Shown here one piece after another: positions 1 through 64,000 of a stretch of DNA of 64,000 bases. Each line of letters begins with the position of its first letter. Positions within the stretch are counted from its first letter, which is position 1. The DNA comes from an uncultured Planctomycetota bacterium (GTDB lineage Bacteria; Planctomycetota; Planctomycetia; Isosphaerales; Isosphaeraceae), in contig CAWGMQ010000006.1 in NCBI GenBank assembly GCA_963823665.1, positions 768,001-832,000 on the forward strand. Reading direction: 5' to 3'. The notes under the pieces are model-generated. The model saw nothing but the letters and a program-made list of their open reading frames with translations, had not been told where the DNA came from and searched no databases. Both the position numbers and the translations under genes were made by a program.

Positions 1-2721
<2,721 letters not shown>

Positions 2722-2725
<4 letters not shown>

Positions 2726-4470
2726 GGAGTCTCCCGATCCTGTTCCAGAGACTCCGCATCATACCGGCTCCCGGTCAAGCACCCGATGAAATCTTTGAGT
2801 CCTGCGAAATCCAGCCAGAGACACCGGAACGCGACGTGACCGTCGGGCCGGATGAGATACAGCCCCCGCGGATTGGCCGCCGAAATCCCGTATGCCTCGA
2901 ACACCTGGTTTGACTCCGCCTGCACGATCCGCGCGTCGCGTCCGATGAGCGAGTGCGCGACGATATGCGTCTCGAGCGGGATGCCGATCGTCCGGGGCAA
3001 AGCGGCCATCTCGGCAGCAAGTTTTTCGATCTCATCGCGCGAAAGCGGTCTTCGCGACAGCGCCAGAACGTGCCAGCGATAGCCTTGAATGAGACTGAAG
3101 ACGTCGCAGCTCCGCGCGATCTGCCCGTTCGGGGCGCGGCGTCCCGCGGCTGGCCCCTCACGCCACTCGCCCGCCGCTCCGGAGCTCGATCCGTCCTTGA
3201 CGAACATGCTTTCGTCGTAGCGAATTCCCAGTTGCGAAATAAAATGAAACGCACGCGATCGAACCGTTCCCGACCGCGTGATCACCGCACCGAAGATGGG
3301 CAGCAACATGTTGCGAATCCCGGCGAGCCAACCTGTTTGCGAAGTCATCGTGCTGAATACTCGGTCCGTGAATTCGAGCACCTTCTGGCCGACGGGCCAC
3401 CGTTCCGAATGATATGTATCGAGCAGGCCATCCGGCGCTCCTCCTTTGAGCACCGCGGCGAGCTTCCAGGCCAGGTTCGCCGCATCCTGCAGGCCGGTGT
3501 TCATCCCTTGTCCGCCGGCTGGACTATGGATATGGGCCGCATCTCCGGCAACGAAGACCCTTCCTTCTCTGTATTTGTTCACCCCACGATGATGGATACG
3601 GTACCGCGTTGTCCACACCGCATCGTGCAGCGTCACGTCCGGGCCGCATGCCTCCCGGAAAGCCGTTTGCACCTCCTCGAGTGAGATCGGCTCGGCACTG
3701 GTCGCTTCCGCCTCGCGCGAGCCGGGTGAAGCCGCCGCAGGCTGCTCGCCCATGATCGCGATCACCCGGCACATATCTCTCCCTTTCAAGGGCAGGTAGA
3801 CCGCGAAGTGGTGGCCGCGCAGGAAGAGCTTCATGTGATCATAGTCGAGTGCCCAGTCGAGCTTGCAGTCGGCAAGCAGAAATCCTTGCGGGTACGCGTC
3901 GCCTTGATAAGTAAGCCCGAGTGTCTTGCGCACGATGCTATGCGCACCGTCGGCCCCGATGAGATATCTCGCGCTGAAGCGATGGCTCGCGCCGGCATTA
4001 TCCGTGGCCGTTGCGTCGACGCCATGTTCGTTCTGCGTGAAGCCGGTGACCAGGGCGCCGTGCAGGACCTCGATACCCTGGCGCTTGAGGTCATCGACCA
4101 GGATGGCTTCGATGTCCCACTGAGGCACCATGAGCAAAAACGAGTAAGGCGTATCCGGCCTGCCGATATCATCAAAATTCAGCTCGGCAACCTGTTTGCC
4201 GTCGAGAAAGACCTGTGCCCCGCCCGCAATCAGTCCGCGATTCAAGAACTCTTCCGCAATCCCGATATTCAGGAACAGCTCGAGCGATTTGGCCTGCACG
4301 CCGAACGCGCGCGATTCATGGGCCTGCTGGTCGGTCTTGTCGACAACGCAAACCCGAACGCCGCACCGGGCCAGTAACGTAGCCGCCATCAAACCCGTCG
4401 GTCCCGAGCCCACGATCAAGACGTCGGTATCGTGTGAGTGTGCCGCGTTTGTTGCTTCGGATGCCATCAT
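2722..4470 (-). CDS. FAD-dependent monooxygenase (aromatic hydroxylase, FAD_binding_3 family)
   Basis: DVLIVGSGPTG, LIGADGAHS, GDAAHIHSPAGGQGMNTG and C-terminal LIRPDGHV motifs. Confidence 0.93.
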
Positions 4471-4492
4471 GAAAAATGACTCCAGCCTGGGG

Positions 4493-4873
4493 TTATCGTC
4501 GATCCCCAGTCACCAGGCACGTAGCGAGACGTTTGCGCCAGTAGTCCGGGTCCTCAGCAATCGCAGAAAGCAGCCGGCACGCGATCGGACTCGGCAGACG
4601 AAGCCCCTGTTCCCATGATCTCACGGTGGACGGATCGACGCCAAGGAATGCCGCGAAAGACGCCTGGCTCATCGCAAGAGTCTCGCGCACCCGACGGACC
4701 TCCTTGCCACGGCACTGGGCCGGCGGCGGAATCTTGAAGGTGCGCACGGTGAACTGCGACTCGAGCGGCTTCCCGGCTCGAAGTGTCGCGGCCAGATTCT
4801 TCAATCCATCAACAATTTCCTGGCCCTTGGACGTGACCGGCCCTCGCGCCGAACGGCTTGCCAGTTTGCTCAT
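4493..4873 (-). CDS. XRE/HigA-like helix-turn-helix protein
   Basis: VRRVRETLAMSQASFAAFLGVDPSTVRSWEQG..P HTH. ATG 4873 overlaps the upstream stop (ATGA). Confidence 0.85.
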   Translation of the reverse strand: MSKLASRSARGPVTSKGQEIVDGLKNLAATLRAGKPLESQFTVRTFKIPPPAQCRGKEVRRVRETLAMSQASFAAFLGVDPSTVRSWEQGLRLPSPIACRLLSAIAEDPDYWRKRLATCLVTGDRR

Positions 4874-7112
4874 TTGATCTTTCCCTTCAACTCTTGGCTG
4901 ATTTCCTCCCCACCAGCCCCCGCCTGCACCCTCACCAACCGTCTCGTCAGATAGATCTCTACACAAAGCCCCGCCAGCGCCGCAAGAATCACGAACCGCC
5001 AGACCTCGTGCCGGCTTCCACCTCCGGCGGCGAAGACCCCCAGCTCGGATGCCTTCAAGTCGCTCACGAATTCAAGCGGCCAACCCTCGGCCAGTTTCGC
5101 AGCTTCCTCCGGTTCCAGCGCCGCCGGGTCCGTTTCGCGTTCGTCGCGGTCAACGGCGCCAAACATGAAGCTTCCCGGCGGTGGGCCGGCCAAAGACAGC
5201 CGGTAGATCCCTGATTCGACCGTATCCTCGAATCGAGCCTGAACCAGACCGCGGCTCCGAATCACTTCCGCCTGCGCCTTGGTGCCGCTTGGCGTCTCGA
5301 TCGGCAGGAACTTCACGTCGGGCGCAGGCGCCGCGTCCAGCGGAAAAATCAGCGGCTCCCCCGCGCGCACCAGAAGCGGATCGCCACCTCCTGCCAGGTG
5401 GAACATCCACTCGTGCGCCAGCGGCACAAAATCGGGATTCACCGGCAACGTACCGGCTTCCGCGTCGATCGCCGTCGCGAGCGCCAGGACGCGCCCGCGG
5501 CCCCGGCTTCGCTCAACCAGCCACGGATCGCCCGTATCCAGCCTGCCCAGCACCGCGCTGCCGGCCGTCGGCTCAAGTTTGACAAACGCGAAGAAATCGG
5601 CCTCGCCCAGCGCCGGTGAATCACCCTGGCCCAGCGCCGACATGAGCGGCCCGCTGAATGTCCGCGGAGCGGGGTGTGCGACGACTTTCCCTTCCGAGGC
5701 ACTTCCGGTCACGCTCGTGAGCCGGGCCGGCATCCAGGGAGCAATGTTCCACGACGAAATCTCGGTCCGGTCGCCCGGAGTCACCAGAAGTCCCCCCCCT
5801 GCCCCGACAAAATCTCCAATCGCGGCCGACTGCTCGGGCGAGACCCGATCGAGATTCGCGAGCACCGCCACCTTCATTCCCTCGAGTGATCGAGATCTGA
5901 GCTCCTGGCCGCTCACCACTTTGACCCGGAACTGCGGAGCCTCGTCGCCCGACGGCGCCAGTGCAGCGCGCAGGAAGTCGGTCTCCCCGGAGAACGGCTC
6001 GACCCCCGGCTCACCATTGACCAGCAGAACGGGAATCGCCGGCGCCACCTGGATGGGCACGGCCCGAAGATGACCGGCCTCAAGTGCATGATCACCCGAG
6101 AGTCGAACCGCCAGCACGTGTGAACCCTGCTGGCTGAACGACGTGCGGAAGTGGACCGGAACACGCCCGCCCGCGGGAATCGGCCCGACAATCTCCGGCG
6201 AGGCCGACGCCGGCTGGTCATCCACCAGCAGCTCCGCAGCACCGGAAAACTCACCGGGCCCGGCGTTGCTCACGTCAGCCGTCACGTCCAGTGGCAAGCC
6301 GGGCGCCAGCAGCGAGCGAGAAACGGTCAGTTTCTCAACTGTCGGATTCGAGCTGGTGGCATCATCCGACTTCCCGGGCAAGAACGTGATCGACCAGATT
6401 CGTGGCGGAACGGTCATTCGACCGTGAAGCTGCGCAGCAAACCCCATCGCCCCGTCTCGCCCGGGCGCCAGGGGAAGCGTTGACCATCTGAGAGCACAAT
6501 CACATTGCGTTCGGGGTTTTCGGTTCGCTCGAGGATTCGAAGCGCTTCGGCCAGGGCCGCCGCCAGGTCGCTCGCTCCCCGCGGCGGCTTGACGGCGTCC
6601 AGGAGCTTTTGAACCTTGCCCAGGTCGAATGTGGGCGGGTCGATCAGCCGTTGCACTGCGTCGCCTGCCAGTAGCAGTGCAATCGAATCGCCCGGCCGGC
6701 AGCGGCCGGCGAAAGACCTGGCCCATGCCGACGCACGCTCAAGCGCACTGGAATCACCCAGCTTCCGTTCCATGCTCTCGGAGACATCGAGGATGAGGAC
6801 GATGTCGCGTGGTGGCCCATCCAGCCCAAGACCCGCTCCCGCCCCGGCATCCGCCGTTGCGCTTGCTTTCCGTGACCAGAACGGTCGCGCGAGTGCGAAC
6901 ACAACCAGACCGAGCAACGCCATCCTTGCCGCCATCAGCAAGATCTCGGCCAGCTTGATCCTTCTCCGGGCTCGCCGTCCCGGCTCGAGGAACTGCATCG
7001 CCCCCCAGTCGAGCACCTCTCCGCGCCGTCGGTTCAGGAAGTGGATGATCACCGGCAGGGCCACCCCCATGAGCCCCACCAGAACCGCAGCGTTCAGGAT
7101 GCCCCAGCTCAT
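4870..7112 (-). CDS. BatA-domain / vWA membrane protein; frameshift near 6432
   Basis: N-terminal BatA motif (LPVIIHFLNRRR..LDWGAMQFL) and vWA DVSESM/LSDGQ in ORF 6414..7112. It continues in ORF 4870..6726 (LHGRMTVPPRIW... to a C-terminal TM EVWRFVILAALAGLCVE). Confidence 0.85.
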
Positions 7113-8020
7113 CGCGAGAGCCCCCCGCGCCGCGATCGTCGCGAGAGGTAGTCGAGCAGGATCTTCTCGACCTCGTCTCCTGTCGAGGCCTTGTGATAGT
7201 CGGCTCCGATCGCGTGCACCTGCTCCTTCAGCTCCCGGCAGAAGCGGCCGAAGCGTTCGAGGTAGGCGGCACGGAGCGCGATCGGGTCAACTCGCAGCAG
7301 TTGGCCGGGCCGCTCCAGATCGCGAAGCTGTATCGGGCTGCGGAACGGGAACTCCTCCTCTTCTGGCGCCAGAATATGGAAGAAGAGCACTTCGTGATGG
7401 CGGTGCCGCAGGTGGCGCAGCGCCGTGATCAGATCATCCAGTACGTCGAAGCCGTCCGAGAGAATGATCACCAGCCCTCGCCGCTTGATCCGTTCGGCGA
7501 TCGTATGCACGATCCGGCTGAGCCCGATGTCGCCGCCGGTGTTGGTCGCTTCGAGGCCCTGGCAGATGACGGAGAAATGGGAGGGTGCCGACCGCGGAGG
7601 AATCATCGATCGCACCCGGGTGTCGAACGTCGCCAGCCCCACGGCATCGCGCTGGCCGATCATCAGATACGCGAGCGACGCGGCGATCCGCCGGGCATGT
7701 TCGAGCTTCGAGATCGTCCGGCCCGCGTAGCCCATGCTTCCCGACGAATCGACGACAATCATCGCCTTGAGGTTCGTCTCTTCCTCGTATTCTTTGACGT
7801 AATACCGGTCGGTCTTGCCGAACGCTCGCCAGTCGATATGCCGGATTTCATCCCCGGGCCCATATTGCCGGTGCTCGGCAAACTCGACTGAAAACCCTTT
7901 GAACGGGCTTTTGTGCAGCCCTGCGATCACCCCTTCGACCACCAGCCGCGCCAGCAGCTCCAGCCGCCCGAACCGAGCCAGAGTCGTGGGATCAATCCGT
8001 TCCGAATGAGCCTCCGCCAA
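7109..8020 (-). CDS. DUF58 family protein (vWA-like, MoxR-associated)
   Basis: GLHKSPFKGFSVEFAEHRQYGPGDEIRHIDW...YVKEYEEETN motif. The likely start is TTG 8020 after a purine-rich RBS; the ORF-track start at 8071 lies in a heptamer repeat. Confidence 0.92.
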   Translation of the reverse strand: MAEAHSERIDPTTLARFGRLELLARLVVEGVIAGLHKSPFKGFSVEFAEHRQYGPGDEIRHIDWRAFGKTDRYYVKEYEEETNLKAMIVVDSSGSMGYAGRTISKLEHARRIAASLAYLMIGQRDAVGLATFDTRVRSMIPPRSAPSHFSVICQGLEATNTGGDIGLSRIVHTIAERIKRRGLVIILSDGFDVLDDLITALRHLRHRHHEVLFFHILAPEEEEFPFRSPIQLRDLERPGQLLRVDPIALRAAYLERFGRFCRELKEQVHAIGADYHKASTGDEVEKILLDYLSRRSRRGGLSR

Positions 8021-8052
8021 AGCCGGCCCCTTCCCGCTGCGAAAGATCCCAG

Positions 8053-8090
8053 TCCGAAATCCGAAATCCAAATTCCAAAATCTAAAATCG
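8053..8090. repeat. Heptamer tandem repeat (TCCGAAA/TCCAAAT/TCCAAAA/TCTAAAA), about 5 copies
   Basis: tccgaaa tccgaaa tccaaat tccaaaa tctaaaa between the MoxR and DUF58 genes. Confidence 0.75.
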
Positions 8091-9122
8091 ACTGCCCGCC
8101 CGCTCGCTCTCGGCGGGAACTTCCTCCATCAGCTTGGCGATGATCTGCTCGGGGCCAATGCCTTCGGCTTCAGCGTGAAACGTGGTGACGATGCGGTGCC
8201 GCAGGACCGGCCTGGCAACCTCGCGAATGTCGGCGATGCCCGCATGAAGCCGCCCCTGGAGGACCGCCCGGGTCTTGGCGGCCAGGATCAGCGATTGACC
8301 GGCCCGGGGACCAGCCCCCCACGAGACGCACTTTTGAACCATCTCGCCGGCGCCGGGCTCCTGCGGCCGGCTGGCGCGCACCAGGTCGCGAGCGTATTGA
8401 AACACATGGTCCGGCACCGGAACTCGCCGCACCAATCGCTGAATCGCCACGATCTGCTCGGCCGAGAGCGCCACGGTCGTCTCGGGTGCCAGGTCGCCGG
8501 TCGTTCGCTTGAGAATCTCCAGCTCTTCGTCGCTGGTGGGGTATTTCACCAGGATATTGAGCATGAATCGATCGAGCTGGGCCTCGGGCAGCGGATACGT
8601 CCCTTCCTGTTCGATCGGGTTCTGGGTCGCCAGCACGAAGAATGGGTCGGGCAACGGGTACGTCACGCCGCCGGCGCTGACGTGCCGCTCTTGCATCGCC
8701 TCGAGCAGCGCGGCCTGCGTCTTGGGTGGCGTCCGGTTGATCTCGTCCGCCAGAATCATGTTGGCGAAGATCGGCCCGGCGATGAACGTGAACCGCCGGC
8801 GGCCGGTTTCAGGGTCATCCTGAAGGATATCGGTGCCCGTGATGTCGGAGGGCATCATATCGGGAGTGAACTGAATGCGGCGGAAGCTGAGGCTCGAGAT
8901 CCTGGCAATCGTGCTGACCAGCAGCGTCTTGGCCAGCCCCGGCACACCCACAAGCAGCACGTGGCCGCGGGCAAAGAGCCCGATCAAAAGCTCTTCGACC
9001 ACGAGATCCTGGCCGATGATCACCCTGCCGATCTCGGCTCGGACCTTCTGATACGCCTCGGTCAGCTCGTGCGCGGCCTGGAGGTCATCGCGGCTCCCCT
9101 CCGATCTCTCTCCCGTGGGCAT
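8082..9122 (-). CDS. MoxR family AAA+ ATPase
   Basis: Walker A GVPGLAKT, RIQFTPDMMPSD, Walker B LADEINR, ATQNPIEQEGTYPLPEAQLDRF. Likely start ATG 9122; the upstream extension is the antisense of the thioesterase gene. Confidence 0.96.
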   Translation of the reverse strand: MPTGERSEGSRDDLQAAHELTEAYQKVRAEIGRVIIGQDLVVEELLIGLFARGHVLLVGVPGLAKTLLVSTIARISSLSFRRIQFTPDMMPSDITGTDILQDDPETGRRRFTFIAGPIFANMILADEINRTPPKTQAALLEAMQERHVSAGGVTYPLPDPFFVLATQNPIEQEGTYPLPEAQLDRFMLNILVKYPTSDEELEILKRTTGDLAPETTVALSAEQIVAIQRLVRRVPVPDHVFQYARDLVRASRPQEPGAGEMVQKCVSWGAGPRAGQSLILAAKTRAVLQGRLHAGIADIREVARPVLRHRIVTTFHAEAEGIGPEQIIAKLMEEVPAESERAGSRF

Positions 9123-9338
9123 GCAGACTCCCCGTTTTCCTTGCAAGCGAATCCCATGGCGTGGCCCGTGCTCCAGGCTCATCCGTCCATTTGCGCATGT
9201 CAAGTCCGCGGATGCAAGCATGCCGGCACCCGATGCGCCCTCCCCGAACGCGATCAAGCCGTCTAGAATGAGACAGCTTGGGCTGTCGCTTTGGATCCCT
9301 CCTCTATCTGGAACAGCCGCTCCCGGCTGTCCGATCGC

Positions 9339-9791
9339 GTGCAAACAGAATCCAGCCACGAATTGCTTGCAAAGTACCCCGTCGCGATCAAGGTCCCGGT
9401 CCAGTGGGGAGATCAGGACGCTTTCGGTCATGTCAACAACACGGTGCCTCACCGCTGGTTCGAGTCGGTGCGGATCGAACTGTTCGGACGAATCGGCCTC
9501 CTCGAGTCGCTCAAGGAACGCCGGATCGGCCCGATCCTGGCCGCCGTCTCGTGCAACTACCGCCGCCAGATCAATTTCCCCGATATCGTGCACGTGGGCA
9601 TCCGCGTGGCGCGAATCGGCCGGACCAGCATCGGTTTCGAGCACGTGATCGTGTCCGAGACGCAGCAAGCCGTCGTCGCCGACGGAACCTCGACCACGGT
9701 CGTGTTCGACTACCACGCCGGCAAGCCTCACCCGGTGCCCGAATCCGTTCGCCGCGCCATCGAGTTGCTCGAGGGCCGCACATTCGAATGA
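9339..9791 (+). CDS. Acyl-CoA thioesterase (4HBT/YbgC hotdog fold)
   Basis: VQWGDQDAFGHVNN motif; start probably GTG 9339. Confidence 0.9.
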   Translation: MQTESSHELLAKYPVAIKVPVQWGDQDAFGHVNNTVPHRWFESVRIELFGRIGLLESLKERRIGPILAAVSCNYRRQINFPDIVHVGIRVARIGRTSIGFEHVIVSETQQAVVADGTSTTVVFDYHAGKPHPVPESVRRAIELLEGRTFE

Positions 9792-9798
9792 TAAAACG

Positions 9799-10593
9799 AT
9801 GCTTCGAATCCCGATCGACGACCTCGACGACCCCCGGCTCGCCATCTACCGATCGCTCAAGACGACGAATCTCACCCGTAGCCTCGATCAGTTCGTCGTC
9901 GAGGGCGAGAAGCTCGTCGCCCGGCTGCTCGAGAGCCGGTTTCCGCTCGTCTCGATCCTGGTGACCGATCGGCACCTGCCAGCGCTGGGAGTCGATCCGC
10001 CCGAAGAAGTTCCGGTCTTCATCCTCCCTCACGAGCGAATCGATCGACTCGTCGGCTTCCCGTTTCACCGTGGTGTTCTCGCCTGCGCCGCCCGGCGGCC
10101 TCAGCCGCCGATCGAGGAAATCATCGCCTCGCACCCCGCGCCGGTTTTCCTGGTCGTGTGCCCCAAGCTCAGCGATCCCGAAAACCTGGGTGCCATCGCA
10201 CGCATCAGCGACGTCTTCGACGTCGCCGCGATCATGACCGGCCCGGAATGCCCCGACCCCTTCTCGCGCAGAGTCCTTCGCGTCTCGATGGGTTCGATCC
10301 TGCGCGTACCGATCGTCGTCTCGAACCCGCTCGCCGATGTGGTAGACCGCCTGGTCGATACATCAAGCCTGCGCTTATTTGCCGCCGTGGCCGATCCGTC
10401 GGCCATCCCTTTCGAACAGGTCGCGCTCCCCGCTCGCTCGGCCCTGGTCCTGGGCGACGAGGACCAAGGAATCGATCCAGAATGGCTCGCGCGATGCCAC
10501 GAGCGAATCACGATCCCCATGCGAAAGGGAGCTCGCTCGCTCAACGTGGCCGTTGCTGCAGGTATCTTGATCCACGGCCTCTCGAGGCGCTGA
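9799..10593 (+). CDS. TrmH/SpoU family RNA methyltransferase
   Basis: DPENLGAIAR, LVLGDEDQGI and ITIPM...SLNVAVAAGI SPOUT motifs. Confidence 0.93.
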   Translation: MLRIPIDDLDDPRLAIYRSLKTTNLTRSLDQFVVEGEKLVARLLESRFPLVSILVTDRHLPALGVDPPEEVPVFILPHERIDRLVGFPFHRGVLACAARRPQPPIEEIIASHPAPVFLVVCPKLSDPENLGAIARISDVFDVAAIMTGPECPDPFSRRVLRVSMGSILRVPIVVSNPLADVVDRLVDTSSLRLFAAVADPSAIPFEQVALPARSALVLGDEDQGIDPEWLARCHERITIPMRKGARSLNVAVAAGILIHGLSRR

Positions 10594-10637
10594 TCGCCAG
10601 CGTCGAACCCGGGCCAAAACTGGGATGTTGAAAGCTT

Positions 10638-10667
10638 CCCCCCTTAAAAAGGGGGGGCCGGGGGGGG
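10638..10667. repeat. GC-rich palindromic REP-like element (CCCCCCTT-AAA-AAGGGGGG followed by CCGGGGGGGG) between convergent genes
   Basis: Hairpin visible in the sequence; a degenerate inverted counterpart lies near 10796-10813. Confidence 0.55.
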
Positions 10668-10790
10668 TGCATCCCGGCGGCCACGCTCACAAAGCCGTCG
10701 CGCAACAGACAACGCCGAACCGTTCACGGCGAAATTCGTCAATAAGGCCGAGTTTTCACCAGCGAAGGTGCGCTGTGCGCCTCTTCCGGC

Positions 10791-11447
10791 TCAATCCCCC
10801 ACAGTCCCCCCCTCGAGCCCATCAAGATGGTCGCCCTTCTGCTCCAGCCGCTTCCGGATCAACTGCATCTTGAGCTCCACGCAGCGCACCGTGCGCCCGA
10901 TCGAGCAAGCGATCTCGGCGTTCGTGAAACCATCGAGCTTCCACAGCACGATTTGCCGCAGCTCCGGCGTCAGGCCTTGCAACAGCCGGTCGATCTCTTC
11001 GAGCACGATGACTTTCTCTTCGTGGCTGGGCTTGCTGCCGTCGACGTGCTCGAGCATCCACTGGGGAAACTTCGATTCACCACCCACGCCTCGGTCACGC
11101 CCCGCCACCGCCTCGCGGCGCACGTCCCGTATCGCCGCCATGTGCCGGTGTGCCGTGTTCACCACCTTGCACATCGTGATTCGCACCAGCAGCTTCCAGA
11201 GCTCCTCGCGACTGGCCGGGGGTGTCTTCCCCTCGAACTGCCCCATGCAGAAGCTCGAATACATGCTCTGCAAGATGTCGTTCTCGTCTTCCCGCCGCCG
11301 GATCCGATTGTCCAGGTGGCGGCGCACAAGGTTCTGAAGCCGCGACGAGAATCGCTCCCAGATCACGCGGGCCGCTTCATCCCGCTGGCGACAGTCCGGC
11401 GAGCGCAGATCCTGTATGCATAGCGTGAGAGAGCCAATGGAGCTCAT
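10791..11447 (-). CDS. ECF-type sigma-70 factor (planctomycete Sigma70_ECF-like)
   Basis: AARVIWERF..RL..LVRRHL...DILQSMYSSF, ELWKLLVRITMCK, and region 4 LRQIVLWKLDGFTNAEIA.SIGRTVRCVE. Confidence 0.9.
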   Translation of the reverse strand: MSSIGSLTLCIQDLRSPDCRQRDEAARVIWERFSSRLQNLVRRHLDNRIRRREDENDILQSMYSSFCMGQFEGKTPPASREELWKLLVRITMCKVVNTAHRHMAAIRDVRREAVAGRDRGVGGESKFPQWMLEHVDGSKPSHEEKVIVLEEIDRLLQGLTPELRQIVLWKLDGFTNAEIACSIGRTVRCVELKMQLIRKRLEQKGDHLDGLEGGTVGD

Positions 11448-11898
11448 GACCGCTCCTCCGAATTCGGACTAAAGAATCCACCGTCAAAGACCGTAACGAG
11501 CCGCCCTTTCTTGCACTCCGTTATCCTAATCAACAAAAGCCCCTGCTGCACCGAAGAACCCCGCCCACATCCAAAAATCGATGCGTTAAGATGGCACGCG
11601 GCCACGCAGCCGTGCATGCTTTATCGCAATTCTGAAGACCATCCGCAGAATGCCGGCGGTTGGAGCGGTCGGGCTACGACTTCCTTCGGGATTGTGCTTC
11701 CGTTCGTTGATGTTCAGATGGGCGCACCTCGCCGAGGGGCGGCTTTCAACGTACCCGGGCAGCCGTCGTCCGCAAGCGGTTGGGCGGTTCCGGAAAAGTC
11801 ACTCGCGTATTGGAGTTTTGATTTTGATAGAATCTTTGGTGGGCAGAGCGCTGGAAGCGGTACCACTCCGTGGAGGCGCGGAGAGAGCTCACGACCAA

Positions 11899-13562
11899 AT
11901 GGCGACTCCAGAAAGCATGACTCCGACACTCCAGGTGATGAACGGAACGACGACGGGGCGTCTCTACCAGCTCGATAAAGAGATCACCATCGTCGGCCGC
12001 AATCCTGACTGCGACATTGTCTTGGCGCCCAAGTCCGTGTCGCGAAAGCATGCGGTGATCGTGCGCAAGCTAGCCGGCTACGAGTTGAAGGATCTCGGCA
12101 GCACTCGCGGAACTTACGTCGACGGTCAGAAAGTCTCGCAGCCGGTCTTTTTGAGGGATGGCAACGCGATCCAGATGGGCGAGGTGCTGCTGAACTTCTC
12201 CAGCCGTCTGGTTCAGATCGAAGAAGGTGACGAGCAGTCGACGGTCTTCGCGGCGATCGACGTTCTCAACCAGAGCGACAAGAATTTCCCGATGGTCAAG
12301 CCCGAGGCCAAGTTTCGGGCCTTGAGGCTGATCGGGCAGGAGCTAGGGGGCACGCTGGTCCTCACCGAGGTCCTGGAACGGATTTTCAACTCGCTCTTCG
12401 AGATATTCCCCCGCGCCGAGCGCGGGTTCGTGCTCTTGAAGGACGAAGCCTCGGGCGCCTTGCTGCCGCAGATCATCCGGTCGCGAACCGGGCCCGCCGG
12501 TGACTTGAAGATCAGCAAGACGGTGCTCAACCGCGTCATGAACGCCGGCCAGGCGATCCTGAGCAAGGATCTCGCCGAGGAGTTTCCCGACAGCGCCAGC
12601 GTCTCCGACAGCAAGATCCGCTCTCTGATGTGCGTGCCGCTCTTCGACGAAGACCGGAAGGCCGTTGGCATCATGCAGATCGACACGCGAGACGGCCGCG
12701 GGCGGTTCGAGCAGGACGACCTCGATCTCATGGCGGCGGTCGCCAGCCAGATCAGTGTCGCGGTCCAGAACGCCGCAGCTTCACAAGGCCCTGGTGCGCG
12801 CAGCGTGAGATGGAGCAGGAGCTCCAGTTCGCTCGCCAGGTGATGCAGTCCCTGCTTCCCGACCGCCCGGCTTCCGTTCCAGGCTACGAATTCTGGGCGT
12901 ATTACGAGCCGGCCCGGCACGTCGGAGGCGACTATTACGGTTTCATCCCGATGCCGGCCTCAAGCGGCGATGATGAGGCAAGTGCAAGCCGGTGGGCGAT
13001 CGCCGTCGGCGACGTCGTCGGCAAGGGAATGCCTGCCGCGCTCCTGACCGCCAAGCTCTCCGCCGAGGTGCGCATGAGTCTGCGCGGCAACCTCGACCCC
13101 AACCGGGTCGTCGCGCAGCTCAATCGTCCGTTCGACGGCGGCGTACTCGATATGTACATCACGTTCCTGCTCGCGATACTCGACGTTCAGAAACACCGTC
13201 TCACCGTCGTCAACGCCGGTCACCCGTGCCCTCTGATCATCCGCCGCGACGGCCGCCTGGAAGAGTTCGGCCGCAAAGCGTCGGGATTGCCCCTGGGAAT
13301 CCTGCCCGACTATGCCTACGAATCCGCCGAGACCGTGATCGAGCCCGGAGAAACCGTCGTCCTCTACACGGACGGTGTCACCGACGCGATGGACGCAAAC
13401 GGCGAGCGCGTCGGCGACGACGCCGTACGAGCCGCGCTTTTGAAAGCTCGCCCGGGGGCAGCGGCCGTTGGCGAAGACGTCGTGCAACTGATCCAGCGTC
13501 ACGTCGCCGACCGCCCCCAATTTGACGACATCACCCTCGTCTGCCTCTCCCGCAAGGCGTGA
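11899..13562 (+). CDS. FHA-GAF-SpoIIE (PP2C-type) Ser/Thr phosphatase; two 1-nt insertions near 12775 and 12799
   Basis: FHA (VGRNPDCDI..SRKHA..DLGSTRGT), GAF (SLMCVPL..GIMQID) and PP2C (VGGDYY, GDVVGKG, LYTDGVTDA, DDIT). Removing two bases gives ..VQNAQLHKALV.QREMEQELQFAR. Confidence 0.9.
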
Positions 13563-13585
13563 GTGAGTTGTGGTACCGTAAATAG

Positions 13586-15803
13586 ATGGGCATCGAAGAC
13601 ACATTTCGCGAGGCACAGGCCTGCCATGTCCGCGGCCAGCTCGTCCAGGCTGAGGAGCGCTACCGCCAGGTACTGGCGCTCGAACCGCGCGCGGTAGGAG
13701 CCCTCGAAGGCCTGGGTGTGCTTCTCTTCCAGCAGGGCAATGCCCCCTTGGCCGTCGAGTTCTTCAGTCGCGCCGTCCCCTTGAACCCTCGATCGGCGCG
13801 GTTGCGGGCTAATCTGGGCGAAGCGCTGCGCAGCGTCAAACAGCTCGAGGGGGCACATGAGCACTTGAGCGCCGCCGCCGCCCTCGACCCCACCCTTGCA
13901 CAAACCTGGAACAGCCTGGGCCTGCTGGCGGCTGACCAGAAGCAGCACGGCGACGCCGAAGCCCGATTCCGCGAGGCCATCCGCCTGAATCCCCGGGTCA
14001 TGGCCGCCCGCGTCAACCTGGCCAACGCCCTCCACGGTCTCGGCCGCCTGGATGAAGCCATCGCCGAGTTACGCATCGTCATCGAGGCCGAGCCCAACAA
14101 CGTCCTCGCGTTGACTAACCTGGGTCAGATGCTCTGCGACAGGCGCCCCAAGGACCTCGCCCAGGCCGAAAGCCTATGCCGCCTGGCCGTTGGGCTCGCC
14201 CCGAGCCTCGCAAGCGCCTTGAATGGCCTCGGAAAGGTTCTTCGCCTTCGAGGAAATCTGGACGAAGCCAGGGCCTGCCATGAGCGGGCCCTGGTCAAGA
14301 GCCCCCGCGACCCGACCCCTCATCATCATCTCGGCCAGCTCTCGCTCGAGCATGGCCGCCTGGCCGAAGCGTCGCACCATTTCCTCGCCGGCCGCGCCAA
14401 GAGTCCCGGCAATTCCCTGTTCCATCTCGACATCGGCGAGCTGCTCGTGGCAAGCTCGCGCTCGGCCGAAGCCCGCCCCCATTTCGAAAGGGCGCTCGAA
14501 TGCGATCCCACGAACGCGGAGGCGCATCATGGGCTGGGCCGTGTGCTGATGGAAGAAGGCCGCCTGGACGAAGCCGAAGCCGCATTTCGAGAGGCGCTGC
14601 GGCTCGACGCGGCGCTTGCACGTTCGTGGAGCGCGATCGCCCGCATTCAAGCCGAACGCGGTGATCTCGAGCTCTCCTGCGGGTCGGCCCGCAAGGCACT
14701 CGCAATCCGCCCGGAAATCGCGGAACCCTACTTGCGGCTGGCAGTCAACCAGCGCGGCCGCCTGGCCGATTCCGAAGAGCAGAGCCTTGAGCGGCTGATC
14801 CATGAGCCACATCTGCCTGCCGACGCTAAATCGCACCTGCACTTCAGCCTCGCGATCGTCCGCGATCGCCGCGGACTCTACGCGGAAGCCGCTTCGCTCT
14901 TCGACAAAGCCCACGAAATCCAGGCGGCCTGGCGAGCCGCACGCGGACAGTTCTACGATGCCGCCAGGCAGTCGCGGTTCAACGAAAGAATGATCGCAGC
15001 CTTCCCGCCCGGAAGTCTCGACCAAAACCGGCCCCGGAGCGACTTGGCCGCTCGCCCCGTCTTCATCGTCGGTCTGCCGCGCTCCGGAACCAGTATGATC
15101 GAGCAAATGCTCGCATCTCACAATGCGGTCTGGGGCGCCGGCGAGCTACCCGACTTGCACAATATCCTGCGAGGCCTTCCCCAACTGGCCGGTTGTCCGC
15201 AGACAGCGCCGGTCGAGCTGCTACGGAATCTCGACCCCAGCATCGCGGAGATCATGGCCCGCCAGTACGCCGATCGACTCGCCGCGATCGCGCCCGAGGG
15301 CGCCGCCCGCATCGTCGACAAGATGCAGGACAACATCCGTCTGCTGGGGCTCATCGGCCTCATCCTGCCCGGCGCCCGCGTGATTCTTTGCAGTCGAGAA
15401 CCTCCGCGACGTCGCCGTATCCTGCCGCCAAGCCGCCTTCACCGCCAACATCTGGACCGACGACTGGCAATCCATCGCACAACGGTTTGCCGACTACCAG
15501 CGCATCGTGGCCCACTGGCGGCTTGTTCGGCCCGTGGATTGGCTCGAGGTCCGGTACGAAGATTGCGTACAAGACCTCGAGGGCAACGCACGCCGCATGA
15601 TCGAATTCCTGGAACTTGAATGGGACGCGGCCTGCCTGGATTTCGCGAGCACCCGCCGCGTCGTGCGCACCGCCAGCCTCGCCCAGGTTCGCCAGCCCGT
15701 CCACGATCGCTCCATCGGCCGCTGGCGCCGCTACGAGGCCTGGCACGCGCCCATGTTCGAGGCGTTCAAGACCCACGGAGTCACCGTGGAAGGCCCGGAT
15801 TGA
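13586..15803 (+). CDS. TPR-repeat sulfotransferase; frameshift near 15399
   Basis: Many TPR units and the PAPS-binding motif PVFIVGLPRSGTSMIEQML. Removing one base gives CSRDLRDVAVSC, which continues into VRYED...VRTASLAQVRQP. Confidence 0.9.
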
Positions 15804-15833
15804 TTCCCGCCGTGCGATGTCCTGAATACCGTT

Positions 15834-15857
15834 GTAGCAGGCACACTCCGTGTGCCG
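15834..15857 (+). repeat. GTAG-type REP-like palindrome (GTAGCA-GGCACAC-TCC-GTGTGCC), copy 1
   Basis: Identical core at about 25808 and 29825. Confidence 0.8.
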
Positions 15858-15881
15858 CCCGCTGAAATCCTCGGATGGTTG

Positions 15882-16090
15882 TCAGTAGACGCCGACCGGC
15901 TTGCCGGGGTAGCCTCCGTCGGCCGCAAGCGCTTCGAGCACGCTGCCGAGGTCCCACGCCTGGCGCCCCACGAATCCGAGCCGGGCCATGTTGATGCGGA
16001 AGGCCTGGAAGGCCGGCCGTTCCTTGCTGTCCGCCCACCAGTGACCGGGATAAAAGAGCACCGCGGGTGCGGGCCGTTCCGCCCCCTCGT
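15882..16090 (-). pseudogene. Fragment of an alpha/beta-hydrolase (acetylxylan esterase-like) gene
   Basis: Minus frame reads PAPAVLFYPGHWWADSKERPAFQAFRINMARLGFV, resembling the PAVL..GH...K...Q......A..GFV segment of such hydrolases. There is no start and no catalytic half. Confidence 0.5.
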
Positions 16091-16378
16091 GCAGAGCGGG
16101 TCCACGTCGGCGTTCGCGCGTGTCGGTGGAGGAGTGAGAACGCCAGACAACCGGGTAAAACCGTAACCAGGACGCGGAGATGACGCCCGTGCCGTCGCGG
16201 AAGCACGCGCGCAACAAATGCTGCCCTGCGTCATCTGCGTCATTTCGCACCCCAAAACTTCCGCATTGTAGCGATCGTTCCTTCAATGACGGCAAAGGCA
16301 CGCCGCCCCATTGTCGCCGTTCACTCCGCGAAGGGGCATCGGGCATTACCAGCGAGTTGCTGTGGTTCCACAGCGCGC

Positions 16379-19339
16379 TTAGTCCCGCCCGGAGTCTGGA
16401 CCGGCCGGCCCCAATCGGTAGGATTCCTTGGCGCAGACGTCGCCCCAATCCTGTGTTTCGCCAGCCTTGAACGTCTGCTGTGGTTTACCGATCCACCCCA
16501 AGAAACGATTCTGATGCGTCGTGTTGTCGAGCTCCATCGCGTCGAAGCTGTAGGCGACGCCGGGAACGAGTCCGCTGATCCGAAACCGCCCGTCGGGGCC
16601 GGTCGGCGGCTGTACGCCAAAGCGGTGGCACGAAATTGTTCCGAATGCTTGATTGACGACGATCGGAATGTTCGGACGGGGCTTACCTTGCTCGTCGACG
16701 AGACGTCCGGTGACCGTCGCAGTCGCTTCAAGCGTGACCTGAATGGGGTCAGGCTCGCGGCCGTTGACGATCAGAGCCGCACCCGCTGCCCCGTCTTCTC
16801 GAGCGATCACAACCGACTCGTCGTTTCCGGGCTCTGGATGCACGAAGGTAAACTCACCGCGGCTCGACAATTCGCCGCTACCCACGGGAGGGAGCAACGC
16901 GACCAAGGGCACTCCCGCGGCTGCCTTCCCGTCGGCGCGCAGCACCTGCACATGTTGAGTACGTCCCTGCACGACCACGATGTCGGGCACCGTCACTTGC
17001 TCTGCGGGCCCGGGACTAATCGCCACTAACGCCTGGAACTGCTTCATTGCGTTCTCAAAGCCATCGTTGTAGAGAACCTTGCCCGCCAGCTCCTCAGGTA
17101 ACGGCTTGGCGACCAGGAATTTGCGATCGGTCGTTTGCACCGCGAGGATGCCTTCGCCGGGAAGCGCGACCGCCCGAAATTTGCCGGCGGCGTCAGTGGG
17201 GAATTCTCCATCGTCCGACAGGTTCTTATCGAAGAACGACGCGTCCGGACAGTCCTTTAACTGAGGGTTGTCGCGGAGGGGATAGTATCGGACGATTGCG
17301 CTGACAGGTCGTCCATCCGATTGGTTCTGCACTTTACCCTCCACCCACACACCGCGCTTGAGGGCGATCTCGACGTGAACCGGCCCCAGTCCGGGAGCAT
17401 CCGAGATGGTTTTGCCGACCTGGATGTAGGGTTGTCCTTCGGTGATCACTTCGAGGTCTTGTCGAGATTGTTTGGGCTGCGATGGGATTCTGAAATGGCC
17501 TTGAGCGTCGCTGGTCGCGGAGAGCATGAAGCCGGCCGAGCGAACCATCGCGCCGCGGACCGGCCGCGCCGAATTGGATTCGTGAATCACGCCATCGATC
17601 ACACGGCCCGGTGCGACCGTGAGCTCGCACCGAGGCCCGAACAGCCGATCGCCAAAGTCGTGCGCGGGCAGTGCCAGAGGGACGTAGGCCCGATCGCTCG
17701 ATGTGTAGATCATCGCGCGTAACTGCTCAACAGACTCGCCTTCGATGAGCAAGAGAGCGGCGCGGTCGCGACCGATCCCCGTCAGACGAAACCGGCCGTC
17801 GATGTCGGTTCGGACCGGAGAAATGAACCCGACCTTGGCCAGAATCAGGGCATCCATGAAAAGTTGTTCAAAAGCACTGTCATTCAAGGTCCCAGCGTTT
17901 TGCTTGAGTTTCTCGAGTGATTCCGCCGCGAAATTCGCGAGCAGGACCGTGTAGACGGTCAAGTCGGATACCGGCTTGCCATCCGGCCCCGTGACCCGGC
18001 CTTCGACGGGCACGTCGTCGCGACGAAGGCGAAGCGTCAGAGAGGGCGGGTCACCAGTGTCTTGAGGATCAAGCTTGACCCAGTCGGGTGCATGACCAGC
18101 GGCAACGGCAGAGATCACGGGGCGCTCGACGCCGCTCGGGCCCCGACGGGCCAGCGCTTCGCGGCTGAGCGCAACCTCGAATCGACCCGCCGCGCGACTG
18201 ATCCCCAAACTTTGGGGGGATGAACGGTCCGATTGCATGGTGAGGCTCGGCAGCGACAAGACGATCTGGGCACCCTCGACCGGTTTGCCGTCGTGGCCAA
18301 TCACCTGACCGCGAATCGTGACGGAGTCGCCCTTCTTGCTTCCGCTCGCCTTCGGCAAGTCGGCGGCCTGGCGGCCGCCTGCTTGTTCCCCAACGCCTTT
18401 CGCGTTCAAGCCCGCCGGCTCGCCTTTCTCAGCGACTGGTCCTGCCATCGAGAGCCCGATCGCGACACTCGCCATGCCCAGCACGACCACCACCGACGCG
18501 AGCCGGACCTTGGCCAACGCGAGGTTTCGGGTGACTGCTTTCGACAGGTAAAGAGCGGTCGTGGGAATGAGGCTTTCGATCATGGTCCCGGCCAGGGCCA
18601 GGCTGCTCGCGGCACGAACGGTGCTCTCCACCAGTTGCACTGGAACGGTTGCACTCGGAAACATTCGGCCCCCAGCCGAGGCAGCCGGCATGAGAACGTC
18701 GAGAGAATAGCCCCGGTGTTCGAGCCGACGTCGCAGGCGAGCGCGGGCGCGGGCGAGTCTTGAAAGCACAGTGCCACGACGGCATCCCAGCCGCGCTGCG
18801 ATCGCCTCGGTCGCGATTCCCTCAAAATAATGGAGGATGACCGGCGTGCGAAGTCGATCGGGCAGGTTGTCGATCGCCGCGATCAAGGGACCGTAATCCG
18901 GCTCGGGTTCTGGATCGTTCGTCGTCGCCGCACCGTCGCCCTGGGCAAGCCGCTTGGCGTGGAAATTCTCGAGTTGTCGTCGCCGGCGCGCGACGTCGGC
19001 GCGGGCCTTGACCGCGACGCGACGCGCGATACCAAATAGCCACGCAGCAGTCGCTCCGCGGCCGGGGATCGAGCCAGCCTTGCGCGCCAGCACCAAAAAT
19101 GTCGCCTGAAACGCGTCGTGGGCATCATGGTCATGTTGCACGATTCGCTTGCATACGGACAGCACCATGGCGCCATGCCGTTCAACCAAAGCGGCGAAAG
19201 CCGCCTCGGATTCAGCCATGTCGGTCCGGGCGAGAAACCGCTCGACGAGCTCGTCATCGGTCAATGATCCAACCGAGCCCAACGTCCAGATGGTTCTGAG
19301 TTGAACGGCCAATGCCACATCGCTGCTTGCTCGCTTCAT
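16379..19339 (-). CDS. ECF sigma-70 factor with a TM helix and a long C-terminal extension (carboxypeptidase-regulatory-like repeats)
   Basis: TDDELVERF..AFAALVERHGAMVLSVC..DAHDAFQATFLVLARKA and region 4; then a hydrophobic helix and repeated GRV...GKPV.G / TD..GRFR..G units. Start ATG 19339. Confidence 0.9.
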   Translation of the reverse strand: MKRASSDVALAVQLRTIWTLGSVGSLTDDELVERFLARTDMAESEAAFAALVERHGAMVLSVCKRIVQHDHDAHDAFQATFLVLARKAGSIPGRGATAAWLFGIARRVAVKARADVARRRRQLENFHAKRLAQGDGAATTNDPEPEPDYGPLIAAIDNLPDRLRTPVILHYFEGIATEAIAARLGCRRGTVLSRLARARARLRRRLEHRGYSLDVLMPAASAGGRMFPSATVPVQLVESTVRAASSLALAGTMIESLIPTTALYLSKAVTRNLALAKVRLASVVVVLGMASVAIGLSMAGPVAEKGEPAGLNAKGVGEQAGGRQAADLPKASGSKKGDSVTIRGQVIGHDGKPVEGAQIVLSLPSLTMQSDRSSPQSLGISRAAGRFEVALSREALARRGPSGVERPVISAVAAGHAPDWVKLDPQDTGDPPSLTLRLRRDDVPVEGRVTGPDGKPVSDLTVYTVLLANFAAESLEKLKQNAGTLNDSAFEQLFMDALILAKVGFISPVRTDIDGRFRLTGIGRDRAALLLIEGESVEQLRAMIYTSSDRAYVPLALPAHDFGDRLFGPRCELTVAPGRVIDGVIHESNSARPVRGAMVRSAGFMLSATSDAQGHFRIPSQPKQSRQDLEVITEGQPYIQVGKTISDAPGLGPVHVEIALKRGVWVEGKVQNQSDGRPVSAIVRYYPLRDNPQLKDCPDASFFDKNLSDDGEFPTDAAGKFRAVALPGEGILAVQTTDRKFLVAKPLPEELAGKVLYNDGFENAMKQFQALVAISPGPAEQVTVPDIVVVQGRTQHVQVLRADGKAAAGVPLVALLPPVGSGELSSRGEFTFVHPEPGNDESVVIAREDGAAGAALIVNGREPDPIQVTLEATATVTGRLVDEQGKPRPNIPIVVNQAFGTISCHRFGVQPPTGPDGRFRISGLVPGVAYSFDAMELDNTTHQNRFLGWIGKPQQTFKAGETQDWGDVCAKESYRLGPAGPDSGRD

Positions 19340-19506
19340 TGGGGAATCCTTTCCGGGACAGGGTTTCCGATCGCCTTCCATCATAAAATGCCGCGCCGGG
19401 GCCTGGCGATTCCCGATTTTCGAAAACGCCAGGCGCCTTTGCGGCCGTTCCAACTGGCCTGGAATGACGACGAATTCAGTCGTCATAAAGGGCTAATCGA
19501 AAGTGA

Positions 19507-20154
19507 TCAACCTCTGGAGAGCGCCCCGTAGAGCAACCTTCTCGCCCGCCTCAACGTATCCTCGATCTCGGTGAGACCGCCAATACCCATCACCTTGAAC
19601 AGAAGCCGATCAATGTCGGCTTCGATATCGTCAAGAACTGTGGACCGGCTCACTCGTGGTTGCACGCTGACCGTGGCGGCGGTCTCTTTACCAGGCGTTA
19701 CGAGTTTCTTGGCTGCTGCGGATGTCTTGGACTTTTTGGTGTTGGGTCGAAGGTTTCCCGAAAGACCCAGCGATGATTTCACTTTGAATATGACGGTCTT
19801 GCTGATGCCCCCGTTGAATCCCGCAGCCCGCCACGCTTCGTTGATCGCACGGACGTTCGCTCGGGGATGGTCGTTCAGGTATTCCTTGACGAACATGGCC
19901 TTACCGGGATTGAGTACCGGCTTGGACTTTTTGCTGGCTGGCTTTGCCTTGGCGGCTGGTTTGGTCTTCCCGGGTTGATTGCCGATGAGCCCCAGTCGCT
20001 TGCGCATTTCGCTGACGATGGGATGACTGATCGTCCCCTTCATCCCGGCAGCCGTCCATGCCTCATTGACGGCTTTCGCGTTGGCTTGGGGATTCTTCTC
20101 CAGGAAGTTCCGGACGAAATTGGTCTTGCCCTGACTCTGGGTTGCTACTGCCAC
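19507..20154 (-). CDS. Basic hypothetical protein with two copies of a ~48-aa repeat
   Basis: GKTNFVRNFLEKNPQANAKAVNEAWTAAG..IS...LGL and GKAMFVKEYLNDHPRANVRAINEAWRAAG..IS...LGL with Lys/Ala linkers; GTG start after an AAGGAG RBS. Confidence 0.8.
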   Translation of the reverse strand: MAVATQSQGKTNFVRNFLEKNPQANAKAVNEAWTAAGMKGTISHPIVSEMRKRLGLIGNQPGKTKPAAKAKPASKKSKPVLNPGKAMFVKEYLNDHPRANVRAINEAWRAAGFNGGISKTVIFKVKSSLGLSGNLRPNTKKSKTSAAAKKLVTPGKETAATVSVQPRVSRSTVLDDIEADIDRLLFKVMGIGGLTEIEDTLRRARRLLYGALSRG

Positions 20155-20237
20155 GATGTATTCTCCTTGTCACAAAATCTCAACGACACGCTGACAGTAG
20201 ACCAGAAAAGCCACTTGATCTGAATACGCAAGCGGGC

Positions 20238-20636
20238 TTAATCATCAACCGTTGACGCATAGACGACAAGATAGCAACGGTTCTTTTCGTCACGTCCAGT
20301 GCCGACAATCGGAAAATCAATGTGAACAGTTCCGCCGTCGTCCAGCACGATAGGCGTTTCGCAGCAGTCAACCGTGAACTCGCTTGCGCATGACATCAAT
20401 CGGGCCAATTCTCCCTCCAGTCTTGCGAGCGAAAGCGGCAGGCCGTCGGAAGCTGTGATAAGCAGGATTTCCTCCGCCGTCTCCTCCACCTCCACCGATG
20501 TAATTGGCTGCCGGACGCCCTCAACTTCGCGCCGTTCGCCTGCCGGGTTCCGCTTGAAGGACGCAAAGAGGACCGGCCATTCCTCAGCACCCTTGCCGTC
20601 TTTCCGAATCATCTCCACAAGGCGCTTGAGTTTCAT
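20238..20636 (-). CDS. Hypothetical protein
   Basis: 132-aa ORF with protein-like composition; no recognised motif. Confidence 0.6.
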   Translation of the reverse strand: MKLKRLVEMIRKDGKGAEEWPVLFASFKRNPAGERREVEGVRQPITSVEVEETAEEILLITASDGLPLSLARLEGELARLMSCASEFTVDCCETPIVLDDGGTVHIDFPIVGTGRDEKNRCYLVVYASTVDD

Positions 20637-20773
20637 AGCAGTCCCACCGCTAGTGCGAGCAGGGGCACAGCGACCAGGGCCTCGCCGAACCCGAACGCCG
20701 AACGGATCACGGTGGCGAGTCCGATCACGGCCAGCACGTGTAGCGTAGTCTGATCCGTGGCATTGAATCTCAT
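20633..20773 (-). pseudogene. N-terminal remnant of a TauE/SafE (sulfite exporter) family membrane protein
   Basis: Manual translation MRFNATDQTTLHVLAVIGLATVIRSAFGFGEALVAVPLLALAVGLL* (46 aa) matches the first TauE hairpin pattern (..SAFGFG.AL.AVPLL). Confidence 0.6.
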
Positions 20774-20864
20774 TATAGGTCGATGAAGGCTTGATGTCCC
20801 CAGGTTTAGCCCTCGACCCCGACCTCGAGGTCGCCGTGCTGGCTCTTTCTGGAGGAACGCTGTT

Positions 20865-21353
20865 AGTTGGAGAGTTCTGATCCTGCCTTTCCTGGGGCAG
20901 CAGGAGCTTTACGAAGCTTACAACTTCGATGAGCCTTGGAACGGTCCGAATAACCGGAAGCTCGCAAGCCGGGTCGGCAACATCTATCTTCGTTCAGGAT
21001 TGGAATCCGATCAGATCCAGACGACGAGTTTCGTAGCAGTTGTTGGACCCGAGACAGTGTGGCCGGGCAGCGAGCCGAGAAGCCGCAATGACCTCGGCGA
21101 TGGGACGCACGAGAATCTCATGGTGGTCGAGGTCCCAGACGGGCAGTTCCTCTGGATGGAACCAAGGGACCTGGAGCTCGACAGCATGAGTTTCAAGATC
21201 AACGATGGGTCCGGGCGGGGACTGGGCAGCCGACTGGGCGGCGCCAGGGTGGTCTCTGCGGATGGCAGCGTTCGCACGCTCCCCGACGACCATGATGGCA
21301 ACAAGTTGAGGGCGATGCTGACAGCAAATGGCGGGGAGAAGATCGAGGAGTAG
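20865..21353 (+). pseudogene. 5'-truncated DUF1559 family gene
   Basis: In frame upstream of ORF 21000: SWRVLILPFLGQQELYEAYNFDEPWNGPNNRKLA, then WMEPRD and ADGSVR. There is no start codon between the stop at 20784 and this motif. Confidence 0.75.
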
Positions 21354-21574
21354 GCGAGCATGATCTCCGGCTGCCGCTCGGGAAGTTCGTTCACCAGCCA
21401 GCCAACCAGCTCCTCACGATCACCCGTCGACCCACCGATCCCACAGCTCGGCGCTAGTCCCCTGGCTCTCAAGGTCTTTTCTCAAGAGGAACGGTTTGTT
21501 TGTCGTCTGGGATTGGTCTGCTCCAATGAGAAACCGGCGACCGATATTCATCAATGCTCCGAGGATGGCAGACC

Positions 21575-21684
21575 AATCTTCCTGTCGTCCTCAGTCCCGA
21601 CGACCGTCGTTCGACTACATTCCTGCTCAAATCTTCCTGTCGTCCTCAGTCCCGACGACCGTCGTTCGTCTACATTCCTGCTCA
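21575..21684. repeat. Direct tandem duplication, 2 x 55 bp
   Basis: aatcttcctgtcgtcctcagtcccgacgaccgtcgttcg(a/t)ctacattcctgctca occurs twice with one mismatch. Confidence 0.9.
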
Positions 21685-22056
21685 TATTCGTCTCGGGATG
21701 ACCTATCGCATTCTCTCCAAGGCCGAAACCGCGAGTCGCTGCAATTCTCCTAGCGTACCCCAGATCGCTGCCCGTTTGCAAAATCGAAGATTGTTCGGCG
21801 CGGAGGTACAATGAACTCCTGCTAGACGTTTCCAGACTACGGATGATTTCGCCTCTTCATCGGCGTACATCGGCGTCGATCTGCGGACCAGAATCTCCGA
21901 CGCCCACGTGTCCCACGTCGCATCGGAAGCCTGTGCGTCTACTTTGACGCCGATCACTTGGTGGTTGCTCCAGCGAGTTAGTCGAGTTTTCGGTATGATC
22001 GCAGTCGTGGAAGCAAATCATGCTCGGAGGGTCTCCCAGTGCGGAGCGTCCCCACC

Positions 22057-22599
22057 ATGTCGACCGGCCCCGTGCGACGTTTCTCGCGGCGCTGCCTGCG
22101 GTTCAGCGTGCGCGGGCTGATCATCGTCGTGCTCCTGATCGCCGGCTGGCTTGGCTGGATTGTGCGCGGCGCACGAATCCAGCACGAGGCCGTCGCGGCG
22201 ATCATCAAGGACCGGGGTCGAATCGAATACGACTGGGAATCGCACAGCGGGTGTTTCAGTGCGGCAGGAACGCCCTGGGCACCGCGCTGGCTCACAGAGC
22301 AGATGGGCATCGACTACTTCGGCCACGTTACCTCGGTCGTGCTCAACTCGGAAACAAATACGACAATCGCACACGTCGGCCGTCTCAATCGACTGCAGCG
22401 ACTGGAACTGTCCCATATGGGCGGCCATCTGGCGCATCTGAGCGGCCTGACCAAACTCACCGAACTTCAGCTCAAGGACACCCGACTCACCGACGCGGGA
22501 ATGGCCCAGCTCAAGCAAGTCTTGCCGCTCTCCGATATCCACCCGTGCGGAGCAGCCTTTCAAAGAGCAGCGCAGATCGACATCCTGCCGAAGCCTTGA
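22057..22599 (+). CDS. Short membrane-anchored leucine-rich-repeat protein
   Basis: RFSVRGLIIVVLLIAGWLGWIVR.ARIQHEAVAAI leader, then LAHLSGLTKLTELQLKDTRLTDAG LRR. Confidence 0.8.
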   Translation: MSTGPVRRFSRRCLRFSVRGLIIVVLLIAGWLGWIVRGARIQHEAVAAIIKDRGRIEYDWESHSGCFSAAGTPWAPRWLTEQMGIDYFGHVTSVVLNSETNTTIAHVGRLNRLQRLELSHMGGHLAHLSGLTKLTELQLKDTRLTDAGMAQLKQVLPLSDIHPCGAAFQRAAQIDILPKP

Positions 22600-23705
22600 C
22601 CGCCGATCCGCCGGCTGAATTGTTCTCCCGCCACTTCCCCACGTTCTATGTTCCCTGGAAATGCCTCAGATCCTTACTGACCCGGCTGTGGCCCCGTCGC
22701 CGCGCCATCGCTTGCGCGATGCTGGTCGCGGCTCTCTCGCTCGTCGTGCTCTACGGCTGCTGGAAGTGGGTGGTCGAACCGCAGCGGAGTGCCGTTGCCG
22801 CCATCCACAAAGCCGGCGGCTCGGTCGCCTACGAGTGGGAATGGAACAACGGCCGGCCCGCGCCGGCGGGTAGCCGGCCGCCGTGGCCGCGCTGGCTCGT
22901 GAAAATGCTTGGCCCGGATGTCCTCGGACAAGTGGTCGCGGTGAATCTCATTGGACGCACCGTCGACGACGCCGTGATGACTCACATCGGTAGCCTCACC
23001 CATCTCCAGGATCTTAACCTGCGATTCGCCACGCCACCGATCTCGTATTTGGCGAAACTCGAGAAACTCACCGATCTCGAGAACCTCGCACTCCCTTACG
23101 CAATCTTTTCTGATGACGACCTCGCCCATCTCGCCGGCCTGACCAAGCTCAAGCACCTCGATCTGCTTGGCCCAGAAATCACAAACAAAGGCCTGGCGCA
23201 CCTCGCCGGGATGCGACAGATGGCGTTGCTCCAGCTCATCAAAACGAACATTACAACGCTCGAGCCGATCCGCGGGCTAACGCAATTGAAGACGCTCAAC
23301 CTCCAGAACTCTCCGATCGGTGACGAAGGACTCAGGCCGCTGAAAGACTTCACAAGCCTGGAGTGGCTGCACCTGGGTGGGACGCAGGTCGACGACGCCG
23401 GATTAGCGCATCTCGCCACTCTGTCCAATCTAGCGACGCTGGAACTCTACAACACCCGCGTCGGTGACTTCGGTGTACGAATTCTCTTCGACCTACCGCG
23501 GGTCACGTCACTCAACCTGGCCAACACCCGCGTCACCGATGCGGGCCTCGCGGACCTGACCGAGCGGATGAACCGCGGCCCCTTGCAGAGTTTGGTCGTC
23601 TCCGGGCCTGGAGTCACGTCGGAGGGCGTCGCGGAGCTGCGAAAAAAACTGATTCGAGCGACTGTGATCGGCCCGGATCGCGTCATTTATCGGGATGCCG
23701 GTTGA
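22596..23705 (+). CDS. Membrane-anchored LRR protein, paralog 1 (start uncertain: TTG 22596 or ATG 22719)
   Basis: TM helix followed by about 8 repeats of type L.L..T.VTD.GL..L..L; highly similar to 24542..25717. Confidence 0.85.
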   Translation: MTADPPAELFSRHFPTFYVPWKCLRSLLTRLWPRRRAIACAMLVAALSLVVLYGCWKWVVEPQRSAVAAIHKAGGSVAYEWEWNNGRPAPAGSRPPWPRWLVKMLGPDVLGQVVAVNLIGRTVDDAVMTHIGSLTHLQDLNLRFATPPISYLAKLEKLTDLENLALPYAIFSDDDLAHLAGLTKLKHLDLLGPEITNKGLAHLAGMRQMALLQLIKTNITTLEPIRGLTQLKTLNLQNSPIGDEGLRPLKDFTSLEWLHLGGTQVDDAGLAHLATLSNLATLELYNTRVGDFGVRILFDLPRVTSLNLANTRVTDAGLADLTERMNRGPLQSLVVSGPGVTSEGVAELRKKLIRATVIGPDRVIYRDAG

Positions 23706-23768
23706 CCCGGGATTTGGTTAGAATGTGCCAAGAGGATATCGACGGACTGGCTGATTCGGAGTTGAAGC

Positions 23769-24092
23769 ATGTCGCTGACGATCACGATCGACCGTACGGA
23801 AGGGGGTCGTTTTCGGGCCTCGGTTCCCGAGCAGCCGCGTCTCGTTATTGAGCACGACGAGCTGCCGGATTTGGTCGAGGACCTCAAGCGCCTCCTCGAC
23901 GTGATCGAGGTGATGCCTGACGGCCGTCTCTTGGTCATCGAGTTGGAGGTGGGTAATCAGTCCGATGAAGCCGCTGCCAGGGCCGAGATAGAGAGGACGG
24001 CGCTGCGTAAGGAGGAGCTCGACGAACTGATCGACCGGTATCCGGTCCCTGCGCGATGGGGCGACGAACCGGGGTGGTCTGATGCCCTATGA
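23769..24092 (+). CDS. Putative antitoxin with a HicB-like N-terminus
   Basis: Small acidic ORF overlapping the downstream toxin start; GRFRASVPEQP...LVEDLKRLL resembles the HicB partial RNase H fold. Confidence 0.55.
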   Translation: MSLTITIDRTEGGRFRASVPEQPRLVIEHDELPDLVEDLKRLLDVIEVMPDGRLLVIELEVGNQSDEAAARAEIERTALRKEELDELIDRYPVPARWGDEPGWSDAL

Positions 24093-24516
24093 GTATGGCC
24101 AGATCATCCTGGTGCCTGTGGAAGATGGTCACGGCAACATCAAGCCTCACCCCGCCGTGATCCTTTCGCTGTCAGACGAGATCATTCCCGGGGCGACGCT
24201 CCATGTGGTCTGCGTCTCGTCCCAGGTGGAAGACCCATGTCCAGATCACCACATCAAGCTGCCTTGGCAGCGGCCACATCACCCCAGGACAGGTATGAAC
24301 AAGCCCAACGTGGCCAAATGCAACTGGCTGGCGCGGGTCGATCAACATGATGTCATCAGGGTCCTAGGTTTTGCCCCTCCGCGCCAGCTCGCCAGAATTG
24401 AGCAGGAGCTCAGGAGGCTAAAAACGCAGAGGGCCTTGAGTGAAGCTACTGCACGAACGAGGCCGCCTGCTGGATCGTATTGGGTCAAGCCTGCGAGAAG
24501 GGTTCCTGCCACCTGA
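24082..24516 (+). CDS. PemK/MazF family toxin
   Basis: GQIILVPVED.HGNIKPHPAVILS...VVCVSS...TGMNKPNVAKCNWLARVD..DVIRVLG, the MazF fold pattern. Confidence 0.8.
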   Translation: MPYEYGQIILVPVEDGHGNIKPHPAVILSLSDEIIPGATLHVVCVSSQVEDPCPDHHIKLPWQRPHHPRTGMNKPNVAKCNWLARVDQHDVIRVLGFAPPRQLARIEQELRRLKTQRALSEATARTRPPAGSYWVKPARRVPAT

Positions 24517-24541
24517 TCCACCACTGACGAGCAGCCTTTCG

Positions 24542-25717
24542 ATGAGCACCGCAGATCGACATCCTGCCGAAGCCTTGACCGCCGAGCCCCCGCCTCCTGC
24601 GCTCTCCCGCCACTTCCCCACGTTCTATTTTTCGTGGAAATGCCTCATATCGTTCCGGAACGGGATATGGCAGCGTCGCCGCGCGATCGCCAGCACCCTG
24701 GTCGTGGCGGCCCTCTCGCTCGTCGTCCTGTACGGCTGCTGGGAAGCTGTGGTCGGACCCCAGCGCAATGCCGTCACGGCCATTCAGAAGGCGGGCGGAT
24801 CCGTTGGCTACGAATGGGAATGGAACAACGGCCGGCCGGCGCCGCCGGGCGCCGAACCGCCGTGGGCACACTGGCTCGTCATAACGCTTGGACAGGATGT
24901 GTTCGGCCACGTTGTGACGGTCGACCTGGTCGGAGGCCGCGCGGACGACGCCCTCATGACCCACATCGGAGGCCTCACCCATCTCCAGCGTCTGAATCTG
25001 AACGGTACGTCGCTCACGGCTACCGGATTAGCGCGGCTCGAGAGGCTGACTGCTCTCGAGATCCTCGCACTCCCGAATGAGCCCTTCACCGACGACGACC
25101 TGGCCCATCTCGCCGGCATGACCAAACTCAAACAATTTCACGTTTACCTGGGCGCGCAAATTACGGACAGAGGCCTATCGCACCTCGCCAAGATGCGGCA
25201 AATGAAATCGCTCTGGCTGATCAACACGCAAATCACGACGCTCGAGCCGATTCGAGGGATGACGCAATTGAAGCAACTGAACCTCCACGGCGCGCCGATC
25301 ACCGACGAAGGGCTCAAGCCTCTGGCAGACTTCACGGGCCTGCAGTGGCTCTCCCTGGGTGGGTCCAAGGTCACCGACGCGGGGATCACACATTTCTCCA
25401 CCTTGTCCAATCTCGTGATGCTCGACCTGAACCGAACCGCCGTCGGTGACGCCGGTGTTCGGCTGCTCTTTGACCTGCCTCGGATCTTGTCACTGAACCT
25501 GCACGGCACCCACGTCACCGACGCCGGCCTCGCCGAGCTGGCCGATCGGACGAGCCACGGGCCGTTGCAGAGTCTGGTCGTCACCGGAGCGAGAGTCACG
25601 CCTGCCGCGGTCGACGAGCTGCGGAAGAAGCTGCCGCAAGTCGGTATCATGGGCCCCGGGGACCTACGCATGCCGCGCCGTGCGCCGCGCCGCTCCAGCC
25701 GCCTCAATCGCCGATGA
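24542..25717 (+). CDS. Membrane-anchored LRR protein, paralog 2
   Basis: ATG 24542 (MSTADRHP...), a TM helix and LRRs colinear with paralog 1. Confidence 0.88.
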   Translation: MSTADRHPAEALTAEPPPPALSRHFPTFYFSWKCLISFRNGIWQRRRAIASTLVVAALSLVVLYGCWEAVVGPQRNAVTAIQKAGGSVGYEWEWNNGRPAPPGAEPPWAHWLVITLGQDVFGHVVTVDLVGGRADDALMTHIGGLTHLQRLNLNGTSLTATGLARLERLTALEILALPNEPFTDDDLAHLAGMTKLKQFHVYLGAQITDRGLSHLAKMRQMKSLWLINTQITTLEPIRGMTQLKQLNLHGAPITDEGLKPLADFTGLQWLSLGGSKVTDAGITHFSTLSNLVMLDLNRTAVGDAGVRLLFDLPRILSLNLHGTHVTDAGLAELADRTSHGPLQSLVVTGARVTPAAVDELRKKLPQVGIMGPGDLRMPRRAPRRSSRLNRR

Positions 25718-25807
25718 AGAACTGCCGCGGTGAGGAGAGGAGGGCTAAACAGCGTTCCCCAATCACGCGACTACGGCGCGTCGCACTGGCTCCGCCACTG
25801 CTCCGGT

Positions 25808-25873
25808 GTAGCAGGCACACTCCGTGTGCCGTCCGCCGAAGTTGCCGGATGGGTGGCACTGGCATTGCCAGTG
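25808..25873 (+). repeat. Composite REP-like element: GTAG palindrome plus TGGCACTGGC-NTT-GCCAGT palindrome, copy 2
   Basis: gtagcaggcacactccgtgtgccgtccgccgaagttgccggatgggtggcactggcattgccagt, nearly identical to 29825-29889. Confidence 0.85.
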
Positions 25874-25918
25874 TGCCATGCCCGGGTGGATCGCCGTCAC
25901 GGATTTGCAAAAACCTAT

Positions 25919-26602
25919 TCAGGAGAAATCTCTCGTCTCAGCTTCAAGGAGAATATCGCTGATCATGACGGCCGTCGCCACCAAAAGCGGCGGCAGGGCA
26001 ATCAGCCGCCAGTGCGGGGCGAACTGCAAGAGGAAGATGGGGATCGCCACCGCGACCAGAGGAAACAGCCGGGAGCCGAACCATCGCGAGGGTCGAATGC
26101 CGCTGGCGAAAGCGCCCAGGTAAACGAGCGGCATGGAAAGCCAGAGGTGAACCATCGGGCCGGTCATCGACCACTCAAATGGGCCCGGATGCGTTCCCGG
26201 CGCCGCGGCCCAGGCTGCGTAGATTGCAATAGGAAGCAGCGTGCAGGCCAGGAGCAGCCCGGCGCCCGAGACCAGCTTGGTCAGCATGATCGCGCGCCGG
26301 GATAGCGGGCGATGAAGGAGGAACGGGTACGTTCCCTGCCGTAGCTCCCAGAATGACTGGCGGAAGCCCAGCGCGATCGCCAGCGAAAACCCGATGAATC
26401 CATACATCATTGCAAATCCATCCTGCACGAACGGAACATCCGGCAACGGGCTGCCGAGTCCCGGAAGCCATCCTAACAAGTCTCTCAGGAGGTGGTTCCA
26501 ATGGCCCGTGAGCTTGCTCACGTAGACGCCGTAAATCGCCACGGCCAGTGCGGCGAACAGCCGCATCTCACGCAACTCTTTGGCCACGATCGCCAGGACC
26601 AT
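25919..26602 (-). CDS. ABC-2 type transporter permease
   Basis: MVLAIVAKELRE, about 6 TM helices, E.RQGTYPFLLHRPLSR..I..TKL motif; start ATG 26602. Confidence 0.85.
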   Translation of the reverse strand: MVLAIVAKELREMRLFAALAVAIYGVYVSKLTGHWNHLLRDLLGWLPGLGSPLPDVPFVQDGFAMMYGFIGFSLAIALGFRQSFWELRQGTYPFLLHRPLSRRAIMLTKLVSGAGLLLACTLLPIAIYAAWAAAPGTHPGPFEWSMTGPMVHLWLSMPLVYLGAFASGIRPSRWFGSRLFPLVAVAIPIFLLQFAPHWRLIALPPLLVATAVMISDILLEAETRDFS

Positions 26603-26634
26603 TGTGAAAAGTCTCCTGCAAATGCCGATTGTGC

Positions 26635-28131
26635 TCAGGCGAAGATCTCGATGCCCTTCGGTGCCGGGGCCGGGAAGGCAGTGCGGCACGCCGTGCACGC
26701 TTCGCGATCGCGGGGTGCCCGCACATGACAATTTGGGCACTCCGTGCGCGCCGCCCAGCGCCGGTGCAGGCGATAGCCGGCATAGCCGGGAATTCCGAAC
26801 AGGAAAACGAAGATCGCCCAGCCGGCCTGGTGCGGCACGGGCAGACCGAACGCGCGCGACCTCCGCCACGAAGCGATCGCAAGCAGGAGCCCCAAGATCG
26901 CCACCGCCAGCAATGACGGCCATGACGATTCGATCATCATACGCACCGCGGCCGAAAAGCTGGGGGCCTGATTGATGAGCGACACGAAGAACCACTCGGC
27001 AATGGGCCAGACGAGCGGCGCCGGCAGCGCCGCGACCAGGAGCGATGACTCCTGCTGTTTGCTCCAGACCGCCATGCCGCTCTGCAAGGAGAGATCGGTC
27101 TGGCTGCGGAGAGTACCATCGGGAGCGACCGAACAAATGGTGCGCGGGGCGATGTTCTCGCCAGGATCGGTTCGCCATGGGTGATAAAACTCCGCGAGCG
27201 CGTCGCCTTTGCCGAGTGCGTACCAGGCGATCATGTAATCATCCTGCAACTTGCCCGGAACCGTGAACGTGCTCAGTATCTCATGAGCAGAATTCACCGC
27301 GACGATCGTGTGGGCGGTCCGCACGAACACGGCCGGCTGCCGCGCCAGATCGCTTCTTCCGGCGGTGTCCTGCTCGCAGATTCCGAATGATTCGATCGGT
27401 TCGGGAGTCTCGAAGGCCGTGCTCACAGTGCGTGTGCGGAGATCGAGCACTCGCAGGCGGTTTGCGGTTGGGACGTAGACAGCGCTCAAAGAGATGCGGG
27501 AGGTGAGCGGGTCGGCGCCGCCAACCTGCCCCTGGCTGATCCCGAAGCGCGAGGGGCTCCAGAACGGGACAGTCGTCATCAGGCTACTTCGCACCGGGAA
27601 CTGCTGGCCGGGTGGCGGGCGATCGGATTGGAAGCCTGAGTCTCCGATAAAGCCGACCGCCCGGTTACCGTTCCGGTCGTAGCCGGCGAAATATCCCGCG
27701 CCATCCGGTTTGCCGTCATGCACGAAGTACCAGACGACGCTGGGATGCTCGGGCTCGACGAAGGGTTTGAGCCGCGTTTGCCATGGGAGCTCGCTCAACC
27801 AGGAAGTTTGCGTCCAGTTGCCGGCGAACAGGTAAACTGGCTCGATCAGGTCAGTCTTGGGAGGCGCAGGCACGGTGCGGCCGCTCTTGTCGCTATAGGT
27901 CGCATCGAGCGGATTCGAGCGCGGAATGCTCTTGATGAGCGGTGTGCCGTCGCGCTTGACCACCAGCGATTGCCGGGGCGGCCAGTTCGAGTCTGGGCTT
28001 TGCCACGCCTCCAAGGCAAGGGTGCCGAGAAAAACCGCGAGCACCAGCCAGATCGTACCAAACCCAACGGAGATCGTGGCGGCCAACAGGAGCTGACGGA
28101 CGAAGAACAATATGCTTGCTTTCATGATCAT
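26635..28131 (-). CDS. ABC-associated membrane protein with a large extracytoplasmic domain and a C-terminal zinc ribbon
   Basis: N-terminal TM, soluble domain, C-terminal TMs, then CPNC-x9-CTAC; ATGA overlap with the ATPase gene. Confidence 0.75.
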   Translation of the reverse strand: MIMKASILFFVRQLLLAATISVGFGTIWLVLAVFLGTLALEAWQSPDSNWPPRQSLVVKRDGTPLIKSIPRSNPLDATYSDKSGRTVPAPPKTDLIEPVYLFAGNWTQTSWLSELPWQTRLKPFVEPEHPSVVWYFVHDGKPDGAGYFAGYDRNGNRAVGFIGDSGFQSDRPPPGQQFPVRSSLMTTVPFWSPSRFGISQGQVGGADPLTSRISLSAVYVPTANRLRVLDLRTRTVSTAFETPEPIESFGICEQDTAGRSDLARQPAVFVRTAHTIVAVNSAHEILSTFTVPGKLQDDYMIAWYALGKGDALAEFYHPWRTDPGENIAPRTICSVAPDGTLRSQTDLSLQSGMAVWSKQQESSLLVAALPAPLVWPIAEWFFVSLINQAPSFSAAVRMMIESSWPSLLAVAILGLLLAIASWRRSRAFGLPVPHQAGWAIFVFLFGIPGYAGYRLHRRWAARTECPNCHVRAPRDREACTACRTAFPAPAPKGIEIFA

Positions 28132-29096
28132 GCGGCTCCTCGATCTCGGTCGCCGCCTGCTGCGCCGGGATCTGCCTGGGTTCTCTCGTTGTCGAAGGAA
28201 GGGAGCGAAGGCCGCGAGCCCCGGGTGTACGCGACGAAGGCATCCTCCAGGTTCAAGCTCACGACGTCGCATGCCAGCGGACGGAGCGAGTCGATCACGT
28301 GCTGTTGCTCCGGGCCGAAATTGACGAATACGAGCTCGAGGCGGTCGCCGGATTCCCGGGTATTGACGAGCCCCGCGCAGGCGGGGAACGCCGGCGGCCG
28401 GCCGGGAAACTCGATGACCACCTTGCGAATGGATTCTTTGAAATGGTCCGTCGGGCAGTCGACGCGGAGCACGCCGTCGACCATGATGCCGATCCGGTCT
28501 GCCAGCCGCTCAACGTCGGCCAGGATGTGGGAGCTGAAGAGGATCGTCCGGCCCTGCCGCTGGATGAGCTGAACGATCGACGTGATGAACTCGCGGCGGG
28601 CGACGGTGTCCAGGCCGAGCGTCGGGTCGTCGAGGATGAGCAGGTCGGGATCAGGCGCGATCGCCAGGGCGAGTGCAAACTGCGCTCGCTGCCCATGTGA
28701 GAGCCGGCCGATCTTCTGGCGGCGGGGCAGCTCGAAGTGGTCGAGCACCTGGTCGAGCATCGGCCCGTTCCATCGCTCGGAATGAAACGCCCGGCTGAAC
28801 TGCACCGCTTCGGCGACGGTCATCCAGCGGTAGAGGGGGTGTCCTTCCGCCAGGTATGCGATCCGGCCGCGGACATGGGGCGGGAGCGCGGCAACGTCGT
28901 GACCCAGCAGCCGGGCGGTTCCGCAGGTTGGCTGGACCATCCCCAGCAGCATGCGGATGGTCGTCGATTTGCCGGCGCCGTTGCGGCCTAAAAGTCCGTA
29001 GACAGTGCCGGATGGGATTTGAACGGTCGCGGAATCGACGGCGCAGCGCGTGCCGTAGTACTTCGTGAGGCGATGGGTCTCGATTGCGTGGGTCAT
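28128..29096 (-). CDS. ABC transporter ATP-binding protein
   Basis: GRNGAGKST, LSHGQ, LILDDPT and SSH motifs. Confidence 0.95.
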   Translation of the reverse strand: MTHAIETHRLTKYYGTRCAVDSATVQIPSGTVYGLLGRNGAGKSTTIRMLLGMVQPTCGTARLLGHDVAALPPHVRGRIAYLAEGHPLYRWMTVAEAVQFSRAFHSERWNGPMLDQVLDHFELPRRQKIGRLSHGQRAQFALALAIAPDPDLLILDDPTLGLDTVARREFITSIVQLIQRQGRTILFSSHILADVERLADRIGIMVDGVLRVDCPTDHFKESIRKVVIEFPGRPPAFPACAGLVNTRESGDRLELVFVNFGPEQQHVIDSLRPLACDVVSLNLEDAFVAYTRGSRPSLPSFDNERTQADPGAAGGDRDRGAA

Positions 29097-29484
29097 ACAG
29101 TTGCGCTCCACTGGAACTGTGCCGAGCGATCGGATACGAGCTTCAACACTTCGTCTTCCGAGAATCCCAGGTGCACCGCCTCGGTGAGCAGCTTGTCGAG
29201 GATCTCGAGCAGGCGCTGGCGGCGGGCGTCCTTTTTCAGCTCGATCCGTGAGCCGGCGACGAACACGCCGCGACCTTGGCGGTTGTGGACCAGGCCCTCA
29301 CGCTCGAGCTCCGTGTAAGCGCGCGCACGGTGTTGGGGTTGATCACCAGGTCGCGGGAAAGCTGGCGCACGGAGGGCAACTGCTGGTCGGCAAGCAAGTC
29401 GCCGCGAGCCATCGCCTCGCGGACCTGCTGCACCAACTGCTGGTAGATCGGATGCCGGCTGGCGCCGTCGATTTCAAAATGCAT
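29093..29484 (-). CDS. GntR family (YtrA-type) regulator; frameshift near 29323
   Basis: PIYQQL..Q....A.G.L...QLPSVRQLSRDLVINPNTV. Adding 1 nt gives ARAYTELEREGLV..RQGRGVFV...FQWSATV*, ending in an ATGA overlap with the ATPase gene. Confidence 0.9.
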
Positions 29485-29501
29485 TGGACTCTCTCGCCTT
29501 T

Positions 29502-29526
29502 ACTGTACTAAGTGTATTAGTACAGT
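29502..29526. promoter_or_regulatory. Probable YtrA/GntR operator
   Basis: Perfect AT-rich inverted repeat ACTGTACTAA-GTGTA-TTAGTACAGT just upstream of the GntR ATG; the TGTA-N13-TACA spacing is typical of YtrA-subfamily sites. Confidence 0.85.
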
Positions 29527-29824
29527 TGGAGACGCAAGGAGTCAAGGGGAAAGATTCGGGCGTGTGCTGCGATCGCCCCGATGCCGGGGGCGGGAGCTCA
29601 CGCAAATGTGAGAAAATCAGGTGAAAGGAGTGATTGAGAGTCACTGCGAAGAGGGGCTCACGCAAAGTCGCCAAGTCGCAAAGTGGAAGAAGGCGCAACG
29701 ATGCGAAGACCGTGACGGGATCAGGGTCGGGCTATTCTGGAGAGTGTGGCGATGTGCCCGGGAGGGCGGGCTCGGAGATGACGCACAACGTTGCGGCCGC
29801 GTCCCTTCATGGCGATTCTCCGTT

Positions 29825-29889
29825 GTAGCAGGCACACTCCGTGTGCCGTCCGCCGATGTTGCCGGTCGTGTGGCACTGGCTTTGCCAGT
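29825..29889 (+). repeat. Composite REP-like element, copy 3
   Basis: gtagcaggcacactccgtgtgccgtccgccgatgttgccggtcgtgtggcactggctttgccagt. Confidence 0.85.
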
Positions 29890-29916
29890 AACCGGCCTCG
29901 ATCCTTGCGAACACAC

Positions 29917-31038
29917 TTAAAACTCGGACCGATCAATTTTCTCGCCACCGTCCATCGTGGCGAGCGCGTCCAGAGTCTTTTTGTTGATGTCGGCCGCCTT
30001 CAGAAAGCGCACGCTGCCGTCAACGAAGGCTGCATTTGCTCCGCCGAGATGGTTTCCGCCGATTCCTCCGCCCGGGCGTTCGGGTGAGCTGAACCTCAGG
30101 TCCTGAATGGGATAGTCCCGAGGCTCCATCCAGTCGATCTCGGTTTTGCTGGCCTCGACGGCAAGGATCGTTGTTGCCCGCCCATCGCGAATCTGCTCGA
30201 ACTTGGTCGTGCGATTGCCGGGAAAAGGCGAATGGTTGCCGGTGATCACCACGTACGCTGTCGTCGACAAGCGCCGGCCGCGATCATCCAGGCAGCCGTA
30301 GACCATCGGCATTCGGTGCGCCAACTTGCGGTTGTTAGGTCCGTCCCAGGGTTCTGCAAAGTCGTAAGACTCGTAAATCTGCTTCAGTCCCTCGGTATTG
30401 CCGAAGCCCGTCATTTCAAGATACGGCAGAATCAACACTCGCCAACTGTGCTTGGGTCTACCCTGCTCGTCCGCCAAATAAGCCGGCGGCAGGCAGCCGA
30501 ACTTTGCGTGGTAGTAGTCCATCGCGAGCGCAATCGCTTTGAGATTATATGTGCAGTTGGCCCGCACGAACGACGCTCGGGGCCCCCCGAAAACGAGACT
30601 GCAAGTAACAAGTGCCGGAAGAGCGCCGATTGCCACCCAGACCAGCGCCGTCCTCAGGCCTCCGAAGAAACGGCGCAGGGGGGTTGATTCGCTCACACGA
30701 CGACGGTCTGCCAGCACGAGCTCGCGGGTCGCTGCCGCTAGCCCGAAACCGAGTACGCAGAGGAAGGCCCAACCGTGGATCCGCTGTCGTGAACTGAGCT
30801 CGTATACGTCCAGGTCGAGATCCTCAAGAAGATAAGGTCCCGAGAACACGCCGGCGAGGTAGCCGACGATCGAGATTGCCAGCACGACAGTCAGGCGGAT
30901 CGCGGGTCGACCGAGTGATTTCGCCATCGCGGCGTGTTGCGGTTTCGGCATTCGCGTGGCCTCGTTCGGGCTTGGCGGGTCAAGCTCCGGCTTTTGAATT
31001 GCTCGGTCTTTCGTGGCCAGGTCTTCCGTAGCTTCCAC
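29917..31038 (-). CDS. DUF1559 domain protein with three N-terminal TM helices
   Basis: CTYNLKAIALAM..YH...GCLPP, HSWRVLILPYLE, EPWDGPNN, and H.GGANAAFVDGSVRF (H-X9-DG motif). Confidence 0.9.
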   Translation of the reverse strand: MEATEDLATKDRAIQKPELDPPSPNEATRMPKPQHAAMAKSLGRPAIRLTVVLAISIVGYLAGVFSGPYLLEDLDLDVYELSSRQRIHGWAFLCVLGFGLAAATRELVLADRRRVSESTPLRRFFGGLRTALVWVAIGALPALVTCSLVFGGPRASFVRANCTYNLKAIALAMDYYHAKFGCLPPAYLADEQGRPKHSWRVLILPYLEMTGFGNTEGLKQIYESYDFAEPWDGPNNRKLAHRMPMVYGCLDDRGRRLSTTAYVVITGNHSPFPGNRTTKFEQIRDGRATTILAVEASKTEIDWMEPRDYPIQDLRFSSPERPGGGIGGNHLGGANAAFVDGSVRFLKAADINKKTLDALATMDGGEKIDRSEF

Positions 31039-31183
31039 GAACGAGGTGTGTGCTGCAAGACAACGTGGACGTGCCAGGCCGTAGTGACGCGCATCAGCTC
31101 AGTCGTTTGCCGTTGTCAGGCAGCACGCGTCGCGGAGCGGCGAGGCGGGCATCGTCATGCTGAGTGCGGGAACGAGGGACGAG

Positions 31184-31513
31184 CTACAAGCCCACGTCCT
31201 CTGCCTTGACGGGCTTTTCACCGGGTGCACGGATGCACAGAATTGTCACCACATCTTCTTGCACGGTGAACAGAGCTCGATAGGGTTTGCCCTTCCAGAT
31301 CTCGAATAAGAGATGCCGCACTTCCTTGGGAAGGTAACGGCTCTCGTATGCGATCCCGCATGAGAGCGGACGGGATTCAAGCCGGTCGAGCGATTCATAG
31401 AACCGCGCGGCGAGTCGGTTCGCCACCGCTTTTGATGACCGATCTATGAGCCAGGCCATGAGCCTATCGAGATCCGCATACGCGCCGTCGGTTATCTCGA
31501 CGCGGAAACTCAT
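31184..31513 (-). CDS. RelE/ParE family toxin
   Basis: FRVEITDGAYADL......A.RL..RF...L.RL...P....VRHLLF....YRALFTV..V.IL.IR. Confidence 0.88.
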   Translation of the reverse strand: MSFRVEITDGAYADLDRLMAWLIDRSSKAVANRLAARFYESLDRLESRPLSCGIAYESRYLPKEVRHLLFEIWKGKPYRALFTVQEDVVTILCIRAPGEKPVKAEDVGL

Positions 31514-31764
31514 GAGCTTTCCGAAAGGTTGTGTTTCCGGCGTAACTCGGCGACCGCGTCCCTTGCCGGTCTGACCCGTCCTGCGTCGAGATCAGCGAAT
31601 CCCCGGCGAATTGCGTTGAGGGTCTCGTCGCGCTCCGCCTCGCTCTCGTTCTCGTACTCCCAACGGGCGAGAACCTCATCGACGGTAGGGACCGTCTCGC
31701 CGGCGAGTTGGGCGTCGACGAAGGACTTGAATGCGTGCAGATCATTCGCGCGTTCGGCTGGCAT
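31510..31764 (-). CDS. Antitoxin paired with the ParE-like toxin
   Basis: Small acidic ORF with AIRRGFADLDAGRVRPA..A..ELR; ATGA overlap with the toxin. Confidence 0.8.
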   Translation of the reverse strand: MPAERANDLHAFKSFVDAQLAGETVPTVDEVLARWEYENESEAERDETLNAIRRGFADLDAGRVRPARDAVAELRRKHNLSESS

Positions 31765-31842
31765 GTGTAGGCTCCCTTGGGTTCACTCAATATCATCGGC
31801 GAACGATCAACCGTGAAGCAAGATAAGTTTGTCCCTGGTTCG

Positions 31843-32388
31843 TCACTCCGCGGTCGAACTGTCCGCTGGACCGACCTCTGGCGACGCAGGTGGGCCGGTC
31901 GCACTCGAGCTGTGCTTCTCCATCAGCGAAATCAGCTCCGCGGGGCGACCGTCCTTGGCCCAGTCCAGGGCGGTTTTGCCGGTCCGGTCGCGGTGGCCGA
32001 TCGTTCGGGTTGCGCCGGAATCGAGCAGGAGTTTGCAAACCTGGAGGTAGACCCGTTTGGGATGAAGTGCGGCGACGGCGGTGGCGAGAGGAGTCATGCT
32101 GTGTGGTCCGCCGAGCGCATTGACTTCGGCACCGCGATCAATCAGGTACTTGATCGCCTTTGTCTGTCCGGCCGACGCGGCGAGCATGAGGCTCGTGCAG
32201 TCGAATTCGTTGCGTACGTCGACGTCGAGGCCGCTGCTCTCGAACAGCTTCTCGAGGAGATCGACTCGACCCCAGCGCGCGGCTTCCCCGAGGGCCGTGG
32301 GGATCCGGCCGGCGGATACGAACGCTTCGACCAGGGTTTGGACCATGTCGTGCTGGGAGTCTTGCGGTTTGGAGGCTGACGTCGACAT
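31843..32388 (-). CDS. Ankyrin repeat protein
   Basis: TALGEAARWG, TSLMLAASAG...LIDRGAEVN, TPLATA, GKTALDWA. Confidence 0.92.
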   Translation of the reverse strand: MSTSASKPQDSQHDMVQTLVEAFVSAGRIPTALGEAARWGRVDLLEKLFESSGLDVDVRNEFDCTSLMLAASAGQTKAIKYLIDRGAEVNALGGPHSMTPLATAVAALHPKRVYLQVCKLLLDSGATRTIGHRDRTGKTALDWAKDGRPAELISLMEKHSSSATGPPASPEVGPADSSTAE

Positions 32389-32394
32389 TGGAAA

Positions 32395-32418
32395 TCGCCG
32401 GACGGAGCCGGCTCCTAC
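32395..32418 (-). repeat. GTAG-type REP palindrome (GTAGGA-GCCGG-CTCCGT-CCGGC-GA)
   Basis: Reverse complement reads gtaggagccggctccgtccggcga. Confidence 0.6.
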
Positions 32419-32781
32419 GGACCCGGGAGTGTCGCGTCGTTTGTAGTCGAACGGTGAACTGTTTGGTTATTTGGCGCGTTGGCTCGCCGCGATTTCATGC
32501 GCCTGCGCGGCTCGGAATGAGCCTCGCCCGCACAGGATTGCGATGCTTTATTCACCTTCCCAGAACTCAGTGTTTGCGGCAAGGTGAACGCCCGGATGCG
32601 GGCTTCTTCACCGCAGTGTCGGCGCGGGTCGCGAAGGCGCGCTTTCGCGGAGCGAACGACGACTCTGCGGTGCGGCTGGTCCGGCGCCTCCGCTACCAAA
32701 ATCCGGGGATGAATCTGTAACACGATTGTCGTCGACGGACGGGAGTTCGTGGCTGGCTCTCGCCTGTGTGGTCGGTGGGGA

Positions 32782-34660
32782 TCAATTCTCGGATGAATCG
32801 TAGTGAAGATTATAGAGTTCGGCGATGTGGCCGTCGCTCACCACCTTGACACCGCCGCTGAACGTTGCGTGCACGCGATAGGTGACCGGAGCGTGCTGGC
32901 GGCGAGGGAGTTCATCGACGATGATGCGGAGGCCTTGGGCCTCGAAATACCCATCTGCGTTTTTGCCGCCGTCGGGTTTGACCGTGCTCCGCGTGCCTTC
33001 GGTGGCGAGCCGTGCAAGCCTTACATCGCCTGTGAATTCAATAAAGCTCCGGGCAAGCTCGGCCTCATTCTCGAAACTCCAAGTCGTCTTCATGCCAGTG
33101 TTAAACGAAATCTCGGACTGCTCGAACGGTGGAATCCCGCCGTTGCCCGAATCTGACGCTTTTGGGAAGGGCACGTTCAGTTGAAACTGGCCCTTGCCAG
33201 AAACTCGATAATCGCCCGTCTTGCAATCGTACGACAGCGTCTCATCGGCAAACAGTCGTTGTCGATTTCCCATTGCTTTTGAATCAGGATCAACCACGTG
33301 CGCGACGACAACGACTTTTCGAGAGGCATCGATCCCGGCGATTTTTGTCCGCGGACGCCGAGCGATGGTGTCACTCGCCGGCGCTTTCATCGCGAGCTGA
33401 ATTCGCTCGAGCGGCACCGGATCCGTGGTGCGCACGATCATCGACTCTTCACAGGAAATCGAATCGTCGCCACACTGCGCGGTGACCTTGCCCTGAAGGC
33501 GGGCCTCGCAAACAGGCTGGCCGCCGGCGCCGATGGTTCGAGCGAGGAGCTGCATTCTCTGTGTCCACGAGATCTTCAATAACACGGACTCCTGCGCGCG
33601 ACCCCTTGGGCGAATCCTCGAGCTTGCCCGACAAGAACTCGCGCTCGACCCAGAGAGACATCGTGCCCGGTCCATCGACCAGCACTTGATTATCCTTCGC
33701 TTTCGTCTGAATCGAGTCGGCCACGATCAAGATTTCGTGAGATGGCTCGCGGATTGGATCGGCAAGGAATGTCTTTGCGGGTACTTCGGACGTGGGCTGG
33801 ACCTGGGCTTGCAGGCCGGCAAACGTGACGCCGGCGATGGCCACAAGGGTCGCCGCCATGAATCGCATGAAACGGGTCATAGACAGCATCGTGAGGGCTC
33901 CTTCCGCCATTCTCAGGACAGACGGGGTGAGTACCGTCGTTACAGACACGCGGTTTGAGAACGCAATTGCGGCGCGAGTCGTGGCGTCGAGCAGCGGCAG
34001 CGGGATGGCGTGCCCAGTTGAGCAAGATTCGGAGCTTCGGCCCGTCAGGGAGCTCGCATCGAAATCGGCCGAAAGACGCTGCCGCAACAGATCGCGTGCT
34101 TTGACCAGACGGCCGCGGACGGTGGCTTCGGGTATTCCGAGCGTCGCGGCGGCTGACTTGTAGCTCATTCGCTCGAAGTAACAGAGGACGATTGGCGCCC
34201 GAAGCTGCTCAGGTAGCCGGTCGACCGCCTCGCGCAACGGCTCGTTGATCTCGAAACGCGTCGTGGCCGGGTCGAAGATGACCGGCACCGCCGATCGCCG
34301 TTCGTGGAACCGCCGGCGGATCGCGGCGGTCCTGGCCTTCATGGCGATGCGGCGGGCGACGCCCAGGAGCCAGGGACCGACGGAGTCTCGCGGGTGCAGT
34401 GATCCGGCTCGGCGAGCGAGGACCAGGAATGTTGCCTGGAAAGCGTCGTCAGCCTCGCCGCGATCGCCGAGCAACCCCCGACAGATGCGCAGAACCGATG
34501 GGCCGTGGCGCAGGATCAGGGTTTCGAACGCGAGATCAGCGTCGCTTCGGTGAAGGCAGAAATGCTCGAGGATCTGGGCATCGGTAAGGTGGCCGAGTGC
34601 CCCGCGAGCCAGAAGGCCCTGGACCTGACCGATCACTTGCCGGGATTTCATGCCGACCAT
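32782..34660 (-). CDS. ECF sigma-70 factor with a TM helix and a beta-rich C-terminal extension; frameshift near 33598
   Basis: TDAQILEHF..AFETLILRHGP.VL..C..ADDAFQATFLVLARRA, region 4 and a TM; the reading continues in ORF 32782..33675 (QESVLLKISWTQRM...). Confidence 0.8.
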
Positions 34661-34939
34661 GGCTGTGGCCCTCGTGGATCCATCCGCGCTTCCGTTCTGC
34701 TATCTATTGCCCGGCGACCAGTTGATCGTCAGCGCTTTTCCTGAGGATCTTAGAGAATCGGCGTCAGAATGGCCAGCATGGCGCGTTTTGTGATGCCACA
34801 TGTGTGATTGCGGGGTTGGCATTGGGACCGTAGGCTATATCTCGCGTGAGCGATCGACGATCGCAAGAGCCGGGAGTGAACGCACGTATTCGGCATCGCG
34901 TTGTCGAGATCAGCGATCTGTGGGAAGGAGTTCGACCAT

Positions 34940-37900
34940 ATGAGGGCGCCGACGGTACCGGTTCGGTCTTTGAATCGCTCTCTGCCGAAGCCGATCGGAG
35001 AGATGCTGGGCGGGCTCGACCGGCGGGTGCTGGTGGCGTCGCTGCGCGCGGGCTCGGGACGACAGCCCTGGTCGCCTCCATTGCGGCGGCGCTGGGGATG
35101 GCCGCGGATTTCCTGTGGGTGCTACCTCCGGCACTACGCTGGGCAAACTTCAGCGCGTTGATTACGGCGGTGGTGATCGCATTTAGCGTGACGGTCGTCC
35201 TGGCGATTCTGCGGCGCCCCGGTGCGTTCGACCTGGCCGCCGTTGCCGAACGGGCGCATCCCGGCGTTGGGGAGCTTTTGACGGGCGCCGTCGATTTGCT
35301 CGGGGGCAAGGCGCCGTCGCACGGATCACCGAAGCTGATTGCAGCGGTCGCCGATCGGGCGGCCGAGCGCGTCGAAGCGGTCGAGCCGTCGCGCGTGATT
35401 CCCTGGCGAAAGGCGGGCCGCCGGCTGGCGATCGGGCTCGGCGCGCTCTGGGTGCTAGCGGCCCCGATTTTCGTGTGGCCGGAGACGTACGGACGGCTCG
35501 CGCGGCATTTTCTGATGCCCTGGGGCGATGTCGAGCGGCCGGGCCGGCACGTGCTTGAGGTGTCGCCGGGCGATTGTGCCCTGCCGGTGGGGGCAGATCT
35601 TACGGTCTCGGCGTCGGTTCGCTCGCGGCTCGCCGTCGATCCGTCGCCAGGCGAAGCCTGGCTTCTTTGGTCTGCCGTGGGCGAGCGCACGAGCCACCGC
35701 GTGGCGATGCCCGCGGCGGCCGAACGGGAATCGCCGGCGGGCTCGACTTCCCATCGAGAAGGGCGTCATTTCGAGATCGCGATTCCACGATTGGCCCGTT
35801 CGATTACTTATCATGTCGAAAGCGGATCGGTGAAGAGCCCGCGCTACACGGTGAGCGTGGTCGAGCCGCCTGCTATCGCGGAGATCCAGGCGCGGGTCGA
35901 GCCGCCGGCCTACACCAAGCGGCCCGCGGCGCGAGCGGCCGACCCGACCCGGATCGAGGCGTTCGAGGGGAGCCGGGTGACGTTCGAGATCAAAGCGAGC
36001 CGGGCGGTGCGATCGATCGAGGTCGAGTGGCCGGTCGGAACAGGCGAGGGTGAATCGGCGAAGGCCGAGAAGATGGCGGCGGACGTCGAGAGCGACGAGC
36101 GCAACGGGTCGCTTGCGGTCGAGGCGACTCGCTCGGGTCCTTACGCGGTGTCGCTGTGCGATGAGCTGGGAATCAAGAGTCGTGCCGATCTGCCGCGGCG
36201 CGTGATCGTGCGCGCCGATGCGCCGCCGGTCGTCGCGGTGCGCGGGCCGGAAGATGCGAGCGAAGCGAGCCCGAAGGATACGCTCGGCCTGGCGATCGCC
36301 GCGCGGGATGACGTTGCGGTCGCCTCGGTGGAGCTGCATTACACGATCGAGAAAAGGGATTCGGCGTCGGGCGAAGGCGAGACCGGGCACATCGAAGTGG
36401 CGCTGCCGGGCCTGGGCTCGCGATCGGCGCGGGGGAGCGCGGCACTTGCCCTGGGACCGCTGGCCGTGAAGCCGGGGGATTCGGTGTCGTATCGCGTGAG
36501 GGTGGCGGACAACCGCCCTGCCCCGCGGGGGCCGAATGTCGTCTGGTCGCCCGTGCAAACGCTCTCGATCGTAGCCTCGGCCGAGCCGCTGCGCGTGCGA
36601 GCGAGCCGGGCCAGGGCAGCGGGATTGCACACCAGGCTTGAATCGCTGAAGAAAGATGTGGCGGCCGACCGTCAGCAGACGGAATTGCTTCGACAGGAGG
36701 CCGATGCCGTGCGGCGTGGGGATGACGAGTGGGACGACGAGCACCGGGCAGCTCTGGCGGAACGAGAGGCGGCCACGCGCACGATTGAAGATCAGGTCAA
36801 GCTGCTCTCGCGCGACCTCGATCAGGGCGCCGGGATGCGCGAGCTTTCACGCGAGGCGCATCAGGTTGCCGCCGTGGAAGCGGAGGCAGCACGCGCGGGA
36901 ATCGAGCAAGCCGGCCGCGAGGCTGACGCGGCCGCGCGGCATGCGAGCCTCGAGCAGGCCGTGGGGCGGCTGGCGGCACTGGGCGAGCGTCTTGAGGAGT
37001 TGACACGCAAGGCCGATGCGAAGGCGCGAGAAGCGGCCGAGATGAACCGCCTGGACGAGCTGGCCAAGCGCGAGGAGGATCTGGCCGCCGCGGCGCAAGA
37101 GACGAACGGCGACCGTGCCTCGAGGGACCGCGTCGAAGCCGAGCAACAGGCGGTACGAAACGAGCTGGACGCACTGCTGCGCACGACGCCCGCCTTGCGG
37201 GGCCTGGTCCTGGGCGGAGAGCTCCGCAAGGCCGAGCGACTGGCGGGCCGGGTGCGCGAACTGGCCGAGCAAGAACGCGAGGAAGCACGACGGACCGCCG
37301 AGCCTTCGAAGCAAGCGGCCCGGCTCAAGGAGCTGGCGGAGCTGCAGCGAGAGCTGGAAAACGATGCGCGCAAGCTGGGTGTCTCCGTGGCCCATGCACT
37401 GACGGAAAACGGACGCGGCCGGTTCAGCACGGAGAGAATCCAGCAGCCGATCGAGCCGATCGAGCGCGGAGAGATGGACGCGGGCCGCGAGCGACTGGAG
37501 CTCGCCGAGCTCGATCTGCGCCGATTCGCTCGAGAGATCGCGGACGTGCCCGACGATCCCAAGGCGCTGGCTATCCGGCTCTTCCGCCGCCAGGATGTGC
37601 TCAACCGCGACATCGACCGGGCGCTGCAATCGGTGGCGGGAAGGCAGTTGACCGATGAAGACAAAAGAGCGCTCGCCGCGCGGCTGAAGCCTCTCGAGGC
37701 GCGCCAGCGTGCGATCGCCGAGCTGGCAAGGACGATCAAGCCTCCGGACGGCAAGGAGGGCCAGGCGCATTTTCCGCACGATGCGGCGCGCGATGCGGCC
37801 GCGAAGACGGTGCGCGCGGCCGAGACTCTCCCGTCCCAGAAAACGCAGGAAATCACCGACCGCAAGAATGACGCCCGCCAGGCGCTCGAGCGGCTGGCGA

Positions 37901-39663
37901 ACGAGATGCAGGATTCGTGGCGGCGGCAGGAGCCGACGCGCCAGCGATTCGCGGACGCGCGCAGGCAGTCGAATGAAGTTGCCGAGGAGATCGCGCGGAA
38001 TATGCGCGAGACCGACCCACGCCCGGACCGGCCGGCGACGACCGCAGGCGCGGCGGCGGAGCTTGCCGCACGCCTGAACGGCACGGCCGATAAGCAAGCG
38101 CAGGCGGTCGCTGCGCTCGAAGCCATGGAGCCCGAGCCGCGCGCGGTGCCGCAGCAGCAGCGGGCGCTGCGACGCGCGCAGAAGCTCGCGGCAGTTTTGC
38201 GCGATCTTCGTGACGCAGGCAAGCGCGAGCAGGCGCGCGCATTGCTTCGAGCCACGGAGCTCGAAGCGCACGTCGCGATGGACCGGCTGGAGCTGAAGCT
38301 CAGCGGGCAAACGCCCGCGGACGACCTCGCACAGGAACTGGCCGACGACGCGCGGGCGACGAAGGATTCCCTTGCCGCCGCAAAAGTCGCGCCCGATAAA
38401 GCGGCACGGGCCCGCGCGGCCGAAGCTGAGCGCTCGCTGGCCGCTGCCATCCGGAACGTGGCGGCTCCGGACGCGGCAGCCGCGAAGGAGGAGGCGGTGC
38501 GTCTGGCAGAGCGAGCAGCAAACGTGCTCGAAGGAGGGGATGGGAACGCGGACGCCCCCGCGGGCGCGGCCACTGCGATGCAAGAGTCGGCCGCTGCCGC
38601 ACAGGCACTGGCCGATCAGTTGGCCGACAGGCCGCAGGCGTTAGCGAAGGCATCCTCGTCGCCTGCCGGAGTCGAGAAGGCCAAAGCGCCAGTTGCGCCG
38701 AAGCCGTCGCGCATCCCTGACCCGGAGCTTGCGATCAAGCCGGAGCACGCCGATCGCGCCGGAGAGCTCGCGCGCCGGCAGCGTCGGATCAAGGAGCGTT
38801 TCCAGGCAATCCTGGGCGAGCGAGCGGGACCGCAACAGACGATTCGAAAGGAAGCCGTTGCGCTGGGCCAGGAGCTCAAGGAATTGCATGAGCGCGTGCA
38901 GAACTTGAGCGGCCGGGCGGCGTATCTGGCGCAGGAGGCCGCCAACCACGTGGGCGTCCATACGCCATCGGCCGTGGATCAGGCGGTCAACAACCTGGCC
39001 GGAGGGCGGGCGCACGCGGCCCGTGATGACGAGCGGCGGGCCGCGGCCGTGCTGGGTCGAGGCGCGGAGCTGGCCGAGGACGCGGTGGCTGCGCTGCGAT
39101 CGGAAATGGTTGATGGCCAGGGTGCGATTGCTCCGGATGGCGCCCGCGAGCAGGGGCAGGCAGCGGAGGCGCTTGGCGACGCTCGCGACCAGATGCACAA
39201 GGCTGCGCAGGAGCTGGAGGAAGCGCGGCGCGACCCGGCGCGAACGGGCGAGGCGGGAGCAGAAGCCCGCCAGGCGATGCACAGGGCCGCACGCGATCTG
39301 CTGGCGGCCGCCGAGCTGACGGCCGCGGCCCCGGCACCGGAACCCGCCGGAATAGACGACGGCGGCGGCGAGCACGCGGCCGAGGGGGATGAGGAGGCCG
39401 GTCTTCCGGCTTCGCCGGCCGCGGGGACCACACCTGATCCCAGGAGCGCACCCGGCGCCAAGGGTGAAGCCAACCTGACGGAGCTCAAGACGCTCATCAG
39501 GCAGAAGACCGGCCGCGCGTGGGGCGAGCTGCCCGGCCACCTGCGCAACGAGATCCTGCAAATGCAGGCCGGGCGGTATCGCGACGATTATGCGCGGATC
39601 ATTCAGCTCTACTTCCGGGAGATAGCGGCCGAGGCGGGCGCGCGCGAGAATGTGAAACCATGA
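34940..39663 (+). CDS. Very large membrane-anchored coiled-coil protein (DUF4175-like); frameshift near 35044
   Basis: RBS GGAAGGAG and ATG 34940 (MRAPTV..LGGLDRRVLVASL) joins ARGLGTT.. after adding 1 nt. TM helices, EPPAYT and D.PP.V/ARDD Ig-like part, a long Ala/Glu/Arg helical region, and C-terminal WGELP..LR......Y...I..YFR.IA. Confidence 0.8.
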
Positions 39664-40748
39664 TGTTTGAAAGGCGCGTTCATTTGAGAAGATTGCTGGT
39701 GTTCGCCGTGGTCTTCTCGCTCGAGGTACATGGGCTGGCTCCCCTGCGCGGAGATGACGGCGTGAAGACGGCGTCCGCGCGGCGAGATCCGCGCCAAGCG
39801 GATGCGGCGATCAAGAAGGCGCTCGAGTACTTGAAGACGCACCAGCAAGCCGACGGGGCCTGGGTCTCGGGGAGTTTTGGGCCGATGGCGTCGGTGACCT
39901 CGCTGGCGGTCATGGCGTTTCTTGCCGCGGGGCATGTGCCTGGGGAGCCGGGGCCCTATCGCGAGTCGATCGAGAAGGGCATCCGGTATGTTCTGGCGCA
40001 CCAGCACCCGAACGGGCTGTTGCTCGCACAGACGAGCCATGGGCCGATGTACTGCCATGGCATCAGCACGCTCATGCTTGCCGAAGTCGCGGGGATGACG
40101 CCGGACCCGGAGCTGTCGCGCCGCGTCCAGACGGCGCTCGGGCGCGCGGTGAAGCTGATCCTGGTCGCGCAGAACATTCCCAAGGCGCCCGATCAGGCCG
40201 GCGGCTGGCGCTATCAGTGGAACTCGGGCGACAGCGACATCAGCGTGACCGGCTGGCAGCTAATGGCGCTCCGGGCCGCGAAGTCGGCGGGGTGTGAGGT
40301 GCCCTCGTCCAGCATCGACAAAGCGATTGCGTACTTGAAACGATGCGCGTTCAAGCATGGCGGAGGGTTCGGCTATCAACCGGGCGGTGGCCCGAACAAT
40401 GCCCGCACCGGCACGGGAATCCTGGCACTTGAGATCTGCGGAGAGCACCTGACCGCTGAAGCCTCGGCCGGCGCGGAGTATTTGCTCAAGCATCCGCCGC
40501 AGTGGTCGGGGCAGTACTTCTTCTATGAGGTTTATTACTGTCCGATCGCGATGTTTCAGATGGGAGACAAGTATTACCTTCCTTATCAATCGAACCTCAC
40601 CGCGCTCTTGCTCGAGCACCAGCAGGCGGATGGGAGCTGGCTCTCGGATGACGGCAATGACCGGATCGGCGGCCGGAATTACTGCACGGCGATGGCGGTG
40701 CTGGCGCTCACGGTTGAGTATCGGTATTTGCCGATTTATCAGAGATAA
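39660..40748 (+). CDS. Prenyltransferase/squalene-oxidase repeat protein (exported)
   Basis: Signal-like N-terminus and repeated QW-type motifs (YL..HQQADGAW, GGWRY, DISVTGWQLMALRAA, GGFGY, QQADGSW). Confidence 0.9.
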   Translation: MMFERRVHLRRLLVFAVVFSLEVHGLAPLRGDDGVKTASARRDPRQADAAIKKALEYLKTHQQADGAWVSGSFGPMASVTSLAVMAFLAAGHVPGEPGPYRESIEKGIRYVLAHQHPNGLLLAQTSHGPMYCHGISTLMLAEVAGMTPDPELSRRVQTALGRAVKLILVAQNIPKAPDQAGGWRYQWNSGDSDISVTGWQLMALRAAKSAGCEVPSSSIDKAIAYLKRCAFKHGGGFGYQPGGGPNNARTGTGILALEICGEHLTAEASAGAEYLLKHPPQWSGQYFFYEVYYCPIAMFQMGDKYYLPYQSNLTALLLEHQQADGSWLSDDGNDRIGGRNYCTAMAVLALTVEYRYLPIYQR

Positions 40749-40756
40749 TTATTGGA

Positions 40757-40789
40757 TGTCAGTTGGCATCTGTCACTTGTCAGTTGCTA
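40757..40789. repeat. Heptamer tandem repeat (TGTCAGT-like), about 4.5 copies
   Basis: tgtcagt tggcatc tgtcact tgtcagt tgcta just after the stop codon. Confidence 0.6.
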
Positions 40790-40891
40790 ATTCGATCCTG
40801 CGAGCTTGATCCTATCTATGCGGCTGCTGCGAAGGGATAATCGAGCAGTAACTTCCGGATGCGATGCGGCCAGTATTGGGAGGATGACGTC

Positions 40892-42904
40892 ATGGCGCGA
40901 TTCTGCACTGTCACCGACTGCGGTCGTGTGGTCGTCGGAACTGGTCGGGCCAGGCTTCGGGTGGCTTGCAAGATCGGCTTGGGCGTGACAGCGGGCACGG
41001 TGATGGTGCTGGCTTGCGTGTGGCTGGTTCACGGGACGCCGGCGAGCGCAGGGCAAACGGGAGAAGTTGCGCGGGCGGCTGATGACGCGCAGTTGGTGCC
41101 GCCGGAGGTCGCCGGGTTTCTGGCCGGGGTCGAGCGACGGCACAGGGACAGCCTGGCGACCTTGACTCGACTCGCGCGTCCCCTGCTGGATCGCGTCAAG
41201 GAACCGTCGGCCATTCGGGATTCCCTGACAAAGCAGCAGGTCGTCGTTGCATCTGCCCGCTCGAATGCTGCTACTGCAACGCTAGTCCGGGAGATCGCCG
41301 AGATCGCGGTGAGAGAGTATGAGGAGGGAATATTCAAGCAAGACGAAGCGACCGCGCAGGGAGATGTCGTGCTCGCCGAGGGGGAGTTGGGGAGGGCCAC
41401 GGACCGGAACGAGTTTGCGAAGCAGCATGCCGGCGAATTTCGGGCCAAGGCCAAGGTTATCCTGGACGAAGCCGCCTTCAAGATGCTGGCGGATGTGATT
41501 GGCGCGGAGCTCGAGCAGAAGAGAGCGGCGCATGCCGTGGAACGCGTCCAGGCGAAGCTGAAGCGATTGAGGGAGTACGAGAAACCTCGCCGGATCAAGG
41601 AGCTGCGCCGCGATGTGGAGAAAGCGAGGTCAGCCGAGCTCGCGGGCAAGGGGGCACTCACGCTGGAGCAGGCGAAGGAGAACAGGATTCTGGCGCAGAC
41701 GAATCGACCGGGATTGAGCGAGAGGGAACGGCAACTGCTGGCGACGCTGGCGCAGTGCGGTCAGCTGGAATTGAAGCTCGCAGCGTATGTGAAAACGATG
41801 GCGAGCGGCCGCGATACCGGTGAGAAGACCCGGAAGACGATCGAGCTGGGAGCGCATGAGCTGGAGATCTTGGTCGCGCGAGCCGGAGACGCTGCCGGCG
41901 AGATCGAGGCAACGGAGCTGAAGAAGAGCGTCGATCGAGAGGCGAGTCGATTTCTTGCGGTTGAGCAACCCTCGGGCGCCGCGGGAACGCAGCCGGGCCC
42001 GGACAGGAAGGCTGTCCTTCCCGCGGAGATTGGTGCGTTCGTCACGCAAATCATGACGGACCTGAAGGCGATCCAGGCGAGAATGAAAGGCATTGCGGAA
42101 CCGATCTTTGCCAGTATCCAGGCGCAGGCGGCCAGGGTGGACGATCCGATCGCGCAGGCCAGCGTCATCCAGGTCGCGCGGGCCGATCTCGCGGTCGCAA
42201 CGCTCGACCGGGAAATCGCCGAAACGGCTCTGGCCGAGTATGAGCAGTTGGTCGCGAAAGACGAGGGAGCGGCCGCCCAAGGCGCGATCAAGCTGGCCGA
42301 GCTAGACCTGGCGCGTGCCAAGGAACTCAATCAACTGGCACAGGAACGTGCGCGTGACACGGATGAAGCGTGGAAGAAGACTCCCAAGAAGGCCGTTGAC
42401 GACCGGGAATTCCGCGAGCGTGCACTCGCGCTCTCGGCGAAGCTCGAAGAGACCAAGACCCGCTTGGCTCTCGAACAAGCTCGTTCGAAGCTGACGATCT
42501 GGACTGAATTCGAGCGCCCCAAGCGCGAGAAAGAGCTGAAGAGGGAATTCGAGCGGGCTCGCGCGGGCGAGAGCGTAAAGCAGGCAGTCTTACTGCAACA
42601 AGAGGCGAAACTCAAGAAGATGCAGGAACGCGGCACGAAACCCGAGCTGACCCCGCTCGAGCGGCGGCTGCTCGCTCAGCTCGAAGGAGCCGTTCGTCTG
42701 GACGATTCGATCCGAGGCGAGCTCAACGCGCTTTCGAGCCTCGGGAAACCGGACGGGGCCCGGCGGAGGGCGCTCGAGGATCGGGTCAATCAGCTGGACG
42801 TCCTGATTGGCGAGGCTGAAGAGGAAGCGAGCGAAGGGAGCCGCAAATCGCTCCTCAAGGAGCTTCTTCGGGCCGGCGCTCTTCACCCCGCCTCGAATGG
42901 ATGA
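40892..42904 (+). CDS. Membrane-anchored helical protein with two copies of an MFP-hairpin-like domain
   Basis: TM helix; REIAEIAVREYEEG...LREYEKPRRIKEL...VEKARS.EL, with a second copy in the C-terminal half. Confidence 0.75.
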   Translation: MARFCTVTDCGRVVVGTGRARLRVACKIGLGVTAGTVMVLACVWLVHGTPASAGQTGEVARAADDAQLVPPEVAGFLAGVERRHRDSLATLTRLARPLLDRVKEPSAIRDSLTKQQVVVASARSNAATATLVREIAEIAVREYEEGIFKQDEATAQGDVVLAEGELGRATDRNEFAKQHAGEFRAKAKVILDEAAFKMLADVIGAELEQKRAAHAVERVQAKLKRLREYEKPRRIKELRRDVEKARSAELAGKGALTLEQAKENRILAQTNRPGLSERERQLLATLAQCGQLELKLAAYVKTMASGRDTGEKTRKTIELGAHELEILVARAGDAAGEIEATELKKSVDREASRFLAVEQPSGAAGTQPGPDRKAVLPAEIGAFVTQIMTDLKAIQARMKGIAEPIFASIQAQAARVDDPIAQASVIQVARADLAVATLDREIAETALAEYEQLVAKDEGAAAQGAIKLAELDLARAKELNQLAQERARDTDEAWKKTPKKAVDDREFRERALALSAKLEETKTRLALEQARSKLTIWTEFERPKREKELKREFERARAGESVKQAVLLQQEAKLKKMQERGTKPELTPLERRLLAQLEGAVRLDDSIRGELNALSSLGKPDGARRRALEDRVNQLDVLIGEAEEEASEGSRKSLLKELLRAGALHPASNG

Positions 42905-42950
42905 TCACGTCACTTCAAAACACGACGGTTTTATTCACAAGGACTCTCCC

Positions 42951-44039
42951 ATGATCTGGAATTGCAGGCCTCTGGCGCGGAAACGTCGCGGTCCTGGTCG
43001 GGCCGCGGGCGAGCGATTGGCTTCTGGGCTGGCGCGGCTTCCCTTGGCGGCGACTGTGGCGGTGGCGGTGCTCGTTGCGTGGGTGGGCCGTCCGGCGACG
43101 GCGCGTGCCCTCTCCCCGGCTTCCGATCAGCAGGCCGGCGCTGCCGAGAAGAATGCTGGGTCCGCCGAACGGGACCGGTTTATCGCGGAGGTCGGGCGGC
43201 GGCTCAAAGGGTGTCATGAGCGGATCGCGGCGCTCGGGGAATCGGTGATCGCCGAGATCGACAATCAATCGCGCGCATCGAAGGAAGCCATGAATCCGGA
43301 GATCGGCGTCCGTAGCGCTGATGCGCAGTACCAGCAAGCGAAGTTGGCGCGTGAAGTTGCGGAGATCGCCGTTCTCGAATATGAGCAAGGGATTTACCCA
43401 CAGGATGAGGCGACTGTCAAAGGAGAGATCAAACTCGCCGAGACGGAGTTGAAACGGGCGCTTGATCGGATTGACCTGGTGAAGGAACGGCTCACGAAGA
43501 TCAAGGGAGCGTCCAAGGGGTCTGCAGCGGATGTCGCGCTCGAGTATGCTTACGAAGACAGGATCACCGAAGGGGAGCTGGCACTTCGCCGCGCCAGATT
43601 TGCGCTCGAGGTTGCGGCGTCAAAGCTGAAGGTCTTGCAGGACTATACCAAGGACAAGACCACCAAGGAGCTGAAGTCGGCGGTCGAAAAAGCAGGCTCG
43701 GTCGAACTGGGGAAAAAGGCTGAATGGTCGCTTGCGGTGGCGAAGCTCAAGCGGATCGAAGCGGCAGGAAAAAAGCCAGGCGCCAAGGAATCCCCAGGCG
43801 AGCGCCTTTCCATACTCGACCGGGCGTTCTCGCTCGATGAGAAGATCAGGGCGGAGCTGGCGCTGCTCCAGAAGAACACGGAACTTGACGCGGCCCGTGG
43901 CAAGGCCGCGCGAGACCTGACGGGTCAGCTCGAGGGGCTGATCGCGAAAGCAGAAGCCGATCAGGCCGCCGCCCGGGTGGATCGGCTCAAGACGGCGATC
44001 CGCGAGGCGGCCGCTCGATATGGCCGTTCCAGGCCGTGA
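42951..44039 (+). CDS. Membrane-anchored helical protein, MFP-hairpin-like paralog
   Basis: AKLAREVAEIAVLEYEQGIYPQD...KLKVLQDYTKDKTTKELKSAVEKA. Confidence 0.75.
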   Translation: MIWNCRPLARKRRGPGRAAGERLASGLARLPLAATVAVAVLVAWVGRPATARALSPASDQQAGAAEKNAGSAERDRFIAEVGRRLKGCHERIAALGESVIAEIDNQSRASKEAMNPEIGVRSADAQYQQAKLAREVAEIAVLEYEQGIYPQDEATVKGEIKLAETELKRALDRIDLVKERLTKIKGASKGSAADVALEYAYEDRITEGELALRRARFALEVAASKLKVLQDYTKDKTTKELKSAVEKAGSVELGKKAEWSLAVAKLKRIEAAGKKPGAKESPGERLSILDRAFSLDEKIRAELALLQKNTELDAARGKAARDLTGQLEGLIAKAEADQAAARVDRLKTAIREAAARYGRSRP

Positions 44040-44097
44040 ATCGAGGTCTTCGAGAGATCGTGGAATGAATCTTCGCTCTGGGCTCGAGGAGGTCACG

Positions 44098-45174
44098 ATG
44101 TCGAGTCGCTGGTTCCCGCGAGACGGTCGTGAGGGTCGGCCTTTGCAGGGATATCCTGGCGAAGGAAGGCCCGCACCGGGACGATTCATCCACATGACGG
44201 CCGCCGCCGCTCTGGTTGTGCTGGCCGGGTTCTGGGCGGCGCAGGACTCCCGGGTCGCCGCCGGAACGGCCCAGGGACAGGCCGGTGCCAAGGCGGATGC
44301 GCCGGTTCCTGCTGAGATCTCTGCGTTCGTGGCGGGCATTGGCGAGCGCATGACGCCGTGTCACGAGCGGATCGCACGCCTGAGCCGCATCGTGCTGGAG
44401 GCGATCCGGGGTGCGGAGCCGGGTGGCTCGGACCTGGACAGCCAGACCAGCAAGGTTCAGGCAGCAGAAGCCAGGCTCTCGAGCGCGAAAATGGCGCGGG
44501 AGTTTGCGGAGCTGCAATTGAAGGAATATCTTGAAGCCGCGGTTCCGCAGGAACAGGCGAGGCTCGAGCGGGAGCTCGGAGAGGCCAAGGATGATTTGAA
44601 CCGAGCGATGAAGCAGCGAGTCAAGGCCATCGAGCGGTGCGCCAAGATCAAGGAACTGTCCAAGGGTTCGGCGTCGGACCTCGAGCTGGAGGATCGGTTT
44701 GAAGACGGCCGGGTTGCTTCCGAGCTTGAGCAGGAACGGGCCCAATTTGCGATCGACCTGGCAAAATCGAAGCTGTTCGTCCTCAAGACGTTCAAGAAGC
44801 ACCAGCGCACGATGGAGCTGAAGGCGGAGATTGAACGGGCCAGTTCGAACGAGCTGGCGGCCAAAGCCGGGCTTTCTCTGGCGGAAGCGCAACTCAAGCG
44901 ATCGCGCAAGGCCGGCGGGGAACTTTCCGAGTCGAAGAAGAAGCTGCTGGGTTTGCTCGATCAAGCACTCGCGGTCGACGAGGGAATTCGGGGCAAGCTC
45001 GTAGAGTTGCGCAAGAATGGAAAAACCGACGCGGGACTACAGAAGGAAATCACGGAGTTGACGAATCAACTGGAGGCAGCGGTGGATCGAGCGGAAGCGG
45101 AGGACGCGCGTGCGCGGTTTGACGCGGTGAAGAATGCGGTTGGCCGGGCAGCGGCGCCCGGGCCGCGATCGTGA
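44098..45174 (+). CDS. Membrane-anchored helical protein, MFP-hairpin-like paralog
   Basis: AKMAREFAELQLKEY...KLFVLKTFKK...ELKAEIERASSNELA; RBS GAGGAGG. Confidence 0.75.
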   Translation: MSSRWFPRDGREGRPLQGYPGEGRPAPGRFIHMTAAAALVVLAGFWAAQDSRVAAGTAQGQAGAKADAPVPAEISAFVAGIGERMTPCHERIARLSRIVLEAIRGAEPGGSDLDSQTSKVQAAEARLSSAKMAREFAELQLKEYLEAAVPQEQARLERELGEAKDDLNRAMKQRVKAIERCAKIKELSKGSASDLELEDRFEDGRVASELEQERAQFAIDLAKSKLFVLKTFKKHQRTMELKAEIERASSNELAAKAGLSLAEAQLKRSRKAGGELSESKKKLLGLLDQALAVDEGIRGKLVELRKNGKTDAGLQKEITELTNQLEAAVDRAEAEDARARFDAVKNAVGRAAAPGPRS

Positions 45175-45195
45175 TGTCGTGATGAGGAGGCCTGT

Positions 45196-46122
45196 GTGAT
45201 TCGGATTCGAGACCTGCGGGTGGATTATGACAACACGTGTGCGGTCGATGATTTGACGCTCTCGGTCGACCCCGGGGAAGTGTGCGGGTTGATCGGGCCC
45301 AACGGCGCGGGGAAGACGAGCACCATGAAGGCGCTCCTGGGCCTCATCGAGCCGACGTACGGCGAGATCGAGGTGATGGGCGTCGACATGCGCGAGCATC
45401 CCGAGGAAGTTTATCGCGTGATGGGATTCATGCCGGATTTCCCGCCGGTTTATGAAGACCTGTATGTCTGGGAGTTCCTCGATCTCTTCGCTGCCAGCTA
45501 CGGCACTCCACGGGCCAGGCGGCGCACGGACGTGGACCGGTATCTCGAGATGGTGGGGCTCACGGAGAAGCGGAAGGCGCTGGTCGTCGAGCTGTCTCGC
45601 GGCATGCGGCAGAGATTGATGCTGGCGAAGACGCTGATGCCCGATCCCAAGGTGCTGCTCCTGGACGAGCCGGCCAGCGGCGTTGATCCACAAGGGCGAA
45701 TCGATTTGAAGAATATCTTGCGCCGGCTGGCGGAAGAGAATCGCACGGTCCTGATCTCGTCGCACATCCTGACCGAGATGGATGAATTTTGCACGTCGGT
45801 TGCGATCATGGAGAAGGGCCGGCTGGTGGTCGGCGGCCGGATCGACGAAGTGAATCAGCAGGTGATGGGTGACAGTTTGATCTCGATCGAGGTGCTCTCC
45901 GAGCCGGAACGGTTTCTGTCGATCGTGGGGGGGACGCCCAGCGCCGGGCCGGTGGAGCACAAGAACGGGACGTACGAATTCCGGTTCCCGGGTAACCCCG
46001 AGGCGGCGAGCAACCTGCTTACGGCGCTGGTTCAGGGGGGCGTGCGGGTGGCGTCGTTCGAGAGGCGGAAGGGCAACCTCGAGGAACTGTTCCTCAAAGT
46101 CGGGTCGAAGGAGCTTTCGTGA
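45196..46122 (+). CDS. ABC transporter ATP-binding protein
   Basis: GPNGAGKTS, LSRGMRQ, LLLDEP and SSH motifs. Confidence 0.96.
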   Translation: MIRIRDLRVDYDNTCAVDDLTLSVDPGEVCGLIGPNGAGKTSTMKALLGLIEPTYGEIEVMGVDMREHPEEVYRVMGFMPDFPPVYEDLYVWEFLDLFAASYGTPRARRRTDVDRYLEMVGLTEKRKALVVELSRGMRQRLMLAKTLMPDPKVLLLDEPASGVDPQGRIDLKNILRRLAEENRTVLISSHILTEMDEFCTSVAIMEKGRLVVGGRIDEVNQQVMGDSLISIEVLSEPERFLSIVGGTPSAGPVEHKNGTYEFRFPGNPEAASNLLTALVQGGVRVASFERRKGNLEELFLKVGSKELS

Positions 46123-47630
46123 TGGTCTGGGAGCATATCCTGAAGTGGCTCGACAATCCGATCTTCGTCAAGTACCTGCGGTCGCGGCTGCGGTTGCAGG
46201 CGCTTCTGAGCGGGATCGTGGTGGTGCAGGCGCTGTGTCTCTGCATCGCGTGGGCGGGTTTTCAGCTCAACTCGTTTGCGAATGGCGGGGCGTTCGCGAC
46301 GCTCTTTCTGCTCCAGATCATCATCATCATGGCGGTCGGCGGAACGCAGATTGCTTCATCGGTGGGAGCGTGCCGGTCGTCGGGAATTCTCGATTTTCAC
46401 CGCGTCTCGCCGCTGTCGCGCGACGAGCTGACGCTCGGGTTCTTCTTCGGCGCTCCGGTCCGGGAGTATGTGCTTCTGGCGACCACGCTGCCGTACGCGC
46501 TCCTGTGCGTCGGATTTGGCGTACCGAGCGCGCCTGGGCTCATCCAGTTAATGATCGCTCTCGTTGCGTTCGCGTGGCTGTTTCACGGATTGGGGCTCTT
46601 GAGCGCACTATTAGCAAAGCCCCGAGCCGGGACGCGGGGAGGGATCGGGGCCCTCGTATTCCTGGTGATCATGATCTTGTGGATCGGGATGCGGGTGATT
46701 GGCCGCGCCGGCCAGCTCGTGGATATGGATCAGCAGCTCTTGTTCTTTGGCATTTCGCTGCCCTGGCTTGCGGTCGCGCTCTTGTACATCTTCTCGGCGC
46801 TATTCTTTCTCTACCTGGCGGCGCGGAGGCGGATGGGGAGCGAGCGGATTCACCCGCTGTCGAAGGCACAGGGCCTGGCGGCCGTGCTGACGATTTCGAT
46901 CCTCTGTCTGGGCGGAATCTGGAAGCAGCAGTCGTACGATGTCTTGCAGGTTGTCGCGCTCTACTTCCTCGTAGGGGTTTCGATCTTCTCGATCATGATG
47001 GTGACACCGACGCAGGCTGAATATGTGAAGGGGCTGCTGCGCGCCCGGAAGCAAGGGCTCTCGAAGCTTCCCGCCTGGGACGACCTCGCGCTGAACTGGC
47101 TGTTTCTTGCGGGTGCCTGCGCGATCCTGCTCGTGACGGGAACGGTGATCTGGAACGCGGGAGCGAATGCGCCCACCGCCCTGCCGGCTGGCGCGGTGCG
47201 CAATTACCCGCTGGGGGTTGCCCTCGCTGTGCTGGTGGTCGCGTATTTCGGCCTGGGAATGCAGTACTTCTTCCTGCGGTTTGGAGCCAGGGGAAAAATG
47301 TATTTCGGGCTGTTCCTGTTTCTGGCGTGGCTCTTGCCGCTGGTTGCCGGCACGATCTTCATGTTCGCGTCGATCCCGAGGGAAACGAGCCGCGTGGGCC
47401 AGGTGATCTACAGCCTGAGCCCGATCGCCGGGATCGCGATGAGCTCGATTGATGCGGATCAGCCGGTTTTAACAAAAGCGATACAGGGAGGGGCGATCAC
47501 GCCGGCGCTGGCTTACGCGTTCATCTTCAACAGTTTGCTGATCGGCGCGCGCCGGCGAGCGCACAGGGAGTTTGTGGCACGAGCGGAGCTGCCGAAAACG
47601 GCAGTCGATGGGGAGGTGGGAGGCGGCTGA
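46119..47630 (+). CDS. ABC transporter permease-like polytopic membrane protein
   Basis: DNPIFVK..RSRLR start and about 12 hydrophobic helices; overlaps the ATPase stop. Confidence 0.8.
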   Translation: MMVWEHILKWLDNPIFVKYLRSRLRLQALLSGIVVVQALCLCIAWAGFQLNSFANGGAFATLFLLQIIIIMAVGGTQIASSVGACRSSGILDFHRVSPLSRDELTLGFFFGAPVREYVLLATTLPYALLCVGFGVPSAPGLIQLMIALVAFAWLFHGLGLLSALLAKPRAGTRGGIGALVFLVIMILWIGMRVIGRAGQLVDMDQQLLFFGISLPWLAVALLYIFSALFFLYLAARRRMGSERIHPLSKAQGLAAVLTISILCLGGIWKQQSYDVLQVVALYFLVGVSIFSIMMVTPTQAEYVKGLLRARKQGLSKLPAWDDLALNWLFLAGACAILLVTGTVIWNAGANAPTALPAGAVRNYPLGVALAVLVVAYFGLGMQYFFLRFGARGKMYFGLFLFLAWLLPLVAGTIFMFASIPRETSRVGQVIYSLSPIAGIAMSSIDADQPVLTKAIQGGAITPALAYAFIFNSLLIGARRRAHREFVARAELPKTAVDGEVGGG

Positions 47631-47710
47631 GATTCTGGGGACGGAGCTCATGAATCGACAGAGTCGCGGGTATTTCCAGGCATGTCATGCCAGGTGCGAA
47701 GCCAGAATTG

Positions 47711-47895
47711 AACAGAAGGTAACGAAGGAAACGAAGGGGGGAGCGAAGAGCCTGAAGCGGACGCAGCCAGGAAAGGGCGCGTCGGGGTCTGGATCGTGAC
47801 GAGTACGGCCGTCGGATCGGGAGCGGGAACCATGAATCGAGCGTTCAAAACGGCTGCATTGTCGGGGAATTCTTCGTTACGTTTGTTTGCTTCTG
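47711..47895. repeat. Inverted-repeat element with 9-nt-periodic arms; the right arm is interrupted by the intron
   Basis: Left arm AACAGAAGGTAACGAAGGAAACGAAG (47711-47736). Right arm CTTCGTTACGTTTGTTTGCTTCTG (47872-47895) is completed by TT after the intron (49895-49896). Confidence 0.8.
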
Positions 47896-49894
47896 GTGCG
47901 TCAGGCTAAGTCTCGCTGATCTTGTCAGTTGAAAGGAACTGCCCATGGCAATTGCTCGTTCACCATGAAGCCGACTCGGCGGCGGTGCGGGCAACCGCGC
48001 CGTCGGAGCCCGAGAAGGCGAAGACGTCAGCCGTAATGCGAAAGCGTGAACCCGTTTCGGCCTCGTTAAACGAGTGGTAGCGGTCAACCGTCCAGAAGCG
48101 GCGAAACCAGACACCATCCGTGAAGCAACGAGCACGTGCAGCGGATGGGCTACCCGGGGTGAGAGGGGATGGCGGGCGTCGACAGATCAGTGAGGAACCT
48201 GAGAGGCCCGGCTTGGCGGTCTGAGATCTGGAAGTGATCTCTGACCAACGACCGACGGGAAACCATAACCGCCGTGCGGCCTGGCCGGGAGTAGGAGGGG
48301 GTCGTAGTAGCGACGATACGGCTAACCACCGTGGAGCAAAGGACCCCTGCCAAATTCACGCTTCATCAGAAGTGAGGAGATCCGCTTGGACAAACGTCCC
48401 ACTACGGAAGAACACGGTGGCCTGACCTGGGACCAACAACTGGCTGAGCCAGAAGTGAAGTCTGGGGTCCTGCTACCGCCGAAAGTCTCTGAACTGAGAA
48501 AGAAGCTAGGTCAAAAGGCCAAGCAGGAGCCGAAGTTCCGGTTCTACGCTCTGTACGACCGGATCTATCGGGAAGACGTGTTGCGGATTGCGGCGACCCT
48601 GGTGCTGAATCACAACGGCGCTGCCGGGGTGGACGGCGTCACCTGTCAGGACCTCGTCACATTGGATGACCCTGCATGGGATGCCTACATACGGCAGTTG
48701 CACGAAGAGCTTCGCACCAAACGCTATCGTCCGCAGCCGGTCAAACGCGTCTATATCCCGAAACCGGACGGCCGGATGCGACCGCTGGGAATTCCCACGG
48801 TCAAAGACCGGATCGTCCAAACGGCGGCCATGTTGATACTCGAGCCGATCTTTGAGGCTGACTTCTTGAACTGCTCCTTCGGGTTTCGTCCAGGAAGGAA
48901 TGCTCACCAAGCGATTGACACGATCCGTCAGCATGTTCCCTCCGGGTTTCGCGAGATCTATGACGCGGATCTGAAATCGTACTTCGACACAATTCCACAT
49001 GATGCATTGATCAAGTGCCTGGAACGACGGATTGCCGCCCGCTCCGTGCTGACGCTGATCCGCATGTGGCTGGAAAGCCCAGTCGTCGAGACCGACGGAC
49101 ACGGTAAGACTAAAGTGACTCGGCCGAAACAGGGGACGCCGCAGGGTGGAGTAATTTCACCGTTGCTGGCGAATCTCTACCTGCATTGGTTCGAGAAGCT
49201 GTTTTATCGTTTCGACGGACCTAGTCGCTGGGCCAACGCCAAACTCGTGCGGTATGCCGATGACTTTGTGGTCCTGGCACGCTATCAATCTCAGCGCTTG
49301 ATCGATTGGATCGAGAATCTGTTAGAGGGACGGTTTCGGCTCACCGTCAACCGCGAGAAAACGCGAATCGTCAAGCTGCATGAACCGGGTCAGAGCCTGA
49401 ACTTTCTGGGCTTTGCGATGCGATACGACCGGGACCTCTTTGGCCGCGATCATCGATATCTCAACGTGTTTCCCTCAGTCAAGTCGATGGCTCGCGCCCA
49501 CGACAGAATCCGAGAGATGACTGGGCCCAGGCTGTGTTTCGTCTCCATCCGAGAGGTGATAGACGGTATCAACCGCTGGACAAAAGGCTGGAGCGGATAC
49601 TTCCGTTACGGCTATCCCCGCCATCGGTTTCGGAACCTCAATAGCTTCATGCTGCTGCGCTTGACGCGTCACTTGCAACGTCGCAGTCAGCGAGCCTACC
49701 GTACCCCGGTAGGCAAGTCAGATTACTTCCACCTGCAGAGCCTCGGCCTGCGGCTCCTGAAATGACTTATCGCTGCCTCCCTGCGAATCGCCTTCGATCG
49801 AGAGGATTTGGGCAAGCCGGATGCGGGAAATCTGCAAGTCCGGTTTGAAGAGGGCGGAGGCGACGGGGTCACACCCGTCCCTCCGCTACTCGAC
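47896..49894 (+). mobile_element. Complete group II intron (IIB-like, endonuclease-less IEP)
   Basis: 5' GTGCG at 47896; RT ORF inside; domain V caAGCcggatgcgggaaatctgcaagtccggtttg (about 49813-49847); domain VI hairpin ending ...ctactcgAC at 49894; EBS1 CAGAAG (48093-48098) complementary to the 5' exon CTTCTG. Confidence 0.93.
48386..49765 (+). CDS. ltrA: Group II intron reverse transcriptase/maturase
   Basis: N.GAAGVDG, RVYIPKPDG.MRPLGIPT..DR, SFGFRPGR, GTPQGGVISPLLAN, RYADDF and X domain (GWSGYF); no HNH domain. Confidence 0.96.
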   Translation: MDKRPTTEEHGGLTWDQQLAEPEVKSGVLLPPKVSELRKKLGQKAKQEPKFRFYALYDRIYREDVLRIAATLVLNHNGAAGVDGVTCQDLVTLDDPAWDAYIRQLHEELRTKRYRPQPVKRVYIPKPDGRMRPLGIPTVKDRIVQTAAMLILEPIFEADFLNCSFGFRPGRNAHQAIDTIRQHVPSGFREIYDADLKSYFDTIPHDALIKCLERRIAARSVLTLIRMWLESPVVETDGHGKTKVTRPKQGTPQGGVISPLLANLYLHWFEKLFYRFDGPSRWANAKLVRYADDFVVLARYQSQRLIDWIENLLEGRFRLTVNREKTRIVKLHEPGQSLNFLGFAMRYDRDLFGRDHRYLNVFPSVKSMARAHDRIREMTGPRLCFVSIREVIDGINRWTKGWSGYFRYGYPRHRFRNLNSFMLLRLTRHLQRRSQRAYRTPVGKSDYFHLQSLGLRLLK

Positions 49895-49925
49895 TTTGAT
49901 TCTGTTGAAATCCGAGACCAACATT

Positions 49926-50330
49926 ATGCATCCGCTCTTTGCCAAAGCTGACAAGCTCTTCAGCGAGGTCATTGGTGCCGCCATTGAAGTGCACCGGATC
50001 ATGGGCCCGGGGTTGTTGGAGAGCATCTACGAGCGTTGCTTGCTGCGCGAGCTCGAGCTACGAGGCATTCCGGCTGTGAACCAGGAAGAGGTGGTCATCG
50101 ATTACAAGGGCGACGTATTCAGGGAGAAGCTGAGGTTCGATCTGCTCGTCGATAGTTGTCTTCTGGTCGAGCTGAAGGCCGTCGAGCACGTCGTGCCGAT
50201 TCACAAGGCGAAGCTGCTCAGTTACATGAAACTGCTGAACATCCCGCTCGGGCTGATGTTCAATTTCCATGAGGTCATGCTCGTCGACGGAATTTCGAGG
50301 CTTATGCTGCCTGGCGCGAACCAGCCTTGA
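49926..50330 (+). CDS. GxxExxY protein (PD-(D/E)XK nuclease-like)
   Basis: VIGAAIEVHR.MGPGLLESIYE.CL..EL, RFDLLV...LVELKAV, LLSYMK..GL.FNF. Confidence 0.95.
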   Translation: MHPLFAKADKLFSEVIGAAIEVHRIMGPGLLESIYERCLLRELELRGIPAVNQEEVVIDYKGDVFREKLRFDLLVDSCLLVELKAVEHVVPIHKAKLLSYMKLLNIPLGLMFNFHEVMLVDGISRLMLPGANQP

Positions 50331-50722
50331 ACGGAAGACTCGCCTGGCCAGAGGATCACGGCGATCAAGGAAACAGTGGCCCCAGTCTGGCGGATCGAGT
50401 TTCGGCGCGGTCTCTTCGTGACGAGTATGGCCGTGAACCACACTTCCATCACGTGGCTACGGACACGCGGATCTCGTCGCGCACCGCCCCAAAGAGGAAC
50501 GGCACATACGGTAGCGCGAACGCCGTGAAGATCTGAACGAACGTTTGGAATTCAACTCGGGGTGGTAAAACCGGCCGTTGGAGTAGACTGCAACGGCCTC
50601 CCAGCCGAAGAACTCCGCGTAGAGGCATTGGATCCCGCCGACCGGACGGGTACAGGTCCGCATTAATCGGAATCGAACTGAGTCGAGCTCAGATGCCAGT
50701 CAGCGCCGCCCGAGCCGGGATT

Positions 50723-51742
50723 CTATTGAACGGCTTTCGGAGTGGAACTGGCTCGAGCGGCGCGGGCCGGTTGTTTGAGCAGGCGGGCCAATGTGTCGTC
50801 GAGCGCTTTGCCGCGGAGGTCGAGCCGGACGATCGTTCCCTCGGGGTCGATCAGATAGACGGCCGGGATTGTGATGACGCCGAATGACTCGACCAGGTCG
50901 GCCCTTGAGGTCCCGTTGTGGATCTGGGGCCAGGGGATGTTCCGCGCTTTCACGAAGTCGGTCACCGCGCCTTTGTTTTCATCGAGGCTGATGCTGATGA
51001 TCTCGAAGCCGGAATCGTGGTAGGTGCGGTAGGCGGCCTGCAGGCGCGGAAGCTCGGCGATGCAGGGCGCGCACCAGGTGGCCCAGAAGTCGATCAGCAC
51101 GTACTTGCCGCGATAAGAGGCGAGGCGCAGCGGGCTGCCCTTCACGTCTTCGGCGGCGAACTGGGGAGCAGGCTTGCCGACCTTGTCCAGCCGTTTGAGC
51201 TCGGCCTGCACCTTCTGCCGCAAGTTGGGGTTGTTACCGAATCGCGCAAGCAGGGTGTTCTGCACCGCCCGGGCGGTGGCGACGTCGCCGGCGGCGACCG
51301 CGGTGGCGGCGAGGTTCTCGGAGAAGCTCGCGGCGAATTCTTCCTGTTCATCCTGGCCGAGGCCCTGCATGAGCACCTTGAAGCGCTCGAGTGCGAGGTC
51401 GAATCGGCCGGCATGCGCGTGGGCCATGGTCTGGATGATCTGCGCGAGTGCCTTGACGGGTCCGTCGGGGTCGGACTTCAAATACTGCCCGGCAAGATTC
51501 TCGACCTCAGTGAACCAGTCGTGCTCGATTGCCTTGTTGAAAAGGGCTGCGTACGCCTGGTCGCGGTCGTGGGCTTGCGGGTTCTGCTGGAGGTATTGTG
51601 CGAGATCATTGATCAAGGCATGATCGTGCCGCGCCTGGATCTCGGCGACTCCCGACGCCTGAGTCTGGGCTCGAGCCGGTTGATCGATGAGCGCGAAGGC
51701 AGCGATGGCGACGGCGGCCCAGTAACTTCCGGTGGTCTTCAT
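50723..51742 (-). CDS. Exported TlpA-family thiol-disulfide redoxin with a helical N-terminal domain
   Basis: Signal peptide; GKYVLIDFWATWCAPC, ISISLD, IPAVYLID.EG. Confidence 0.92.
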   Translation of the reverse strand: MKTTGSYWAAVAIAAFALIDQPARAQTQASGVAEIQARHDHALINDLAQYLQQNPQAHDRDQAYAALFNKAIEHDWFTEVENLAGQYLKSDPDGPVKALAQIIQTMAHAHAGRFDLALERFKVLMQGLGQDEQEEFAASFSENLAATAVAAGDVATARAVQNTLLARFGNNPNLRQKVQAELKRLDKVGKPAPQFAAEDVKGSPLRLASYRGKYVLIDFWATWCAPCIAELPRLQAAYRTYHDSGFEIISISLDENKGAVTDFVKARNIPWPQIHNGTSRADLVESFGVITIPAVYLIDPEGTIVRLDLRGKALDDTLARLLKQPARAARASSTPKAVQ

Positions 51743-51832
51743 GGATTGGGTCCTCCAAGTGGGTTTGGCGATCGCTTCCGAACCGGGCGAACGGACAGAG
51801 TTGGTACCTCATGACTCCTGAACGCGCGTTGG

Positions 51833-53284
51833 TCAGCCGCGGGCGGTTCCCACTAGCTCCGGCCGTGCTTGACCTGCCGGCAGGGGGGCGGAGCGCGGGA
51901 TCCTGCGACGGACCCGAGGCAGGGTTTCCTCGATCAGCTCGGACCATCGCATGCAGCAAAGGCGTTGTTCGTAGTGGGCGATGAAAGCTGTGCGGGCGCG
52001 CTCACCCATGCGACGGGCGAGGCTTGGGTCCGAGGCCAAAAGCTCGAGCGATTGAACGAGCGCGCCAGCATCGCCGGAGGGGAGTGTGAAGCCGCACCCA
52101 GCATGGCGAATCGTGTCCGCGGGCTCGCAGTGCTCGGGACCGATGAAGATGATCGGCCGGCCGGCGGCCATCGCGCCGTAGAGCTTGCCGGGCACGACGA
52201 TACCGTTCATTTCGGGCCGCATCGAGATGAGGTGCACGTCGGCGAGCGAGAGCGATGCGTGCAGCCAGTCGCGCGGCACCGGATCGAGCAAGCGGATGTT
52301 GGTGAGGCCTTGGGAATCCCGGGCCGCTTCGACCTGGCCTTTCCGCGGGCCGTCACCGATGAAGAGGAAGACGATATCCGAGCGCTCTCGCAACCGGCGG
52401 GCTGCCTCGAGAAACTCGTCAAAGCTGTGGGCAAGCCCCAGGTTGCCCGAGTACATGGCGACGAACGATCCCTCGAGACCGAGCGACTTGCGGAGTGGGT
52501 TTGCGTCGCGGGGCAGCGGGTAGATCTCGTCGCGCCGGCTCCAGACCGGGATCGTGACGATTCGCTCGGCGGCGACCTGCTTGAGCGCGATGCGGTCGGC
52601 CATATAGGGGCCGAGCACGACGACCTGATCGGCGCGGCGGTAGACCGCGCGGCTGAGGGCGTACATCAAGCGGCCGAACGCGCTGCGGGGCGACATCCGG
52701 CCCAGCGCCATGCTGGCGTCGGGATGAAGATCCATGCTCCACACGATGTGTCGGCAGCCGCGGAGGTGCTTGAGAATCGTGCCGATGAGTCCGATGATCG
52801 GCGGCGTGGTGAGCGTGACGACCACGTCGAATCTCGGCAGGCGAAGAGCCTTGACTGCCGCGCCGGAATAGAAGCTGAGATAATCTGTCATGCGGGCCCA
52901 GGTACCGCGACGGCCGAGCGAGGTTGCGGGCACGCGGTGGATGTGGACGCCTTCGTGAATTTCGAAGGCGGGGGGCCGGGGCTCGCCTGGTTTGTAGCGG
53001 CCCTGGGAGGCCAGCACGTGGCTCTCGAATCCCTTCTCGGCGAGAAATTCCGCCAGGTCGGTCAGGTGCTGAGCGGTCGATGCGTGGTCCGGCCAGTAGT
53101 ACTGATTGACGAAGAGGATCCGGGCCCGCGGTCCGGGCTCGGACGGAACGCCCGGCGGCGAGACCGCGATCTGGGGCGGGTCGAGACCGATCCAGCTCGC
53201 CGTCAAGGTGGGATGACCGGGGCGTCGTGCCGCGGCTCTGTCCAGGGGGATGCCTTGCCGCAGCCACCGGCGATTGTTCACCAT
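51833..53284 (-). CDS. Glycosyltransferase family 4 (WcaI/WbuB-like); true start probably further downstream
   Basis: RILFVNQYYWPD, LTTPP, MDLHPD, MYSGNLG.AH, VPGKLYGAMAAGRP. Confidence 0.92.
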   Translation of the reverse strand: MVNNRRWLRQGIPLDRAAARRPGHPTLTASWIGLDPPQIAVSPPGVPSEPGPRARILFVNQYYWPDHASTAQHLTDLAEFLAEKGFESHVLASQGRYKPGEPRPPAFEIHEGVHIHRVPATSLGRRGTWARMTDYLSFYSGAAVKALRLPRFDVVVTLTTPPIIGLIGTILKHLRGCRHIVWSMDLHPDASMALGRMSPRSAFGRLMYALSRAVYRRADQVVVLGPYMADRIALKQVAAERIVTIPVWSRRDEIYPLPRDANPLRKSLGLEGSFVAMYSGNLGLAHSFDEFLEAARRLRERSDIVFLFIGDGPRKGQVEAARDSQGLTNIRLLDPVPRDWLHASLSLADVHLISMRPEMNGIVVPGKLYGAMAAGRPIIFIGPEHCEPADTIRHAGCGFTLPSGDAGALVQSLELLASDPSLARRMGERARTAFIAHYEQRLCCMRWSELIEETLPRVRRRIPRSAPLPAGQARPELVGTARG

Positions 53285-54220
53285 ATTCGTCCGCCCGGAC
53301 CTCGCTCCAGGCCCTCATCCTTGCAGGATCAATCCATTGTGTCGCTGGGGCGGCGGGCGATCCGCACATCCATTGCTGTGGGAGAAATCCCATGGGAATT
53401 CTCCTCGTTCGCCCGGGAGGTGGACACTATTGTCCAAGTGCCCTGGTCTGTCAACGGCACTCTTCGGGTTCGCGTGAGGCGCGTGGGCTCTGGCCCAACT
53501 TGAATGAACCGCGTGGGTGCGGGAGTCGCGCCGAGCTTTTTTGCCGACTCTCTAGCCGGGGCGCGCGCAAACTGGGGGTTTCGATCGAAGTCGTCGTTGC
53601 ATCCGGTGCGAGCCGACTGAAAATCCCAGGTTTTCTGGTCGACGAAGTGGCCGAATCGCAAAAGTTGGTCCATAACATATGTAGCTGGGTTCTCGATCGC
53701 CGACACCGGAGTCCGCGGGAGGCACACGGGGGACACTGGTTCAAGGGGACCAAGAGCCGTTGGGAGTCGAACGCAGTGTTGAACGACACAGAGGTGAGCT
53801 TGGGTGGACTGTGGCGCTCCTGTTGCCAGCAATCCGATTGCAGACGGTGGCCCGGCCAGTGCCACGCTTCGCAGCATTCAGAATGCGGCCGATTTACACT
53901 AATGTACGGATGCTTGAAGGCCCCCGTAGTATTGCCACTTTTTGCCATTTTTTCGACGGGTTCGATGATTGCTTCCGGTGGAGTGCGTACTCCGCAAGTT
54001 TAACAGGTGTAAGCGAATCGGAACAGAGCGAGGGCGTTGTTCGACGACGGTAAAGTTCGTGGCAACGTGCCACCGAAATTGCCATCACCAATTGTCGGTA
54101 TTGTTCACTATGTGTTTCGCTTGCTTCTTTCACGGCACTCGAAGCGAGGTACGCGACGGATCGACGTGGCGTAGGCACGCGAAAACTCGACAAAACGACG
54201 GTGCCAAAGAAGAAGTGAAT

Positions 54221-54456
54221 GTTCCGAAAATTCGATCGTCACGCCATAACTTTAGTTGCTGCCTGATTTTACTGCCGAAATCGCCATGGTTCCGAAAATT
54301 CGATCGTCACGCCATAACTTTAGTCACTGCCTGATTTTACTGCCGAAATCGCCATGGTTCCGAATAATATTCGATCGTCACGCCATAACTTTAGTCACTG
54401 CCTGATTTTACTGCCGAAATCGCCCTGGTTCCGAATATTCAATCGTCACGCCATAA
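54221..54456. repeat. AT-rich tandem repeat, about 3.4 x 68 bp
   Basis: Unit gttccgaaaattcgatcgtcacgccataactttagtcactgcctgattttactgccgaaatcgccatg starts at 54221, 54289, 54357 (71 bp variant) and 54428 (partial). Confidence 0.95.
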
Positions 54457-54601
54457 ATACAGGGCGAATAGTTGGTTACGACGATGAATCCCGGGATCCG
54501 GTTAGTCCAGCGTCACAGAGGGGGGGAGAAGTTCAAGTTCCACTCTCGGTGGGGGTGCGTGATCTCTGCTGCTGACCGTGCGAGTTTTCAACAGAGCAGG
54601 C

Positions 54602-55252
54602 TCACCCCCCGGTCTGCGGGGCGGCCTGTCGCGGGGGTAGGATATCGGAAACGGCGATCCAGCCGACTGCGTGCCCGTCGATCACGACGGGTACAGACTG
54701 CCCCTCGGGAATGACTTCGGTCGAACGGTAGCCGAGCGGGCTCGTCTCGGTGTAGACCTCGACCTGGCGATGGATCAAGTTGACGATCCAGTAGACCGGG
54801 ATCCCGGCGGGCCCGTAGACTTCGGTGGCCAGCTTGCGGTCGACCGCGAGGCTCGAATCGGCGATCTCCACGATGACGGCGATCTCGCCCGGGCCCGGGT
54901 GGTGATCCGCGTAATCGAAGAGCGTCCCTCGGGCAATGCAGCGATCGGTCTCAGGCTCGCTGTCCCGGCCGGGGAGCCGGACCGGCTTCGCCGCACGGGC
55001 GTGGTACCGGTCGGCCGGCAGGATACGGACCAGGGCTGTGCCGAGCGCCTCGTCGGCGACGGCATGCGGGGGATTCTGGGTCATCTTGGCCACCAGATAC
55101 CCGTTGATGAGATGGAACCGGTTGCGCGATTCGAGGACGCCCGATTCCACCATCGCCTCGTATTGCTCCACGGTCATGCGGTAGAGCGGCGATGGGATCC
55201 ATCCCGGCTCGGGGGCCGGGATCGTCGGTTGACTGGGCGCAACCGCGGACAT
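54602..55252 (-). CDS. Uma2 family endonuclease-like protein
   Basis: YRMTVEQYEAM...G.L..KM...PPH, SEPETD, VEIADSSL..DR, Y..AGIPVYWIVNL. Confidence 0.92.
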   Translation of the reverse strand: MSAVAPSQPTIPAPEPGWIPSPLYRMTVEQYEAMVESGVLESRNRFHLINGYLVAKMTQNPPHAVADEALGTALVRILPADRYHARAAKPVRLPGRDSEPETDRCIARGTLFDYADHHPGPGEIAVIVEIADSSLAVDRKLATEVYGPAGIPVYWIVNLIHRQVEVYTETSPLGYRSTEVIPEGQSVPVVIDGHAVGWIAVSDILPPRQAAPQTGG

Positions 55253-55538
55253 CGGAATGGCTCCTCCCGATCCGTCTGGAGTGCGATAGGTATTCCCGGA
55301 CGGCGCATCCATTCTAACGTGCCGCCGCGCGCGGGCCAACGCCACGCGGGCCGGTCGGGAGCGTGCCTTGAGAGGGCGCGAGGGGAAAGACGGGCTGGTC
55401 AGCGATTAACGGGTTCCTGAACTCCATGGTGACAGGCGAAGGCCTTCGAACTATGCTGGGCGCGCTTGCTTTCGGCTGCGAAGAGAGGCAAGCGCCCTTT
55501 CGCGGAGCGAAAGGCGCCTTTCAAGAGGTACCGAGCCT

Positions 55539-57380
55539 ATGTGCGGGATCGTGGGATACACGGGGGGGCACGAGGCTCAGCCGATACTCGTCGCGGGATT
55601 GCGGCGGCTTGAGTATCGGGGATATGACAGCGCCGGGCTGGCGACAATCGATGGCGAAAAGCTCTGTGTACGAAAATGCGCAGGACGCGTTCGCAAGCTC
55701 GAGGAGCTGCTGGAACGGGAGCATGGGCCCGGGCACTGCGGGATCAGTCACACGCGGTGGGCCACACATGGCCCAGCTACGGACCGCAACGCCCATCCAC
55801 ACACAGGCGGCCGCGCGAGTGCGGAGACGGTGGCCGTCGTGCACAACGGTGTCATCGAGAACCACGCGGGGCTGCGCCGGGAGCTGCAGTCGCAAGGCTT
55901 TGTTTTCGTGAGCGAAACCGACACCGAGGTCGTCGCGCACCTGATCGCGCGCGAGCTGGAATCGGGCTGCGACTTGTTTGACGCTCTTCAGCGGGCGCTG
56001 CCTCGACTCGAGGGAACGTATGGACTGGCCGTGGTCAGCCCCAAGCAACCAGACGTGATCGTGGGCGCGCGGTTTGGCAGTCCGCTTGTCGTGGGGCTGG
56101 GCGACGGCGAGCACTTGCTGGCGAGTGACGCGATGCCCATCTCGCCACACACGGCGAGGGTGGCATACCTTCAGGACGGCGAGGTGGTCCGGCTCACACC
56201 TCGCGACTTCGAGATCCGCCATGTCGAGCATGGGCCGATCACGCCGCGGATCGATCGGATCGACTGGAAACCAGATGCGGTCGAGCTGGGCGGGCACGCC
56301 CACTACATGATGAAGGAGATTCGCGAGCAGCCGGATACCGTCATCGACGCCTGCCGCGGGCGGCTGCGCCGTGCCGAGGCGACGGCCCAGTTCGGGGGGC
56401 TGAACATGAGCGCGCGGCGGCTGAGACGGGTGCGCCGCATCGTGTTCGCGGCGTGCGGGACAAGCTGGCATGCCGCGCTCGTGGGGGAGTATCTGATCGA
56501 GCGGCTGGCGCACGTGCCGGTCGAGGTCGAGTTTGCCAGTGAGTTTCGTTATCGCAATGCACCGCTCGAGGAACAGACACTGGTGTTCGTGCTTTCCCAG
56601 TCGGGAGAAACCGCGGACACGCTGGGCGCCCTGCGCGAAGCCAAGCGCCGGGGGCATCCGACGCTGGCGATCGTGAACACGGTGGGCAGCACGATCGCCC
56701 GCGAAGCCGAGGGGGGCATCTATCTTCACGCCGGGCCGGAGGTCGGGGTGGCGAGCACCAAGGCGTTCTCGGCGCAGGTGACGGTGCTGCTTTTACTGGC
56801 GCTGCACCTCGCGAGGCTCAAGCATCTTTCGTTCCAGGACGGGATGGCGGTGGTCGAGGCAATCGAGTCGATTCCCTCGCTGCTGGGCGAGGTTTTGAAG
56901 ACGGAGGCCCTGATCGAAGAGGCGGCGCGGCTGGTCGCCGGGTCGAAAAGCGCGCTTTATCTCGGGCGAGACGTGCACTATCCGGTGGCGCTCGAGGGCG
57001 CGCTCAAGCTCAAGGAAATCAGCTACATTCACGCGGCGGGCTATCCGACAGCCGAGATGAAACACGGGCCGATTGCGCTGGTTGACGAGACGACGCCGTG
57101 CATCTTCGTGGCGCCCGATGGCCCGCTGCATGCGAAGACACTCTCGAATATCGAGGAAGTCCGGGCCCGTCACGGCCGCATCATTTCTGTGGGCACGCGC
57201 GGCGATTCGGCGATTGAGTCCGTCTCGGAGTTGTTCCTGCCGATTCCGAGTGCGCCCGAGATCATTCAGCCGCTCTTGGCGGTGGTGCCTCTTCAGTTGC
57301 TGGCTTATCACGTGGCGCTTCAACTCGGACGCGATATCGACAAGCCGCGCAACCTGGCCAAGAGCGTGACCGTGGAGTGA
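55539..57380 (+). CDS. glmS: Glutamine--fructose-6-phosphate aminotransferase
   Basis: MCGIVG, LEYRGYDSAG, HTRWATHG, SQSGETADT, VASTKAF, KPRNLAKSVTVE. Confidence 0.99.
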   Translation: MCGIVGYTGGHEAQPILVAGLRRLEYRGYDSAGLATIDGEKLCVRKCAGRVRKLEELLEREHGPGHCGISHTRWATHGPATDRNAHPHTGGRASAETVAVVHNGVIENHAGLRRELQSQGFVFVSETDTEVVAHLIARELESGCDLFDALQRALPRLEGTYGLAVVSPKQPDVIVGARFGSPLVVGLGDGEHLLASDAMPISPHTARVAYLQDGEVVRLTPRDFEIRHVEHGPITPRIDRIDWKPDAVELGGHAHYMMKEIREQPDTVIDACRGRLRRAEATAQFGGLNMSARRLRRVRRIVFAACGTSWHAALVGEYLIERLAHVPVEVEFASEFRYRNAPLEEQTLVFVLSQSGETADTLGALREAKRRGHPTLAIVNTVGSTIAREAEGGIYLHAGPEVGVASTKAFSAQVTVLLLLALHLARLKHLSFQDGMAVVEAIESIPSLLGEVLKTEALIEEAARLVAGSKSALYLGRDVHYPVALEGALKLKEISYIHAAGYPTAEMKHGPIALVDETTPCIFVAPDGPLHAKTLSNIEEVRARHGRIISVGTRGDSAIESVSELFLPIPSAPEIIQPLLAVVPLQLLAYHVALQLGRDIDKPRNLAKSVTVE

Positions 57381-57386
57381 CAACGA

Positions 57387-57418
57387 AGAAACCCCGCGTC
57401 AGTTGACGCGGGGTTTCT
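57387..57418. terminator. Bidirectional rho-independent terminator
   Basis: AGAAACCCCGCGTCA-GT-TGACGCGGGGTTTCT between convergent genes. Confidence 0.85.
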
Positions 57419-57460
57419 GAATGAACGAGAGGCTACCGCAGGTTGCGCGGTCGCGTCGAA

Positions 57461-58129
57461 TCAGTTGTTGCGCGGGCGGGGGGGAGCCGGCGTGTAAGCG
57501 AACGGAGCGCCGATCATCTCTTTCCACGTCTTTTGCTGTTCGTCGTTGAGCTTGGCGACGACCTTGGTCAGGGTTTCCTTGTTGTGCTCCGCGAGCTTCT
57601 TCATGGTTCCCTCGCGGTCATCCGCGAAACCCTGGCGAATCTCACGCGCGGCCTCATTGGCCTCGTCGGTGATCGTCTTGATTTCGCCTTTCTGGGCGTC
57701 GGTGATGTTCAGCTTCTTGGCGACCTCGGGATCAGCAAAAGCCATCGCACCGCGGACCTGGTAGGAGCACTGATGGAGCCGGGCGATTTGCTCCGGCTTC
57801 AAGAACTCAGCGAGGGCCTTGGTCGTCGAATCGTTGACCTCCTTCATCACCACCTGGTTTTTCTTTGCCCGCTCTTCCTTCTCGAGGTCTTTGGTTTCCG
57901 CGAAAGCGGCCATCATTTTCTCGCGGTTCTTGTCGGCGATCTCCTTCGCCTTGGCGACCTGCGTGTCGTCCATCTTCAGTTCTTTCTGGACGCTCTCATT
58001 GCCGATGAGACCGGAGATGCCGCCGCCGCCGCCCATGCCGAAGCCGCCGCGCCCGCCTTGGGCTAGCGCCGGGCCCGCCAATAGCGCGACCAATCCTAAA
58101 CCGACCACACCTCGTAGCATTGCTCTCAT
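57461..58129 (-). CDS. Secreted helical protein (Spy/CpxP LTxxQ-like repeats, planctomycete type)
   Basis: Signal peptide, Gly-rich linker, VQKELKM...Q, LKPEQ..RL.Q, LNITDAQK, LNDEQ...W. Confidence 0.75.
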   Translation of the reverse strand: MRAMLRGVVGLGLVALLAGPALAQGGRGGFGMGGGGGISGLIGNESVQKELKMDDTQVAKAKEIADKNREKMMAAFAETKDLEKEERAKKNQVVMKEVNDSTTKALAEFLKPEQIARLHQCSYQVRGAMAFADPEVAKKLNITDAQKGEIKTITDEANEAAREIRQGFADDREGTMKKLAEHNKETLTKVVAKLNDEQQKTWKEMIGAPFAYTPAPPRPRNN

Positions 58130-58374
58130 GGTTGCCGACTCCTGGGTGTTGAAACGGAAATGGGGTTCGATCTGTGGCCATCCCGCCATGAGTGCGCCCA
58201 TGCTTGAGCGGCAGTGGCGGGATTTCCTGTATCAAAGCTGTTGATGCGACTGACTAAATGAGCGTCAACGAATGGTGCTTGGACCGGCTTTTCGCGAATA
58301 AGGAGCACGATTTCCGGAATCGTGAAACGGGGTGACGAAGGGCGAAGAGGCACACGAGCTGACGCACGTTCCGG

Positions 58375-58963
58375 CTATTTCGCGTCTTCTTCTTCAATGA
58401 GTTTGTAAAAGTCATCGTCGGCCGGTTGCTTCTTCGGCTTGGGGGCAGACGATTTGAAGTGCTCGGGAACGGCATCATCGAAATCGCCCTCGTCGGCGGA
58501 GACTCGCTCGATGACGTTGGGTGCTCTGGTTGCGCGCTTGGGGGCCTTGGCGTCGTCGGTGTCGAGACCGGCGAGCTCCATCAGCGAGTGGCGCTCGGCG
58601 CTCCTGGACAACTTCGATGTCGAGGTCTTTATGCGCATTCAAGAATGCTTCGGGGCCCGCGGCCTCGTACTCGATGGTGAACATGTGGCCGGCGATTCCC
58701 AGCTCTTCGTCGGGCATCAAGCTCTGTTCGCTCGCCAGGGCAGAGCCGTTGACCGTGGTGCCGTTGGTGCTGCCCAGGTCCTTGACCATCCAGAGCCCGT
58801 TCAAGAACCGGAGCGCGCAGTGCTTGCCGGAGATGTTCTCGTAGTCGAGCCGGATGTCGCAGCCGGGGCGGCGGCCCACGATCATCTCGGCTTTCGTGAG
58901 CGGGATGGGGTCACCACCGCCGACCGGTTGCAAGATTCCGATGATGCCGGGAAGAGGCCGCAT
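58375..58963 (-). CDS. FHA domain protein; frameshift near 58600
   Basis: VGRRPGCDIRL..NISGKHC..VKDLGSTNGT.VNG; continues in ORF 58375..58638 (ERHSLMELAGL...). Confidence 0.85.
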
Positions 58964-59235
58964 TGATGTGTGCCCTCTCTGCAGATTGGGACTTGGTCTC
59001 TCGTGACGTTAGCAGAGCGACTCAAGGCGAAACCGCGAGGCATTTTACCAGATCACGAAAGCGGTTCTCAAGGGTTGTCTTTCAGTGGAAATCTCGAAAA
59101 CGATATTCCTCGCCCGGGGCTGGCGTTGGTACCGGCGTTTGTATAGCCTCGGTGATGTCACCCGGTGCGGCGGACGTGTCCCAGTGCCTGATTGCCCCGC
59201 CGGCCGTTGCGAAGAAACCTCTGGGGAGCGAATTC

Positions 59236-60117
59236 ATGACAAACGCACGATTGCCGCGATCCTGGAACCGGCGGGAAGTGCTGGGAGCGGGCTGTCTTCT
59301 GCTGGGGGGTGCCTTGCTTCCGGCGCGCGCCGCGGGGGACGACCGGGCGGTTCCGGATTCGCAGGACCCGTACCGCCCGTTCAAGATGGGGCTCCAGAGC
59401 TACTCCCTGCGCGGACTCAAGAGCGATGGAAAACCGGACCTCGCGAAGGCCCTCGCCGCGACCAAGGGGCTGGGACTGCATTACTGGGAGTCGTACACCG
59501 CCCACGTCCCGATGAACGATCCCAAGGCGCTCGAGAGCGCCAAGGCCGCCCTGGCCGACGCCGGGGTTTCGCTCGCCGCGTATGGTGTCGTTCACCTGGG
59601 TAGTGATGCAGACGCCAACCGGAAGATCTTCGAGTTTGCCAAGTCGGTCGGGCTCGAGTACGTCTCGGCCGACATCGATCCGGGCGCGTTCGACGCGGTC
59701 GACAAGCTGGTGGAAGAATTTGGAGTGGGCGTCGGCATCCACAACCACGGCCCGGGCCACCGCTACGCCAAGATCGAGACGATCAGCGACGCGATCAAGA
59801 ACCATCATCAAAAGATCGGCTGTTGCATCGACACGGGCCATTTCCTGCGTTCCCGCATCGACCCGGTGGACGCGGCGGAAGCCTTCGCCGGACGAACCTA
59901 CGGCGTGCATCTCAAGGACGTCAAGGATGCCAGGACCTTTACCGTCCTGGGCAAGGGAGACCTGCGCACCGTCGACTTCCTCAAAGTCCTCGCCAAGAAC
60001 AAATACAAGTACTGTCTGGCGATCGAGTACGAGGAAAGCGAGGACGATCCGGTCGCCGACATCAAGGAATGCCTGGCCGAGGCGGCAAAGGCCATTGCAC
60101 AGGTTCGACAAGCGTGA
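59236..60117 (+). CDS. Sugar phosphate isomerase/epimerase (TIM barrel) with a Tat signal
   Basis: NRREVL twin-arginine leader; GLQSYSLR, IHNHG, CIDTGH, HLKD, IEYE. Confidence 0.9.
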   Translation: MTNARLPRSWNRREVLGAGCLLLGGALLPARAAGDDRAVPDSQDPYRPFKMGLQSYSLRGLKSDGKPDLAKALAATKGLGLHYWESYTAHVPMNDPKALESAKAALADAGVSLAAYGVVHLGSDADANRKIFEFAKSVGLEYVSADIDPGAFDAVDKLVEEFGVGVGIHNHGPGHRYAKIETISDAIKNHHQKIGCCIDTGHFLRSRIDPVDAAEAFAGRTYGVHLKDVKDARTFTVLGKGDLRTVDFLKVLAKNKYKYCLAIEYEESEDDPVADIKECLAEAAKAIAQVRQA

Positions 60118-60124
60118 AGGGACC

Positions 60125-60805
60125 ATGCCTGTTATGATCCCCCGCGTGCTCGAGCCTGAAGCCATGGAGACACCCGAGGCCGTGCGTCAATATGACGCAA
60201 TGGATCATAGGGCGGTCAACACCCGGTTCGTCCAGGATTTTCTCGCGGTCCACGGGCCGTGCCGGGGCGGAGACGTGCTCGACGTCGGCACCGGCACGGC
60301 TAGGATTCCGATCGCGCTGGCAAGCGCCGATCAAAAGGCCAGGGTGCTGGCTCTCGACCTCTCCGAAGCGATGCTTGCCCAGGCTGCGGTGAACATCGAG
60401 GCCGCGGGCTTTTCGGACCGGATTCGCTGCCATCTAGGTGATGCAAAATCGCTGATTCATGCATTCGGCGAAGGCTCGTTTGAGGGTGTGGTTTCGAACA
60501 CGATCATCCACCACATTCCCGATCCGGTGCCGGTGCTCGGCGAGATGGCCCGGCTGGTTGCCCCCGGTGGAACCTTGCTGGTGCGCGACCTGGTGCGGCC
60601 AGATTCATACGACGAGATTTTGCGCCTGGCCGACCTACACGCCGCTACGGAGACCCCGGCGGCCCGGGCGCTGTTTGAAGCGTCACTCGGCGCGGCGCTC
60701 ACGCTCGATGAGATTCGCGAGATCCTTCGTTCGCTGGGCCACGACGCCGGCCTGGTGTCCATGACCTCCGATCGCCACTGGACGTGGTGCTGGCGTCGTC
60801 CGTGA
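60125..60805 (+). CDS. Class I SAM-dependent methyltransferase
   Basis: RVLEPEAM..YDAMDH, VLDVGTGTARIP, SNTIIHHIP, RDL.RP. Confidence 0.92.
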   Translation: MPVMIPRVLEPEAMETPEAVRQYDAMDHRAVNTRFVQDFLAVHGPCRGGDVLDVGTGTARIPIALASADQKARVLALDLSEAMLAQAAVNIEAAGFSDRIRCHLGDAKSLIHAFGEGSFEGVVSNTIIHHIPDPVPVLGEMARLVAPGGTLLVRDLVRPDSYDEILRLADLHAATETPAARALFEASLGAALTLDEIREILRSLGHDAGLVSMTSDRHWTWCWRRP

Positions 60806-60820
60806 GGATCTGACGGAATA

Positions 60821-62446
60821 ATGATAGATAGGAAGGATTCCTCGAAGACGGCTGCCCAAGAGGTTGCTTCCAGGACGCGTTCTCGCGCGCTGCCGCCGGT
60901 CCTCTCAGGGCTGCTCTCCGGTACGTTCTGGCTGGCCTTGCGCGTGCCGCTCCAGGCCGTTTTCTCGCTGTGGACGACGCGGCTGGTGCTCGAGTCGGTG
61001 GGTGCCGATCAATGGGGGGCCTATCGATTCGCCTGGGGCTTCGGGTTCTTCCAGTTCTTGTTCGAATTCGGGGCGAGCTCTGCCCTTCAACGGCAGATCT
61101 CGGAAGCATGGACGCGTGGCGATCACGATGCGGTCGACCGTTCGATCGCCTGCGGCATGACCTTTTATACAGCCGTCGCCTTCCTGCAGATCGCGGCCTT
61201 GCTCGGCGTGGCCTACTGGGCGCTGCCAGTGACGGCCTTCGAGGGACGCGCCTACGAGTTGATTGTCAAGCTGCTGTGGCTGCAAGCCGTGACAGCCCCT
61301 TGCTACGGATATTCGGTGGTGGTATCGAGCGTGCTGCAGGCCGCGAGGCGCTACGATTTCATCCCGCGGCTCGAGCTTTTTACGACGATCGTGCGATTCC
61401 TCGTGCTGGCGGTGGGACTACAGTCCGGATTCGACTTCTTCCGGGTGGTGGTCACTCAGACGGCGATTCAGGTCGGCCTGGGGTTTGCGCCGGGGCTGTG
61501 GGTGATGAACCGCGAGCTGGGCCACAGGCCGCACTTCGGTGGGGCACGTCTATCGGACTACAAATCGCTGCTCAATTTCAGCTTCTACATCGCGCTCATC
61601 CAGCTCAGCGTGGTGCTTGCCGACAAGGTCGACACGAGCGTGCTGGGCTTCATTCTCGCCGACCCCGGTCCGGCCAATTCGGTGTACGACGTGGTGAGCA
61701 AGCCGTTCCTCCAGCTCCGGCAGACGGGCTGGATGCTGGCCTACATGGTGATGCCCGCGGTGGCGAGCCTGGTCGGCGCGGACGATCACCGCGCGCTCGA
61801 CCGCGTCAAGTACGACGGTACGAGGCTGCATATCGGTGCGATCTTGCCGGTGGGTCTCCTGGCCTGGATTTACGCCGGGCCATTTCTCTCGCTCTGGATG
61901 GGGATGCGCCTGGGTTACGACGCGGCCGAGCACGCGGACCTGATGCGTTTATTCCTGCTCGCCGCAATCCCGCTTGTGCTCTCGGTCCTGGTTCAAGTGT
62001 CGATCGGGCTCAATAAGGTCAAGGTCATTGCGCTCGCAGCACTTCTGGGGTCGGCGGTGAACCTCCCCATCAGTTGTTATCTGACCTCCCGCCTGGGCGT
62101 CGAAGGTGTGATCTGGGGAACCGTCATCACCACGTTCTTCTCCAATTTACTGGTGCCGGGAATCTACGTATTTCGGGAGCTTCAGATAGATTGGCGAATC
62201 TTATTCAGGCGAACGTTGAGCGCTCCGTTTTGCGGAGGAATTGCCCTGGTCGCTACGACATGGGCGTTGCGATGGGTCGCGCCGGTGACCTATCCCGGGG
62301 AGTCGCTCTGGTTGCGATCAACACCGCTCTTGGTGCACTTGACCGGCGGAACGCTGGCGTACCTCGCCGGGTATCTTCTGACGAAGGCAGGGCGCTCCGA
62401 CGCGGTCGAGCTATCGGGCCGGCTACTCCGGCGACGAAATGCTTGA
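60821..62446 (+). CDS. Polysaccharide flippase (Wzx/MOP superfamily)
   Basis: About 14 TM helices, G.DQWGAY..FEFG pattern, LG.EGV.WGT. Confidence 0.8.
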   Translation: MIDRKDSSKTAAQEVASRTRSRALPPVLSGLLSGTFWLALRVPLQAVFSLWTTRLVLESVGADQWGAYRFAWGFGFFQFLFEFGASSALQRQISEAWTRGDHDAVDRSIACGMTFYTAVAFLQIAALLGVAYWALPVTAFEGRAYELIVKLLWLQAVTAPCYGYSVVVSSVLQAARRYDFIPRLELFTTIVRFLVLAVGLQSGFDFFRVVVTQTAIQVGLGFAPGLWVMNRELGHRPHFGGARLSDYKSLLNFSFYIALIQLSVVLADKVDTSVLGFILADPGPANSVYDVVSKPFLQLRQTGWMLAYMVMPAVASLVGADDHRALDRVKYDGTRLHIGAILPVGLLAWIYAGPFLSLWMGMRLGYDAAEHADLMRLFLLAAIPLVLSVLVQVSIGLNKVKVIALAALLGSAVNLPISCYLTSRLGVEGVIWGTVITTFFSNLLVPGIYVFRELQIDWRILFRRTLSAPFCGGIALVATTWALRWVAPVTYPGESLWLRSTPLLVHLTGGTLAYLAGYLLTKAGRSDAVELSGRLLRRRNA

Positions 62447-63401
62447 CTCGCCTTCCGGGTCGCAATCGGGTAAATTCGGGTCTGCGGGGCCCTTTGTTTC
62501 CGGCAGGGAGCGCCCAAACGGGGCGGAGACCATGATGACTCCGAGCGAAGGGACGACGACGGGCAAGACCCGGCTTCGGGACATCGAGGTTCGATCGACG
62601 GGCGGGCTGATCTTGAAGGGCCGCTGTTGGCACCGCGATTCCACGCGGGCGGTTCTGGTGATAGCCCACGGCTACGGAGAGCATGGCGGCTGCTACCGCC
62701 GGGTCGCTGAGTCTGTCGCCGAACGGGCAGACCTCGACGTGGTCGCGGTGGATTTTCGCGGCCACGGCCGCAGCCCGGGCCGTCGGGGAGTTGTGCGAGC
62801 ATACGACGAATTGATCGATGATCTGTTGCACACTCTCCAATGGTCACACCGGCAGTTTCCTGGACTCGATTGTTTTGTTCTCGGTCATTCGAACGGCGGG
62901 CAGGTGACGCTTCGCGCGTGCCTGCGCAATCCCGCAGGGATGACCGGCTTGATCGTGTCGAATCCGGTCTTGCGGGTGTCGGTCGAGGTACCGCCGGTCA
63001 AGATGAAGGTGGCCCGATTCCTTGCCCGGCACGCTCCCTGGGTCACGCTGAAAGGCAGTTTGAACGCCGGGTTGCTCACACGCGACCCCGAAATCCAGGA
63101 GGAGCATCGCACCGACCCGCTGCGACATAGCCGCATGAGCGCACCGCTCTTCTTCGGCATGATCGAGGGAGGGGCCATGCTCATGGAGCGAGCGGGTGAG
63201 CTCAAGACACCGATCCTCATGCTGCTGGGAGGGCAGGACACCATCACCGACCCCGCGGCCGCACGCGCGTTTTTCGACCGCATCGGCGGGGAAGACAAGA
63301 CCCTGACGATTTATCCCAAGATGCTGCACGAGCCTCTCAACGAGATCGGCCGGGGGCAAGTGCTCGAGGACGTGCTGCGCTGGATCGAGCCGCGATTGTG
63401 A
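62439..63401 (+). CDS. Alpha/beta hydrolase (lysophospholipase/monoglyceride lipase family)
   Basis: HGYGEH, DFRGHGRS, GHSNGG, D and HEPLNE; start may be ATG 62532. Confidence 0.93.
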   Translation: MLDSPSGSQSGKFGSAGPFVSGRERPNGAETMMTPSEGTTTGKTRLRDIEVRSTGGLILKGRCWHRDSTRAVLVIAHGYGEHGGCYRRVAESVAERADLDVVAVDFRGHGRSPGRRGVVRAYDELIDDLLHTLQWSHRQFPGLDCFVLGHSNGGQVTLRACLRNPAGMTGLIVSNPVLRVSVEVPPVKMKVARFLARHAPWVTLKGSLNAGLLTRDPEIQEEHRTDPLRHSRMSAPLFFGMIEGGAMLMERAGELKTPILMLLGGQDTITDPAAARAFFDRIGGEDKTLTIYPKMLHEPLNEIGRGQVLEDVLRWIEPRL

Positions 63402-63486
63402 TTTTCCGCTGCTGATCGAACCTCCTTCGAAGGAATAAACGAGAAACGAGGATTTGCGAGGTCCAGCGAGCGGAAGGTCTCACATC

Positions 63487-64000
63487 ATGTTTCGACTCTG
63501 GATGATCATCGTTACAGCAGCGGTCTCTCCTGCCCGCGCGGACGGTGGCGGCGAACGTCGAGCCATCGCCGCGGCTGCCCCCGCAGCCGGCGCGATTCCG
63601 GTTCAGCCCCTTCAAGAACGCAAGGCCGTGCCCGTAGACGATTCGCGCCAGGACCTGGAAATCCGGGGCAACGTTGTGGACATCGAGACGGGTCGAACTA
63701 TAACCAACTACTTCCTGCAAGACGGCGAACCCGACCCGAATGCCCCGGGCCGAATAAACTGGGGCGCTGGTGAGAGCCGGCAGTACCCAAACTTTAAGGA
63801 CTCGCTGCACCACACCTATACCAATGCCGGCGAGTGGTCGCGTGTGATCGCACCCGGGTACTTGCCGGAGCCGCTTACTGAGAAACCCTACGACGGCAAG
63901 CCCGGTTCCATGAAGGTCGTCGTCAAGCTGAGGCGAGGCTGGAAAGTTGGCGGCCGGGTGCTCGACTCGTTCAAGAAACCCGTCGCCGGCGCCTCGGTGT
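63487..64000 (+). CDS. Secreted protein with carboxypeptidase-regulatory-like domains, partial
   Basis: Manual translation MFRLWMIIVTAAVSPARA...IRGNVVDIETGR...IAPGYLP...LRRG..VGGRVLD..KPVAGASV, open to the window end. Confidence 0.7.
   Translation, partial: MFRLWMIIVTAAVSPARADGGGERRAIAAAAPAAGAIPVQPLQERKAVPVDDSRQDLEIRGNVVDIETGRTITNYFLQDGEPDPNAPGRINWGAGESRQYPNFKDSLHHTYTNAGEWSRVIAPGYLPEPLTEKPYDGKPGSMKVVVKLRRGWKVGGRVLDSFKKPVAGASV

Follow-up and report, generated by a model that had tools for sequence, protein, structure and literature searches.

Reviews of bacterial group II introns name three target specificities, namely unique homing sites, terminators and attC sites (accessible portions of PMC4424553). 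Introns without an endonuclease prime at replication forks, with RmInt1 biased to the lagging-strand template, as set out in the available sections of PMC4424553 and PMC5894124. The closest described relatives of the element reported here fall in the basal class F group, which was defined with Ge.ur.I1, So.us.I2 and Pe.th.I2 by Toro and Martinez-Abarca (2013; PMC3552965, accessible text); there, Ge.ur.I1 measures 2073 nt and its site is annotated as a 'putative non-coding sequence'. For Ge.ur.I1-1, the available part of Nagy et al. (2013; PMC3753933) describes circles and splicing from alternative 5' sites that lie 9 and 19 nt upstream, and reports that EBS2 is dispensable for splicing, with a suggested role in homing.

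The window (the whole stretch of 64,000 nt analysed here) carries a class F-type intron inserted in a short repeat arm. Comparison with its homologues makes it probable that a clade of class F introns homes, under the direction of its guides, into the tandem-unit arms of widespread intergenic repeats. An earlier note on this DNA had proposed that the intron lineage uses a multicopy non-coding repeat as its target; the present analysis supports that proposal and extends it to a clade spread over many phyla.

The intron and its insertion site

The group II intron occupies positions 47896..49894 of the forward strand (1999 nt) and is of class F type with an IIB-like RNA. It begins with GTGCG at 47896 and ends with AC at 49894, and these ends are identical among the three full copies in the window's own genome. 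Domains V and VI (49812..49894, forward strand) match the Rfam Intron_gpII family (RF00029, 46.7 bits). The intron-encoded RT/maturase ORF (48386..49765, forward strand) comprises 459 residues counted from a putative TTG start and scores 358.8 bits against TIGR04416 (cut-off 300). RVT_1 and GIIM are its only domains; the YADD motif is intact, there is no endonuclease domain, and the protein stops about 20 residues past GIIM. By these features the group II intron is intact, belongs to the class F type with an IIB-like RNA, lacks an endonuclease and is probably mobile. A single contig from an RNA library fuses position 49894 to position 47896; it may represent a circle or a tandem, may derive from another organism, and is only a hint.

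Both exon-binding segments lie where the earlier note had placed them: EBS1 (CAGAAG) at 48093..48098 and EBS2 (AAACGA, with the core AAC at 48069-48071) at 48068..48073, on the forward strand. Folding of domain I puts both segments in loops and not in the base-paired state that had been named as speaking against a guide role. EBS2 is wholly unpaired, and five of the six EBS1 bases lie in a hairpin loop on the stem 48088-48091/48098-48101, with the final G forming the loop-closing G-U pair.

Excision of the intron rebuilds the right arm of the repeat, which had been claimed to be an imperfect inverse of a left arm 135 bp away; when the left arm (47711-47736) is reverse-complemented, 21 of its 26 positions indeed agree with the rebuilt arm. 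The left arm (47708..47736, forward strand) consists of three units of 9-10 bp and has the outer end TTGAACAG, and the spacer between the arms spans 47737..47871 (135 bp). A spacer segment, 47795-47812, occurs again at 50417-50434. The 5' part of the right arm (47872..47895, forward strand) forms the 5' exon, with IBS2 at -13..-8 (47883-47888) and IBS1, CTTCTG, at -6..-1 (47890-47895). The 3' part (49895..49910, forward strand) forms the 3' exon and supplies a T as the presumed IBS3; the arm is as originally described, except that one more unit carries it to about 49910.

The downstream gene (49926..50330, forward strand; 134 residues) begins 31 bp after the intron and is a GxxExxY/PDDEXK_3 gene, as the earlier note had it (TIGR04256; PF13366). 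A 169-residue ORF from 49821 was rejected as the GxxExxY gene, being an artefact whose frame extends into the intron. A degenerate left arm (50327..50337, forward strand) overlaps the stop codon of the gene, as it does in the intact cassettes of relatives. Neither 41 relatives nor four sequencing runs, none of them spanning the stretch, yielded an allele of the window locus that lacks the intron.

Guides, exons and the target repeat

The window's own genome (16.5 Mb) contains three full intron copies (100, 97 and 97% identity) and a 772-nt relative without an ORF at 79%. Each of the four sits in an arm, and the occupied unit varies; the flanks of the further copies thus place these introns in the same arm family and not in unrelated sequences. 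EBS1 and exon read CAGAAG and CTTCTG at the window, CGAAG and CTTCG at the two other full copies, and CAAAG and CTTTG at the ORF-less relative, which also has an EBS2 CGC opposite an exon GCG. Relative to the other two full copies, the window copy carries clustered changes near EBS1 and EBS2 that include both sides of the EBS1 stem. The repeat is multicopy, as predicted: 21 exact matches were found against none in a reversed control, and a two-unit pattern gave 40 matches against one. All 21 terminal arms have an extra preceding unit that the pattern does not require. A three-unit pattern with a fixed spacing of 9 bp was discarded (3 matches, 2 in the control), and it fails because the last unit is 10 bp long. 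The hexamer TCGTTT, proposed earlier as the repeat consensus and perfect EBS2 partner, is present, though as one variant in 4 of 21 arms and not as the consensus, since the sixth base varies.

Covariation was assessed on homologues drawn from the best 80 loci in genomes and the best 80 in metagenomes, plus copies in relatives. EBS1 pairs at 311 of 348 positions in an initial set (n = 58; 200 ± 7 when shuffled), and in the main set, 123 non-redundant introns whose 5' end could be mapped, it forms Watson-Crick pairs at 538 of 615 positions, compared with 311 ± 10 in shuffles. The EBS2 3-mer at 48069-48071 finds its complement within exon positions -12..-7 in 98 of the 123 introns (29 when shuffled) and scores highest among 295 domain I positions, with its two neighbours next in rank. 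Kin share sequences, and nearest-neighbour pairs were therefore used to compare each intron's own exon with the swapped exon wherever guides differed. The own exon fits EBS1 better in 51 of 54 pairs (worse in 2, tied in 1) and EBS2 better in 35 of 41 (worse in none, tied in 6). Among the 123 introns the commonest EBS2 cores are CAC (40), CGC (35) and AAC (8), opposite GTG, GCG and GTT, respectively. These sequence comparisons indicate that EBS1 reads the cut unit and EBS2 the core of the preceding one. The 3' exon opens with C or T in 59 of the 66 introns with a mapped 3' end, which is the pattern expected of a fixed G, and the EBS3 base itself was not located by covariation.

The target can be written as units of YYBGYK spaced 8-11 bp apart, a loose grammar devised on the first set. 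It was adopted after a strict weight matrix had missed the GTT variant of the window's own genome and given the window site a score of zero; that matrix was derived from the arms around GxxExxY genes in 30 other genomes. In 24 of the 30 top GxxExxY loci of the phylum, one or both sides of the gene carry three units, compared with 10 of 540 control windows. At the intron sites of the first set, the cut unit is present in 71 of 109, a second unit in 54 and a third in 24 (stepwise backgrounds of 8% and 11%); counting one site per genome, with duplicates and four out-of-clade rows dropped, the figures are 56, 43 and 17 of 69. The metagenome loci served as a held-out set with the grammar unchanged (28 of 80 lack a mappable 5' end and 5 have a short flank). 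Here the cut unit is found in 40 of 48 sites, the second unit in 30 of 40 (background 164/2259, 7%) and the third in 15 of 30 (background 19/164). The third unit lies outside the guide footprint, which argues that the targets are true repeats.

Genomes with many copies illustrate the same preference. In G037, five of six copies with the window's EBS1 lie in the same arm type, and in G324 ten of eleven lie in arms, the remaining one directly behind another copy. All nine copies in G410 occupy one inverted element of about 150 bp (left arm, spacer, right arm), eight in the right arm and one, inserted on the opposite strand, in the left-hand counterpart; 31 further matches to the element are intron-free, among 40 scored of 72 candidates. 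Introns stacked one unit apart (L040, L069, L105 and L272) fit a target in which every unit is a site. The earlier note had called the target a GxxExxY-associated inverted repeat; more exactly, the target is the tandem-unit arm, not the gene itself, and the arms need not form a hairpin. The G410 element was not seen beside a GxxExxY gene. All five multi-copy genomes carry GxxExxY genes, which is uninformative because such a gene is present in 101 of the 201 genomes from the phylum.

Quick trees (support 90-93, no bootstrap, So.us.I2 and Pe.th.I2 left out) show arm-type sites spread over the whole of a clade that comprises 63-66 rows and more than 10 phyla. Its sister group includes a Nitrobacter plasmid RT, which we take to be Ni.ha.I1/I2 of g3, and the mapped sites of that group are not arms. 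The G410 introns fall inside the clade, measure 2073 nt in eight of nine copies, and match Ge.ur.I1 in length and exon motifs. Other members have different sites. All 13 copies in G119 lie at another motif, TTGGSTTYG (85 matches, none in the control), most copies in G011 occupy a third repeat, non-arm sites are used by a sub-clade of Kiritimatiellae and by others, and further clade members show no repeat by this grammar. On a side branch, some Acidobacteriota introns (L048, L082 and L273) have sites that we take to be a REP-like palindrome. REP/REPIN sequences, short palindromes linked to a RAYT gene, were rejected as the target of the clade, its arms being tandem, non-palindromic units tied to GxxExxY genes.

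A homing model and its alternatives

The homing site would be a tandem-unit arm of widespread intergenic repeats (core YYBGYK, period 8-11 bp), such as those that bracket GxxExxY genes. The excised RNP would reverse-splice into single-stranded DNA at the replication fork, preferably into the lagging-strand template. EBS1 would pair with the first half of one unit, with the cut falling after that unit's G, a pyrimidine would begin the 3' exon (EBS3 type), and EBS2 would pair with the G-Y-K core of the preceding unit. The repeat period matches the spacing of IBS1 and IBS2, so that every unit of every arm could serve as a site, whichever strand of an inverted element it lies on. Guides would have been re-tuned to local repeat variants (CAC-GTG, CGC-GCG and AAC-GTT) as a trait of the whole clade, in more than 10 phyla, with some sub-lineages apparently switched to other dispersed repeats.

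The strand of insertion was examined in one genome. All nine G410 copies are co-oriented with the leading strand by GC skew (binomial p 0.004), the skew values, +0.032 in one half and -0.054 in the other, coming from 26 short loci. Of the elements with one orientation, 8 of 18 have an occupied right arm, against 0 of 22 of those with the other (p 0.0006), and the opposite-arm copy obeys the same strand rule. This rule has been described for RmInt2 in both ends of ISRm17 (accessible text of PMC5894124). The anatomy, the covariation, the enrichment of sites in arms and, for one genome, the strand bias are direct observations; from such sequence patterns we infer homing, a fork pathway, and targeting rather than later selection as the cause of the distribution.

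Later selection is the alternative that survives best, although we regard it as unlikely. The introns would home to any guide match of 9-10 nt and genic insertions would be purged, so that AT- or pyrimidine-rich intergenic arms would be the commonest harmless matches and guides would track repeats only through the survivors sampled. Poor splicing of bacterial introns in vivo (RmInt1; available sections of PMC5894124) would suit this account, as would the L222, L188 and L191 copies, which lie at guide-matching sites outside arms. It is less easily reconciled with the bursts in G410 (9/9) and G119 (13/13), where copies are identical and therefore recent and yet already lie within one element family, or with guides that equal repeat-core values in most homologues (CAC 40, CGC 35 and AAC 8 of 123). 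The minimal guide motif occurs 410 times in the window's own genome (control 294), about tenfold more often than the roughly 40 arm-like sites; extended pairing, protein contacts or selection must therefore add specificity. While only about a tenth of the matches being arm-like favours purging, the enrichment of third units beyond the guide footprint does not. The two explanations partly merge, in that selection would itself hold the guides on the repeat.

Far less probable is a structure-based targeting of the class C kind, with the protein reading a DNA hairpin of left and right arm and base pairing being secondary. An inverted partner does lie upstream at the window, L002, G410 and G498 sites, and a protein without an endonuclease requires single-stranded DNA, but the full EBS2 is present and covaries and the cut falls inside the would-be stem. 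Few of the 21 arms in the window's own genome have a partner within 400 bp, most G037 and G324 sites have none nearby, and upstream inverted-match scores, taken without a control, are unremarkable at most sites. With so few partner arms found, a hairpin requirement was rejected. That the intron is a passenger of a mobile GxxExxY cassette after a single ancestral insertion has a negligible probability and is largely refuted because junctions differ: the window intron lies 31 bp ahead of such a gene and G026 holds multi-copy cassettes with the same arms, but the unit, arm and strand that a copy occupies vary, the outer flanks are unrelated, and of 200 other loci only 4 have a GxxExxY gene next to the intron.

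Guide-directed homing into arms also leads to a broader proposal, to which we give slightly less than even weight: the basal class F clade may embody a fourth class-level targeting strategy, as an old specialist on nuclease-associated tandem-unit repeats whose EBS1 and EBS2 track repeat variants across many phyla. Introns would stack in arms because every unit is both a homing and a splice site; they would block the arm needed for GxxExxY cassette spread and might alter unit number by upstream mis-splicing.

Relation to described introns and repeats

A link between group II introns and these repeats was not found in the literature, of which older intron compilations may hold a mention; the accessible parts of PMC8919778, PMC8643678, PMC3543383 and the myRT preprint contain nothing on a tandem-unit arm target. 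The clade-wide, guide-encoded preference suggested by these sequences would be a variant of known retrohoming into multicopy targets, for which no description was found. To the named specificities it would add a preference of a whole clade for a small repeat family, and with it many natural cases in which guide and target have changed in concert. The unexplained use of alternative 5' splice sites by Ge.ur.I1-1 would also find an explanation. The preference further favours the view, put forward by Nagy et al., that the class F EBS2, dispensable in splicing, serves homing, and it connects a nuclease-repeat system that is still uncharacterised with a parasite open to experiment. Compact, naturally retargeted introns without an endonuclease from Planctomycetota, Verrucomicrobiota and Acidobacteriota may be useful as targetron scaffolds.

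Like the window intron, the published basal class F introns combine an RT-X protein without an endonuclease, EBS1 and EBS2, and GUGYG...AY ends, to judge from the accessible text. In that text, however, no repeat family or class-level target is named, and the -9/-19 sites are treated as IBS1 variants. The Ge.ur.I1-1 motifs, as given there, were found at -9 and -19 in locus L447, where they are neighbouring repeat units with the G410 spacing. Class C introns at terminators and attC sites share a class-level preference for harmless multicopy intergenic sites (available portions of PMC4424553), yet they have no EBS2 and insert just after a DNA hairpin that they recognise. In the present introns EBS2 covaries with the exon, the cut lies inside the arm and the partner arm is often missing, and membership of class C (IIC) was rejected.

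Small dispersed repeats as landing sites are also known from IS elements at REP sequences, which involve transposase recognition rather than RNA guides and another repeat, and a table in the same paper puts 2 of 9 Pseudomonas putida group II introns near REPs (PMC1525189, accessible part). The repeats themselves have a counterpart in the octa- and nonanucleotide repeats of Geobacter bemidjiensis (Gbem_R80xx and R90xx; PMC2996986, Table S6), intergenic tandem units with TCTTTGCG and CCTCTGTG cores that follow the same grammar as the intron targets and the GxxExxY arms. In the available part of that source they are catalogued without a function, a nuclease link or an intron link.

The known endonuclease-less IIB-type intron in an IS resembles the present case in its guide-based homing to a multicopy target, whose inverted repeats guarantee a site on the lagging-strand template. 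That case comprises one intron and one IS, whereas the present introns use a short tandem-unit arm that carries no gene and offers several sites, and the preference is conserved over a multi-phylum clade with co-varying guides.

Arms and modules around the GxxExxY gene

The arm, an intergenic repeat of 8-11-bp tandem units, holds one unit beyond the three found in related cassettes at 49895-49910 of the window. This additional unit is a short duplication adjoining the 3' junction of the intron. A direct repeat links positions 47795-47812 and 50417-50434. It shows that the sequence 3' of the GxxExxY gene derives from a degenerate duplicate of the spacer together with the left arm, and thus that the window locus has a module-gene-module layout. 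At three other loci (L008-L010), GxxExxY genes are likewise surrounded by similar tandem modules.

A GxxExxY cassette is present in multiple copies in two genomes, G026 and G036 (loci L427-L445). Four full G026 copies share 78-82% identity with the GxxExxY gene of the window. The arms of the L427-L445 cassette are intact and directed away from the gene, whereas most other GxxExxY loci carry them in the reversed orientation.

Mosaic composition of the window intron

Comparison of the three full copies in this genome reveals that the window intron (47896-49894) is a mosaic relative to L002 and L003. Its sequence is unique around the exon-pairing segments EBS1 and EBS2 (48093-48098 and 48068-48073), L003-like over about intron positions 223-1186, and L002-like from 1190 onward. 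This pattern may reflect inter-copy recombination, template switching or a chimera of assembly.

Additional group II introns

A second group II intron family occurs in genome G000 as eight copies with identical 3' ends (L119-L126); an HNH-like region, judged by eye, closes the ORF of the single copy inspected. A second domain VI-like hairpin comes after each of the eight, which suggests that their homing target is either another intron's tail or a hairpin repeat. At locus L222 of genome G037, a different group II intron is nested within the RT gene of a window-type intron, immediately after the YADD codons.

Repeat targets of related introns

The G011 introns (L185-L198, L455 and L457) target a dispersed repeat of roughly 200 bp. 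Measured lengths for two full copies come to about 4070 nt, implying that both carry a 2-kb insertion, and the genome also holds five ORF-less copies of 660 nt each. Genome G119 (L205-L217) contains a TTGGSTTYG motif in arrays, spaced ∼30 bp apart with variable spacers. Matches to the motif number 85 in G119 (0 in the control), 24 in G011 (control, 3) and 2 in G000. The TTGGSTTYG arrays form a repeat family targeted by one sub-lineage of the window-type intron.
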